NCBI GenBank assembly: GCA_951406725.2
Contig: OX597814.1
Location: forward strand, 111,910,001-111,974,000
Direction: 5' to 3'
DNA from: Octopus vulgaris
Taxonomy: Eukaryota
Length of the DNA stretch: 64,000 bases
Shown here: in pieces, positions 1 to 64,000 of the stretch
Position numbering within the stretch: position 1 is the first letter of the stretch
Layout of the letters: each line of letters starts with the position of its first letter
Notes under the pieces: generated by a model
Databases searched by the model: none
What the model saw: only the letters and a program-made list of their open reading frames with translations
What the model was told of the DNA's origin: nothing
Made by a program: the position numbers and the translations under genes

Positions 1-114
1 AAGGCTTTGGTTGGCCTGAGGCTATAGTAGAAGACACTTGCCCAAGGTGTCATGCAGTGGGACTGAACCCGGAACCATGTGGTTGGTAAGCAAGCTACTT
101 ACCACACAGCTACT

Positions 115-482
115 CATTTGACTGAGGCCATGCTGCAGCACCGCCTTGAAGGTTTTTAAGCGAACAAATCGCCCCCAGGACCTTTTTTAAAGCCTAGTAA
201 TTCTCTGTCTTTCTCTTTCGACGAACCGCTAAATTATGGGGACGTGAATACATCAACACCGGTTGTCAAGCTGTAGTGAGGAGACAAACATAGATACAAA
301 GACACACCCATTCACACACACAGCGGGCTTCTTTCAGTTTCCGTCTACCAAATCCTCTCACAAGACTTTGGTCGATCCGAGGCTATGGTAGAAGACAAAT
401 GCCCATGGTGTCACGTAGTGGGACTGAACCCGGAACAATGTGGTTGAGAAAGAAGCTTTTTACCACACAGCTACGCCCGCGC
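115..482 (-). mobile_element. tRNA-derived CORE-like SINE (family A); a second partial copy lies at 1-113
   Basis: Minus strand reads tRNA-like head (GCTGTGTGGT...GGTTCAGTCCCAC), CORE-like TGGGCATTTGTCTTC, internal CA/TG repeat and 3' tail GGCGGTGCTGCAGCATGGCC. More than 15 homologous copies are in the window. Confidence 0.85.
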
Positions 483-3400
483 ATAAACATGCACACACAC
501 ACACATGTATGTATGTATATGCATATATATACGCCTATTTATGCATATATACTTACACACACACATGTATACACACACACACAGATAAACACAGGCAAAA
601 GTGCACGCTTAGACTTGTAGTTAAGTTCTTTGCTTCGCAACACCAGTGTTTCGGTTTCGATACTAATGCAACCTCGGATTAACCAATTCCTTATAAGTTG
701 AATTTGTTAGACAAAAATTCTAGCGGAGCTATTCGCGCGCGCGTGTGAGTGTGAGTGTGCGAGTGTGTGAGTGTGTTTGTATGTTCTTGTTTGTGTGTTT
801 ATGTGTATGTATAATGATAGTGGTGGTGGTGATGGTGGTGGTGGTAGTGGTGGCGGTTGCGGTCTCTCCAACAATGATATCGATGACGTATAATTCAGAC
901 AGGAATTGGCACTAAAATGAAAGAAGCTTTCAAAACTTCATCCAACATCACTTACCATCCAACCAGGCAGCCAACCAAACACCACCACCACCACCACCAC
1001 AAACAAACAAACAACAGTGATAGAAAATAACAGAATAAAGTGAACAAGGGTGGGGAGTGTCTGTTGGGATGTATGGAAGGCCAATGGATGCTGGATTGTA
1101 AGTATAAAAGGGCGGAGGTGGTGGGCGAGGTTGGAGGTCCCCTCCCTAAAGTAGATGATTGATGGATGAAGTTCCGTTTGGTAAATAACTGGATAAACAA
1201 GGAGTACAAGCATCGCACGCACCCATACAGGTACTCTTACTTATACTCACTCACACACATACACACACACACATTACACACAAACTTACACTGTCAGGGT
1301 ACGTATATTCTCACATACATCCACAAACATATTACACACACACAAACACACAGACATATATCCAGACACACATACACACAAACATATACTGTCAGGGTAC
1401 GTATACTCTTGCGTATACACATAGATATATACATACATCTATACATATATACACCCACTTGCATACACATGTATTTGCACTTACACACACATACACACAT
1501 GCACACACGACACGCAGACACACTTAGGCATACACACACACACACATAGCGTCATTACACACGCGCAAATATTACACTTATGTACACACAAGCACTAACA
1601 CACACACACTTCTGCACAATCAAGCACATATACACACACATATAAACACGTGCATTCACAAGCACATTTATGCACATACACACGCGCACATCTACAAATA
1701 AACACACACAATCACACACACAAGCACACACATGCACGCATACATACTTACATTGGTATAAAGAACATCATATTTGACAGACAAGTCGATGTTACCACTA
1801 ACACATGACCACCACTCCCAATAATTGTCTGTCTGCTATGTGTATGTGTGTGTGCGTGTGTGGTGTGTCTTCCGCTTTAATGTCTCTTCAGGCACAACGT
1901 GCTGCAACGACCAATAATCTTTTTCTGTTGGATTCGGTCTTCTTAATATAATTTCGTTACTTTTTTTTCTTTTTTTACCGAGGAGAAAATATAACAGCGC
2001 TAAAAACAACAACAACAACAACAACCATATAACAAATAAACAGAAACAAAAAAAATAAACATTACATAAGCCCCCATCAATAGCCACAACAAGGCAGCAG
2101 CAATAACAACAACAACACCAAGCTGCACCAAAATAATTTCAACAATAAACAGCAAAAAATAATAATTACAATAACAAACAACAACAATAAACGAAGATTG
2201 CATCAGCACCATCGCTAGCTACAACAACAATAAAATGGACAACAACAACAACAGCAGAAGCAGCAAACATTGGATCAGCACAATCACTAGGCACAACAGC
2301 AACAGCAAACTGTAATAACAGCAGCAACAACAACAACAACAGCAAACAAACATTACATCACCACCACCACCGCCACCATCACACCCACTGCCACCATCAC
2401 AACTATCCCTACCACCACTGTCACAACAACAAACTTCATCACACCACCACCACCACCACCACCATCACTATCTGCACGATCACAACCACGACCATCACCA
2501 CTACCACCACCAACTACAACAACAACAACAACAACAAAAACAACAACAATAATAATAATAATAGTGGCAACAAACAAAATGCATGAGGTTAGTTAAAAAA
2601 CCTTGAATGAAATGCGATCAAGTCAATTAAAGCAATGAAGCGGCGTGATTGGTCGAAAAGAAACGTAATCAGTTAGGCAATTAGCACGTGTTACCACGTG
2701 AAGTAAGATGTTAGTTACATTTCAATACATGTCAATAACTTCGGCGGCCATGTTCTTCTCAATGTAGTTTCTCTGCTCTTTTTACTAATGTACTTTTCGT
2801 GTTACCTATTCAAGCCGTTAGCGAAGCGTTGCCAGCGAACAAATGGCTTATAAAAACAAGCAAGAAATGACGTATGCAAATACGCCGGTCAAACGACTGA
2901 TCACCTTCCTTACCCGTCCGTCACTCCAGTATTCACTTTTAGTAAAAGCCCAGTCACTCCTGCTTTCCTTACTTCCTTACTTCTTTCCTTCTCTTTCCCT
3001 TCTTTATTTCACTCACTTACTCACCCACTAAACTCTGCCATATTGATTGAATAGCCAGGAAGTCGCATGCCGCTGAATCGCGCCTTCCGGTCTGTCAAAC
3101 TACTTAAAATTTCGCCATTGTGCTTTTGTTTTTCACTTTTGCTTCGGCATTGTCTTCGCCTCTCCATCATGGCTCTCTCCCTCCCCCATCTCTGACTGTC
3201 CCTCTCTCGCTCTCTCTCGCTCTCTCTCTCGCTCTCGTTCTTTTTCCAAAGCCATCACTTGAAAAATTTCATTATATTCTGTTAAGGCTTTTCTGACATT
3301 CGCCATTGTGGTTTTTGCCAGGCAGTCAAGCCGCTCATCATGGATACTTGATCTCTCTCTCTCCCAACCTCTCTCTATCTCTACCCATTCCTCTCTAACC

Positions 3401-3559
3401 CTCGTTCTCTCTCTCTTCCTTTCAATTTCTATCTCATTCACAGCATCTCCATCTCTCCTTCTCTCCTTTCAATCCGCTCTCTCTCTCTCTGTCTTTCTTT
3501 TTTCTCCTCTCCAGTTCTTTTCTGGTTTTCATTAGTTTCATTTCATTAACACTGCCAAT

Positions 3560-4380
3560 CGCCAATGCCACCACCACCACCAGCAACAATAACAACACTA
3601 GAACTACTACCAGCACCATTACCATTGCCATCTCACCCTCCACAACCGCTACAACCATCATCACACTTACCGCCACTACCACGACCATCACCACCACAGC
3701 TATCAACCTTAACACCACCACCACCACCACCACCACCACCACCGCCGCCCTACCATCACCACCACAATCGCTCTACCACTACTATCAGCTACACCAGTAA
3801 CACACTACTTCCACAACCATCGTCATTGCCAATACCATCGCAACAACAACAATAACAATACCAGCTTCACAACTGAGGCACAACACTCTCACCACTTGCA
3901 ACAACAGCACTACCACCAGAACAATCATCAAAACCATGACCACCACGAACACCACGATGACCACCACCACATCCACCACAACAAACACCACCACCACCAC
4001 CACTACCACGATAACCACCAACACAACTACAACCACAAACACCACCACCACCACCACCACCACCACCGCCACCACGATGACCACCAACACAACCTCAACC
4101 ACAAACACCACCACTACCATCACCACCCACCACCACCACCTCTACCATCACCACCACCACTACCACTACCATGACCACCAACACCACCACTACCATCACC
4201 ACCATCACTACCACCACGATGACCACCAACAAACACAACCACAACCACCACCATCACCACCACTACCATCACGATGACCACCACCACCACCACCACCACC
4301 ACAACCACCTCCACCGCTACCGCCACCACCGTAGCAACAACTATTACAGCTACACTAGCAACAACAACAAAAATATTTCA
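3560..4380. repeat. Compound (CAC/CAT/CAA)n trinucleotide microsatellite
   Basis: Directly visible; explains the poly-Pro/His/Thr ORFs. Confidence 0.95.
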
Positions 4381-5464
4381 AAGTAAATGGTGAACTGACG
4401 GCCAATGATAACTAAACCAGCGCCTCCCTCCCGCCCGCCCCCGACCCCGTCTTCACTGTCAGCTCCACCTGTATCACTCCTACTTATACACTCACCACAA
4501 CAACAACAACAACACGTACACTCATCACTACAACGCATAAACACACATCTCTAGAATAACACATACACACACAGAACAAGCCCCCCACCACATCCCATAC
4601 ACGCACCACCCACCCGGCACTCGCACCGCCCTTCTACCCGTAACACTTCAGCTTCCCAATACTTTTTTTGTTAGACAATTCATTTTGTAAATGAGTTTTT
4701 CTTTACAAGTGTTTTATAACACCCACTCCTCCCCTACCAACACACCCTTTCTCTCTCCTCCTCCTCATTCCCTCTCTCATTACACCACTGCAACTCTCAC
4801 CCCTTCATTCAAAGACTTCCATTTCATTTCCTTCCCCCTCCCTCTCACACTTTATCTATGCCTCTCTCTTCTCCCTTCTCTCTCACACATGTTCACTCTG
4901 TCTTCTAACAAACCTCTCCATACACAATTACACACCAGTTCATATTTATTATATTTAATCCTTCCATCGCCTCATATATATATCTTAGTGTTCAGCCCCA
5001 TATATTAATCACATGTATTTATACTTGTGTTTTCAGTTCTATGTAAATACATAGACGCATATGCATATACATACACATATCTGTATATGTATTCAAGTAT
5101 GTACGTTTGTTTTAGAACGAAAACTGAACGGAGAAAAGCAGAAGAGAGAAAGTGCTCAATACGATATATATATATATGTGTGTTATTCAAAGGAGTTCCA
5201 ACTCTGTTTTTTTAATGTTTTATTTATATTCTTTATAATATTAATGTAGGATATAGAATATATGATATATATAGTATATATAGTAAAATGAAATGAAGTA
5301 TTGATTATCTTATTGAATACATGAAATATTGAATATCAAATATTAAGGAACTAGTATACTTTCTTGCACTTAAGCAGTCTTCAAGGTAACAGGTTGTGAC
5401 AGGAATGTTTCAACTGTATATATATACTCTCTTTTTATTCTCTCTCTGTTTATTTCCTTGTGAT

Positions 5465-5502
5465 CCTTTCTGCTGAAGAGCGTAGGTTCGAAACGTAAAA
5501 GA
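5465..5502 (+). ncRNA. Minimal type I hammerhead-like motif (core variant) in a Penelope-like repeat fragment
   Basis: CCTTT-CTGCTGA-A-GAGC gtag GTTC-GAAA-CG-TA-AAAGA: helix I, helix II and palindromic ACGT helix III. The core differs from CUGANGA at position 6. Confidence 0.6.
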
Positions 5503-5564
5503 CTTTCTCACCTTCCCGAGCGTCAAACTAATACACTTGCTTGTTGTTAATACACATGTCTTTA

Positions 5565-5651
<87 letters not shown>

Positions 5652-6169
5652 CAAAATTATACAAAAAAAGGCTGAGACATGAAAGAACAAACAACAAAGT
5701 GTATAAGTTTGACGCACAATAAAAATGGAGGAGTCTGATGTTTCGAGCCTAAACTCTTTTACAGAAAAGAAAGAGGAAAAAACATTGATGAAGGGAGGAT
5801 AAAAACGGGGGTGCAGGAAATGTGTCCGGATTATATATATATATTTTCTCGACTGGATGGGGCCTCGGAACGAAGAGATCTCGAGGCAGGTGGCATCATG
5901 CGATGTCGAATAAAAGATTTTATTTCATATTGCCCAGCGATCATTTCGTTATCTGACGTGTGGTACAGTTGTGCACCTGTATAGGCAATGCCGATTCGAT
6001 GAAGGGGTGAGCTTATGTACAACACAAGCATTTGATTAGTATAAATATATTATCCGTGCGGTTGTTTGGTAAGACATTGTAGAACCTTTATCTATTTTCT
6101 AACGACGGGAAAGTTCATGTTATAATGTTGTGTTGACATAAATTTTCGTACATTTTATTATCAATTTTG

Positions 6170-6205
<36 letters not shown>

Positions 6206-6387
6206 ATCCTCCCAAGATCAATTTTGCCTTTCATCTTGCTGGAGGTCAATAAAATAAAGTACCAGTAAAGTACTGGGGTTGGTTTAATTGATTAGCCTTT
6301 CCCCTTCCGCCCACAAATTCCTGACCATGTGTCTATATTAGAAGTAATAATTATTATTAAGGTGGCAAACTGGCAGAATCATTAGTG

Positions 6388-6424
6388 TGTTTCCGACGAA
6401 GAGCTCCGCTCGAAACGTCATACC
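6388..6424 (+). ncRNA. Minimal hammerhead-like motif (U4C core variant)
   Basis: CCGACGA-A-GAGC tcc GCTC-GAAA-CG-TC. Helix I is poor because the element is truncated against a SINE head; the element runs to (TA)n at ~6516. Confidence 0.5.
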
Positions 6425-6539
6425 TCCCTGCTTCCATTTCCTGAGCGCCTATTAATAATAATACTGTAATTGTTCCATTGTTGTTGTTTTTTTGTTTCCC
6501 GTTTGGATTAAAATTATATATATATATATATATATATAC

Positions 6540-6726
6540 AGGAGTAAGGATATAAATGTGAAACAAGGTGGAAGAAAAGAGTACTCAAATACCAGAGGTA
6601 GAGTAATATGCTTTATTTAAAAGTAGCAGAAATATAAAAACTGCTACTCAGAGTTTCACGTTCCCATTCGTGAAACTCTGAGTAACAGTTTTTGTGATAT
6701 TTCTGCTGCTTTTAAATAAAGTATAT
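6540..6726. mobile_element. Head-to-head inverted (foldback) Penelope-like fragment in (TA)n
   Basis: Imperfect inverted arms ~6607-6660 and 6669-6726, both outer ends at TA repeats. The arms contain GAAA-CTC-T-GAG-TA (HHR helix III half). Confidence 0.65.
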
Positions 6727-6804
6727 ATATGTGTGTGTCTGTATGTGTGTGTGTGTGTGTGTTTGTGTGTGTGTGTATGTGTGTGTGTGTATTATGTATA
6801 TATA

Positions 6805-6987
6805 TATTTTTATTTGTTTCAGTCATGTTGACTTCGGCCCTGCTGGAGCATCGCCTTTAGTCGAACATATCGACCCCCAAGACTTTTTCTTTGTAAGCTT
6901 AGCACTTATTCTAACTTTCAGTGACGAAAACACACCAGCATCAGCTGTCAAGCGATGGTAGGGGGACAAATACAGGCACACATACAC

Positions 6988-7040
<53 letters not shown>

Positions 7041-7216
7041 TATACATATATACGATGGGCTTCTTTCATTTGCCATCTAACAAATCCACTCACAAAGCTT
7101 CGGTTGGCCCGAGGCTATAGTAGAAGACACTTGCCCAAGGTTCCACGCAGCGGGACTGAACCCGGAACCAAGTGGTTGGTAAGCAAGATTTTTACCACAC
7201 AGCCACTCCTGTGCCT
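6805..7216 (-). mobile_element. SINE family A; its head portion is duplicated at ~7700-7876
   Basis: Same head, body and tail motifs as 115-482. Confidence 0.85.
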
Positions 7217-7217
7217 A

Positions 7218-7602
<385 letters not shown>

Positions 7603-7608
7603 ACTTAC

Positions 7609-7701
<93 letters not shown>

Positions 7702-7880
7702 CATATACATATATACGATGGGCTTCTTTCATTTGCCATCTAACAAATCCACTCACAAAGCTTCGGTTGGCCCGAGGCTATAGTAGAAGACACTTGCCCA
7801 AGGTTCCACGCAGCGGGACTGAACCCGGAACCAAGTGGTTGGTAAGCAAGATTTTTACCACACAGCCACTCCTGTGCCTA

Positions 7881-7974
<94 letters not shown>

Positions 7975-8142
7975 GCGGGATCAGCCATCTGAATGTGGCT
8001 AGGGACAGGGCGGGGTGGTGTTGGTGTTACTGATGCATTTAGCCCCAGGCGACTATAGACGTCACCAGAAGAGCCGACACCATCACGGTGTCCTTGCTAG
8101 CCTGTAAAGGGAGATCAGCCTCCCCGAAGATACGGATGCTAC

Positions 8143-8182
8143 ACACGGACCGGTTTCGAGGTGGTCGCCTCTCGTCAGCGCA
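8143..8182 (-). ncRNA. Type I hammerhead ribozyme (inverted copy)
   Basis: Exact reverse complement of 8582-8622. Confidence 0.88.
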
Positions 8183-8581
8183 TGGCAAGCACCGTTCTTC
8201 GTTGAGGACTTCCTCTACAGGCTAGAAATATATAGATTTTCACAGTAAACACAGTCACTGGCGTCGAAAATCTGTTCGATAACAATAATAAATCTCTAAG
8301 CGAGGTATAAACAGTAACTGCTCTGTATCGGCTCTTCTGGTGACGTCTATAGTCGCCTGGGGCTAAATGCATCAGTAACACCCCCACCACCCCGCCCTGT
8401 CCCTAGCCACATTCAGATGGCTGATCCCGCTTATATTACAGAGCAGTTACTGTTTATACCTCGCTTAGAGATTTATTATTGTTATCGAACAGATTTTCGA
8501 CGCCAGTGACTGTGTTTACTGTGAAAATCTATATATTTCTAGCCTGTAGAGGAAGTCCCTCAACGAAGAACGGTGCTTGCC

Positions 8582-8622
8582 ATGCGCTGACGAGAGGCGA
8601 CCACCTCGAAACCGGTCCGTGT
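8582..8622 (+). ncRNA. Type I hammerhead ribozyme
   Basis: ATGCG-CTGACGA-GAGG cgacca CCTC-GAAA-CCGG-TC-CGTGT: intact CUGANGA/GAAA core, 4-bp helix II, palindromic ACCGGT helix III, GUC cleavage triplet, helix I AUGCG/CGUGU that extends into a long stem. Confidence 0.9.
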
Positions 8623-8839
8623 GTAGCATCCGTATCTTCGGGGAGGCTGATCTCCCTTTACAGGCTAGCAAGGACACCGTGATGGTGTCGGCTCTTCTGG
8701 TGACGTCTATAGTCGCCTGGGGCTAAATGCATCAGTAACACCCCCACCACCCCGCCCTGTCCCTAGCCACATTCAGATGGCTGATCCCGCTTATATTACT
8801 GAGCAGTTACTGTTTATACCTCGCTTAGAGATTTATTAT

Positions 8840-8937
<98 letters not shown>

Positions 8938-9810
8938 CCCCTCTTTTCTATCTGGAATGAGGACCCAGTACTGTAGTAGCTTAGGTTTCAAGAGTCCACA
9001 TTATTTCAATATTCTGCTAGAGATCTGCGAAGTGTCAACGTGGAGGTATTCAATGAATGGTTGAGCCTATTTTTATTTGAGATACCGAGTGAATCCACAG
9101 CGCGACAAGAGACTCAAACGAAGAAGAGCAGCTCCGTCCAACTCCTTACTTCACCAGAAACGATTCATGAGAGGTGCCTATAATTTTTTGAGTGCAAAGA
9201 ATACGAGAGGAACATTTGGAGACCTGTTACAACTATAAAAACTGTTATCAGTTTGACCCTGTAATGGCCCTAGGTTTGGATTTCGTATGAAGAATACTAG
9301 ACCTTAAATTAGGCCAGAGTATATTTTTAACCACTAGCCTTAGGTGGATTAGGAATTAATGAGTTTCAAAGATATTGCGTACAATTACTGGTTTACTAAT
9401 TACGTGTCTGCCAGCTCGCCGCGGTCGAGATTAATAACCAGATGAACGTAACTGGGTGCAACTGCAAATGTGAGATGGCTATGCAGCAGAAACGTGCGTC
9501 GGACACATTTAGATCAAATATGTTATGTAACTGACTATAGAAATTAAAAAATATGCAGATGTATTTATCTCCGTATTCTTGGATAGGCACTCGGTAAAAT
9601 ATTTATAATCAAGAGAAGCGAATCCAGGATTTTACCCATAGGATGAAGTACATTGGGATTGCTTACCTCGAGTGCTACTTACCAATCAATGCGGTTAGCC
9701 ATAACTTGGGTTATAACTGAGTGCTCGAATGGCACCCATCTGAGTACTTTATCCCTATCTATTCTCTCTCTCTCTTCCTCCCCTTCTCTCTTACACACAC
9801 ACACATACAC

Positions 9811-9846
<36 letters not shown>

Positions 9847-10632
9847 ACATACACACACACACACACACACACGCACATATATTCACACACAGACACTCGA
9901 TTAAAGGACAGCTGGAAACTTAAAAGCGCGAGATGTAATCTAAGATTTGTTTAGTCGACTGGAGACGTTTTTGCAGTAAATGTCAGCTACCTCATTAACT
10001 ATTACCAGCTAATTACTCGAAACTAATTTGGAAAGTGGAAAGCGAAAAACTGGACTCTCCATTTTCCATTGTACCATAACTTCAATAATTGATTCGATAT
10101 GATTATGGTTCTGTGATGATCCTAGAGGAGTGCATCGAGTTATGTTATATAACATAGCCTTGATGTTGACATACACACCTGATATTCAGTTGAGGGGTGG
10201 TTTTCCGTCGGTTTCCACGACGAGAATTCAACTTTTTGATCAACCGAATTATCTGCTCCAGAATTAACATGTAAGTGGCTCAGCATTCTTCAGATATTCG
10301 AACCCTTAGCCCTTTGCCTTTCTAAAGCATTTTTATAAGTTTGTCCTAAACGTCCAGGCTTGTTTCCAGGCTTTTAGTTAGTTCTCATTTTTATACATTC
10401 TGAGAAATCTAAAGCTCTCCTTCCATAAGTCCCAAATTACTCAGTGGGTTGGAAAAAAAATCTGGGGATGTGTGCCACCAGCCCAGTAGTCAGAATGGTG
10501 CAAAACTTGTACAGAGTTAGATCGTCTTAGATGGATTGTTAAATAGCGGAGGGGCCTCGTCTGAGCTGGGTGCGTCGAGATGACATTGAGTGATCTTCCG
10601 GAGGCAATCAGGAATAACCTGCCTATGGTTAA

Positions 10633-10696
10633 AGAAGAAGAAGAAGAAGAAGAAGAAGAAGAAGAAGAAGAAGAAGAAGAAGAAGAAGAAGAAGAA

Positions 10697-10743
<47 letters not shown>

Positions 10744-10831
10744 AGAAGAAGAAGAAGAAGAAGAAGAAGAAGAAGAAGAAGAAGAAGAAGAAGAAGAAGA
10801 AGAAGAAGAAGAAGAAGAAGAAGAAGAAGAG
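10633..10831. repeat. Near-pure (GAA)n tract, ~200 bp
   Basis: Directly visible, one GAG interruption. Confidence 0.97.
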
Positions 10832-11232
10832 GACAACAACAGCGTTACTTCCCTTCACCAATTTTCTTGATTCTTGATCTGTTGGAAAGTCTGTGATAAT
10901 ATTTTAGAAAGACATGAAGCAGCCTGGGTCAGAGAGGACATGTCCTTAATGAGGGCACGAGTGGCGACGAAAAGATTTCGACAAACATAGCTGATCGATT
11001 GATTGACCGAACGATTTATTGAACAAATGATTAGTTAATTGGTCAAATAGCAAACCAATTAACTAAAATAATAATAAGAAATTGAAATAGAACCCGTGGG
11101 CGTGTTTATTATTAGTAGGATGATCCTCCTGAGAAACAGCTAAAAAGGCCTAATAATTATACTGTAGCGTTAATAAATGGTCAATGGCATTCGTGTTACT
11201 TTGCCAAAATGAGATTAGTGATGGCTTGGCAC

Positions 11233-11328
11233 TTGGCAGATCTCTAGCAGAACGTTGAAACGTTGTGGACCCTTTGCAACCTAAGTTATTACAGTACTGG
11301 GTCCTCTTTCCAGATAGAGAAGATGGGA
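11233..11328 (-). pseudogene. CR1-group LINE 3' fragment (same subfamily as 7385-7602)
   Basis: Reverse complement TCCCATCTTCTCTATCTGGAAAGAGGACCCAGTACTGTAATAACTTAGG matches 7385 onward. Confidence 0.75.
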
Positions 11329-11382
11329 TATATATATATATATATATATTGCTTTTTTTCGTAAAATCTCCCTATATATATA

Positions 11383-11445
<63 letters not shown>

Positions 11446-11504
11446 GCACATGGCCTTGTGGTTAGAGCAGCGGACTCTACTTATTATTTTAGAATTAGTA
11501 CGTA

Positions 11505-11780
11505 TTCCATCGATTCGTACACCGAACCGCTAAGTTATGCCGGCATAAACAAACCACTACCGATTGTCGATCGGTGGTGGGAGACAAACAAAACACACAC
11601 ACATACGCACATGTATATGATGGGCTTCTTTTAGTTTCCGTGTACTATATCCACTCACAAGGCTTTGGTCGGCCCACAACTTTAAAAGAAGGCACTTGCC
11701 CAAGATGCCATGCAACGAGAGTGAACTCGGAACCATGTGGTTGGAAAGCAACATTCTTACTACACAGCCACGTCTGCACC
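11505..11780 (-). mobile_element. SINE family A (degenerate)
   Basis: GAACCGCTAAGTTA, GGGCTTCTTTTAGTTTCCG, CACTTGCCCAAG and GGAACCATGTGGTTGG motifs. Confidence 0.8.
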
Positions 11781-12097
11781 CGCTCGGAATTTCTAAATAT
11801 TCTAAACACTTTGGTGTTGGTTGACTGTCTTAATAAAATGTCTAAGATGAGTTGCTGCCAACAAGATTATAAGTTTTCACCCTGTTGCTCTCATCTCTTC
11901 CGATGAAATAAATATTAGAAAGGAAAAAAAGAAAAAAAAAATGTTTCATCTCCGAAGATGGAAGTTAATAGTCCGAAACATTACAGTCTTATTAATAAAC
12001 AGCTTGTTTCAGACGTTCAGATATTTAATCAGCTATCGGTACGGATCCGAAGCTTGTCGGCTATGTTGGCACTTCGAGATGTTTATCTATCTATCTA

Positions 12098-12191
<94 letters not shown>

Positions 12192-12199
12192 TTAACTAC

Positions 12200-12265
<66 letters not shown>

Positions 12266-12331
12266 GTCTATCTGTCTGTCTGTCTGTCTGTCTTTCTGTC
12301 TGTCTGTCTTTCTGTCTGTCTGTCTGTCTAT

Positions 12332-12380
<49 letters not shown>

Positions 12381-12460
12381 TATGCTTGTGTGTGTAAATA
12401 TATCTATATATATTATATATGTACGTGTGCATATATGTATGTATGTATCTATATGCATAT

Positions 12461-12504
<44 letters not shown>

Positions 12505-12522
12505 GTGTGTATATATATATAT

Positions 12523-12563
<41 letters not shown>

Positions 12564-12719
12564 AATGCTTACATGCATACATACATACATATATATATTA
12601 TATATGTATGCATACGTATATATTTTTATGTATGTATGTATCTATGTATGTATGTACTATCTGTCTGTCTGTGTATGTATGTATGTATGTATGTATGTAT
12701 GTATGTATGTATGTATCTA

Positions 12720-12809
<90 letters not shown>

Positions 12810-13811
12810 AGAAATACTTAAGAACGACAAATCCCCTTTCCTCGCTATGTCGGTGGTGACAAGTACAGAAGACCAAAAGGACTGCAAACCAAACCCACAA
12901 ATAAAACGCCAAAAATTGAAAAAGGTCGAAGAGCGAGCCAGCCGTGTGTTACTAAGACAACATATAAACCAGCACCGCTGATCGAAGCTCATGCAATCAA
13001 AATCAATAGATAAAATAGAGGACTCGATCAAAGGAGATGTAATAAATATTAACAAGATTTTCATCTCCAAAGATGAGGTTAATAGCCAGGAAATTTCTAA
13101 TTTTACCTCGTGTTGTTGTTATTGCCGATGCTAAACACTTGGTCAGCTTTGATCCAGCAGTCCTGTGATCAAACACGTTCCAACCGAGACAACATTCATG
13201 GCATTTTTTTTAATGTCAGACACATAATATCTAAGACTATATTAACCAACGTATACTTCTATTTTTTAAGAGCTAGGATATGTCTTAGTGGAGGTTTGGC
13301 TTCTAGTTCTAGCAGATCGAGTGATTGCTCAAAATCTCCACTGGGTTTCGTTTTTGCATGTTACCCATCAAATGATTACCAGAGATGAGTCACTGAGAGT
13401 TTAAACTGACGATGATGGAGACATTTAACAGTTGTTTCAGTTCTGGACTGACTTAAACAGAAGGATGAAGCCTGACATAATTTCTATTCTCGACAGATGC
13501 TATTTAACTCTATTAAAGATATCTATTCTTAAAAGTCCTTATTTTCAGCGCTATCGGGAGGTGACAACGGGTGTGGAGAGTCACACACACCTGCCAGGAT
13601 GTGGCCAGTATCTTTTATCTTTCACTTGTTTCAGTCATTAGACTGATGGAGCAGCACTTTCAAGAACATTTTGCCAACCGAATCGACTCCAGTACTTTTT
13701 TTGTTTTAAACCCAGCACTTATTCTATTGGTGTCTTTTGCCGAACCGCAAAGTTATGGGGACGTAAAGGCACTAACACCGATTGTTATGTTTATATATAT
13801 ACATACATACA

Positions 13812-13847
<36 letters not shown>

Positions 13848-13890
13848 TATATATATGAGTGTGTGTGTGTGTGTGTGCGTGCGTGTGCGT

Positions 13891-13948
<58 letters not shown>

Positions 13949-14016
13949 GTGTTTGTGGACTGTTGGCAATTTTTTTCCTATTTCTTCCTTTTTCTTTGGA
14001 CTTCCCTATGTTTCCT

Positions 14017-14054
14017 GTTTCCGAAGAAGAGCTATGCTCGAAACGTAAAAAAAC
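14017..14054 (+). ncRNA. Minimal hammerhead-like motif (U4C core variant) in Penelope-like fragment ~13960-14150
   Basis: GTTT-CCGAAGA-A-GAGC tat GCTC-GAAA-CG-TA-AAA; the element ends at (TA)n. Confidence 0.55.
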
Positions 14055-14417
14055 CACTCTTTTCCTTCTCTGAGCGTATTATTAATACTTTGCATGTGCT
14101 AGGTCCTCATGTTATTTCTTCTTGTCTTTTTTCCGTTTCTTGAATTATATATATATTCTTTTCTTCTTTTCTTCTTTTACTTGTTTCAGTCATTTGACTG
14201 TGGTCATGCTGGAGCACCGCCTTTAGTCGAGAAAATCGACCCTAAGATTTATTCTTTGTAAGCCTAGTACTTATTCTATCCGACTCTTTTTGCCGAACCG
14301 CAAAGTTACGGGTACGTAAACACACAAGAATCGGTTGTCAAGCGATGTTGGGTAGACAAACACAGACACACAAATATATACACGCATATGCATATATATA
14401 TATATATATATATATAT

Positions 14418-14641
14418 ACAAACTGGGACAAGAACGCAAAACATTTAGAAGACGATACAAAAAACACGGACGGGACATTCGAAGCCTTCAATCTTCAGTC
14501 AAGAACCGGATCATCCTCGCAATTTCTCAGCCGAAATTGCGAGGATGATCCGGTTCTTGACTGAAGATTGAAGGCTTCGAATGTCCCGTCCGTGTTTTTT
14601 GTATCGTCTTCTAAATGTTTTGCGTTCTTGTCCCAGTTTGT
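14418..14641. mobile_element. Perfect 109-bp-arm foldback inserted in (TA)n (Penelope-like inverted fragment)
   Basis: 14418-14526 is the reverse complement of 14533-14641 with a 6-nt spacer TCAGCC. A single diverged homologue lies at ~18485-18668. Confidence 0.85.
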
Positions 14642-15108
14642 GTTTTTTTATATATATATATATGGCGGCGCCCGTACCCCTTTTGCTCTTATATATATAT
14701 ATGACGGGCTTGATAACTGATGTTAGTGTGTTTACGTCCTCGTAACCTGGCGCTTCGGCAGAAGAGGCCGATAGAATATGCACCAGGCTTACAAAGAATA
14801 AATCCAGAGGGTCGATCCTTTCGATTAAAAGATGATGCTCCAGCATGGCGGCAGTCAAACGACTGAAACAAGTAAAAGAATAAGAGGAGTATACTCAGAC
14901 GGCGCGCCGGCCGAATCGTTAGCACGCCAGGCAAAATGTGTAGTTGCCATTCGTCCGTCTGAGTTCAAATTCTACTTATGTCAATTTTTACCTTTTACCT
15001 TCACGAGGTCTATAAAATGAGTACCAGTTGAGCACAAGGATCAATGTAATTGATTATCTCCCTCCCTCTAAATTGCTGGCCTTGTGCCAAAATTTGAAAA
15101 CAGTATTA

Positions 15109-15314
15109 TAGTAATCCCTGGCCATATCCTCGTTCACATATCGCGCACTCAGTACATCGCGGATTTTTCTGGCTAATATTTGTAAATATATATCGCGGAC
15201 TCTTCGGTATATCGCGTGTTTCCTCGGCCAATAGGTGTTTATATTCTTTTACATGTTAATTATTCTTGTAGGAGATTTTGGAACGTAACACCCTCAATAG
15301 TCGAGGGATTACCG
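15109..15314. mobile_element. pogo/Tigger-type MITE
   Basis: TIRs TAGTAATCCCT... / ...AGGGATTACCG flanked by TA target duplications; internal ATCGCG subterminal repeats. Confidence 0.75.
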
Positions 15315-15382
15315 TATATATCAGGTTATTAAGACGAAATGATTGACTAAACATAGTTATGGCCATGCACAAAACATCCATA

Positions 15383-15601
15383 CGAGGAGGTGATGAAAAG
15401 TTCCTGGCTTTGGTCAAAAAAATATACAGGAGGATCAGTTGGTTATGATTTTAGTCAACATATTCCTCGCACACATTCACACACTTATTGCAGAGGTCCT
15501 TAATTTTTTTCTAAGCCCTGTAAAAGAGCTCCAAAGTTTGGGCCTCCAACCAAGCCTTTCTCGATTCTCATAAAACCAAGAACTTTTCAGCACTCTCCTC
15601 A
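15383..15601. mobile_element. mariner-type MITE
   Basis: TIRs CGAGGAGGTGATGAAAAGTTCCTGGCTTT / AAACCAAGAACTTTTCAGCACTCTCCTCA flanked by TA. Confidence 0.75.
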
Positions 15602-15970
15602 TATAGTTCAGCTGAAATCTACTGCAAGCCTACTGTAAAACTACTGCAAATCTACTGCACTATTTTAATTGGAACTCTGAGCTGTTCTACACTATTTCAT
15701 CAATCTGTTACTAATCGCTACCGACCAAAATTTCTCCGAAAATTCTTCAGTATTACTTCTAACGCAGAGCAAGCAGCAGGAGACCATTTTAGTGTATTCT
15801 TTCTTACGCAAACCCAGTAAACGCCACATCTACAAAAATATCCGGAACCAATTTTCGTCACCTCGGTGATTGACATTATTAGTATATAATATTTAATACC
15901 TCTCTGCAGTTTTCAATACTTGAATTTCATTTCTGAGAAAATATCAACCATATGGGAATCAAATACGTAT

Positions 15971-16068
<98 letters not shown>

Positions 16069-16168
16069 ACACACACACTCACTCATACACATATGTATAT
16101 TTGCATACACATGTAAAACAGACAAGAAATAAATTGGTAATTTTAGAATATATACATGTATGTGCTTA

Positions 16169-16210
<42 letters not shown>

Positions 16211-16241
16211 ATAGGTACATTTATATATGCATACATATGCA

Positions 16242-16285
<44 letters not shown>

Positions 16286-16449
16286 CATGCACACATGACA
16301 CAGTAAACCGTTGACAACATTTTCAGATTAAAAATTTGTTGTCCATAATCCATATTGAGTACCCCAGGGGGAAAATATTATTTCAAATTTCAGTTTTGTG
16401 CAACGCTTCTATTCTCATACTCTTAGCTACATACATACATACATACATA

Positions 16450-16541
<92 letters not shown>

Positions 16542-16682
16542 CATGTGTATGTGCAGGTGCATATATCAGTGTATGAGTGTAATGAATGTAATTACACACA
16601 CACAGACATACACTTACACACACATACACATAATATGCGTGTCTACGTACATGTATGTATATAGATATATACATTTATATAT

Positions 16683-16713
<31 letters not shown>

Positions 16714-16767
16714 CCTATATTCCTTAAAGTGTGAGTTTACAAATATAGCTTTAATTTATATGGCTGT

Positions 16768-16849
<82 letters not shown>

Positions 16850-17588
16850 CATATATATATACATATGCATATATATATGCATATATATACGCATATATAT
16901 ATATACATACACATATATACATACGTACATACATATTTATATATATACACATATAAATACATATACATACATACATACATATATATATATATACACACGC
17001 ATATAAGTATATGTATATATATATATATATGTATATATACACTTATATGGATATTCCTTAAAGTGTATTCACACAATTTACACACACAGAACTAACCAAA
17101 CTAAATTTACCGTGACTATTCTTGGTCCAAATAAAAAAAAGAAGAGGGCGTCGGTCTTTTTTTCTAGTTTTTTTCTTTTCTATTTTCTTTTTATTTTATG
17201 TTTCAATTAAATCGCAGAAGTGTGATAAATCTTGTAGAATTCCAAGTTTGATGACTTGTTTTGGTTTCCACGACTGGGACATCGTAACCAAATCATCGTA
17301 GAATTTAATATAACCAACTGCCGACAAGTGCACCCCTCCCACACAGAATCATACACATAACATGCATATGCATGCATACATAGAGAGAATATCGAAAAAG
17401 AAACCGCTGCTTTAGCAATTGTTATCAGTCGTATTTATCGTAATAATACAAGATTGATTAGAATTTGGGCTGTTATTGTAATTCAATATTTGTGATGTAT
17501 ATTACTATGCGCTTCTGTTATTGTTTTGACTTCTAAACGATATATATATATATATATATACATACGTATATGTACATACTTACTTCTG

Positions 17589-17640
<52 letters not shown>

Positions 17641-17684
17641 AAACATAAATATATATATATACGTATATGTACATATTTACATCT

Positions 17685-17725
<41 letters not shown>

Positions 17726-17732
17726 TATATAT

Positions 17733-18030
17733 TGCATATGTGAGCACAGGACGTCACGAAACGCGTACAACAAAAAAGTACGAAGCACGAGTACATGGAA
17801 CATGAACTATTTCTTCTAACAACGAAAGACACAAATAGAAAACGCGACAAAAGACGTAAAGAACGACCCTTCATCAGTCGCTGGCTGTTTTTCTACTCTC
17901 GTACTTCAAGCATTTAACAGCAATATACGTTTCCATTCGTGTCTTTCGATGTTCGAAAAAATAGTTCATATCCCATGCACTCGTACTTTGTATTTTTTTG
18001 TTGTACGCATTTCATGTGCCCATATATGCA
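17733..18030. mobile_element. Older head-to-head inverted Penelope-like fragment between (TA)n tracts
   Basis: 17733-17805 is a diverged reverse complement of ~17963-18030. The family is shared with 27520-27670 and 45135-45720 (GAACGACCCTTCATCAG / CCCCTTCTTCAG motif). Confidence 0.6.
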
Positions 18031-18034
18031 TATA

Positions 18035-18085
<51 letters not shown>

Positions 18086-18169
18086 GTTTAAAGGTATGTA
18101 CGTAGACGTATGTAAATATCAATATATATATATACGTATAGATGTATGTACATATACATATGTATATAT

Positions 18170-18224
<55 letters not shown>

Positions 18225-18227
18225 GGA

Positions 18228-18347
18228 ATGCTTACAGCACCTAGGTTTCCCAAGCGGTCACCCATCTAAGTACTAACTAGGCTCGATGTTGCTTAACTTC
18301 GGTGATCGGACAGGAACCGGTGCTTTCAATATGATATGGCTGTCCGA
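18228..18347 (-). rRNA. 5S rRNA copy (dispersed, probably a pseudogene)
   Basis: Minus strand ...ACAGCCATATCATATTGAAAGCACCGGTTCCTGTCCGATCACCGAAGTTAAGCAACATCGAGCCTAGTTAGTACTTAGATGGGTGACCGCTTGGGAAACCTAGGTGCTGTAAGCAT is a full-length (~120 nt) metazoan 5S with boxes A and C. The 5' end is mismatched to the 3' end and there is no T4 terminator. Confidence 0.92.
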
Positions 18348-18440
18348 TGGCCGGATAACTGAAGAGATGGCGGCGTGGATTTCCACCTCGGCATCCGAAA
18401 CCCGGAGTTTTATCATGGGTACCGAATAATTGTCACATAT

Positions 18441-18487
<47 letters not shown>

Positions 18488-18751
18488 AAATACAAAATGG
18501 GACAAGAATGCAAAACATCCGGACAACTAGATGATACAAAAAGGGACAGCAAAACATCCAGGTAGACGATACCAAAAAAAAAAAACAAGGGCGGGTTATT
18601 CGAAGCCTTTTATCGTCAGTCAAGAACCAGATCATCTTCGCAATTTCGGCTGATTAATCTTGAGATTGGTCCCATTTTCTCTATCTGGAATGAGGACCCA
18701 GTACTGTAATAACTTAGGTTCCAAGGATCCACAACGTGGATACACACAGAA

Positions 18752-18827
<76 letters not shown>

Positions 18828-20374
18828 GAAGGGCTTCTTTCAGTTTCCGTCTGCCAAATCCCCTCATAGGGATTTGGTCGATCCAAGGTGCCACGCATTA
18901 GGTTCGAACCCGGAACTATGTGGTTGGGAAGCAAACTTCTTAGTACACAACTACGCGACATTTGTTTCTTGATTCGGATGGCCTCTCTGATTATTAAATT
19001 GTAGCAAGTTTTTTTTTTAACCTCGACTATCAATATTGTACGTGTACTCAGCGAATGTCTTGATATACGGAGGAGGTTTAATAAGGTCGAAATTTATCCA
19101 GAGTTGTCTATCTTACTCTCTGAAATGATTAATAAAAATTATATTAGTCACAGAGCAAGTATTGTCTTTTCCTTGCCATGAAATTATTTGTTATTAGAAT
19201 TCCCATGTTCCCTGTATTTAAAGTGTGAATATTAACTTCACATCTACGTAAGGCCTGTGTGATTAAAAGTCGTGCGAGGTTGTTCTAGTATTTGTATTTA
19301 AACAAAATATAATAACAAAACTATAATAAATTGATTTTTTTCTTCTGGCTTCAATTATTATAAAATGTATGAGTGGCAAAGGAGTGGAGTGGGCGTAAGA
19401 GTAGTGAGGGAGTGAAAGGGGGAGGAGAAGATTAAGTGTGCCATATATTGTTCCGTTTGTTGACATGTATTTTCTATTTGAGCTTCGCCTCTATATCTTC
19501 CTCTATATCAACACAAATCTATCTTAATGTCCCTTCATGTTGACCCCTGCCGTCAAGAGAGATAACTAGGGAATTGCCTACTTCAGCGACGCTATTGACC
19601 TGGCTTTGTTATATTAAACATAGCAAGTCACTTCTGCTCTTTCTCCTCCACCTTCACTCTGCCCCTCCCGCTCTTCCTCTGCCCCTCTTTAGTCACTTCA
19701 CACCCTTTAGTTACGTTATTTAACTTTTCTATATATATATATATTTTTTTTTTCTTTAGTCCATTCAGACTCTTCAACTGTACAATATTGTCAGATATTT
19801 TTTTTTATATTTTTCAATTTTTCAATTCATATCTTTAATAGAAAAACGCAAGAGACGAGGAAAAAGAGAAAGAGATAGTGAGCCTGAAAGAGAGAGAACG
19901 GACAGAAGATAAAGATGGCGACATTTCTTATAAGAAAAAAAACAAAACAAACGGATGTCAACGTTAACAGGACAAGAGTCTGCATTAACAGCTCTATAAA
20001 CCTGTTAAGTAGGAAACTTTACGCTTGAAAACATTACAAATGAATTTGTAATCACATGGCATATGTCCTCCTCCCCCTCCCCCTCCCCCTCTCTCTTTCT
20101 TTGATAGCTGTGTTTTTTCTTTACATCTCTTATCTTGGAAATACATCTTTTAATTGTTTCACTCACTGGACATCGGCCATGCTGGGGCACCACCTTGAAG
20201 AGTTTTAGTCGAACAACTCGGCTCTGGTACTTATTTTCTTTCCAAGGGCTGGTAAACTCATTCTATCGATATCTGTTGTCGACCCACTAGGTTACGGGAG
20301 CGCAAACTTATTAACAGCAGTTGTCGAGCGGTGGGGAATGAGAAACTCAAATGCGTGCACACATTTTAAATATA

Positions 20375-20600
20375 TTCTTTTATTCTTTTACTTGTTTCAG
20401 TCATTTGACTGCGGCCATGCTGGAGCACCGCCTTTGGTCGAACAAATCGACTACAGGACTTATTCTTTGTAAGCCTAGTACTTATTCTATCGGGTTTTCT
20501 TTTGCCGAACCGCCAAGTTATGGGGACGTAAACATACCCCCATCGGTTGGCAAGCGATGTTGGGGAGACAAACACAGACACACAAACATACACACACACA

Positions 20601-20672
<72 letters not shown>

Positions 20673-20841
20673 CATATATACGACGGGCTTCTTTCAGTTT
20701 CCGTCTACCAAATCCACTCATAAGGCTTTGGTCGGCCCGAGGCTATAGTAGAAGACACTTGCCCAGGGTGCCACGCAGTGGGAATGAACCCAGAACCATG
20801 TGGGTGGTAAACAAGCTGGTTACCACACAGCCACTCCTGCG
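20375..20841 (-). mobile_element. SINE family A, full-length; tail partially re-duplicated at 20852-20958
   Basis: All head, body and tail motifs present with an internal TA microsatellite. Confidence 0.88.
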
Positions 20842-20959
20842 TCTTACATTATAAATATATTCTTTTATTCTTTTACTTGTTTCAGTCATTTGACTGCGGC
20901 CATGCTGGAGCACCGCCTTTGGTCGAACAAATCGACCCCAGGACTTATTCTTTGTAAAC

Positions 20960-21230
20960 TGGTGTTTAGCTTTTACGATATAATCACTTTGGAATTGCTG
21001 CATCCAACCAAGAGGATTGCTTTCAAATGTTCATCAGTCAACCTCGTTCCATGTGCTGACTTCACATTCTTTGTTTTTGAAAATATTTGCTGACAGACAA
21101 AAGTTGTTCCAAACACTGATGCCATACCAGAGGCAAATGAACTCTCATTGCAGGTATTTACACAAAAGGTACATTACGGCGACGGACTGGATGAACTGAC
21201 CTCGCGAGCCGTAGTTTTGGTGACCCCTGG
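20960..21230 (-). mobile_element. Internally deleted hAT (Charlie-like) transposon relic
   Basis: Minus strand starts with TIR CAGGGGTCACCAAAACTACGGC and encodes FASGMASVFGTTFVCQQIFSKTKNVKSAHGTRLTDEHLKAILLV (~20990-21140), the hAT C-terminal dimerisation motif (FGxTYxCEQxFS...RLTDEHL). Confidence 0.8.
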
Positions 21231-22336
21231 GTTAAACGAACGAAAGCGCTATTAGGAATTATCCAAAATTCTGTCTCCTTTTTCTCAGTATATATACACT
21301 GTATACACACACGCACGCACCCATCACACACACATACACATATATACGACGCGCTTCTTTCAGTTTCCGTCTACCGGATTCACTCACAAAGCTTTGGTCG
21401 GCCCGAAGCTATAGTAGAAGACACTTGCTTAACGTGCCACATCGTAGGACTGAACTCTGAATCGTGTGGTTGGGAAGCAAACTTCTTACCACACTGCTGC
21501 GCCTACAAGATTTAATTTATTTTTGGCTCATTCTTAATAAAGTTTATTACTTTTAATTTTAATTCATTCACACTGGTTCTGGGAAACACCGTGCATGCAT
21601 ATATTACACTAATTTTTCAAATGTCCTGTTGCTTTTCTTTTTGTATTAGCGTTATTTTATACCATTTCATTTCCTTATTTTTTTTTACAAAGCCCATTAT
21701 ACAGTGCTACTGTTCATCAGATGCGCATGCGTATAAAGCATACATATCTTTGTGCCTCCGCTGACGATTATGTATGCAACATATGAAACGAAAGCTAAAA
21801 CTCTCAAAGTCTGTGGTCTCGTACGGATATTTATTATAATGTATGTACATATGATTTATGATGTTTTTAGTATATTTAGATGTTTAACACAATATACTCA
21901 CATGTATAAATATACACACACACACATACACACGCTTGTATGAACACATACACACGTTTATACGAACACATACACACACATACATGTATAATGCATGTAC
22001 AAAGCTATAAAATATTTTAAGGCGTGAGGGTTGGAGGGGACACATGTCAACTGATTCGCATTTCTCCTCTTCTACAAGCCCCACTCCTTATCCCTGCTTT
22101 ATGATGATCAGTGTTTGCTTTTCCTTTCCTCCTTCTGTCTGACACACCCGCCTCCTTTCGCGCTATTATTGCTTGTCAGAAGGTTTTGGTTACGCCACCC
22201 TGCCGTCTTTTAATGTGATATGTTTGTTTAGTTGATGGGTGCGGTGACTTGTTGGCTCGGGAGGAGGAGGAGGACAATCAACATTTCTGTAGCTAACATC
22301 GTATATCACATTGTTGATTATTTTTTTAATTATACA

Positions 22337-22388
<52 letters not shown>

Positions 22389-22403
22389 ATAATAATAATA
22401 ATA

Positions 22404-22436
<33 letters not shown>

Positions 22437-22483
22437 GCTATTCTTTTTATCATCATCATCATCATTACTCCTCCTCATCATCT

Positions 22484-22522
<39 letters not shown>

Positions 22523-22599
22523 CACTACCACCACTACTACTGCTACTACTACTAGTGATGTTGGTGTTGCTACTACTACTAGTGGTGATGGTGGTGTTG

Positions 22600-22671
<72 letters not shown>

Positions 22672-22674
22672 TAA

Positions 22675-23430
22675 AGGCGGCGAGCTAGCAGAATCGTTAG
22701 CGCGCCGGGAAAAATACTTAGCGACATTTTGTCCGTCTTCGCGTACTCAGTTCAAATTCCGCCGAGATTAACTTTGCTTTTCATTCTTTCAACGTCGGTA
22801 AAATAAGTACCAGTTGAGTACTGGGGATCGACGTAATCCACTTGCACTTTCCCCCTAAATTGTTGGCCTTGTGTCAAAATTTGAAGCCATTATTATATGG
22901 TAGAATCGTTAGCACGCCGGGCAAAATGCTTAGCGGTATTTCGTCTGCTGTTACGTTTTGAGTTGAAATTCCGCCGAGGTCGACTTTGGCTTTCATCCTT
23001 TCGGGGTCGATGTAATCGACTTAATCCGTTTGTCTGTCCTTGTTTGTCCCCTCTGTGTTTAGCCCCTTCTGGATGGTAAAGAAATAGGTATTTCGTCTGC
23101 CGCTACGTTCTGAGTTCAAATTCCGCCGAGGTTGACTTTGCCTTTCATTCTTTCGGGTTCGATTAAATAAGTACCAGTTACGCACTGGGGTCCATGTAAT
23201 CGACTTAATCCGTTTGTCTGTACTTGTTTGTCCTCTCTGTGTTTAGCCCCTTGTGGGTAATAAACAAATAGGTATTTCGCCCGTCACTACCTTTTCTGAG
23301 TTCAAATTCCGTCCAGGTCGACTTCGCCTTTCATCCTTTCGGTGGGGGTCAATAAATTAAGTACCAGTTGAATACTGGGGTCGACTTAACCCCTACCCCA
23401 ACATTATTGCCCATGTGGAAATATTTGAAA
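22675..23430 (+). mobile_element. tRNA-derived SINE family B (Meta-domain-like) cluster with internal tandem units
   Basis: Head GGCGGCGAGCTAGCAGAATCGTTAGC...GAGTTCAAATTCCGCC and central GCCTTTCATCCTTTCGGGGTCGAT..AAGTACCAG, repeated 4 times. Confidence 0.85.
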
Positions 23431-23537
23431 CCATTATTATGGTTATCGTTGTCATCATCATCATCACCACCACTATCATCATCATATCCACCACCACCAC
23501 CACCACCACCACCACCACCACCACCACCACACCACCG

Positions 23538-23592
<55 letters not shown>

Positions 23593-23858
23593 AACACTTT
23601 GTACAATTTTTGATATCTTGGCATCTGAACCAGCTGGAGATACAATAGTTTGACCAAAAGAACCGACTATTGCAAGCAAAACTAAATATTGAAAAATAAA
23701 CGCATTTGGCCAAATTTAGACATACGACAGTTTAATGTAATAGCAACGAAATATATATGTATATTAAAGGTATATTATGGTATAAAATAAGCAGCCGACA
23801 CTGCTTCATTACATAACGGCTACCTCTAATGAGCGCAGGGTTACATAATCGGACTATT

Positions 23859-23904
23859 ATCTAACACTCCGTTGAACCTCTAGTGTGAAACCGATTGGTA
23901 AGAT
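23859..23904 (+). ncRNA. Decayed hammerhead with the CUGANG core deleted
   Basis: ATCT-[A]-ACACT...AGTGT-GAAA-CC gatt GG-TA-AGAT: all three helices are present but the 5' core is missing; the element ends at (TA)n ~23945. Confidence 0.45.
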
Positions 23905-23960
23905 CGGCCATAGTGGATATATAATACTGTACACTTCAATTAATTATATATATATATATA

Positions 23961-24300
23961 TAAGGGTAAATACCCCCTTCGGTCATGAGTGACCATGGGT
24001 TTGCACCTAGAGAGTTACCCTCTGAGGCACAAGTCTGGGCAAGGTTGTTTTATGGAAGACCAGTAGTCGCCCATGCATACCGGCCTCCCCTCTCCACGCC
24101 ACCAGTGTTATCCAAGGGAAAGACAAAGGTCGATACAGCTTGGCACCTGTGACGTCGCAACTCATTTCTACAGCTGAGTGAACTGGAGCAACGTGAAATA
24201 AAGTGTCTTGCTCAAGAACACAACACGCAGCCCGGTCCGGGATTCGAGCTCACAACCTCACGATCGTAAGCTCGACGCTCTAACCACTGAGCCATGCGCC
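23961..24300 (-). mobile_element. tRNA-derived SINE family C (fragments also at ~34765-34900, 55820-55945, 56625-56765)
   Basis: Minus-strand head GGCGCATGGCTCAGTGGTTAGAGC (A box)...GCTCGAATCCC (B box), followed by GTGTTCTTGAGCAAGACACTT. Confidence 0.85.
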
Positions 24301-24552
24301 TATATATATGTATGCTTACAAGCATATACATATATGCGTGTGAGCCTTTGTGTTTGTCACCGACAGCATTGCTTGATAATCGGTGCTAGTTTGTTTACAT
24401 CTTCGTATCGTAGTGGTTCTTTAAGAAATACCCATAGAATAAACAGCAGATTTAAAATAAACCATCGGTTGAATTTGATCGACTAAGCACTTTATTTCGG
24501 TGCTCCAACATGGCGACAGTCCAATGACGGAAGCAACGAATAAAGAAAGGCA

Positions 24553-24640
<88 letters not shown>

Positions 24641-24850
24641 CATCCATCCATCAATCCTTCCATCCATCCATCTATCCATCTATTTATCTATCTGTCTGTC
24701 TGTCTATATATGTATCTATCTACGTTTGTATGTATCTATATATGTATGTATATATTTATGTGTGTGTGTGTCTCTGTGTGTGTAATTTTGTGTGCTTACA
24801 TATCCCCACAAACACATATAGTTGCACACGTCTCTATGCATATATATATA

Positions 24851-24886
<36 letters not shown>

Positions 24887-25584
24887 CGCGCGCGCGTGTA
24901 TGTGTAAATATGTGTATATACCATTTGAGATAACGTGCGGATGTGAATAAATTAACTCATGTACGTGTTACGTGTGAAGTGCATCTCACAAAATCCAAAG
25001 AGATACAACACACACCGCAGTTTCTCTATTTTTCAAAGAAATCCTAATCGCCAAGTAGGATCGCTAATAAGAAAATACATCATAATTACGACTTTGTGAC
25101 AATTTCTTCATCTTTAGCGATATACCTCATTTCGCAAACAACAAACCCCATGCAGTTTTTTTTAACTACTTCCGCCTATGGCATATACATGTGTTTCTAC
25201 ACCCACACAAATATACACACGTATATACATGCAGAAATCCAACCGTAATTAGCGATACGAAACACGTCTCACAATCACGCAGTCACTTACACCGAGTCGT
25301 CCACACACGCCGATGCATAATCATACGCACATGTACTATTTACACATGCAGTACAAGGTACTATTTACACGTGCAGTAAGCAGCGCTGTAAGAAGGGAAA
25401 TGAAGATACCGATATATGGCGACCGCATGCAGACATTAACGTCTTTAGGAAGCGCACATGCTCATGCGCTCGCGTACGCATAGTAATTAGACAACGCACA
25501 TAAATGTACGTACGCGCGCACATGCAGAGATAGGTATAGAAATCAGCTGTCAGAAACGGATGTTACCTATGAATAATGACACGG

Positions 25585-25633
<49 letters not shown>

Positions 25634-25643
25634 TATGTGTGTA

Positions 25644-26215
25644 TAGGCGCAGGAGTGGCTGTGTGGTAAGTAGCTTGCTTACCAATCACATGGTTCCGGA
25701 TTCAGTCCCACAGCGTGGCACATTGGGCAGATGTCTTCTACTATAGCCTCAGGTCGAACAAAGCCTTGTGAGTGAATTTGGTAGACGGAAACTGAAAGAA
25801 GCGCGTCGTATAATGACACTGTGTGTGTGTGTGTGTGTGTGTGTGTATTATGTGTGTATAGGCGCAGGCGTGGCTGTGTGGTAAGAAGCTTGCTTCCCAA
25901 CCACATGGTTCCGGATTCAGTCCCACAGCGTGGCAACTTGGGCAGATGTCTTCTACTATAGCCTCGGGCCGACCAAAGCCTTGTGAGTGGATTTGGTAGA
26001 CGGAAACTGAAAGAAGCCCGTCATGTGTGTGTGTGTGTTTGGGTGTTTGGATGTTTGTGTCTGTCCTCCTACCATCGCTTGGCAACCGATGGTGTGTTTA
26101 GGTACCCGTAACTTAGCGGTTCGGCAAAGAGACCAATAGAATATGTACCAGGCTTACTAAGGGTAAGTCCAGCATGGTCGCAGTCAAACGACAGAAACAA
26201 ATAAAAGGATAAAAG
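25644..26215 (+). mobile_element. Tandem SINE family A copies (head duplicated together with flank)
   Basis: GGCGCAGG(A/C)GTGGCTGTGTGGTAAG at ~25645 and ~25861; tail at ~26170-26215. Confidence 0.88.
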
Positions 26216-26389
26216 AATATATATATATATATATATATATACACATCACTATTTAAGGAAATATATTTATATATATATTCACATAATGTATATGGATACA
26301 TATACATTATATACGCACATACATACATCCATACATACATACATACATACATCCAGACAAACACTCACATACACACATACGCACGCATG

Positions 26390-26456
<67 letters not shown>

Positions 26457-26717
26457 AGATATAAAATGTTAACATTTCTTTTTAAGGAGATTTATAATAA
26501 AAAAGCAATTTTTCATTAATCTGATGCATTACTCTATACGTTTGTAGAATACAAATTTAGTATTCTTAAAAAAGAATATTATTGATAGTGACTTCGAAGT
26601 TTCGGTCAGTTAAGCTCACGTAGTTTCGGCCAGTTAAGCTTTAGAAGTTTTGGTCTGATAAACCCCGGTCTGAAATTTCGATGTTAATATCAGTGACATT
26701 CTTGCCTATTTTGATAT

Positions 26718-26882
26718 AGGCGAAGGAGTGGGTGTATGGTAAGTAGCTTGTTTACCAACCACATGGTTCCGGGTTCAGTCCCACTGAGTGGCATCTTGGG
26801 CAAGTGTCTTCTTCCATAGCCTTGGGCCGACCAAAGCCTTATGAGTGGATTTGGTAGACGGAAACTGAAAAGAAGCCTGTCG

Positions 26883-26942
<60 letters not shown>

Positions 26943-27170
26943 GTATGTGCGTGTGTGTGTGTGTGTGTGTTTGTGTGTGTATGTATATGTTTGTGTGTCT
27001 GTGTTTGTCCCCCCAACATCGCTTGAGAACCGACGCTGGTGTGTTTACGTTCCCGTAACCTAGCGGTTCGGCAAAAGTGACCGTTTGAATAAGTCCTGGC
27101 GTCGATTTGCTCGACTAAAGGCGGTGATCCAGCACGGCCGCAGTCAAAAGACTGAAACAAATAAAAGAAA
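26718..27170 (+). mobile_element. SINE family A, full-length
   Basis: Head, CORE-like TTGGGCAAGTGTCTT, microsatellite and tail GGCGGTGATCCAGCACGGCCGCAGTCAAAAGACTGAAAC. Confidence 0.88.
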
Positions 27171-27288
27171 ATAATATAATATATATACGCACACACACGC
27201 ACACATATTATATATATATTTAGATATAATATATATATATATATATATAAATATAAATAATATGTATATATGCATGCATATATATATA

Positions 27289-27336
<48 letters not shown>

Positions 27337-27436
27337 TGTATTTGGAATTTACAAAACAAGACACAAAACAAAAGACGAAGACGGATGTGTAAACAACAAA
27401 CAGATGTATTAGTCTAACGCTCGGGAAGTGAGAAAG

Positions 27437-27474
27437 TCTTTTACGTTTCGAGCCTATGCTCTTCAACGGAAAGG
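27437..27474 (-). ncRNA. Minimal hammerhead-like motif (core CCGTTGA)
   Basis: CCTTT-CCGTTGA-A-GAGC atag GCTC-GAAA-CG-TA-AAAGA; same family as 5465 and 41784. Confidence 0.55.
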
Positions 27475-27972
27475 AACACAAAAATAAGCAGGGAGAGAAA
27501 ATAAAAGAGGTTTTGTGGCTACATGCATATATGGGTAGAGGACGTCACCAACAATATGAAATATGAAAACAACGCAAACAACGAGAGAAACAAATGGAAA
27601 ACAGGACAAGTAGCATAAAGAACGACCCTTCATCAATTGTCGGCCATCTATCTACTCCTCATTTTGAATATATGTATATATTTTTGTATGCATGTATGTG
27701 ATACACTATGCATGTGTACTTTCCTTACAGTTGTGTGTGTATATGTGTTGGTGTGAGTGTGTATAAATTTGTACGCTCATGTTTTGTTTATTTCCTACAA
27801 GCTGACATAATTTCTTCATTGACTCTCGTCTTTCCTCTCTGCAATATTTATTCGAAAACGAGAAATTCGTAATGCGTGAGCCCCATTCCACCCCGGTGAA
27901 TGCGTGCGTGTGCGGGTGTTCTTACCCACGCGTACAGGCATACATACATATATGCATATACGTACATACACA

Positions 27973-28007
<35 letters not shown>

Positions 28008-28150
28008 CTGGATACATACGTGCGTTCATTCATATTTGCATACATATACGTATAATACATACAAGCATGTATACATATATATATACAGACTGACACCCAT
28101 ACTCGCACACACATATATGACGCACACACACACACACACACATATATATG

Positions 28151-28202
<52 letters not shown>

Positions 28203-28949
28203 TGTATACTCGCATACCAGTTAATATTTTATTCCCCGCACGAACAAATACATACTTACTTGCATATATATATATATATGCACGCTTATATAATTATATA
28301 CCTGCAATGATATATGCATACTTACATACATACACACACATACACACACACACCACGCGCACATACACACACACACCACGCGCACATACACACACATACA
28401 TACATTCATATGACGCATACATATATTTATACTCATACGCGTTCCTCTTCTCTCCTCCGTACACACATCCACAGGTACGTATGTACGTACGTACACATAT
28501 ACACAGCTGCAGTGTTGTATCGCTATACCTTTTCCTGCCGCAAAAATCAGGAAGAACATATGTAGAACTCTTCTTCACAGACAACTAACAGCCAAAGCTC
28601 AGTCATAAACTAATTGACTGCCATCAAGACCTTTGCCCTCCTCCTAACTTTTCACCCTTATGAACATTCCAGCTTCACGTCTAGACTAATATTTGTATTT
28701 CGCTTTCTTACACCTCACACTTCCCCTTCTTCAGTTTCCCCGCCTGTTTCCAAAGAGGCCATATTTTTTTCTTCTTTAAAAGTTCAATAGTTTGTTTAGC
28801 CATGGCTAAGGTCATCTTGGATCACTGCAGTATATGTTTCCCAGCTGTGTCAACATCAAGCGTAAAATTCTCAAAACTTTCTCGATCGACGTCAGTCAGA
28901 CAAATCTTTAATTATGTGACATCATACTCAGTATGGATTATAAATGTGT

Positions 28950-29590
28950 GTTTATGTATGTATGTTTGTGTGTATGTATGTATGTATGTATGTATGTATG
29001 TATGTATGTATGTATGTATGTATGTATGCATGTATGTATGTATGTATGTATGTATGTATGTATGTATGTATGTATGTATGTATCTTTGTATGTGTGTATG
29101 TATGTAGGTATGTGTGTATGTATGTGTGTATGTATGTATGTATGTATGTGTTTATGTGTGCGTATGCATGTGTGTATGCATGTGTGTATGTATGTGTATG
29201 TACGTATGTATGTGTGTATGTATGTGTGGGTGTATGTGTGTATGCATGTATGTGTGTATGCGTGTATGTATGTATGTATGTGTGCATCAATCTGTGTTAT
29301 GTATGTATGTATGTGTGTGTATGCATGTATGTATTGTGTGTATGTGTGTATGTATGTATGTATGTATGTATGTATGTATGTATGTATGTATGTATGCATG
29401 TGTGTATGTATGTACGTATGTGTGTGTATGTATGTATCTATATGTGTATGTATGTGTGTACATATGTATGTGTGTACGTATGTATGTATGTATGTATGTA
29501 TGTATGTATGCATGCATGCATGCAAGTATGAGTGTATGCATGTATGTATGTATGTATGTATGTATGTATGTATGTATGTATGTGTGAGTA
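28950..29590. repeat. Degenerate (TATG)n/(TG)n microsatellite
   Basis: Directly visible. Confidence 0.95.
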
Positions 29591-30133
29591 TATATAATAT
29601 ATATGGCTATATATAAATACATAAACATAAATAATGTGCGTCTATGTATGTATTTATGTATATGTATGTATGTGTACATAAGTATGTATATTTATTATTC
29701 TTAAGCAAGAACGTTATTGGCAGTAATATCGAAGTTTCAGTCAGTGAAGCCATCGTTGAACAGTTGGACGATGGTTTAACTGGACGGAGCTTCGAAGTCA
29801 CTCTCGATAATATTCCCGTTTAAGAATAATATATTGTTAATCTACCAAAGAATAGAAAAAGCCACCAGATTAATGTTAAGTTGCTTTTATTGTAACTGGA
29901 CATAAATACACACACACACACATATATACATACATACAAATAGATGCATCAACGCACCGGCACACACACATTTATATGTATATAGTAACCCTTCACCATA
30001 TCGTGGTTCACCTATCACTGTTCACTTATCGCTGTTCACCTATTGTGGTTCACCTATCGCGGTTCACATATCGCGGTTCACATATCGCGGTTCACCTATC
30101 GCGGTTCAACCTATCGCGGTTTATTATTTAAGC

Positions 30134-30653
30134 TAGGGATGGGGAAGCTTTAAAATGCGGCGGGCAAAAATTTTCCTAAGGAAAAGGTCCGCAGGCAGAT
30201 CACAGGTTCTAACTTCCATATCTGTGTAAATCTTGTATGTATCTATGTATAATTTGATATACATTAATAAAGATAAGTTTAACATATTAAATCAACGCGT
30301 AACATCTTCATTAACGCCGCCACTGAATTTAGGACGTTTATATTACTTATGAGGCATTCTATTTCTTTCAGCTAAAGTGTAGCTGGGTCTCAAGGGGGTG
30401 GTACAAACCTCGCAATATGTGTTTTATAGTGGAAACAAAATTTCCATTCAAATGGCAATTACCGGACGATTTCTGACCATTTTAATTCGTAGTGGAAACG
30501 TGACTTATGTCGCAAATATGTATACGAATATTGTATAAATTTTGATTGAAAACTTTACTATATTTTGTACATGTGAGTATATCAGCTTGCGGTCACAATA
30601 AGACGATCTCGTGGGCGCAACTATGCCCGTAGGCTAGGGTTTCCCCACCTCTG
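30134..30653. mobile_element. Non-autonomous hAT element
   Basis: TIRs TAGGGATGGGGAA / TTCCCCACCTCTG with a perfect 8-bp TSD ATTTAAGC (30126-30133, 30654-30661). Confidence 0.85.
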
Positions 30654-30730
30654 ATTTAAGCTTACGTCGATTCCTCTGTGGTGTTGTTTTGCGTTTATAA
30701 TAAAATAAATATATGCAAATTATAAAACTT

Positions 30731-31552
30731 CTTTTCTACTCTAGGCACAAGGCCCGAAATTTTTGGGGAGGGGACCAGTCGATTACATCGACCTCAGTAC
30801 GTAACTGGTACTTAATTTATCGACCCGTGGTTGGCTTTGCCTTTCATCCTTTCGGGATCTATAAAATAAGCACCAGTTGCATACTGGGATCGATCTAATC
30901 GACTGGCCCCCTCTCCCAAAATTTCGGGCCTTGTGCCTAGAGTAGAAAAGAAAAGATTAAATAAGTACCAGTTACGCATTGGGGGGTCGATGTAGTCCGC
31001 TTAAACCCTTTGTCTGTCCTTGTTTGTCCCCTCTATGTTTATCCCCCTGTGGGCAATAAATAATCCCATTAAAGGCAGCGAGCTGGCTGAAGCGTTAGCA
31101 CGCCGGACGAAATGCTTAGCTGTATTTCGTCTGCCGTTACGTTCTAAGTTCAAATTCCGCCGAGGTCGACTTTGCCTTTCATCCTTTCAGGGTCGATAAA
31201 TTCAGTACCAGTTACGCACTGGAGTCGATATAATCGACTTAATCCGTTTGTCTGTCCTTGTTTCTCTGTGTTTAGCCCCTTGTGGGTAGAAAAGAAATAG
31301 GTATTTCGTCTGTCTTTACGTTCTGAGTTCAAATTCCGCCGATGTCGACTTTGCCTTCCATCCTTTCGGGGTCGATAAATTAGGTACCAGTTGCGTACTT
31401 GTGTCGATCTACACGACTGGCCCCCTCCCCAAAAATTTCGGGCCTTGTGCTTAGAGTAGAAAAGAATATACAAAGTCGGCGAGCTGGCAGAATCGCTGGC
31501 ACGCCGGGCGAAATGTTTAGCAGTATTTCGTCTGCTTTTACGTTTTGAGTTC
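30731..31552. mobile_element. SINE family B cluster including an inverted pair (30731-30950)
   Basis: Repeated family-B motifs; CTTTTCTACTCTAGGCACAAGGCCCGAAATTTTGG is inverted relative to CCAAAATTTCGGGCCTTGTGCCTAGAGTAGAAAAG. Confidence 0.85.
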
Positions 31553-32259
31553 GAAAAAAACAAAAAACAAAACAAATAGTATATGGAGTGTGTATACATG
31601 TTTAAGCAAACTTTTATACACGTATAGATATGCTTGTATGTATGTATGTATGGCAGGGAATGGCATTGAACATTTTTAGGATCTTTTGTTTGCGTTTGAA
31701 ATCATGACATTCCTACATTCCCGAGTCTGAGATCCACATGTGCGCTTGTCCTGGATTATCTTTGGATCATATCAGTTGGGCGAAGAGGTTGTGAGAAGCT
31801 GTACAAGCCTTGTTGGATCTAAAATTTTAAGTTGTGCAATCGCCAGCGAGACGATTATCCAATGCCGAGATGAGTAAGAGGACGCCGCGGCGAGCATAGA
31901 ACATTCTGAAATTATATTTCCAATCGTATAAACCACTTCGAATATTTTCTTAGCAAGTTTAAAGTTATTTCTTTTGTGCCGCAGACCATTTACCATTTCT
32001 GGAGTACCCCTTGATGCTCCAAGACGGTACTTATTTTGTTTAACTTATTTTGTTTAATGGTTAATCCAGCGATGTCTTCAAGTCTCTATAGAGACGTATG
32101 TGCACCGCTGTGTGACTTGGGTGCTAGGTCTGATCACAATTTGTTTTTTTTTTCAGAGATAGTCCGACTGCAAGAGAGAATGAGAGAGAAAGAGATAGAC
32201 AAAGAGACAGAGGGAGACAGAGAGAGAAAGAGAAAGAGAGAGAGAAAGAGAGAGGGAGA

Positions 32260-32301
<42 letters not shown>

Positions 32302-32716
32302 AGAGGAGAAAAAAATCAATACCAGTATAAGATTGGTAGTTTATCAACGCCGAAATGATTAAAGACAAGGTTGACTTCGGTAGAATTTGAACTCAGAGTG
32401 TAGTGAATGAATACCGCGGGGAAACTTATACGACATTTAAAGAAACTCGGCTGACATCTAAAGACTTTCTTTTTCCTCCTTTTCTCTGCCTTTTTCAATA
32501 GTGTCTTATCTGTGAAATCTGTTTCCTTTTCACTCACTATTCCTTTTAGTTATCGCTCATTTCACATTATCCCACCGTATTAACCATACGTCTAATTTTG
32601 TTACAAAAACTGTTCCTCTTTCTTTTTTCTTTGGCTGTTCCTTTCCGCGTTTACCTTGAAAAGGGACCACTGCCTGAAATATAGAGAACTTTTCATTCTT
32701 TTTCTTCCATCTAGCC

Positions 32717-32890
32717 CAGGGGTTCCCGACCCCCTTTGTGATCGCAAAGCCTTGACAGGGGTTTCGCGTAGTCTCGCTAAAAGCAGCATGGAATAATATT
32801 AATTCCAACTATCAACTGATACTAGGGGGTCGCGTGGTTTTCAAGCTTTTGGGTAAGGGGTCGCAAGTGTAAAAACGTTGGGAACTGCTG
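32717..32890. mobile_element. hAT-type MITE
   Basis: TIRs CAGGGGTTCCCGAC / GTTGGGAACTGCTG; imperfect 8-bp TSD ATCTAGCC / ATCTGGTC. Confidence 0.75.
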
Positions 32891-33055
32891 ATCTGGTCGG
32901 ATGTCTTCACTACCTCACTAAAAGCTTAATTTTCATGGAGTAGATGAGCGACATGTTAGTTTGGCGCTGTTTTCTTTACTGTTTGTAGTTATGTAGCCCT
33001 TGGTCAGACCCGCTTGACAGGATCAATGTTTAAAGCTATTCCATCTGTTGCCATC

Positions 33056-33101
<46 letters not shown>

Positions 33102-34196
33102 TATCCAGTATGTACTTCCACCTATGTAAGACAATAAAATGCGATTTGAGGGAATCTAGTTGCTATTTATACACGGTTGAGCTACCTCGTTGAGGTTCCC
33201 TCGTCTGTTAGTTTTCTTTGCGTTTTCAATAACTGTTAGTAGAAGAGGGAGAAGGGCGCCCGAAGACTTCGGATTTTGGCATAAATAATGAATGACATGG
33301 TTTTTACTTTCAGGGTAACTTATTTAGAGCGGTCTGGCCAATACAGTCTCCTTTTCCATCACCACCAGCACCAACTGTAGCAGCTGTAGTACCACCACCA
33401 CCACCATCACCACCACCATCACCACCACCACAACCACCACCACTGCAGTCACTGCCGCCGCCACCACCGCCACTTCTATCATCATCAGCCTTTATTGCAT
33501 TCACCATCACTTTCTGCACCTTTAATACCACCACCACCACCACCACCACCACCACCACCATCAACACCATCAACACCACCACCACCACCACCACCACCAC
33601 CACCGCCGCCGCCGCCACCGCCGCCACCTCCATCATCACCACCTTTATTGCCTTCACCATCACTTTCAAAACCTTTAATACCATTCCTACCACCACCACC
33701 ACCACCACCATCACCACTACTACCACCACCACCACCACCACTACCACAACCACAACCACCCCCGCCGCTATAGTCACCACCTCCATCATCACTACCATTA
33801 TTGCATTCACCATCACTTTCTGCACCTTTAATACCATTCCTAGCACCGCCACCACCACCACCCCATCACCGCCGCCACCACTTGCCGTCATTAAATCAAT
33901 GAGGATTAAAGAAAAGTATGAAGAAAATTAAGTTACATATCCACACCAAGATTAAAGTTATAACTTAATTGTAATTAAGTTTATAATTGAACTTAATCAC
34001 AATTAAGATTGTAATTAAATTTAATTATAATTTAATTATTATAACTTACTTATACATTTAATCATTAACTTAATTACACTTAATTAAAGCTAAGGCTTAT
34101 TCGTTTTCATAAAAATGTTTCTGCAAAGTGAGAGGGGCCGGAGCGGAGGTAGAGATTTCTCTAGCTTAAATTCTGTATATAATATTGTTCCATAGT

Positions 34197-34757
34197 GGAA
34201 GAGCAATGGTCCAGTGGTTAGGGCAGCGGACTCGCGGTTGTGGGATCGCGGTTCCGATTCCCAGACCGGGCTTTGTGAGTGTTTATTGAGCGAAAACACC
34301 TAAAGCTCCACGAGGCTCCGGCAGGAGGTGGTGAGGAATCCTGCTGTACTCTTTCACCACAACTCTTTCTTCCTGTTTCTGTTGTACCTGTTTTTCAAAG
34401 GAGTCAGCCTTGTCACACTCTGTGTCATGCTGAATCTCCCCGAGAACTACATTAAGGGTACACGTGTCTATGGAGTGCTCAGCCACTTGCATGTTAATTT
34501 CACGAGCATGCCTTTCCGTTGATTGTCCCATATATCACATGAAATGTCCAAAGAAGCAAGAGATATGCACACATGGATTTAATAAAAATTGGCACTCCGT
34601 CGGTTACGACGACAAGGGTTCCAGTCGATCCGATCAATGGAACAGCTTGCTCATGAAATTCATTTGCAAGTGGCTGAGCACTCCACAGACACGTGTAACC
34701 CTTAACGTAGTATTTCTCAGGGAGATTCAGCGTGACATAGAGTGTAATAAGGCTGGT
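34197..34757 (+). mobile_element. tRNA-derived SINE family D with an inverted partial second copy
   Basis: Head TGGTCCAGTGGTTAGGGCAGCGGACTCGCGGT...GGTTCCGATTCCC; ~34405-34525 is inverted relative to ~34633-34757. Confidence 0.75.
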
Positions 34758-35034
34758 ATAACTTGATTTTGCCGGCTCGGTGAACTGAAGCAACGCAAAA
34801 TAAAGTCTTGTTCAAGGACACAACGTGCCGCTGGAAATCTAACACACGACCTTACGATCGTGAACCGAATACTCTAACCCATAAGCCACGCTGCTTCACA
34901 ACATGGGTGAGGGCAAATGAGGAGAATGGTAGTCTCCACTGTATACCATCACTCATGAATTGAAGAAATAAAACTCAGGTCCTCTGTCTGTATACCATTC
35001 TGCTTCTCATAACAAGAGGCTTTTATTAATTTAT

Positions 35035-35810
35035 TGATTTCAAATTTTGGCACCAGGCCAGCAGTTTCAGAGGCGGCGTGGGGGTGGGGGAGATAAATCG
35101 ATTACATCGACCTCAGTACTCAACTGGTACTTATTTTACCAGCCCCTTGAAAAACAAGGCCGACCTCGGCGGAATAGGAACTCACAACATGAAGCTGGAC
35201 GAAATGTCGCAAAGCATTTTATCCAGTGTAGTAACAATTCTACCAGTTCACCGCCTTAAAAGCATTTATTAATACTACTATGAATATTATGACTATTAAA
35301 CTGAGTTCAAATTCCGCCGAGGTCGACTTTGCCTTTCATCCTTTCGGGGGTCAATAAAATAAGTACCAGTTACGCACTGGGGTCGATGTAATCGACTTAA
35401 TCCGTTTGTCTGTCCTTGTTTGTCCTCCCTGTGTTTAGCCCCTTGTGTGTAGTAAAGATATAGGTATTTTGTCTGCCGGTACGTTCTGAGTTCAAATTCC
35501 GCCGAGGTCGACTTTGCCTTTCATCCTTTCGGGGTCGATTAAATAAGTACCAGTTACACACTGGGGTCGATATAATCGACTTAATCCCTTTGTCTGTCCT
35601 TGTTTATCCTCTCTGTGTTTAGCCCGTTGTGGGTAGTAAAGAAATAGGTATTTCTTTTGTCTTTACGTTCTGATTTCAAATTCCGCCGAGGTCAACTTTG
35701 CCTTTCATCCTTTCGGGGTCGATTAATTAAGTACCAGTTACGTACTGGGGTCGATCCAATCGACTGGTCCTCTCCCTCAAAATTATGGGCCTTGTGCCTA
35801 GAGTAAAATA
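35035..35810. mobile_element. SINE family B: minus copy (35035-35260) plus a tandem array of three internal units (35300-35810)
   Basis: TTCAAATTCCGCCGAGGTC recurs at ~35306, 35491 and 35676. Confidence 0.85.
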
Positions 35811-36529
35811 GATTATATTTATCCATTTATATATATATCCCGCTCTCCTATCTCTCTCCTTATCTGTCTCTCCCTCCCTCAGATCCTCTATTCCTCTCTC
35901 TCTCCCTCTCTCTGTCACCATCTGCTGAACTTCCAATCGCTTTCTCTTTCTGCGTCTCCCCCCCCCCCGCTTTCTCTCAGATCAACTCTCTCGCATCTCA
36001 CCCCCTCTCTGTCCCGCACTCTCTCTCTCCCTCTCTCTCCTTTTCTCTCTCCTGCGCTCTCTCTTGTATCTCTATCTCCCCTCTCTCTCTCCCTCTCTTC
36101 TCTCCGCTCCTTTTCAGGTCAACCCCGTTATCTCTCTTTTTCTCTCTCTGTCCCCTTCTTTCTCCACACCACCCTCTCTGTCCCTTTACTTCACTCTCTT
36201 GTACCTCTATCTTGCCCTCTCTCTCCCTCTCCATTTTTTCTCTCTGCCTTTCTTCTCCCTGCTCCCCCTAAGGTCCATCCCCTTGTCTCTCTTTTCCTCC
36301 TTGTCCCTTTACTTCTTCCTCTCTACCACACCTCTATCGCGCTCTCTCTCTCCCTGCTGATCTGCCATTCTTTCTCTCTCCTCTCAGGTCAATCCCCTTG
36401 TCTCCCCCCCGGCTGATCTACCACCAGCATTTTTTCCTTCTCTTCTCTCCTCTTCATCTCAGGTCGACTACCTTATATCTCCTCCTCTCTCTGTTCCTCT
36501 ATTTCACTCTCACTGTATCCCAAACGAAG

Positions 36530-37333
36530 ATGTCAAGGAACTGGTCTGCAAAGGAGTTGCAATTGTTTGTCCGCGCCTGGAAGATTGCCAAAAGTGACTC
36601 CCCAAACAATATCATTGCAGCGACGCTTAAGAGCAATGATTTCTCCAGGACCACCGCCCAGATAGAGCGAAAGAAACGCGAATTCCTCCGTTCATATGCT
36701 CTAATCAGGCAACACATGGTCACACTGGACATCATACTGGGAGGTGACTGCACCAGGGAAGACCAAAAAGATGGAGAAAGCATCCCGGACCCAACAATAG
36801 ACACAACTGAGAGACCTGCAACCAAGGGAAACAATGGCACATGTCCAGCTCCCAACACAACTGAAGACCAAAGAGGTGCGATGGCCGCGAAAAAGGAAAG
36901 CACCCTAAAATCGACGGAAAACAAGAGGTAAAAGACAAGAAAACTAAAACAAACACTGTCCAGGAAAAACAGAAGAACCCCAGCAAGAGCTACAAGAGCA
37001 AAAGTAGAAGCATCTGCAAATTCTACCTGAAGGGTGACTGCTGGCATGGTGACGATGGTGCAAACTGTCATTTTGCACATCAGAAACCCTGCCAAAACCG
37101 CATGGACACAAGACAAAAATCCCTCCCTCGGGGAGAACAAAAAAAAAAGAAAAATATCACAGAAGGAAAAATGGCGCACTAACTACTCCTGAAAGACGAT
37201 ATGCGGATGTAGTGCGCGGTCCAAAAAAAGTACTTCATAGCCCAACAAATGGCCAGCTTCAACCAGATGTGAGAGGGGCAGCAGCTGAACAGCAATCTTT
37301 TTTGTGCATGGCACAAAAATTGTCCAGCAGCTG
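36530..37333 (+). pseudogene. LINE ORF1 relic: Myb/SANT-like (trihelix) domain plus CCCH zinc finger, two frameshifts in A-runs
   Basis: MSRNWSAKELQLFVRAW...IAATLKSNDFSRTTAQIERKKREFLRSY from ATG 36530; after a frameshift at ~36918, ICKFYLKGDCWHGDDGANCHFAH (37012-37080); after a frameshift at ~37145, RRYADVVRG. Confidence 0.7.
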
Positions 37334-37429
37334 ACCTGGCTACAAACACAAAGCTGGAACTACCAACACATAAGGCCACCACCAACAGATGCAGGATGGC
37401 CACCACAGACACCAACATACACACACCAC

Positions 37430-38710
37430 AAAATATTTTTACTGAACGTAAGAGGGCTGCTGCGCGGCAACTATAAAAGGAAAATCTCATCCCTGAGAGA
37501 CCTTGCGGCATGCAATCAAGCTATATGCATGGCACTCATAGAAACGCATCTTGGACCTGATATAGGGGATGCAGAAATACGCTCAGATAGAAAAGGGAGG
37601 AGCCATGGTGGAGTTGCAATGTACATCCGAGATGACCTCACGCCACAGGTCCTGTTGTCATATTCAAACTCAGTGTGTGACGCTCAAATTGTACACATAA
37701 GACAACTGAATATCGTCATATGTACTACGTATCGTCCACCGGATGTCCCAAATCACACAGGCATATTTGAAGACTGCCTAACAAAAATAGAAGTTCTCAC
37801 CAGCCTGGAACAACACAACAGTGTATTCTACATGGGTGACTTTAACTACATGGGTGACTTCCCCAATGTGGAATGGCCGGGGGGGGGGGGGGGGGCAGAT
37901 GCTCCAGCAGGCACAGACAGAGTCCCTGCTCCATCTCACAAATGCCTCTTTCATGGAGCAAATAGTGCTGCAACCAACAAGGGCAAATAATATACTGGAT
38001 CTCTGCTTCACAAACAATATGAATATTATCCATAATGTTAAAGTGATGCCGACAATGATCTCGGATCACTACATAATAGAGAGCTGTCTATGTATGGACA
38101 CACAGCCTATACGAAGCATCCACAATCTCTCCAAATTAAACTTTCATAAAGCAAATTGGAAGTTTATTGAGAAAGAGATCCTCAAACAGGATTGGCCTAA
38201 ATGTCTCTCCACACCAGACATTGACATGAAACACAAACACTTCATGTCCATAATACAAGCCATATGTGACAAATATGTCCCAGTGTGCAGGGTCAGCACA
38301 CACAAAAACAAAAACAGGATCCCTAGAGAAAGGAAGATTCTTATGAGACGAAGGACAAGGATTGCGAACCGCCTGAGCAAGCACACCTAAAGTGGTGAGA
38401 AGTCTCGGCTCAAGAGAATGCTAATGGAAATTGAGAAAAGTCTGCATCAGTCTCATGAAAGGAGAGAGCAGATAAAGAAGCTTGGGTAATAGAAAATATA
38501 AAGTCAAACCCTAAAGCTTTCTTTAAGTTTGCCAAAGAGACAGCCACAGTGCACCAGAGAATAGGACCTCTCTTCCAAAAAGATGGCTCCCTCACAGGAA
38601 ATCCCACGAGGATAAGTGAAATACTGAACGAACAGTTCCAAAGTGTATTCACTACACTTCTAGAACACTGGCAAGTAAACAACCCAGAATAATTCTTTGC
38701 CACTTTACCT
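37430..38710 (+). pseudogene. LINE ORF2 N-terminus: apurinic-like endonuclease and linker, with frameshifts and stops
   Basis: Motifs LLNVRGL, ALIETHL, RSDR..GGVAMYI, YRPPD, MGDFN (locally duplicated), PTR..NILDL, SDH. G-run frameshift at ~37885; stops at 38388 and ~38690. Confidence 0.9.
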
Positions 38711-40363
38711 GTGGCCAAAGAGGCAAAAATTGAGTACATCAACATTGAAGATGATGATATCACATTGGCCATAGATGAGATTGACACAAACTCAGCTGCT
38801 GGACCTGATGGATTTCCAGCGATCCTTCTCAAATCATGCAAACGAGCCCTTGCAAAACCGCTACAGCTTCTTTTTCAGAGCTTTCTAGCAAGTGGTGAGC
38901 TCCCATTCAAATTGAAAGAGGGGGTAATATGCCCTATCCATACGGGAGAAAGCAGAGCAGATGCTAAAAAGTATAGGCCTATCTCTCTGATCTCACACAT
39001 CAGCAAAGTCATGGAACGAATAGTCCGCAAGAAACTAATCATGTTCCTTGAAGAAAATGACTTGCTGACTGACACCCAGAATGGATTTCGACCAGGTAGA
39101 AGCTGCCTAACACAGCTCATGCAACACTATGACTGGGTGTTAAAACAGCTACTAAATGGCTCAAATGTGGATGTGATACATCTCGACTTGGCAAAAGCCT
39201 TTGAGAAAGTCGACCACGGTATGATTTGTCACAAACTGCGTGGTCTCGGCATAGGCGGAAAATTTGGAGAGTGGCTGCACAACTCCCTAAAAGATAGAAG
39301 GCAGGCAGTTGTGACCAATGGAGCCACCTCCAAGGAAACACAAATAACAAGCGGTGTTCCACAAGGCACTGTCTTGGGGCCACTGGTGTTCATGGTGGCC
39401 CTTTCAGACATGCCCTCAGTTGCTAAGATGGCCACCCTTGCTAGCTATGCAGATGACACAAAAGTCTCCCACACAATACAAAACCATGGAAATATTGCAC
39501 ATCTGCAACAGGAGTTGGATACAATATACAGGTGGGCTGAGGACAACAACATGCAGTTTAACGCAGGTAAGTTCCGGGCCCTGCGCTACCGGCACACAAA
39601 GGTAAACGATATGCAGACTGGATACACTGGCCCGGGAAGAATTGCAATCCCTGAGTCAAAATCAGTACGTGACCTGGGCATTGACATGAGCAATGATGCA
39701 TCTTTCCAAGTGCATATTACTAATCTGGTGATAAAATGCAGACGGCTAGCTGGATGGATTCTCCGAACTTTCAGAACAAGAGAGAAGGAGACACTGATAG
39801 TCCTGTGGAAAACTTTCGTCCTCAGCCGCTTGGACTACTGCTCCCAACTATGGTCACCACACAATATAAAAATAACAGCAGAACTCGAAGCAATTCAAAG
39901 AAGCTACACAAAGAAGATCGTCTCAATGCAACATATCAGCTCCTGGGAAAGACTGAAAGTATTAAAACTCTTCTCCCTAGAGCGAAGGCTGGAGAGATAT
40001 GCGGTGATATACATCTGGAAAACCCTGGAAGGTCTTGTCCCAAACTTTGGCATTCAAAGTTACCCCAACCGCAGAACGGGGCGCCACTGCATGGTGCCAA
40101 AGATTCCAACATCACCATCAAAATACAGGACCAGATACTGCAACAGCTTGGGTTTCAGAGGACCACAGCTCTTTAACATCCTCCCTAAATGCCTGAGAGA
40201 CTTGCATGGTATGGATGTGGGTTTCTTTAAAACTAAATTGGATCTCTTCTTGTCGGGGGTCCCACATGAACCTACCTCACGACAGGAGACACAGATGCGG
40301 GCAGCAGTATCGAACTCCCTTGTTGACCAAGTGCTATGTATCAGAGGTGTATTCACATATTAG
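38711..40363 (+). CDS. Reverse transcriptase domain of CR1-group LINE ORF2 (open 550-aa segment)
   Basis: AGPDGFP, YRPISLISHISKVMERIV, QNGFRPGRSCLTQL, LDLAKAFEKVDH, SGVPQGTVLGP, YADDTK, VRDLGI, LDYCSQLWSP, LFSLERR. Confidence 0.93.
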   Translation: MAKEAKIEYINIEDDDITLAIDEIDTNSAAGPDGFPAILLKSCKRALAKPLQLLFQSFLASGELPFKLKEGVICPIHTGESRADAKKYRPISLISHISKVMERIVRKKLIMFLEENDLLTDTQNGFRPGRSCLTQLMQHYDWVLKQLLNGSNVDVIHLDLAKAFEKVDHGMICHKLRGLGIGGKFGEWLHNSLKDRRQAVVTNGATSKETQITSGVPQGTVLGPLVFMVALSDMPSVAKMATLASYADDTKVSHTIQNHGNIAHLQQELDTIYRWAEDNNMQFNAGKFRALRYRHTKVNDMQTGYTGPGRIAIPESKSVRDLGIDMSNDASFQVHITNLVIKCRRLAGWILRTFRTREKETLIVLWKTFVLSRLDYCSQLWSPHNIKITAELEAIQRSYTKKIVSMQHISSWERLKVLKLFSLERRLERYAVIYIWKTLEGLVPNFGIQSYPNRRTGRHCMVPKIPTSPSKYRTRYCNSLGFRGPQLFNILPKCLRDLHGMDVGFFKTKLDLFLSGVPHEPTSRQETQMRAAVSNSLVDQVLCIRGVFTY

Positions 40364-40470
40364 TGTAGCTCATTCAGCGGTGGTGCCCCAGCATGGCCGA
40401 GGCCTTCGGGCTAAAACATTTTTAAGGATTTAAGGATTTATATATATCTATCTATATAAATCTATATCTA

Positions 40471-40560
<90 letters not shown>

Positions 40561-40565
<5 letters not shown>

Positions 40566-41376
40566 ATATATATAAAACTGAGAATGTGTGTGTGTGTGTG
40601 TGTCTGTCTGTCTGTGTGTTTCCCTAAAACTTGAGAACTACGCAACCAATTTCATTCAAATTTTACACATGCCTTACTTAGGATCCATGTAATTTTATGG
40701 GCAAAAAAAATGTTCAACTACTTGCCTAGAGCGAGCCCATAGCAATATCATATCTTCTCCACTATTTCAGTATTACGTGTTAAAAGTGAAACAAAAACGT
40801 TTCTCTATTTTATGTCAGATACTATTTTATGTCAGAAAAGACTATTGTCTATAAAGTATACAATGTAGAGATAAAAGAAGATTTGAACACATGGAGGAAA
40901 GCACCTTCGAAAAGTGTCTTGGTGCGACTATGAAAGGTATCTAATCAGAGGCGGTAAATTCGCCACAGCAGAAGCAAGGTTCGAGTCAACGGAGCGTGCA
41001 AGGAAGTACTCGACTCGAACTTGCAAAGTGGAAATATTTTATTTTTACCTTTATATCTGGGACATAGGACGTCCCGGAAAAAAATTTAAAATGCCCCCCC
41101 CCCCAGAAGTAGAGGTTGGCTGGATTGTAGCCACACTTCTTTACAAGAGGGAGGACAAGATACAATTGATCGAAATTACAAGAGACGGGCTAACAATTCC
41201 AGTCTGTTATATATTTTGAGTATTGTTATCACTAGCGATATCAAGATATAACTTTGTATTTTGTAATTTATGTGAAGATGTATATATATAGATGTACATG
41301 TAATATGTACACATATATATACACATATATACATACACTAGCACTATGACCCAGCAACGACGGGTCTTTAATGCTA

Positions 41377-41377
<1 letters not shown>
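40561..41377 (+). mobile_element. Non-autonomous Helitron
   Basis: A|TC start (TCTTTATATATATAAAA...(CTGT)n...ACCAATTTCATTCAAATTT), subterminal hairpin GACCC-n9-GGGTC, end CTAG|T, no TSD. Confidence 0.85.
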
Positions 41378-41409
<32 letters not shown>

Positions 41410-41414
<5 letters not shown>

Positions 41415-41711
41415 ATCACGTGACCGACCAGACCATCTGATGTTGTTACACATCACTGGTCACAATGCGTTCGCATTGTTTTAGCCTTCGAATGACGCCA
41501 CCCCGCTGGCTAAGCGAGCAGGCCAACAGAAGAAAGAGTGGGAGAAAAAGTGGTGAAAGAGTACAGCAGGGATCACCACCCCCTGCCGGAGCGTCGTGGA
41601 GCTTTTAGGTGTTTTCGCTCAATAAACACTCACGACGCCCGGTCTGGGAATCGAAACCGCGATCCTACGACCGCGAGTCCGCTGCCCTAACCATTGGGCC
41701 ATTGCACCTCC
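41410..41711 (-). mobile_element. tRNA-derived SINE family D
   Basis: Minus-strand head GGAGGTGCAATGGCCCAATGGTTAGGGCAGCGGACTCGCGGTC...GGTTTCGATTCCC, homologous to 34197. Confidence 0.85.
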
Positions 41712-41783
41712 ACATGTTGATTCGCTAGCTTCTGCACGCATTTTTTTCTCTCCTTGTTTCTCTCCGTGTTTCTTTTCTGTGTA

Positions 41784-41821
41784 TCTTTCTGTTGAAGAGC
41801 GTAGGCTCGAAACGTAAAAGA
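41784..41821 (+). ncRNA. Minimal hammerhead-like motif (core CTGTTGA) in Penelope-like fragment ~41725-41920
   Basis: TCTTT-CTGTTGA-A-GAGC gtag GCTC-GAAA-CG-TA-AAAGA with perfect helices I and II. Confidence 0.62.
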
Positions 41822-41918
41822 CTTGTTTTATTTATATTCCTGAGCGCCATACTAATACAATTGTTTGTTTGTATTCCACCTGCCTTCGTCTTTTGTTTAT
41901 TTTCATAAAGCTTCCCGT

Positions 41919-41944
<26 letters not shown>

Positions 41945-41949
<5 letters not shown>

Positions 41950-42140
41950 TGCCCACCGGATGCTCCAAATCACATAAGCAAGTTTGAAGATTGCCTCACA
42001 AGAATTAAAGAAATCCTCAGGAATCTGGAACACCACGTGACCATATTTCTTATGGGTGATTTCAACTTCCCCAACGTCAAATGGTCCGAAGGTCTCATAC
42101 TCTCAGGAATGAATCATTGCAAGCAAGTACAGGTGGAGTC
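41945..42140 (+). pseudogene. Isolated APE endonuclease fragment of a related CR1-group LINE
   Basis: YCPPDAPNHISKFEDCLTRIKEILRNLEHHVTIFLMGDFNFPNVKW aligns with YRPPDVPNHTGIFEDCLTKIEVL...MGDFN at 37730-37875. Confidence 0.85.
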
Positions 42141-43030
42141 CAAGTTATATCTTGATATCGTTAGTGATAACAATAATCAAAATATATAACAGACTGGAAT
42201 TGTAGGCCCGTCTCTTGCAATTTCGATCAATTGGATCTTGTCCTACCTCTTGTATAGAAGTGTACGGCTGCAGCAAAATTCATTTTTGGACTTTCTTCTA
42301 TCGAAGGCATTTTGACAAGAATGCTTCCGTAAAACGGTGAAAATATTGTCAATTTCCCCAAACTGGGACACAATTCAATTTTTAAACAGTAACCAAAGCC
42401 CCATCCCCGAAAGGGGGAGGGTTACGGTTTACAATTATTTAACAAATACAACACAACAACGTTTCCCTGACGAAGAACCAACAAACGTGATTACAATAGT
42501 CAAACAGTAATAATAATAAGAACAAACCTTTTTAATTTATCCCCATTTATGTGAAACCACTTATTCAAGTTCAAGTCATTGATGCAATTTTATACGAATT
42601 GCTAATACACACACACACACACATAATAAGGGTGAAAAATTGAATATTAATTTGATTAATATGAATTGAAAACCAGTGGTGTAGCATATAAGACCATAGC
42701 GGATCTTCTTCTATCAAAATGGATGACCACTGTTAATGGTTAATCCCTGTTATATAATACTTTCACTTTAATAGTTTCAGTATTAAAATGAAAGTGTCTG
42801 CATTACAATAGAGAAATGTTTTTGTTTCACTTTTAACACGTAATACTGAAATAGTAGAGAAGATATGATATTGCTGTGGGGTCGCCCTAGGGAAAAAGTT
42901 AAGAAAAAGTTGCCGATGACACCTCCCGGACCTTAAGTAAGGCATGTGTAAAATTTGAATGAAATTGGTTGTGTAGTTCTCAAGTTTTACGGAAACACAC
43001 AGACAGACAGACAGATATATAGAGAGATAA
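42141..43030 (-). mobile_element. Second, 3'-truncated copy of the Helitron family
   Basis: ~42790-43015 is the reverse complement of 40600-40825, and ~42141-42270 is the reverse complement of 41128-41253. Confidence 0.75.
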
Positions 43031-43497
43031 CATAATACATATATGTATAATATATAATACATATGCACATACACACACATGTACATATTCTATGCATATG
43101 CACTTACATACATGCATACAAACATATATATATGCGTGTGCATGTGCATGTGTGTGTGTGTGTATGTGTGTGTGTGTGTGAGTGTGTGTGTATGTGTGTG
43201 CATGTGTGTGCTTATAGTGCGTATTTTAAGCCTGTCAATCAATAAAAGTATTTTGATGAAAATTCCTTCAGCGCAAGTGTTGGGTAATAACTATGTCAAT
43301 TTAGAAAATTTGATTTAAGAAAATATTGCGCGCGTGCGCACGTGTATGGAATTGTATATCTGTGTATGGACTCGTGTTAGTGCATGTATGTGTTCGTGTG
43401 CGCCTGAGTGGGTATTTCAATGCGCATCGTTAGGTCATAGGAAATAAAGAACGTTGGGATGTGTTTGTGTGGATGTGTTTGAAAGTGTGAGCTGGAG

Positions 43498-43535
<38 letters not shown>

Positions 43536-43711
43536 AGGAGAGAGATACAGAAAAAGAGGGCGAGGAGAGATATATAGAAAGATTATATATCAGACTATGA
43601 AAAGGTGGGTCAGATGAATTGTTATTGGTCCATTGGTGGGGGACAAGGAAAGAGAAATAAACGAAATGTAAGGAATAACAACGATGAAATGAGGAACGTT
43701 GGAGTTAAAGT

Positions 43712-43765
<54 letters not shown>

Positions 43766-43781
43766 CATACATATATATACA

Positions 43782-43823
<42 letters not shown>

Positions 43824-43834
43824 TATATATAGAT

Positions 43835-43896
<62 letters not shown>

Positions 43897-44001
43897 GAAA
43901 AAAGGAGAGAGAGAGAGAGAAATGCTGGGGAGATAATTGTGACAAGCATACGTTAGAAATATGAGAGACAGATATATATATATACACATGTGTGTGCGCA
44001 C

Positions 44002-44044
<43 letters not shown>

Positions 44045-44166
44045 CATTTGTGTATGTATATTATATCGAAAGATAAATATGTAGTTAAATAGAAAGACAA
44101 ATATATAGACAGATTATGTATATCTATGTATATAAATGAATGTATAGTTAGGGATTGTATGCATAA

Positions 44167-44220
<54 letters not shown>

Positions 44221-44757
44221 ATGTGTATGTGTGTGTGTGTATGTGTGTATTTATAGATAGATAGATAGTGAGTGAGTGAGTTAGTTGAAAAGATACGAAT
44301 GAGAAAATTATAGTTTTCAGACAGACAGAAATTGTGATTTAATTCGGTTACAAGCGAATAAGAGACTCGGAAAAGTAATTCCAATTCAAATGTCTGTCTT
44401 GAAGAAAGAATCTCCTTTTTGAAAGGTTGTAAAAATTGACTGAATGTTTTCGTAATCTAATTGTCACTGATTGACCAAGTGACAATATTTTAAGACGAAC
44501 GAGAATTTTAAAAAACTGTTTTTCATTTGCTGCAGCCACGAAAATTAAGGACCAAAAAACTAAGCACAGAAAATAAAAAAAGAAAAATACAACAACAACA
44601 AAAGGCAAGCAGTCGCGTGTGATACACGGCTGCGTATTGTACACGGTGACTGAGAAGTCTCTTTAGCATTTCTATTATTACTTTTCTTTGTTACAATTTG
44701 ATTTTTATATATTTATTATAGAAACTTTTCGATTATGTATGAATGCATGTATGTATG

Positions 44758-44843
<86 letters not shown>

Positions 44844-45134
44844 TGTATGTATATATATATGTATGTATGCACACACTTTATTTGTGAGTTAACAGTTATA
44901 AAGAATCTTTTTGTAAGAAACCATTGGTAACTTTATTAACCCCTCAAATAAAGAATATTTATCCAATAATGCGGTGTTGAGTACAAATTCTCACTTCTTG
45001 ATTTCACACACACACGTATATATATATATATAGATAGATATATATAAATTAATAAATAAAATAAAACATATGCATATATACATACATATATATATACGTA
45101 CCTACCTCTACATGTATATATACATGCAGATATG

Positions 45135-45720
45135 GGTACAGGACACCAAAAAACGTCGAACACAATGAGAAACGAAAACATAAACACAAAACCAAGGAAA
45201 TGGACATTTTTCTTAAACAACGAAAAAATAGAGTACAGGACATAAAATACAAGGAAAATTCCCCTTCTTCAGTCGCCTCTGTTTTATCTACTCCGCGTTT
45301 CGAATGTCAAGGCGAGACACGACCTCAATAAAACATTCCTTCCCGCAAAAGGCAAGTTAAATAAAATTTGAGATTTTTTTGCGGAGGGGTAAAAATGGTA
45401 ACAAAAACAGGACAGTAAAGACAGTACAAAATATAAACAGTAAAGGACAGAACAAAGAGAATAACAGTAACACAAACATTGAGAGCTGTTAAGCCAGAAT
45501 GAAAGAAAAAATATTATGAACGCTTTTGTGAACGGCAAGAGAGAGACATGAAAGCCATCCACACTTGAAGGAAGCCAGGTCAGAAAGACAGTAGCAGAGC
45601 TCTCGTCGCGGGTCAACGACGGGAGGGAGGAGGAGGGGCAAGAGAAAGGGAGAGAAAAAAGGGAATGGTTGTAGAGAAAACCAGAAAGAATGAAGAATGA
45701 GAGAGAGAGAGAGAGAGGGG
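45135..45720 (-). mobile_element. Penelope-like non-coding fragment between TA repeats
   Basis: Homologous motifs to 17745-17950 and 27520-27670; minus strand has TTCGAAACGCGGAGTAGAT...ACTGAAGAAGGGG. Confidence 0.45.
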
Positions 45721-46134
45721 GAGACATATATATATATATATGTTTCTATGGCGCAATTTATTAAATAGAGAAATAAGGGGAGGTAATTTTTTTAGGGGTT
45801 TCTTTAATTGTTGTATTCCTTGTAACGACTTTGATATTTTTGTTGAAAAATGTTGGTAAAATGTCCATGTTTTTTTTCTTCCAATACAGTTTAATTGCAC
45901 TATACGTATACATTTAGAAACAGGCTGTGGAAGTATCTACACGTATGTACCGGTTATTTCATGAGGTTTACAAAATTTTAAACGTTTTTGTTTCTTTTTC
46001 AGTTGATTATGTAGCTGAAATTTATTTGAAAATTCGCATGGTGGTGGGTGTCAATAAGATAACAAAGATTCCACGAAGAAGTCGATGATATAAGTTTGCC
46101 GAACATTGCATTGAAGGAACATAAGGATGTTTTG

Positions 46135-46346
46135 TAAGCACATGCGTAGCTGTGTGGGAAGAAGATTGCTTCCTAACCACATGGTTTCTGGTTCAACAAA
46201 TTCTACTATATTCTCGTGCAGACCAAAGCTTTGTGAATGAATTTGATCGACAGAAACTAAAAGAAGCCCGTCGTGTATACATAAATGCATACATACATAC
46301 AAACATACATACAAACATATATATATATATATATACATATATATAC

Positions 46347-46437
<91 letters not shown>

Positions 46438-46750
46438 CATACATATATATACACATACATACATACTTATATGTTATTATTTTTAAATTGTTACAATAGA
46501 TAATAATAGTATGTATGTTTATGTGTGTCTTTATGTATGTTTCCCTACCACCACCACCACCACCACCACCGCTTGACGAAGGTGTTGGTTTGTGTTCATC
46601 CTCATAACTTAGCGATTCGGTAAAATGGATCGATAAAATAAGTCCAAGGCTTAAGGAATATAAGTGCTAGGGTGGATTAATTCATCTAAAAATTCTTGAA
46701 GGCGATGCCCTAGCACGGCCGCGGTCTAATGACTGAAACACGTAAAAGAA
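46135..46750 (+). mobile_element. SINE family A with an expanded internal microsatellite
   Basis: Degenerate head at ~46140-46275 and tail GGCGATGCCCTAGCACGGCCGCGGTCTAATGACTGAAAC. Confidence 0.8.
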
Positions 46751-47249
46751 AAGATAGATATGGCAAAACATGTTGTTTTATCCGGCATTCTTTTCTTGTT
46801 ATCCGGCACCCTTCTGAATCTCCCATTCTTTTAACTTAATGCCTCATGACTTCATGCAATTCACGAATCAATATACCATTCTAATAACAAAGTAATTGTA
46901 GAAATGTTTGTCAGAATCTTCGGACAGGTTCTGTTAGCATATAAAAGCTGTTACGAATATGTTTTGAAATGACATCATTTGGTGATGTCAAACTTGTGTT
47001 TGATGTGTTCCCCTGACAACAACCATTCGGACTTCCTCTAACTGATAGTTTGAACTGACAATCTTACGTTAAATAATCTTACATCTTTTTTTTTAATCTT
47101 CTACTTGTTTCAGTCATTAGACTACGGCCATGCTGAGGCTCTGCCTTGAAGAATTTTTAGTTGAACGAATTAGCACCACTACTTACCATTTCAAAGCCTT
47201 GTACTTATTCTATCGGTTTCTTTTACGGAACCTCTTTGCTACAAACGCG

Positions 47250-47920
47250 TAAATAGAACCTATGATATACAGTGAGTAATCATAAACAACAATTTGAAGA
47301 AGAATAAAGGACGCACTTGAGATAGAAATGAAACAATTTGAAGATGGTATTGATAGTTTAATTTTTGCATATCTGCGTACTTTTAATTTTGAACTGGTTT
47401 TGGTGCGAATATTTTACTGCATTGAAAGTGCTTTATGTAAGATGTGTGCGGTGCCTAGTAGTTCTATTTTCTGTATGTTATACTTATTGGAAAGTCCTGG
47501 TGTTTTGGTTATGTATTTGTCTGAATGTTTTTAACCATACCTAATGCACCTTATAAAGATTGTCTCTGTCTTTTGGCTCCACATTCGGGTTACCTCTATT
47601 TCCAGATCTTTGTACTTTGAGAGTTTCTCCGTTTCTTTTAGAGATACATTGTCATCTCTTGGGATTGATTCAGCTATTAGAAAGCATTTTTTTTAATGAT
47701 GATCTCTGACAACTATATCCGGTCTATTAGCAACTGCTTGCTTCTGTTGGCATATCTCAGAGTATGGTTACTTTGTTATTTTCTGAGACTATTTCTGGGG
47801 TGTGCCTATACTATCTTTTTCTGTTGTCACTACATAGTGGTAGCATAGCTTCCAGTGTATGTAGGTCCCAACTCTTTCGTGTCTGTGAATATATTCCTTC
47901 TTAGCCAGGACTGGGCAGCC
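47250..47920 (-). pseudogene. R4/Dong-like non-LTR retrotransposon 3' fragment (restriction-like endonuclease)
   Basis: Minus-strand relic CPVLAKKEYIHRHERVGTYIHWKLC...RPDIVVRD...KETEKLSKYKDLEIEVTRMW...GALGMV...LGTAHILHKALSMQ*. Confidence 0.85.
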
Positions 47921-48029
47921 AGAGATAATATGATTTATAATTTCTTCTCCATCACCACATATTCTACAATTACTTGTATTTTTCTTCCTTATGTGTTTCT
48001 GGTGGTTTCTGGTGAGAATGCTTTGATCT

Positions 48030-48586
48030 TAGTGCTTGAAAATGACTACATCTCACTCCTCTGGAACTTCACCGTTCAAACTGACAGAAAGATAACTGCG
48101 ATTAGGCCAGACATATTGAAATACTTCAGACAAAGATCATGCCTCTTCATTGATATGACTGTTCCAATCGACATAAAAAGTACTTGTCAAGACCTACCAA
48201 AAACTGAGCAGGTATAAAGATCTTGAAATAGAAATTGGCAAAATGTGGAACTTGAAGACTAAAACAACACCTGATGTCGTCGGAATGATAGCAAAAGGGA
48301 CTGATTCCTTGCTCAGATATCAGGAAATCCCAAAATGGTAGAAATTCAAAAAGATCGTGCACATGGAAACTGCCCATATCCTACGTAAAATACTATCTAT
48401 GTAATCTCAAATTTTAAAACAAACTTCTTACGTTTTCTTAAGCATTTTTTAGAACAATACTATGTGCAAAACCAAATATATGACACCTTAGGCATGACAC
48501 CAACTTGAACTTCTAACATGTTGTCTCTTGAGGTCTCTGGGTGAGACTTGGAGTCAACTTGTACAAATACAAAGCAAAAGTCAAAC

Positions 48587-48590
<4 letters not shown>
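48030..48590 (+). pseudogene. R4/Dong-like retrotransposon 3' end abutting (TAA)n
   Basis: VLENDYISLLWNFTVQTDRKITAIRPDI...IDMTVPID...KLSRYKDLEIEIGKMW...TAHILRKILSM*, then a 3' UTR and (TAA)n at 48590. TAA targeting is established for Dong elements. Confidence 0.85.
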
Positions 48591-48646
<56 letters not shown>

Positions 48647-49550
48647 TGATGATGATGATGATGATGATCATCATCATCATTATTAAACAAACTTTCTTGT
48701 CATAAGTTAGAATGATTTGTCGTCTGGTTTAAGTTTGACGATTAATAAATTTATATATCTGTTTACAGGTATGATTTGCTACTTTTATCAATCTCTCATC
48801 AAACTTCTCCAATCATTATTCTTTTTCAACTTCTATTTCTTTGCTTGTTTGTTTCTTTCTTTCTATTCTCCCCTCCTCTTCATTGCTACTTTTTTTCCGA
48901 TTGTCTATTTACCCTGCAACAAAAGACTGGTTAATTAACTGTATTATTAATAAAAAAGTAAATAAGATTGACGTAAGCACACACACATGCACTTTCACAC
49001 ATACATATATACATACACGTAAATGCATATATGTATATATATGTGTGTGTATATGTGCGTGTGTATATATATATATATATGTGTGTGTGTGTGATGAAAT
49101 TAAAGACATCTCAATAAAATAACAGGTAAAATGATTGGTAAAATCACAACGAAGGAAAAAGAGCAACCAAAAAGGCAAACAAAAAAAAAGAAAAGGAAGC
49201 ATCAAAAGAACAAAAAAAGTAAAGAAAGAAAAAAAGCCACAAAAATTACACACTAACTACAAACAAAAGAGACGGAAAAGAACAAAATAAAGCACAACAG
49301 AAATACAATTGTGATTGGTCCAAAATTTAATAAAACAAGCATTAAATAAACAGCAATAAGAAAGAGAAAAAAATAACATAAGAAAACTAAGAAAACGCCA
49401 GATAAAATATCTTGATATTACAATTACAAAGCGAGAAATAAACGTGAAAAAACACACAAAGAAAGGAAAAAGACAAGCAGAAGGATATTTTGTAATAAGA
49501 AAGTAGAAAGAAGAAAGAGAAGGAAAGGGGAAAAAGATAGATAGATAGAT

Positions 49551-49619
<69 letters not shown>

Positions 49620-49683
49620 CAGACAGATAGATTGATAGACAGATAGACAGATAGACAGACTGACAGACAGATAAATAGATAGA

Positions 49684-49715
<32 letters not shown>

Positions 49716-49724
49716 TAGACAGAC

Positions 49725-49779
<55 letters not shown>

Positions 49780-50061
49780 AAGATGATAGATAGATAGATA
49801 GATGGATAGATGGATAGATAGGGACTGAGAGAGAGTGAGAGAGAGAGAGTGAGAGAGAGAGCAGAGAGAGATAGGTGGAGAGTAAATGAAGGTAATGAAA
49901 AACTAATGAGTAAAGAGTGACTGGGTTTGGTCAAAGTCAACAAACTACCGGCAAAAGAATATCTTTGTGTGTCATTATTAATTACTCTGGCGACTCATTT
50001 AAAGCACAATTGGCAACAGAAGCCGAGTGAGATGGAATTAACAATTTACAGCATATATACA

Positions 50062-50157
<96 letters not shown>

Positions 50158-50379
50158 GGATGCATATGTATGTGTGCATGTATATATATGTGCATATATA
50201 TATGTCTATATATGTGTGTGTATACGTATGCATGTGCGTGTGTATATATATATATATATATATATATGTTTGTATGTGTATATTATATCTTGTATATTTT
50301 GTACGTGTAAATATACGTGCTTGTATATGTATGAGTGCATAAATGAACAAACTACTATGAATATACAAATATTTATGCT

Positions 50380-50439
<60 letters not shown>

Positions 50440-50804
50440 CACACACACACACACATGCACACACACACACACACACACACACAAGGGCGGGAATGTATAT
50501 AAGAGTAACCATGTTTGATTGTTTCAATATGACTATCGTATCTATCTTTCCACACACACACACATTTTATATATGTGTGCGTGTTTGTAGGTGTATCTGT
50601 CTATGTATATATGAGTTTATGTATGTGAGTCCCTTTATTTGCAAAGAAGCTGTTATTTCTGTAGTTTTTCAGAAAAGAATTTGGCGCTTAAAGCTGTAGG
50701 AAAGACATAAAATATAAAGAAATTAAGAGAGAAAGGAAGGAGATGAAAATAGAAACACACACACACACACTGACACACATACGCAAACATACATTCGCAC
50801 ACAG

Positions 50805-50846
<42 letters not shown>

Positions 50847-51232
50847 CATATATATACATATATATATTTATATATATATATATATTTATATATACATATA
50901 CCCATATGTTTATATAAATGGATATATATATATATGTATATATATATATATGTATATACATATATATATGTATATATATATATATACATATATATATATA
51001 CATATATATATACATACATATGTACCTATATGTATACATATACATATATACATGCTTTCGTATTTGTACACATCTATCTATCTGTCTATCTATCTATATA
51101 TCTATGGTTATCTATAAACATTCCAGCATGGCCACAGTATAGGAGTAAAAGAATATATATGTAAATGTATCTATGTGTATATATGTGTGTTTGTGCATGT
51201 TTTATGTGTATGAATATTTATATATATGTATG

Positions 51233-51306
<74 letters not shown>

Positions 51307-51376
51307 CATATGTATATGTTAAATAAATATCTATACATACATGTATGTATGTATATATACATATACATACATACAC

Positions 51377-51414
<38 letters not shown>

Positions 51415-51915
51415 GTATGTATGTATGTATATAAGTATATATAGGTATGTATGTATGTATATTACACACAAACGTAAGAAAAGAATGAGAAAGGAATAGC
51501 AAGAGAGAGAGAGAGAGAGAGATAAAGAGAGAGTGACAGGGCGGGATGTGGAGAGAAAGAGGGTGGAGAAAGAAGGAGAGAGAAAGCAGGTAAGAGTGAT
51601 TGATTTATTTAGAAGTATGTGCACAACTTTAATAACTTACGCATGCGCTCTAGGCCTGTGTACAATGTGAATTTGGAAGCGAAAGACGACTGGTTTAGGA
51701 TGTTAATTTTCTAAATATCTTGTATGTTTGGGGCGGCAATTTGAATTTTCTGAACAAATACACAAATATCGTAGGACTGGAATATGTAGATACTTTCACA
51801 GAGCCTGCTCTTAGCAGTTCAGAGTATACAACTATAAACATGCAACAGCCTGCATGCAGGGATTCCGGGATATTATAGACATACACACACACACATACAT
51901 ACATACATACATACA

Positions 51916-51946
<31 letters not shown>

Positions 51947-51991
51947 GTATGTATATGTATGTATACATATATATGTGTGTATGTATATGTA

Positions 51992-52043
<52 letters not shown>

Positions 52044-52167
52044 CACATATATACATATATATTTATGCACATACACACACACACATATATATATACTCAT
52101 ATACATACATATATTCATATATGCATATGTGTATGTATCGTCTTCGTCTTTTGTTTTTTGTAAAATC

Positions 52168-52229
<62 letters not shown>

Positions 52230-53213
52230 TATATATGTGCCTATAAGCCTGCATCAGTATGTTATACGGCACACATGCAGACACAGGGGTGTTCATACAT
52301 GCTTGTATGTCTATGGATCACTGTATGTGTGTATGTATATGTATTTGTTTGTGATAGTGCCTTCTTGTCTCAGTGCATGTGTGTTGGAGCAGGCGTATAG
52401 ATGTGTGTAAGTGTATGTGTGTATATGTGTACGTAATTCCTCTTGTAATTATGTACATATGTACGTGTACGAGTCCCTTCAAGTGCGCATGCGCACGAAT
52501 GTGCGCGCACGTGTCTGCCGGTGCGCCGTAAGGTAGATGTTATGGCGTTCTTCGTGAGAAAAAGTATTCTGACTTGCTTTGGATTTAATAACTGTTGGTC
52601 AGGACTAAATCATGAATCTACGTTTTAAGAGAGAAAGAGAGAAAGAGGGGGGAGAGAAAGAGAAAGTGAAAGAGCGTGAGCATAAATGTGAGACGAGTAG
52701 AGAGGGAGAATGTGGAAGGTATGTAATAAAGAGAGTGAAGGATTGTGACTGAAAAGGAGAGAGGAAGAGAGGTAGGAAGAAGTAATGAGAGAATGGGAGG
52801 GAAAGAGAGAGACGAGGGAAAGAGAGACAAATAAATTAAGAGAGAGAGAGAGAAAGTGAGTCTTGAGAGAAAGATCTGTGATTGACTGAGAAAGAGAGGA
52901 AGAAAGTTAGAGAGACAGAGACAGAGACAGAGACAGAGACAGAGACAGAGACAGAGACAGAGAGAGAGAGAGAGAGAAAGAAAGAGACAGGGAAAGAATG
53001 TATAGAAGAAATGACGTCATCAAGTAAAGTAACTGGAAGAATAAAGGCAAGAAAGTACAAACGAAAGGATAGAAAATTAAAAAATGGAATAACGGATACT
53101 TGGAAGATATACAGACATTGCACAGATATTGGTGGAAATACGTAGAACGATCAAATAAAAACCAGTAGACATCTGGTGCATATACGTGCACAGAGCTGTT
53201 TTCTCTCTCTATT

Positions 53214-53251
53214 CCTTCCTGTAGAAGAGCATAGGTTCGAAACATTAAATA
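53214..53251 (+). ncRNA. Degenerate hammerhead-like motif of the 5465/41784 family
   Basis: CTGTAGA-A-GAGC atag GTTC-GAAA-CA-TT. Confidence 0.35.
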
Positions 53252-53349
53252 CTTCTATTTTTTTCTAAGTGTCAAACTAATATATTCTCTTTGTTGTTCC
53301 CTAATCTGTCTCCGGCTTCTGTTTTTTTTGGCTATTTATTTAACTTTGA

Positions 53350-53389
<40 letters not shown>

Positions 53390-53630
53390 GATGCGCAGAC
53401 CGGTGTTGACATAGCAAGTAAGTCTCCTCCCCGGATAATCTGAGCAGCGATTTTTCCATCTGCTGCTTTTTTCAAATGTCTAGAGGAAGCCTGAAATATA
53501 GAAAAGTAAGATAAATGTTTGGTTTTCTTTTCCGTTTCTTTTTGTAGTTTACTTTAAATCTTCTCGCATTGTTCCGGCCTTATACAAGTCTCTTTAAAGT
53601 TATACCTTACAATACTTCACCTAAACTACC

Positions 53631-53668
<38 letters not shown>

Positions 53669-53673
<5 letters not shown>

Positions 53674-54369
53674 TAAATTAGGGTATCCACGAGATACCAC
53701 CATGCTGAAAATAGCAGCCATAATCTGACTCTAAAACCACCTTTATTTTCCATATATCAACACGGAGAGAAAACGAAGCGACAAGATGAAACTAGTAAAA
53801 ATTACTGAATAATTCTAGATCCCGGATTTCTGGATTTGCATTTAGGAATACTTTGCCTTGTCAGTAGAATACACACAGAAAAGAAACATAAATACATATA
53901 TAAATCAACATACGAATACTTACATATACGAACGTATACAAATATATATATGCGCGTATGCATCATGACCATTTCAAAATGCCCGCCGCTTAATTCCATG
54001 TGAGATATGGTTAAAATATCACCGCAGTAAATACAGTGACGAAATAAAATTTCAATTTATATAAATAAGGATAAGATTGTTAATTTAAAATAAAATAACG
54101 ATTTTATCAAGTGGCCAGCATGGAAAAAATAACCTTCAAAGGTGATAATTATTAAAATTATAAATTAGGGTATCCACGAGATACCACCATGCGGAAAATA
54201 GCAGCCATAATCTGACTCTAAAACTGCTATTTTCAGCATGGTGGTATCTCGTGAATACCCTAATTTATAATTTTAATAATTATCACCTTTGAAGGTTATT
54301 TTTTCCACGCTGCACTTGATAAAATCGTTATTTTATTTTAAATTAACGATCTTATCCTTATTTATATAA

Positions 54370-54372
<3 letters not shown>
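53669..54372. mobile_element. Retrozyme/Penelope-pLTR-like element: 487-nt monomer (1.14 copies) plus 150-bp inverted arm in (TA)n
   Basis: 53669-53737 recurs at 54156-54224 (period 487); 54054-54204 is inverted at 54224-54372; HHR on the minus strand; (TA)n on both flanks. Confidence 0.8.
53812..53870 (-). ncRNA. Type I hammerhead ribozyme (G8A-mutated)
   Basis: ATTCTA-CTGACAA-GG..GTATT ccta AATGC..CC-A-GAAA-TCC g GGA-TC-TAGAAT: perfect 6-bp helix I and quasi-palindromic helix III. Confidence 0.7.
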
Positions 54373-54462
<90 letters not shown>

Positions 54463-55077
54463 TGTGTATGTGTATATGTGTGTATATATATATGTATGTA
54501 TATATATATATATATATATACATACACACATAAGTATGAACAGTATATACTGCTTAATCTTTAAAATCTACTACAGTAATATAATTAACTGTGTATAAAA
54601 TGAAATAACTCCTGTAACTGTATGATTACCAAAAACGGTGAAGACCTTCATGTAAGAATAAGAGTTTCTTCCCTTGACATATTGCTTCAACTCTGTTTAC
54701 GCTTTTTTTTCAAAGATGGCGTCCTATTGACAGCAAAAGAATTTTCTCTATATAAGTTGACAATCGTTCATCGTGAAATCAGTACTTATTTAATTTGTAA
54801 TGGTGTAATGATGTAATATGTTCCTAATATCACCATAAATTTTATTATACAAACTTTCTGTGACTTTTCTTTTCTTTCTTATATACCTATTCAACGTGTA
54901 TACAGAACTTTCCATTCTTCACTATATATATATAAATTAGAGAAGAACCACCATGAAGCAATTCACCAATGATTCACTTAAATCATATCATATAGAAAAA
55001 ATTTAAGATACGATAAAACATTTACCTAAAGCTAAATAAAATACTAAATAATAAATAAATAGCATATAATTAGTAAA

Positions 55078-55162
55078 TAGACTACACGTGTTTCGTGGCT
55101 ATATTTTCAAACTGATAACAATAAAATCGATTCAATTTAAATATAGTCACTCATCAGGTTTA
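55078..55162 (-). ncRNA. Type I hammerhead ribozyme with long helix II, in TA-flanked element ~54930-55285
   Basis: TAAAC-CTGATGA-GTGACTATATTT...AAATATAGCCAC-GAAA-CACGTG-TA-GTCTA: intact core, palindromic ACACGTGT helix III, GUA triplet. Confidence 0.85.
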
Positions 55163-55311
55163 AGATAAAAACAATAAAATAATTAAATAACTGTACGTAT
55201 ATTATCTTATAAGAAAAGATAAATATATATAGAAATATGTAGTTTTACAATAAATCGAACAAAATTCAACAATATATCTTAAATATATATACACATACAT
55301 ACATACATACA

Positions 55312-55342
<31 letters not shown>

Positions 55343-55343
55343 T

Positions 55344-55548
55344 TATTCCGTTGTCCCTCTGTTGGCTCTGAAGCCACACTGGCTCTCGGGGAGATTTTCT
55401 TCAGCGATGGTTGGTACGAGCCTGTTGAGCAGGATCCTGGCAAGTACTTTGCCAGTGATGGAGAATAGGGTGATTCCCCGATAGTTGGAGCAGTCAGACT
55501 TTTCGCCCTTGTTCTTGTACAGGGTTATGATGAGAGCTTCGCGAAGAT
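55344..55548 (-). pseudogene. RTE-clade LINE reverse transcriptase fragment
   Basis: DLREALIITLYKNKGEKSDCSNYRGITLFSITGKVLARILLNRLVPTIAEENLPESQCGFRANRGTTE, open and typical of RTE/BovB-like RTs. Confidence 0.9.
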
Positions 55549-55701
55549 CAATATATGATATGTGTGTATGTGTGTGTATAAGAAAATACTAATGCAAGCG
55601 AAGAATACATACGCAGGGATTTGATGCAGTTCCGAGCAGAACATAGAGACACCATCGGACTCCTCAGGGTTGGCACTGTGAACGTCTAGGATGTGACAGC
55701 T

Positions 55702-55739
<38 letters not shown>

Positions 55740-56395
55740 AGAGAGAGAAGGGGAGAGAGAGGGAGAGAGAAACAGACAGAGAGCTACATTTGGAGCCTAT
55801 TTGTACTCCTTTACAACTGAATATGGTTGAGCAACGTAAAATGAAGTATTATGTTTAAGGATATAACATACTACTACGCCCAGGAATTGAACCCACAATG
55901 TTATGACCAGGAACCGAACCCTCTTATCACCCAGCTACAAGCCTTCAAACGAGCAGAGTATTGATGTATGAGTGTGTCTGTGTGTATGTGTATGTACAGT
56001 AGTGTGTATGTGCGTGAATGTGGGGCCATGAGTTGGGGAGTATTACATGAGTATGTACGAATTTTACTTTTTTAAAACAGTTTAACCTGGAAATAAGGGC
56101 AGTACTCATGAAATTCACATGTCCTGCTAGAAATAACAACTAAATCTCACTCTAACCATATCCTGCCACATAAATTGGACGATATGCTTCTGGGTAGCCT
56201 GTAACTGAATAAAAGACGAAACTGGTTATGTCTGGCACACGGCTGATTATTGGTCATGTCTGTTGATCTGGACTCACCTGGGTTTGAACCACAAAAACAA
56301 ATGATCTGAAATTTGAGTACGACTGTTACTATATCAATCGTTATCGCCATTGTCATAATTGTCGTCGTCGTCATCATGATCATGATCATCATCAC

Positions 56396-56453
<58 letters not shown>

Positions 56454-56523
56454 GTCATCGTCATCGTCATGATCATCATCACCGTCATCGTCATCATCAT
56501 CATCATCATCATCATCATCACCG

Positions 56524-56562
<39 letters not shown>

Positions 56563-56565
56563 CCG

Positions 56566-56604
<39 letters not shown>

Positions 56605-57153
56605 ACATCGCAGGATTACTCATTTTTGCCAGATGAGTGATTTGGAGCAACTGGAACTGAAGTGTTTGGCTCAAGAACACAATTTACCACTCAGTGCAGG
56701 AATCGAAACCACAATCTTACGATCATGAGTGCAATGCCCTAATCATCAATCCATGTGCCTTCACAACACATACACACATACAGCTACTAAAGGACAATGC
56801 ACATACATTGCACACGTTGCGCGCAAACACAAACGCACATACACAATAAAAGAACAACAACCTGGAAACAAAAGCCCCAAAAAAGGACCGAACCTTCCCC
56901 CCTCCCCTCACCCTAAAAAGAATAACAACAAAACATCGCAAAAATAAGGGACAAAAACATCAACAGAAAGAACAGAAAAATCTCAGAGTTAAAATGATGA
57001 ACAAAAGAAGTCTTTAAATTTCAATGTAAGTTGTAGAAGAACATGGCTGCCAAATAAGGCCAGGAGATGGAAACATAGACTTGAAGGCGGTGGGGTGAGG
57101 GAGTTAGAAAGAAAGAAGCAATAGAAAGGAAAAAGAAGAAAATGGTAAAGAAA

Positions 57154-57230
<77 letters not shown>

Positions 57231-57490
57231 TTAATAATGATAATGATGATGATGATAATGATAACAAGATAAAAATAATGATGACGATGATGATAAAATA
57301 TCGAAAAGAAAAACGAATGTATAAATGTATCGAAATTAACTGATAAAAGATTTTAATTAAAAAGAGCGTATTTAAAGTGTAGATTGCGCTGGTATACCCT
57401 TCAGTGCATGTATAGGTGTATATGTATATATGTATGTGTATGTGTGTATGTGCATGGATGTAGGTAAGTATGAACATGTATGTATTGCAG

Positions 57491-57510
<20 letters not shown>

Positions 57511-57528
<18 letters not shown>

Positions 57529-57686
57529 AACTTGTATATGTGTGTGCGCATTGTGTGTGTGTGTGTGTGCATTGTGTGTGTGTATGTGTACATGTGTCTC
57601 TAAATATAAATGTATGTATATGTATATATATATATATATATACATGTGTATATACATATATATATACATATTTATATGTATATATG

Positions 57687-57728
<42 letters not shown>

Positions 57729-57892
57729 TACACACATACGTGCATATATATGGTCGTACATATATACATAAACAAATTTGTACATATACATACATTTATA
57801 TTTAGAGACACATGTACACATACACACACACAATGCACACACACACACACAATGCGCACACACATATACAAGTTTATATATATACATATATA
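57511..57892. repeat. Local inverted duplication of microsatellite-like sequence
   Basis: 57511-57624 is a near-perfect reverse complement of 57781-57892, including unique interruptions (AAACTTG, GCGCATTG, GTCTCTAAATATAAATG). Confidence 0.85.
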
Positions 57893-57993
57893 ATATACAT
57901 ACCTACATGAATATATATATATAAATATATATATATACACATACATATACATATATATATATACACATATACATATGCATACAGACATACACG

Positions 57994-58090
<97 letters not shown>

Positions 58091-58327
58091 TCACAATCAT
58101 TACATTTTGCCGCTTTTCTTTAATTTATTGTTCTGTGTAATTACTAAATAATATTTCCCCTGTTGTAACGTTAGTTGCTGACGATTTCGCCCGCCATCGT
58201 CTCTTCATCCCCACCCCCACTGAAATGAAATACAACAAACAGAAGAAAAGCAACAAGTTGGACAACAACAAAAAAATGGCACCAATGTGAAGGCGTGCGT
58301 CAGGAATCGCAACTAACGAAGAGGGCC

Positions 58328-58352
58328 AATAATAATAATAATAATAATAACA

Positions 58353-58410
<58 letters not shown>

Positions 58411-58544
58411 TATTAATAACAATAACAATAATGATAACATCAACAACAACAACAACAACAACAACAATAATAATAATGATAATAATTATAACAATAATAA
58501 TAATAACAACAACAATAATAATAATGATGATAATAATAATAATG

Positions 58545-58620
<76 letters not shown>

Positions 58621-58625
58621 TAATA
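58328..58625. repeat. (AAT/AAC)n microsatellite
   Basis: Directly visible. Confidence 0.95.
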
Positions 58626-58845
58626 GAAATAAAAGTAATAATGACGATGATGATAAATATAATGATAAAGATGATAATAACAATACTAAGAAAACAACAA
58701 AAAGAAAAAGAAGAACAACAACAAATGACAACAACAATAGCAATGACGACAACGTTAGCATGAAGAAGAATCTTTAGTAAAGAAAAACGAAACAAGGAAA
58801 AAATTAACTTTGAAAAGTGATATTCACAAAAATCTAATTATTGAA

Positions 58846-58922
<77 letters not shown>

Positions 58923-59227
58923 ATACAAAATAAAAAGAAATACAAAAATATAGTAAATAACAAAATATTTAGTTCATAGGCGATGTTCAGAAATATTGAA
59001 TACAAATAGTGATTAAATATTAGGGGCGCCATCTAGTAGAGAAGTTTTTTTTCCTTTCTTTAATTATTTGTAAAGGGTCATGAAGAAAACGAAATTGAGA
59101 AATGGCGATCTGGTATTTTGCTGAAAGGTGGCTCACAAAAATTAATTCAACTATGGAAGACACTATACAAAACAAAACAGGGTTTCTTTCTAGGTATAAA
59201 ATCTCATATATACATACACACACACAC

Positions 59228-59280
<53 letters not shown>

Positions 59281-59312
59281 CAAGATAAGCAACAAGGATA
59301 TCCAGAGGTAAT

Positions 59313-59397
59313 GCAGTACGATCGTTTCATGCAACGCCATTTAATTGAACAATGCAATCATTACATCAATTTAAAATGTAGAGCAATCTTCAGCTGC
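59313..59397 (-). ncRNA. Type I hammerhead ribozyme with long helix II, next to (TA)n
   Basis: GCAG-CTGAAGA-TTGC...GCAT-GAAA-CGATCG-TA-CTGC: perfect helix I, intact core, palindromic ACGATCGT helix III; first pair of helix II mismatched. Confidence 0.8.
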
Positions 59398-60314
59398 GCA
59401 AGAACGTAGAATTTAATTAAATTTGAAGGACGCATTAGTATAATTTTATCCAAAATCTCAAAGAGGATAAGGACATAGACAAAGAACATGTTTTACCAAC
59501 AACATCACAGATGTGACTGAATTTTTTTCAAAAAAGACACTGCTTTTCACTGATTATTTCTGTTATTTAGTTTTAATTACAGGGGGGGGGGGGCGTGTAT
59601 ATATATATAGCAGTAATAATAAAAGAGTAAAATTAATTAATCATTTAATTAATCAATTAATTAATTAATAGTTAATAATTATACCAAGTAGTTCGGTACG
59701 TTAACTGTTTTACGTAAAATTATACAAATATTCTATAACTGGGAAATCTTTATGGTAGTAGAAAAGGCATTTTCACTCTTATTTCTAAATTCGGTGCGTG
59801 GCGAAGCAATTAGTTGAAACCTGATTATAATTATGTTTATAATTAAAGAATATTTGTATATATATGATTATTACACACACACACACACGCACGCGCGTTC
59901 ATACATGTATATATATATATATATATCCATACACCCATACACGTATGTGTGAGTGCACGTGTATATATGTATACAGGTGCAAAATATATATCTGGATATG
60001 TATATGGATATACATTTATAGAATATGTGCATGTGTATATATGTGTATATACTCATGCAATCTCTCGCACACATACACATACACATAAGCGACACAAACG
60101 CACATGCAAATATTTCGATTAATACCTTACGCCACTAACTTAAAGTTTCATGTATTCTCGATCTACCAGGCCAGCGTTGTTGCCTGTCGTCGCTTCACAA
60201 CTTCGCTAATGTATGGTAAGTAATCAGATAAATGGACATTTTCTTGCATTCATAGATCATCAATGCCAATCCACCGATTAATCCTGCGATGTTGATGATG
60301 ATGATGACGATGAC

Positions 60315-60369
<55 letters not shown>

Positions 60370-61117
60370 GTGTTGATGATGGTGATGATGATCATGATCA
60401 TGATGACGACGACGACAATTATGACAATGGCGATAACGATTGATACACATTTATCGGATGGCCATTGACTCTCAAGAGTTCCTCCGTCCTTTGACGGGTT
60501 TTGTTTTTCATCCTGCAGGGTGTCCAATAATCACTCTCCTCACCAAGCAAGCTGCCGGTTTAGTCGCCGACGGGCCGACCATACAACAGGTTGTACTGGG
60601 TTACATGTTACCAGTAGCACTCGAAAGTGACCTGACATACATACATACATACATACATACATACATACATACATACATACATACATACATACATACATAA
60701 CTACATACATGCATACATACATACATACATACATACATACATACATACATACATACATACATACATACATACATAATGTATGTAGACTAACATATATATT
60801 TTATTTTATTATTATTTATAAGGGAGAAGTTTGACAAGTTTGTCGAAGTTTCTGCTATGAAGCTTTAAACCGACTGTCTTTTGAAGGTGACAAGCCCTTG
60901 AAAAATAATGCACAGAACAGTCAACAAACCATGAAACCCAGGTCCGTGCTTATCATGTCAGGTCGACGATGGGAAGGATGGCTTCCCTTTGCAAATACTG
61001 ATAGGATGCAGAAAGTGTGTCAATAGCCAGCTGGAGAAGATGTTCTCCTGGGGCTATAAACTACAGTAGCATCCACCCTTAGTGGTTAGCCACATTTACG
61101 TGGCAAATATACTTCAC

Positions 61118-61164
<47 letters not shown>

Positions 61165-61946
61165 GATGTAAGTATGTACATATACGTATATATATATATA
61201 TATATATATACATATATATATTATTTGTATTATATATATATACACACGCAGACGTATATATATCTATATTTATACATACACACGCACACACACACACGCA
61301 CACACAAACGCACACATGTATATAAGGCTCCGAGATTGGATCTGCAGTCTATAGACGACGTGGAATACGTGTAGTGAGTGTACCCCCGTATTACATTAGT
61401 GACTGTGTATTCAGTTACTTGTATACGTATGCATAACTAGAAGGACCAGTCTACATCTGCTTTAGTAAGTACTATGTCAGTATAAATTGTGTATCATTCA
61501 CATCCGGATTTAATAACAAAGAATAAAATTACAAAAAATGAACGGAAATACATTTGGATTTCTTAACACTGGTTAGGAGAACTTTTCGACAATGCACTTT
61601 TGTAAACAGCAAGTAGAAAAAGACCCAAAGTAAACGAAGTACTGAATATCTATGCAGTACCTTAAAATTAAATAACTTCTGTTTGGTGATTCTTTTGAGA
61701 CATATGTGGTACATAATTACCTACCTCATTCCCTTCACCGCTGATACATACATACATACATACATACATACATACATACATACATACATACATACATACA
61801 TACATACATACACACATACATACATACATACATACATACATACATACATACATACATACATACATACATACATACATACATACAAAAAGATGTATTTGTA
61901 TATATGTAAACATTTAGAGAGTGATTTAGAGAGTGATTAGAGAGTG

Positions 61947-62191
61947 AAAGTGATAGCATGTTGTCAACTTAATGTGACAATCCCAAAAAATGGAAGAATG
62001 CTACTGTTATTTAGCCCTAGGAAACACCGTTTCCTGTTGGACTTGACACATTTCCTGTGTCTTTATGTTTTCAAAGTGGAGACAAGGAAATGTGTCAAAT
62101 CCAACAGGAAATGGTGTTTCCTAGGGCTAAATAACAGTAGCATTCTTCCCTTTTATGGGACTGTCACATTAAGTTGACAACATATCACTTT
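61947..62191. mobile_element. Foldback/MITE-like palindromic element, arms ~110 bp
   Basis: AAAGTGATA..ATGTTGTCAACTTAATGTGACA... is inverted at ...TGTCACATTAAGTTGACAACATATCACTTT with a short spacer. Confidence 0.75.
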
Positions 62192-63118
62192 ATTGTGCTG
62201 ATACTGCATAAATTTCTCTCTGAGAGATTTAGAAATGTATTATTTCTAGTGATTATGCATGTATAGTTTTACATGTGCATATATACAAAATTGGCAGGCA
62301 GTCGAGCGATTGTCTCCCTTAAAATCTATGTATCTATTTATTTACATATTTATCCGTCCATGTATTTGTATGTGTTGTTATTTTTAATGCAAGAACACAC
62401 AGGTAGGTCCAGCTGAATACTATTATACTTATAATTTGTTTCTATCTCTTTCGAATAAGATTACAAGTAATTTTCTTCTTATTTTTTTTTTTCAGTTTTA
62501 TAGAGCTCATGTTCTTTGTAAGTATATACATAACAGTGGATACCCCTGTACATGCATATATATGTATGCAAATATGTAAGAGAGTTTACCATTGATCAGG
62601 AGAATGTGGCAAGTTGATTAGAGATATTTCCGAGACAAAACAGCCATATATCTCCCTCCTAAATTCCTACTTTCTTTCACCTATTTTACACTTTCCTAAT
62701 AGAAACACATTCTCCTCCTACAAACAACACGTAACAACTCAGTTTCCTCTGGTTGCCATTTTTCTTTCCGTGTTCCTTTTTTTATTTTATTTTCTCTTTA
62801 TTTTTTCTTATTTGATGAAATATCATTTATTTTTGTACTTTTTTCTTTTGTTTTGCATTTTTTTTCCTCGTTACAAAGTTAGTTACTCATATGTTCTACT
62901 TTCTCGTTACAAACTTAGACGGAAGAAAATTAGGGCTAAAAGTGAAGAAAAAAAGAAGAAAGAAAACCCAAAAACGAAAATAGAAAAAAAAGGGAAACGA
63001 AGAAAAAATTTCTAAAGGAGGAAGTTGAAAAAAGCATCTTGTCAGCCCCCTATTGTCCTGCTGGCAAGTAGCAGATTTAAGTTAGTATAGTTGTTTCACT
63101 TTAGTTGCAGGTTTATTG

Positions 63119-63216
<98 letters not shown>

Positions 63217-63579
63217 GGTTGTGGTGGTGTTGTTGTTATCATTATTATTGTTGTTGTTGTCCTTTAAACGTATAGAAGTAAAACCTTAAACTATTAAAAC
63301 TAAACAAAAAGAAAAACAAAAAACAAAAAAAACGATATAAAACTGAGCGCAGCAGAAAGTCCACAGCTTGTTCTCCTCTGACCGTTCCTTGTCTAGACAA
63401 AAAGCACATCGTTCGAAATAACTGACACCCGTTGACATAAGGCAATGAAGAATGGCAACTAAGAATGATTAATGGCAGAACAGCCAAAGAAAAAATGAAA
63501 AAAAAGAAGGGTAACTTAAATGACAAGAAGACATCTTTACCCACCTTCCTCTCTTTCTTCTCCTTCCCATCTTCCACCC

Positions 63580-63945
<366 letters not shown>

Positions 63946-64000
63946 GTTCGTTCGATCGATCTTTCGTTGGTTGGTTCGTTTGTTCGTTCCTACCTCCCTC

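Follow-up and report, generated by a model that had tools for sequence, protein, structure and literature searches.

How a ribozyme-bearing unit came to lie inside a (TA)n microsatellite of Octopus vulgaris, and what such a copy can still do, are the questions raised by this locus. In the window (i.e., the whole 64,000-nucleotide stretch analysed here), the initial annotation had placed at 7970-8840 a young, non-coding insert with a 360-bp period, a canonical type I hammerhead and a long rod, and had taken it for an active retrozyme with a viroid-like circular RNA. Period, hammerhead and rod are all there, but an inverted full monomer carrying a second hammerhead was overlooked (Table 1). The reading put forward in this work is that the locus is very probably a progeny copy left by a non-autonomous non-LTR retrozyme, which a Penelope-like element (PLE) with an endonuclease mobilised in trans.

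Table 1. Parts of the insert and its surroundings in the window. The monomer is numbered from the ribozyme cut, which puts site A at 178-185 and site B at 222-228, about 45 nt apart.
Feature	Position	Strand	Detail or basis
Host tandem duplication, 663 bp	6966-9154	+	identity 163/163 and 215/217 nt in unique parts
(TA)n target microsatellite, left half	7879-7973		sequence
Inverted arm	7970-8327	-	about one full monomer; 3′ end at site A, facing outward
Second, identical hammerhead (inverted arm)	8142-8184	-	predicted cut after 8148
Forward arm	8328-8845	+	1.44 monomers, period 360; 3′ end at site B
Long rod prolonging helix I	8539-8668	+	minimum-energy folds
Type I hammerhead	8581-8623	+	predicted cut after C8617; core CUGACGA at 8587
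Small hairpin GACACC/GGTGTC	8673-8689	+	pair 209-215: C-G in 8, A-U in 6 sequences
Conserved hairpin, some 13 nt ahead of site A	8764-8783; 8404-8423; 7982-8001	+; +; -	folds and alignment
Tail, site A to site B	8798-8845	+	site A 8796-8798; site B 8839-8845
(TA)n target microsatellite, right half	8843-8891		sequence

Comparison of the window with itself shows the insert (about 7970-8845) lying within the (TA)n tract as two arms joined head-to-head. The inverted arm is the reverse complement of 8437-8798, with 98.9% identity over 362 nt, and it meets the forward arm at 8327/8328 with an overlap of 0 nt. The direct repeat formed by 8325-8485 and 8685-8845 has a spacing of exactly 360 and 3 mismatches per 161 nt, which bears out both the period and the small number of differences between copies. 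The unit is indeed richer in GC than its surroundings (50%, against 37% for the window); the monomer alone stands at 50.3%, and the published criterion for non-LTR retrozymes is <50%. Non-coding was also the right word for it, as the longest frames inside the insert reach 67-71 aa only, and no PLE protein match falls within the monomers.

The 1.44 units of the forward array hold one hammerhead. With one ribozyme per strand, the locus is unable to release a monomer by itself, and is a dead-end progeny copy. The word ‘active’ is therefore too strong for this particular locus, two consecutive complete ribozymes being the criterion of Li, Clavereau and Pollet (2026; bioRxiv 10.64898/2026.07.22.740005). 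Arms with at least two complete ribozymes do exist at other loci, where 19 of the 92 arms span at least two cut sites.

The host DNA around the insert is itself duplicated in tandem, the first 663-bp copy having an empty (TA)n site (about 7216-7319) and the second the insert. This duplication is very young and built of SINE-like pieces, and the idea that it could be the target duplication of the insertion was rejected by the window self-comparison. Elsewhere in the window there are a 5S rRNA match (18229-18347, minus strand, 99 bits), which could be a gene or a 5S-derived repeat, and SINE-like tandem arrays at 35301-35765 (184-bp units, 2.5 copies) and 25605-26022 (215-bp units, 1.9 copies).

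The hammerhead has a GAGG/CCUC stem II, a GAAA, a palindromic ACCGGU and a GUC ending at 8617. ‘Canonical’ holds for this core, but not for helix III, which is made of one pair and a palindromic CCGG tetraloop (the dimer type), and Rfam returns no hammerhead at gathering score for the whole window, nor at E<=10 for 7900-8900. Dimeric hammerheads of PLEs were reportedly described by Lunse et al. in 2017. No hairpin is predicted for helix III alone, and its duplex with a second copy reaches -8.3 kcal/mol. The axolotl HHR_Amex1, with the same helix III of one pair and palindromic tetraloop, is active as a dimer (PMC7229834).

Support for a ribozyme under selection comes from covariation among 14 natural monomers, eight from the family of this locus (family 1) and six from a sister family (family 2), compared at 18 named pairs. 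Paired cells amount to 94.8%, as opposed to 88.6% in shuffles, 0/500 of which reach that value. Double changes are seen at 4/18 pairs. Three of these swap between the families, one each in distal helix I, helix II and the palindrome of helix III (its inner pair), so that the covariation should be read as that of two families with about three independent swaps, not 18, over a structure drawn from the same sequences. The inner pair of the palindrome could only be formed between two ribozymes. In the family 1 core, C3-G8 is found in 104 motifs, U3-A8 in nine (from seven loci), C3/A8 in four and U3/G8 in none; family 2 is without the G10.1-C11.1 pair in 6/6 sequences. This covariation, together with the C3-G8/U3-A8 swap and the helix III dimer duplex, makes it likely that the ribozyme is under selection for catalysis. 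U3-A8 is a natural covariation already known for the hammerhead core (PMC4209133), and in our numbering of loci (L) it marks an older subfamily of family 1 (L211, L220, L239, L241, L244, L246 and L249). Cleavage is not to be taken for granted, as one out of nine Xenopus dimers cleaved (bioRxiv 10.64898/2026.07.22.740005).

Outside the core, helix I does run into a long rod, which is present in the minimum-energy fold (linear fold, z -3.4, 0/200 shuffles). Folded as a circle, the monomer reaches -122.4 kcal/mol (z -4.5, 0/60 shuffles), the z of the opposite strand being -2.4. The small GACACC/GGTGTC hairpin, also pointed out in the initial annotation, has a less simple standing: it is predicted in the family alignment, with compensatory changes between families 1 and 2, but is absent from the circular fold of the window copy. 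The conserved hairpin preceding site A is a candidate protein-binding mark. In addition, the RNAalifold structure has the start of the tail paired to helix I, on its 5′ side; this might be a switch, and the number of family-level double changes in its favour is 0.

A pattern search of the genome finds 95 exact family 1 hammerheads (0 in a reversed-pattern control) and 619 copies of an exact 29-nt motif near the 3′ end (again 0 in the reversed control), 305 on one strand and 314 on the other. Searching the genome for tandem copies of the monomer returned a dispersed family with monomers of 359-360 nt and arrays of up to 5.7 units; the best 40 of 1862 candidates gave 156 matches, nearly all at 93-100% identity and in tandem arrays, and the 1862 should not be mistaken for a copy number, as an older sister family is included through the common tail. 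This sister family 2 agrees with family 1 in layout and in the last 40 nt (best 40 of 2205 candidates, 91-93% identity to the query). It is older and more abundant (L143-L172; e.g., L152:1303-1660), with units of about 355 nt and the same tail and A/B ends as family 1. Its own hammerhead has a 2-pair helix III with a palindromic loop, and its helix II has a C/A mismatch at the base. What first passed for a ‘foldback MITE’ with the same tail is a short two-armed copy of family 2. The tail is the best-conserved block between the two families, and its core has 357 exact genomic matches. None of the examined loci shows an LTR-like layout.

Young, non-coding and present as free tandem monomers, with a type I hammerhead expected to be dimer-dependent, the family is, judged by these characters, a non-LTR retrozyme of Octopus vulgaris, of a kind known from other animals, and the initial annotation was right in this respect. 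A transposon protein encoded by this genome has 99% identity with a predicted protein of Octopus vulgaris. No run on record as RNA contains the stretch; part of it is contained in 14 runs guessed to be RNA, and the four runs inspected consisted of contigs only, lacking joints and strand, which speaks neither for nor against expression. At least half of its sequence words are present in six runs of uncertain kind bearing three organism labels. The 255-nt 3′ flank of L146, behind the tail, is found in contigs of three runs with two organism labels, so this family 2 insertion may be shared between the two.

The ends of the arms follow a simple rule. In a first set of 61 loci, picked for length or for an intact ribozyme, 94/98 arm 3′ ends are at A or B; the 36 two-armed loci among the 61 comprise 34 A+B, no A+A, no B+B and two atypical. 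A second set, made of all C1 loci with the 3′ motif and with the ribozyme disregarded, added 25 new non-duplicate loci. Twelve of these are single-armed and 13 two-armed, the latter being nine A+B, one A+A (L227), one A plus atypical and two unclassified. All in all, A+B is found in 43/44 classifiable two-armed inserts (p 3e-12 vs 50:50). Target duplications of 11-13 bp are legible at 9/36 two-armed loci, the others being in (TA)n. In family 2, where the query forced one B end, 11 of 30 loci are two-armed, nine of them A+B and two atypical. Site A of this family has the same register as in family 1 in spite of its different sequence, which suggests a ruler, not base pairing.

The family thus carries the PLE insertion signature, in form of an inverted 5′-truncated arm, a one-sided tail and (TA)n targets. 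The junctions between arms mostly have 0-2 nt of overlap or extra bases, with at least 3 nt in 6/46 (p 0.024). The long junction microhomology apparent from BLAST overlaps was given up, exact counting having given mostly 0-2 nt. Different PLE-type elements were observed in the same (TA)n tract beside retrozyme arms at L055, L081, L016 and L028 (target reuse).

This signature bears on whether the unit could be spread as a DNA-level repeat (satellite, MITE or Helitron-like) or as a viroid-like RNA replicon, with the ribozyme being incidental. The short two-armed copies do resemble foldback MITEs, and the monomer does fold as a compact rod, but the variable 5′ truncation, the two fixed 3′ ends, the 11-13-bp duplications and the geometry shared with coding PLEs, as well as the dispersal on both strands and the compensatory change in the catalytic core, make this extremely improbable. 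DNA transposition in particular is largely refuted. As for ‘viroid-like’, the term adds nothing, the evidence being that of reverse-transcribed genomic copies with a Penelope insertion signature.

In the twin priming of L1 elements, both target ends prime cDNA, which leaves an inverted 5′ segment; the first site is the poly(A) tail and the second is variable. The two sites of the octopus retrozyme, by contrast, are both fixed, adjacent and internal. Fold-back could also yield an inverted arm, through self-priming on an antisense template; this was put forward for the Penelopes of rotifers from their palindromic junctions (PMC3846280), and the A+A insert L227 has a near-palindromic junction. 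We find this unlikely as a general explanation here, given that the 5′ ends are at most 12 nt apart at only 6/46 resolved junctions (p 0.10), that A arms often exceed their B partners by whole turns (L003, L067), and that one insert has arms of two different elements.

Coding PLEs of the same genome tell more about the enzyme. The survey scored the best 150 of 6136 GIY-YIG candidates, and the three elements considered here (P1, P2 and P4) were assigned to their clade by motif alone. The ORF of P1 (781 aa) carries RT and GIY-YIG and is intact in 16/18 loci, all of which were picked for long frames. The element is young (L125-L140); a 479-aa frame of no known family overlaps this ORF from upstream, and the terminal repeat contains a minimal hammerhead motif with U3-A8. 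P2 (L251 and L193; best 40 of 3064 candidates scored) has an open frame of 1163 aa, whose long N-terminal region is rich in asparagine, a feature also reported from rotifer Penelopes (PMC3846280); its 3′ untranslated region contains a (TA)n tract. P4 (L252-L255; 3473 candidates) is seen in its 3′ part only. Its ORF is followed by a polypyrimidine tract of about 300 nt, within which 2/4 copies end, and its terminal repeat has a minimal hammerhead-like motif.

These elements pair their ends as the retrozyme does. The two 3′ ends of P2 are separated by about 53 nt, and 8/8 fully visible two-ended loci pair the short with the long one; in P1 the same pairing is found in 3/3 loci (L107, L130, L132). 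Moreover, in one chimeric insert a retrozyme A-arm stands head-to-head with a 5′-truncated P2 ending at its long end, with a 4-nt overlap. Its four copies (L173-L176), three on C28 with common flanks and one on C2 with its own flank, go back to a single ancestral event, the C2 copy probably being a later retrotransposed daughter. The chimera, which obeys the A+B rule across two RNAs, gives the best indication of the mobiliser. Taken together, the A+B pairing, the same rule in coding PLEs and the joint insertion of retrozyme and P2 favour two-ended target-primed reverse transcription by a Penelope enzyme.

The identity of the partner is a different matter. At L076 (2325-3800) a retrozyme arm and the 3′ part of P4 share one orientation and are joined within the polypyrimidine tract; this junction is unique genome-wide, the same tract is broken in 2/4 other P4 copies, and the join may be due to a template switch or a deletion. 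The 3′ region of the retrozyme has no significant similarity to those of P1 or P2 (p 0.24-0.89), nor to that of P4. A likeness of its tail to the P1 and P2 3′ ends, noticed by eye, was likewise not significant, and P4 was discarded as a parent element, as the junction is unique and its terminal repeat unrelated. With a single P2 event, dissimilar 3′ regions and the P4 join at L076, the assignment is not firm: P2 has about an even chance of being the partner, another PLE family is a sizeable but lesser possibility, and P4 is rather unlikely.

The same data speak to a refuting case named in the initial annotation itself, namely copies that are merely the terminal repeat (pLTR) of a coding PLE; the case does not apply to the loci examined. 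In a related reading, the monomer would be a pLTR cut loose from an undiscovered coding PLE, and its copies the truncated 3′ ends of that element. The insertion anatomy is purely that of a PLE, vertebrate retrozymes are described as related to pLTRs (bioRxiv 10.64898/2026.07.22.740005), the arm at L076 directly follows a PLE 3′ end of the same orientation, and PLE diversity was sampled in part, to the extent given above. Long arms, however, continue as further monomers and not as coding sequence, the termini of P1, P2 and P4 are unrelated to the monomer, and a screen of 117 loci finds arms attached to PLE coding sequence only at the four copies of the P2 chimera and at L076, the one-off P4 junction. 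We hold this reading to be quite improbable for the present copies; an ancient pLTR origin of the monomer is a separate claim, and a likely one.

If a PLE enzyme did insert the retrozyme, the next question is which form of the RNA it copied. The cut site is crossed by 82/92 arms, whilst 3/92 end within 6 nt of it, and in the unbiased C1 set 22/49 arms cross it by >8 nt and 2/49 end at most 10 nt after it; no pile-up of 5′ ends at the cut was found among the arms surveyed. Arms reading through the cut indicate that the template was a circle or an uncleaved multimer, and not usually a cleaved linear monomer. Arms ending 4-6 nt past the cut (L006, L082, L220, L245 and L246, the last clipped by the edge of its region) are a post hoc hint. 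Units diverge by about 1.0% within a locus and 2.8% between loci, and 8/72 locus-private alleles occur in both arms, from which it follows that the two arms usually come from one RNA or source.

Between circle and multimer the choice is a close one, and allele patterns within loci did not separate them. The two private alleles of L068 are found in all covering units (5/5 and 4/4), a pattern that fits a monomeric circle. L071 and L087, on the other hand, are mosaic arrays, and L025 has a period-3 pattern; mosaic arrays are not the product of a single monomeric circle. The same PLE enzyme might then have copied an uncleaved linear multimer transcribed from a genomic array, with the ribozyme being a passenger or serving another step, which would agree with these mosaics, with the alleles common to the same turn of both arms (L071, L079), and with in vitro work in which a PLE accepted RNA that had not been processed, and insertion was normal with mutant ribozymes (PMC11167929). 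But cross-arm differences are equal for same-turn and different-turn units (0.0109 vs 0.0108), and no source for the private alleles of L068 is present among the sampled loci. Copying of this kind would, in addition, only shorten arrays (the median C1 arm is 181 nt), yet arrays of >5 units exist, and there is a weak post hoc excess of A-arms of about one turn (5/42 at 347-362 nt), possibly a selection effect. The linear multimer therefore stays a serious candidate, if somewhat short of an even chance, and we lean slightly towards the circle.

The history of such an insertion may then be pictured as follows. Source loci with at least two tandem units would be transcribed, and the hammerheads, going by known retrozymes and by the covariation, would cut as dimers via the palindromic helix III, releasing 360-nt monomers that are possibly ligated to circles. 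The PLE protein, probably a dimer with one start site per target end, would nick an AT-rich target on both strands, the nicks being 11-13 bp apart, as the target duplications show. Each DNA 3′ end primes reverse transcription internally, one at A and the other at B, as the paired ends show, and both cDNAs read past the ribozyme site on a circle or an uncleaved multimer, before halting at scattered points and being joined with little or no homology. This produces the head-to-head arms with the tail at one end. It is hard not to go one step further and imagine a dimeric PLE that primes a staggered break at two fixed RNA sites, rolls round the 360-nt circle and co-inserts two RNAs, but this complete version is offered tentatively, as somewhat more likely to be wrong than right.

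Among known systems, the metazoan non-LTR retrozymes (coral, mussel 350-390 nt, axolotl Rtz331/353; PMC7229834) have the same size, a type I hammerhead and non-coding tandems, with target duplications of >4 bp when present, compared to 11-13 bp in the octopus family. Their expression, cleavage and circles have been shown, whereas those of the octopus family are putative; unlike what is described here, the main text of that paper mentions neither inverted arms nor a cephalopod family. PLEs were proposed there as retrozyme mobilisers (Cervera and de la Pena 2020, PMC7229834), and Li, Clavereau and Pollet (bioRxiv 10.64898/2026.07.22.740005) see in retrozymes non-autonomous derivatives of PLEs. 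Their evidence, from 31 vertebrates and 4 invertebrates, consists of co-occurrence and pLTR phylogeny, with no mollusc among the species given in the body of the preprint, whereas ours is insertion geometry and joint insertion, for a monomer lacking homology to the pLTRs tested.

The Anolis element Poseidon (Frangieh et al. 2024, PMC11167929) has the same two adjacent reverse transcription start sites defining a tail, and AT-rich targets as well. In vitro, both strands are cut and extended, the protein is predicted to be a dimer and ribozyme cleavage is unnecessary. Its authors observed no difference between strands in the start site and do not report pairing of the two within an insertion, as opposed to the 43/44 of the octopus; besides, the octopus RNA is a non-coding parasite. 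Endonuclease-bearing (EN+) PLEs with a CX2-5CxxC linker, of the Neptune/Nematis type (PMC8557442; PMC3846280), also have an inverted 5′-truncated copy and (TA)n targets; the one-sided tail is optional in them (PMC8557442) and nearly a rule in the octopus retrozyme, an element that codes nothing.

The initial annotation had guessed the family to be undescribed, and our literature search indeed found no cephalopod retrozyme, although relatives may be listed in the supplements to PMC7229834 and to the preprint. The main text of the 2026 repeat annotation of Octopus vulgaris (PMC13282606) does not mention ribozymes, and the squid genome paper (PMC6962438) gives 235 Rfam hammerhead hits without analysis in the part bearing on them. 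No statement of strict A+B pairing or of joint retrozyme-PLE insertion was found either, in a search that was thin on subscription papers. The novelty is in the A+B pairing signature and the joint insertion, the retrozyme class itself being already known.

By itself, the extension of this class to cephalopods is modest. The mobiliser of retrozymes, the role of circles as templates and the tandem and inverted insertions of PLEs are, however, points left open in the texts consulted for this comparison (PMC7229834, PMC8557442, PMC11167929 and the preprint), and the octopus family, with two start sites mapped on its 360-nt RNA, copies that are young, intact candidate enzymes in its own genome and a joint insertion, offers a test system for all three. 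If true, the reading of a dimer working at two sites would account for the inverted, head-to-head arrangement and the tail on one side in PLEs generally. P2 would then be the specific mobiliser of an animal retrozyme, and the octopus family a natural tracer of the Penelope integration cycle.

Follow-up and report, generated by a model that had tools for sequence, protein, structure and literature searches.

Introduction

How does a short repeat come to lie in a microsatellite as two arms set back to back? The question is raised by a 360-nt unit inserted in (TA)n within the window, the 64,000-nt stretch of the Octopus vulgaris genome analyzed here. The initial annotation had proposed that the two ends of a (TA)n break primed reverse transcription at microhomologies on a circular or multimeric RNA, one cDNA going almost exactly once round the circle and the other rolling past one turn.

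Two kinds of elements are relevant to this question. According to the text of the reports that we consulted, metazoan non-LTR retrozymes have a non-coding unit of 170 to 400 nt with a type I hammerhead, occur as tandem copies and are flanked by target duplications of >4 bp. A circRNA template and mobilization by Penelope-like elements (PLEs) have been proposed for them, the link with PLEs being argued from shared ribozymes, co-occurrence and the phylogeny of pLTRs (PMC7229834; bioRxiv 10.64898/2026.07.22.740005). EN+ PLEs are described as inserting as a unit in which an inverted, 5′-truncated copy lies head to head with the other copy and a 30- to 40-bp tail is present at one end, with target duplications of 8 to 10 bp and a bias for microsatellites; non-autonomous multicopy derivatives exist in Chlamys (PMC3846280, PMC8557442). 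The way in which PLEs make these inverted-plus-tail insertions has been described as undefined (PMC8557442).

Results

Geometry of the insert

We aligned the insert to its own monomer, with phase 1 placed at position 8328 of the window (Table 1). The alignment bore out the initial description of a left arm made of one inverted, permuted monomer (359 of 360 positions) and of a right arm of 1.42 monomers that starts at a different phase, the two being joined head to head at 8327/8328. The left arm is 358 nt long, being one base short in a CCC run, and carries two substitutions; the right arm measures 513 nt, i.e., 1.425 monomers. Both outer ends are indeed 3′ ends of the hammerhead strand located at AT-rich patches, CTTATA (phase 108) and ATTTATTATT (phase 153), and both adjoin (TA)n. 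As also noted initially, they lie away from the predicted ribozyme cleavage site, and both arms read through it. At the empty site, the (TA)n run falls approximately 43 nt short of the combined length of the two filled runs. The segments 6966-7602 and 7629-9154 form a tandem duplication of approximately 660 bp, which could be genuine or could reflect two haplotypes placed one after the other by the assembly.

Table 1 Features of the insertion locus, in window coordinates
Feature	Position	Strand	Remarks
Tandem duplicate of the flanks (empty site)	6966..7602		Without insert
Left (TA)n target	7917..7969		Flanks the inverted arm
Inverted arm	7970..8327	-	Phases 110 to 360 to 108; 3′ terminus at site A (fixed), phase 108
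Predicted hammerhead, copy in inverted arm	8142..8184	-	Core 8148-8178
Head-to-head junction	8325..8330		Overlap of 2-3 nt; both arms 5′-truncated
Direct arm	8328..8840	+	Phases 1 to 360 to 153; 3′ terminus at site B (fixed), phase 153
Longest (TA)n-like patch of the monomer (7 nt)	8530..8536	+	Phases 203-209; internal control, never a 3′ end
Predicted minimal type I hammerhead	8581..8623	+	Stem I 8581-8586/8618-8623; core 8587-8617; palindromic stem III with 2-nt loop
45-nt tail between sites A and B	8796..8840	+	Terminal on the direct arm only
Right (TA)n target	8843..8891		Flanks the direct arm

A retrozyme-like unit

The hammerhead was recognized by its motif and by the pairing of its stems in 60 distinct variants drawn from related families, and its predicted cleavage falls at 8617/8618 (phase 290/291). 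The core and stems I and II are kept in the 60 variants, stem I being paired in 56 to 58 of them at each position and position 2 of stem II being A-T in 39 and G-C in 17. Stem III is palindromic in 44 of the 60, which we take to suggest dimeric cleavage. The motif search returned 1605 matches, versus 2 in the control. Rfam did not detect the hammerhead at the gathering threshold or at an E value of ≤10. The 360-nt unit folds well (z = -5.3), and its minimum free energy folds do not take the hammerhead form.

Copies are dispersed in the genome, with 757 exact matches to a 21-mer of the repeat, and they are arranged in tandem, the arms reaching 5.6 turns of the unit. The longest ATG frame examined has 30 codons, and no long ORF was present among 150 matches. 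On sequence grounds, this short non-coding tandem unit with a predicted type I hammerhead and dispersed copies with target duplications fits the non-LTR retrozyme type, since it shares with metazoan members unit size, ribozyme type, tandem copies and duplications of >4 bp. In contrast, the published retrozyme reports, in the text consulted, describe no inverted two-arm insertions, paired fixed 3′ ends or tail. The 30-codon open frame (window 8417-8509) runs through the tail, and a homologous ATG is present in families 1, 3, and 4. It is possibly a relic of the start of a PLE ORF; no parent was found, and the short frame used as a query gave no match to a long ORF.

Two fixed outer ends, one of each per insertion

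We surveyed the 2.8-Gb genome and took all 40 scored loci of 1693 candidates, a sample biased to full monomers. To these we added a less biased sample of 60 loci obtained with two exact patterns (757 and 489 matches), the first 100 listed matches being used for either pattern; 15 of the 60 loci were set aside as sister-family or tail-only matches. After the duplicates L057, L079, and L080 were dropped, 82 non-redundant loci were left, including that of the window.

Permuted ends concentrated at AT-rich patches of the 360-nt circle had been expected. The outer ends proved fixed instead, 130 of 135 of them lying at site A (phases 106 to 113) or site B (phases 152 to 162), whereas the inner (5′) ends were scattered round the unit. 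Fifty-three loci had two arms, all tail-out: 48 were AB, one was AA, none was BB, and four had an odd end. Among the pairs classified as A or B, the 48/49 proportion of AB has a binomial p value of 9e-14, and the pattern-picked sample alone gave AB in 25 of 28 two-arm loci. The 29 single-arm loci ended at A (17 loci) or B (12 loci). The two-arm structure was found again at independent loci and is therefore no chimera of the assembly; the back-to-back geometry is a feature of the whole family, and the insert is one of hundreds of its kind.

At least three homologous sister families, with units of approximately 353 nt, use the homologous A and B sites. In families 3 and 4, 10 of the 12 two-arm loci, from 19 non-redundant loci, were AB, and none was AA or BB. 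The A site of the sister families is not AT-rich, yet it is used, and phases 116 to 153 of the tail are the part best conserved in these families. One sister retrozyme family is very young, with 1.4% divergence between loci (sister families, L172-L191 and L107-L119). A variant search pattern recovered a single older family member. Twenty atypical hammerhead matches followed as partner leads were sister-family copies or unmatched, and the PLE ORFs near them were separate insertions.

Fixed sites A and B with one of each per insertion are the "inverted copy plus tail" signature of PLEs. As in the EN+ PLE unit, an inverted, 5′-truncated copy lies head to head with the other (53/82 loci) and the tail is at one end only (48 AB of 53). 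The octopus repeat differs in having no ORF, a tail of approximately 45 nt, slightly longer than the published 30 to 40, duplications of 11 to 14 bp, arms that can both span several tandem turns, and no sequence link found to a host PLE. A known kind of element, the retrozyme, thus carries a known footprint, that of PLEs.

Evidence that both ends of the break were primed

The initial annotation had attributed the choice of priming sites to microhomology: copying would start wherever the two ends of a (TA)n break annealed to an AT-rich patch of the circular RNA. Most two-arm loci do sit in (TA)n, and both sites are AT-rich in the 360-nt family. However, the best (TA)n match of the monomer (phases 203 to 209) harbored none of the 135 ends. 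Thirteen loci had informative, non-(TA)n targets, with duplications of 11 to 14 bp. There, the overlap between element and target ranged from 0 to 6 nt, with means of 2.9 at A and 1.2 at B, and sites A and B were retained even where the overlap was zero (2/13 at A, 7/13 at B). Since the ends remain fixed at these targets and the A site of the sister families is not AT-rich, the choice of site belongs to the RNA-enzyme pair rather than to microhomology, which moreover does not predict the strict pairing of A with B. We thus consider microhomology as the chooser of sites to be largely refuted and this explanation unlikely; the short overlaps at A may fine-tune the exact base. The cDNA going almost exactly once round is not special either: 5′ ends at phases 100 to 116 were not enriched (5 observed versus 3.7 expected), and no significant pile-up of 5′ ends was seen at whole turns. 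The duplications of 11 to 14 bp suggest a staggered cut by an endonuclease, not a random break.

In LINE-1 twin priming, the second target end primes internally, at a variable position determined by annealing, and the result is an inversion with microhomology at the junction. The octopus insertions show a similar inversion and junction microhomology, but both their sites are fixed and their arms overlap in sequence. The junctions have an overlap of 1 to 6 nt in 25 of 48 loci and are blunt in 7. An inverted arm could also be copied from the first arm or arise by snap-back, as proposed for rotifer PLEs (PMC3846280). Such fold-back would account for the single AA palindrome (L077), for the near-identical inner ends of 5 of 17 PLE loci and for the near-equal inner phases, i.e., near-palindromic junctions, in 8 of 48 retrozyme loci (4.1 expected, p = 0.05). 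Most junctions are nevertheless non-palindromic, including that of the window (phases 110 versus 358). In 16 of 43 simple two-arm retrozyme loci, and in four loci of a non-repetitive PLE, each arm has sequence that the other lacks; neither is therefore a copy of the other, and fold-back is excluded as the rule. We regard it as improbable as a general model, and it may apply to a minority of loci. Together with the presence of one A and one B end in 48 of 53 loci, this upholds the initial view that both ends of the break were primed. An assembly chimera, or a rearrangement of satellite DNA after insertion, is a more remote explanation still. Long microsatellites that contain inverted repeats pose problems for assembly, some of the duplicated loci carry many evident errors (L057), and contigs of four sequencing runs over 8078-8436 showed tandem continuity across site A with no listed piece bridging 8327/8328. 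Dozens of independent loci, from four families and an autonomous PLE, nonetheless share fixed ends and target duplications.

A continuous template of more than one unit

Frequent read-through of the cleavage site, expected from the initial proposal, was observed in 116 of 124 arrivals (counted at 290/291), which indicates that a cleaved linear monomer is not the usual template. Of the 67 arms in the less biased sample, 33 crossed the site (counted at 291/292), and 131 of 133 crossings were free of indels. 5′ ends were in slight excess at the cleavage site (5 versus 2.0 expected, uncorrected p = 0.048; uncorrected values for the excess of stops were about 0.02 to 0.05), suggesting that some templates may be cleaved linear RNA. 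At 34 polymorphic sites, mismatches amounted to 1.1% within arms, 1.3% between arms and 42% between loci. The arms of a locus thus share a haplotype and would derive from one RNA molecule or one source. The 53 fully covered loci comprised 32 haplotypes, and units within a locus were homogeneous. Four rare variants are present in every unit of their locus and 109 are found in a single unit, whereas those present in a subset of units occur in both arms (four variants) or in one arm (six); the latter two classes call for heteromultimer templates, for gene conversion or for errors of assembly. The number of haplotypes and the four all-unit variants are as expected if a bottleneck of one monomer preceded rolling copying. 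A test of in-register variants, in which the ancestral state was flawed, gave 8/47 versus 16/112 (p = 0.64). In L041, two rare variants recur with a three-unit period, and in L127 units of two haplotypes are present, which may reflect trimeric or heterodimeric templates or gene conversion.

Read-through, arms of up to 5.6 turns and the shared haplotype indicate that the template was circular or an uncleaved multimer. As to the template, what stands of the initial proposal is an RNA of more than one unit that runs on through the cleavage site. Twin priming at A and B could also have used linear transcripts that read through tandem arrays in the genome and stayed uncleaved, without any circle. 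Consistent with this, variants of L047, L052, and L128 are confined to one unit, in both arms and at equal distance from the 3′ end, the units of L127 are mosaic, and unprocessed RNA is reported to be the main in vitro substrate of a lizard PLE, for which hammerhead cleavage is dispensable (PMC11167929). On the other hand, loci are homogeneous across units despite the diversity of haplotypes and the rare variants that fill whole loci, 5′ truncation would shorten arrays at each generation, yet young copies reach 5 to 6 units, no long master array was seen among the matches listed (first 100 per pattern), and the loci have no common 5′ start. We consider this linear route a real possibility, though not the likelier one. 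As the main template, we lean slightly towards circles over uncleaved linear multimers, and a minority of loci appear to need multimers.

PLEs as candidate enzymes

The insert contains no RT plus GIY-YIG ORF and is not an autonomous PLE. The genome holds many intact PLE ORFs, in a 781-aa family, which we take to be Neptune-like, and in a young 1312-aa family. In the former (L169:781-4481), with many intact copies, an upstream ORF (up to 479 aa open) overlaps the 781-aa RT-GIY-YIG ORF. The latter (L248:1063-4998) has frames of 1310 to 1312 aa that include a long Asn-rich insert resembling those known from rotifer PLEs, and an atypical hammerhead-like motif in its pLTR.

The 1312-aa PLE has the same arrangement of A and B ends, its 53-nt tail lying where its ORF starts. 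Of the 16 loci that were selected for B and had the far end in view, 15 end at A. At one locus (L051:2028-4942, copies L057 and L243), an A arm of the retrozyme lies head to head with a B arm of the 1312-aa PLE, with a 4-nt overlap; the PLE arm is an open, 5′-truncated RT-GIY-YIG frame that ends at its B site. The three near-identical copies lie on one contig with unequal error loads and may be false duplications. The chimera is either a mixed-template insertion or the product of a deletion between two neighboring insertions. No significant match of the tail or sequence homology was found in the 781-aa and 1312-aa families, the two PLE families examined. The 781-aa PLE was rejected as a tail-sharing partner for want of a common tail, and a 25-nt AT-rich match to the 3′ UTR of the 1312-aa PLE (E = 0.025 in a tiny search) was dismissed. 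As homology links the retrozyme to neither PLE, the 1312-aa PLE is, on the evidence of one chimeric locus, a candidate mobilizing partner only.

Discussion

Probably, the A/B-ended head-to-head arms of this 360-nt hammerhead repeat were made by a borrowed PLE RT/GIY-YIG protein acting on one continuous, likely circular RNA. The protein would cut an AT-rich target with a stagger of approximately 12 nt and, plausibly as a dimer, bind the conserved tail of the RNA. Reverse transcription would start at site A from one DNA end and at site B from the other. From there, each cDNA would extend a variable distance through the uncleaved or religated ribozyme site; arms have a median length of approximately 210 nt in the less biased sample. 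The two cDNA ends would then be joined at short microhomologies and the gaps filled, giving the duplication of approximately 12 bp.

The in vitro work on Poseidon PAc, a lizard PLE, offers a close parallel. As reported in the text consulted, its protein, a predicted dimer, cuts and extends both strands of an AT-rich target without a need for homology, reads through the hammerhead and has two internal RT starts flanking the tail (PMC11167929). The octopus repeat shares the two fixed internal starts around a tail, the AT-rich target and hammerhead read-through; that report did not allot one start to each DNA end or use a circular template. PMC11722881, in the text available, adds nothing on insertion geometry. 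A full-text search of freely accessible papers retrieved none that, in the text consulted, reports the PLE signature on a retrozyme or a one-site-per-end rule.

PLE mobilization of animal retrozymes has so far been a hypothesis, and the 360-nt family shows the footprint of a PLE on a retrozyme. The use of each start site once per insertion maps the two in vitro start sites onto the two DNA ends, and the survey of many loci provides population-level evidence that twin priming used two fixed sites along an uninterrupted template of several units. More tentatively, a dimer of the 1312-aa PLE might clamp one circular ribozyme RNA at its tail and conduct two reverse transcriptions round it from the two fixed starts, one per DNA end, in a double rolling-circle target-primed reverse transcription. 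If true, this would explain both the inverted-copy-plus-tail signature of PLEs and the spread of retrozymes by one mechanism. As a 360-nt RNA with known starts and intact candidate enzymes are available in one genome, both the origin of inverted-plus-tail PLE insertions and the mobilization of retrozymes by PLEs can be addressed directly in the published in vitro assay.

Elsewhere in the window, a solitary 5S rRNA gene or pseudogene is present on the minus strand at 18229-18347 (Rfam, 99 bits), and a fragmented LINE on the plus strand at 37289-40363, with an endonuclease-like frame and a 556-aa RT-like frame, as read by eye.
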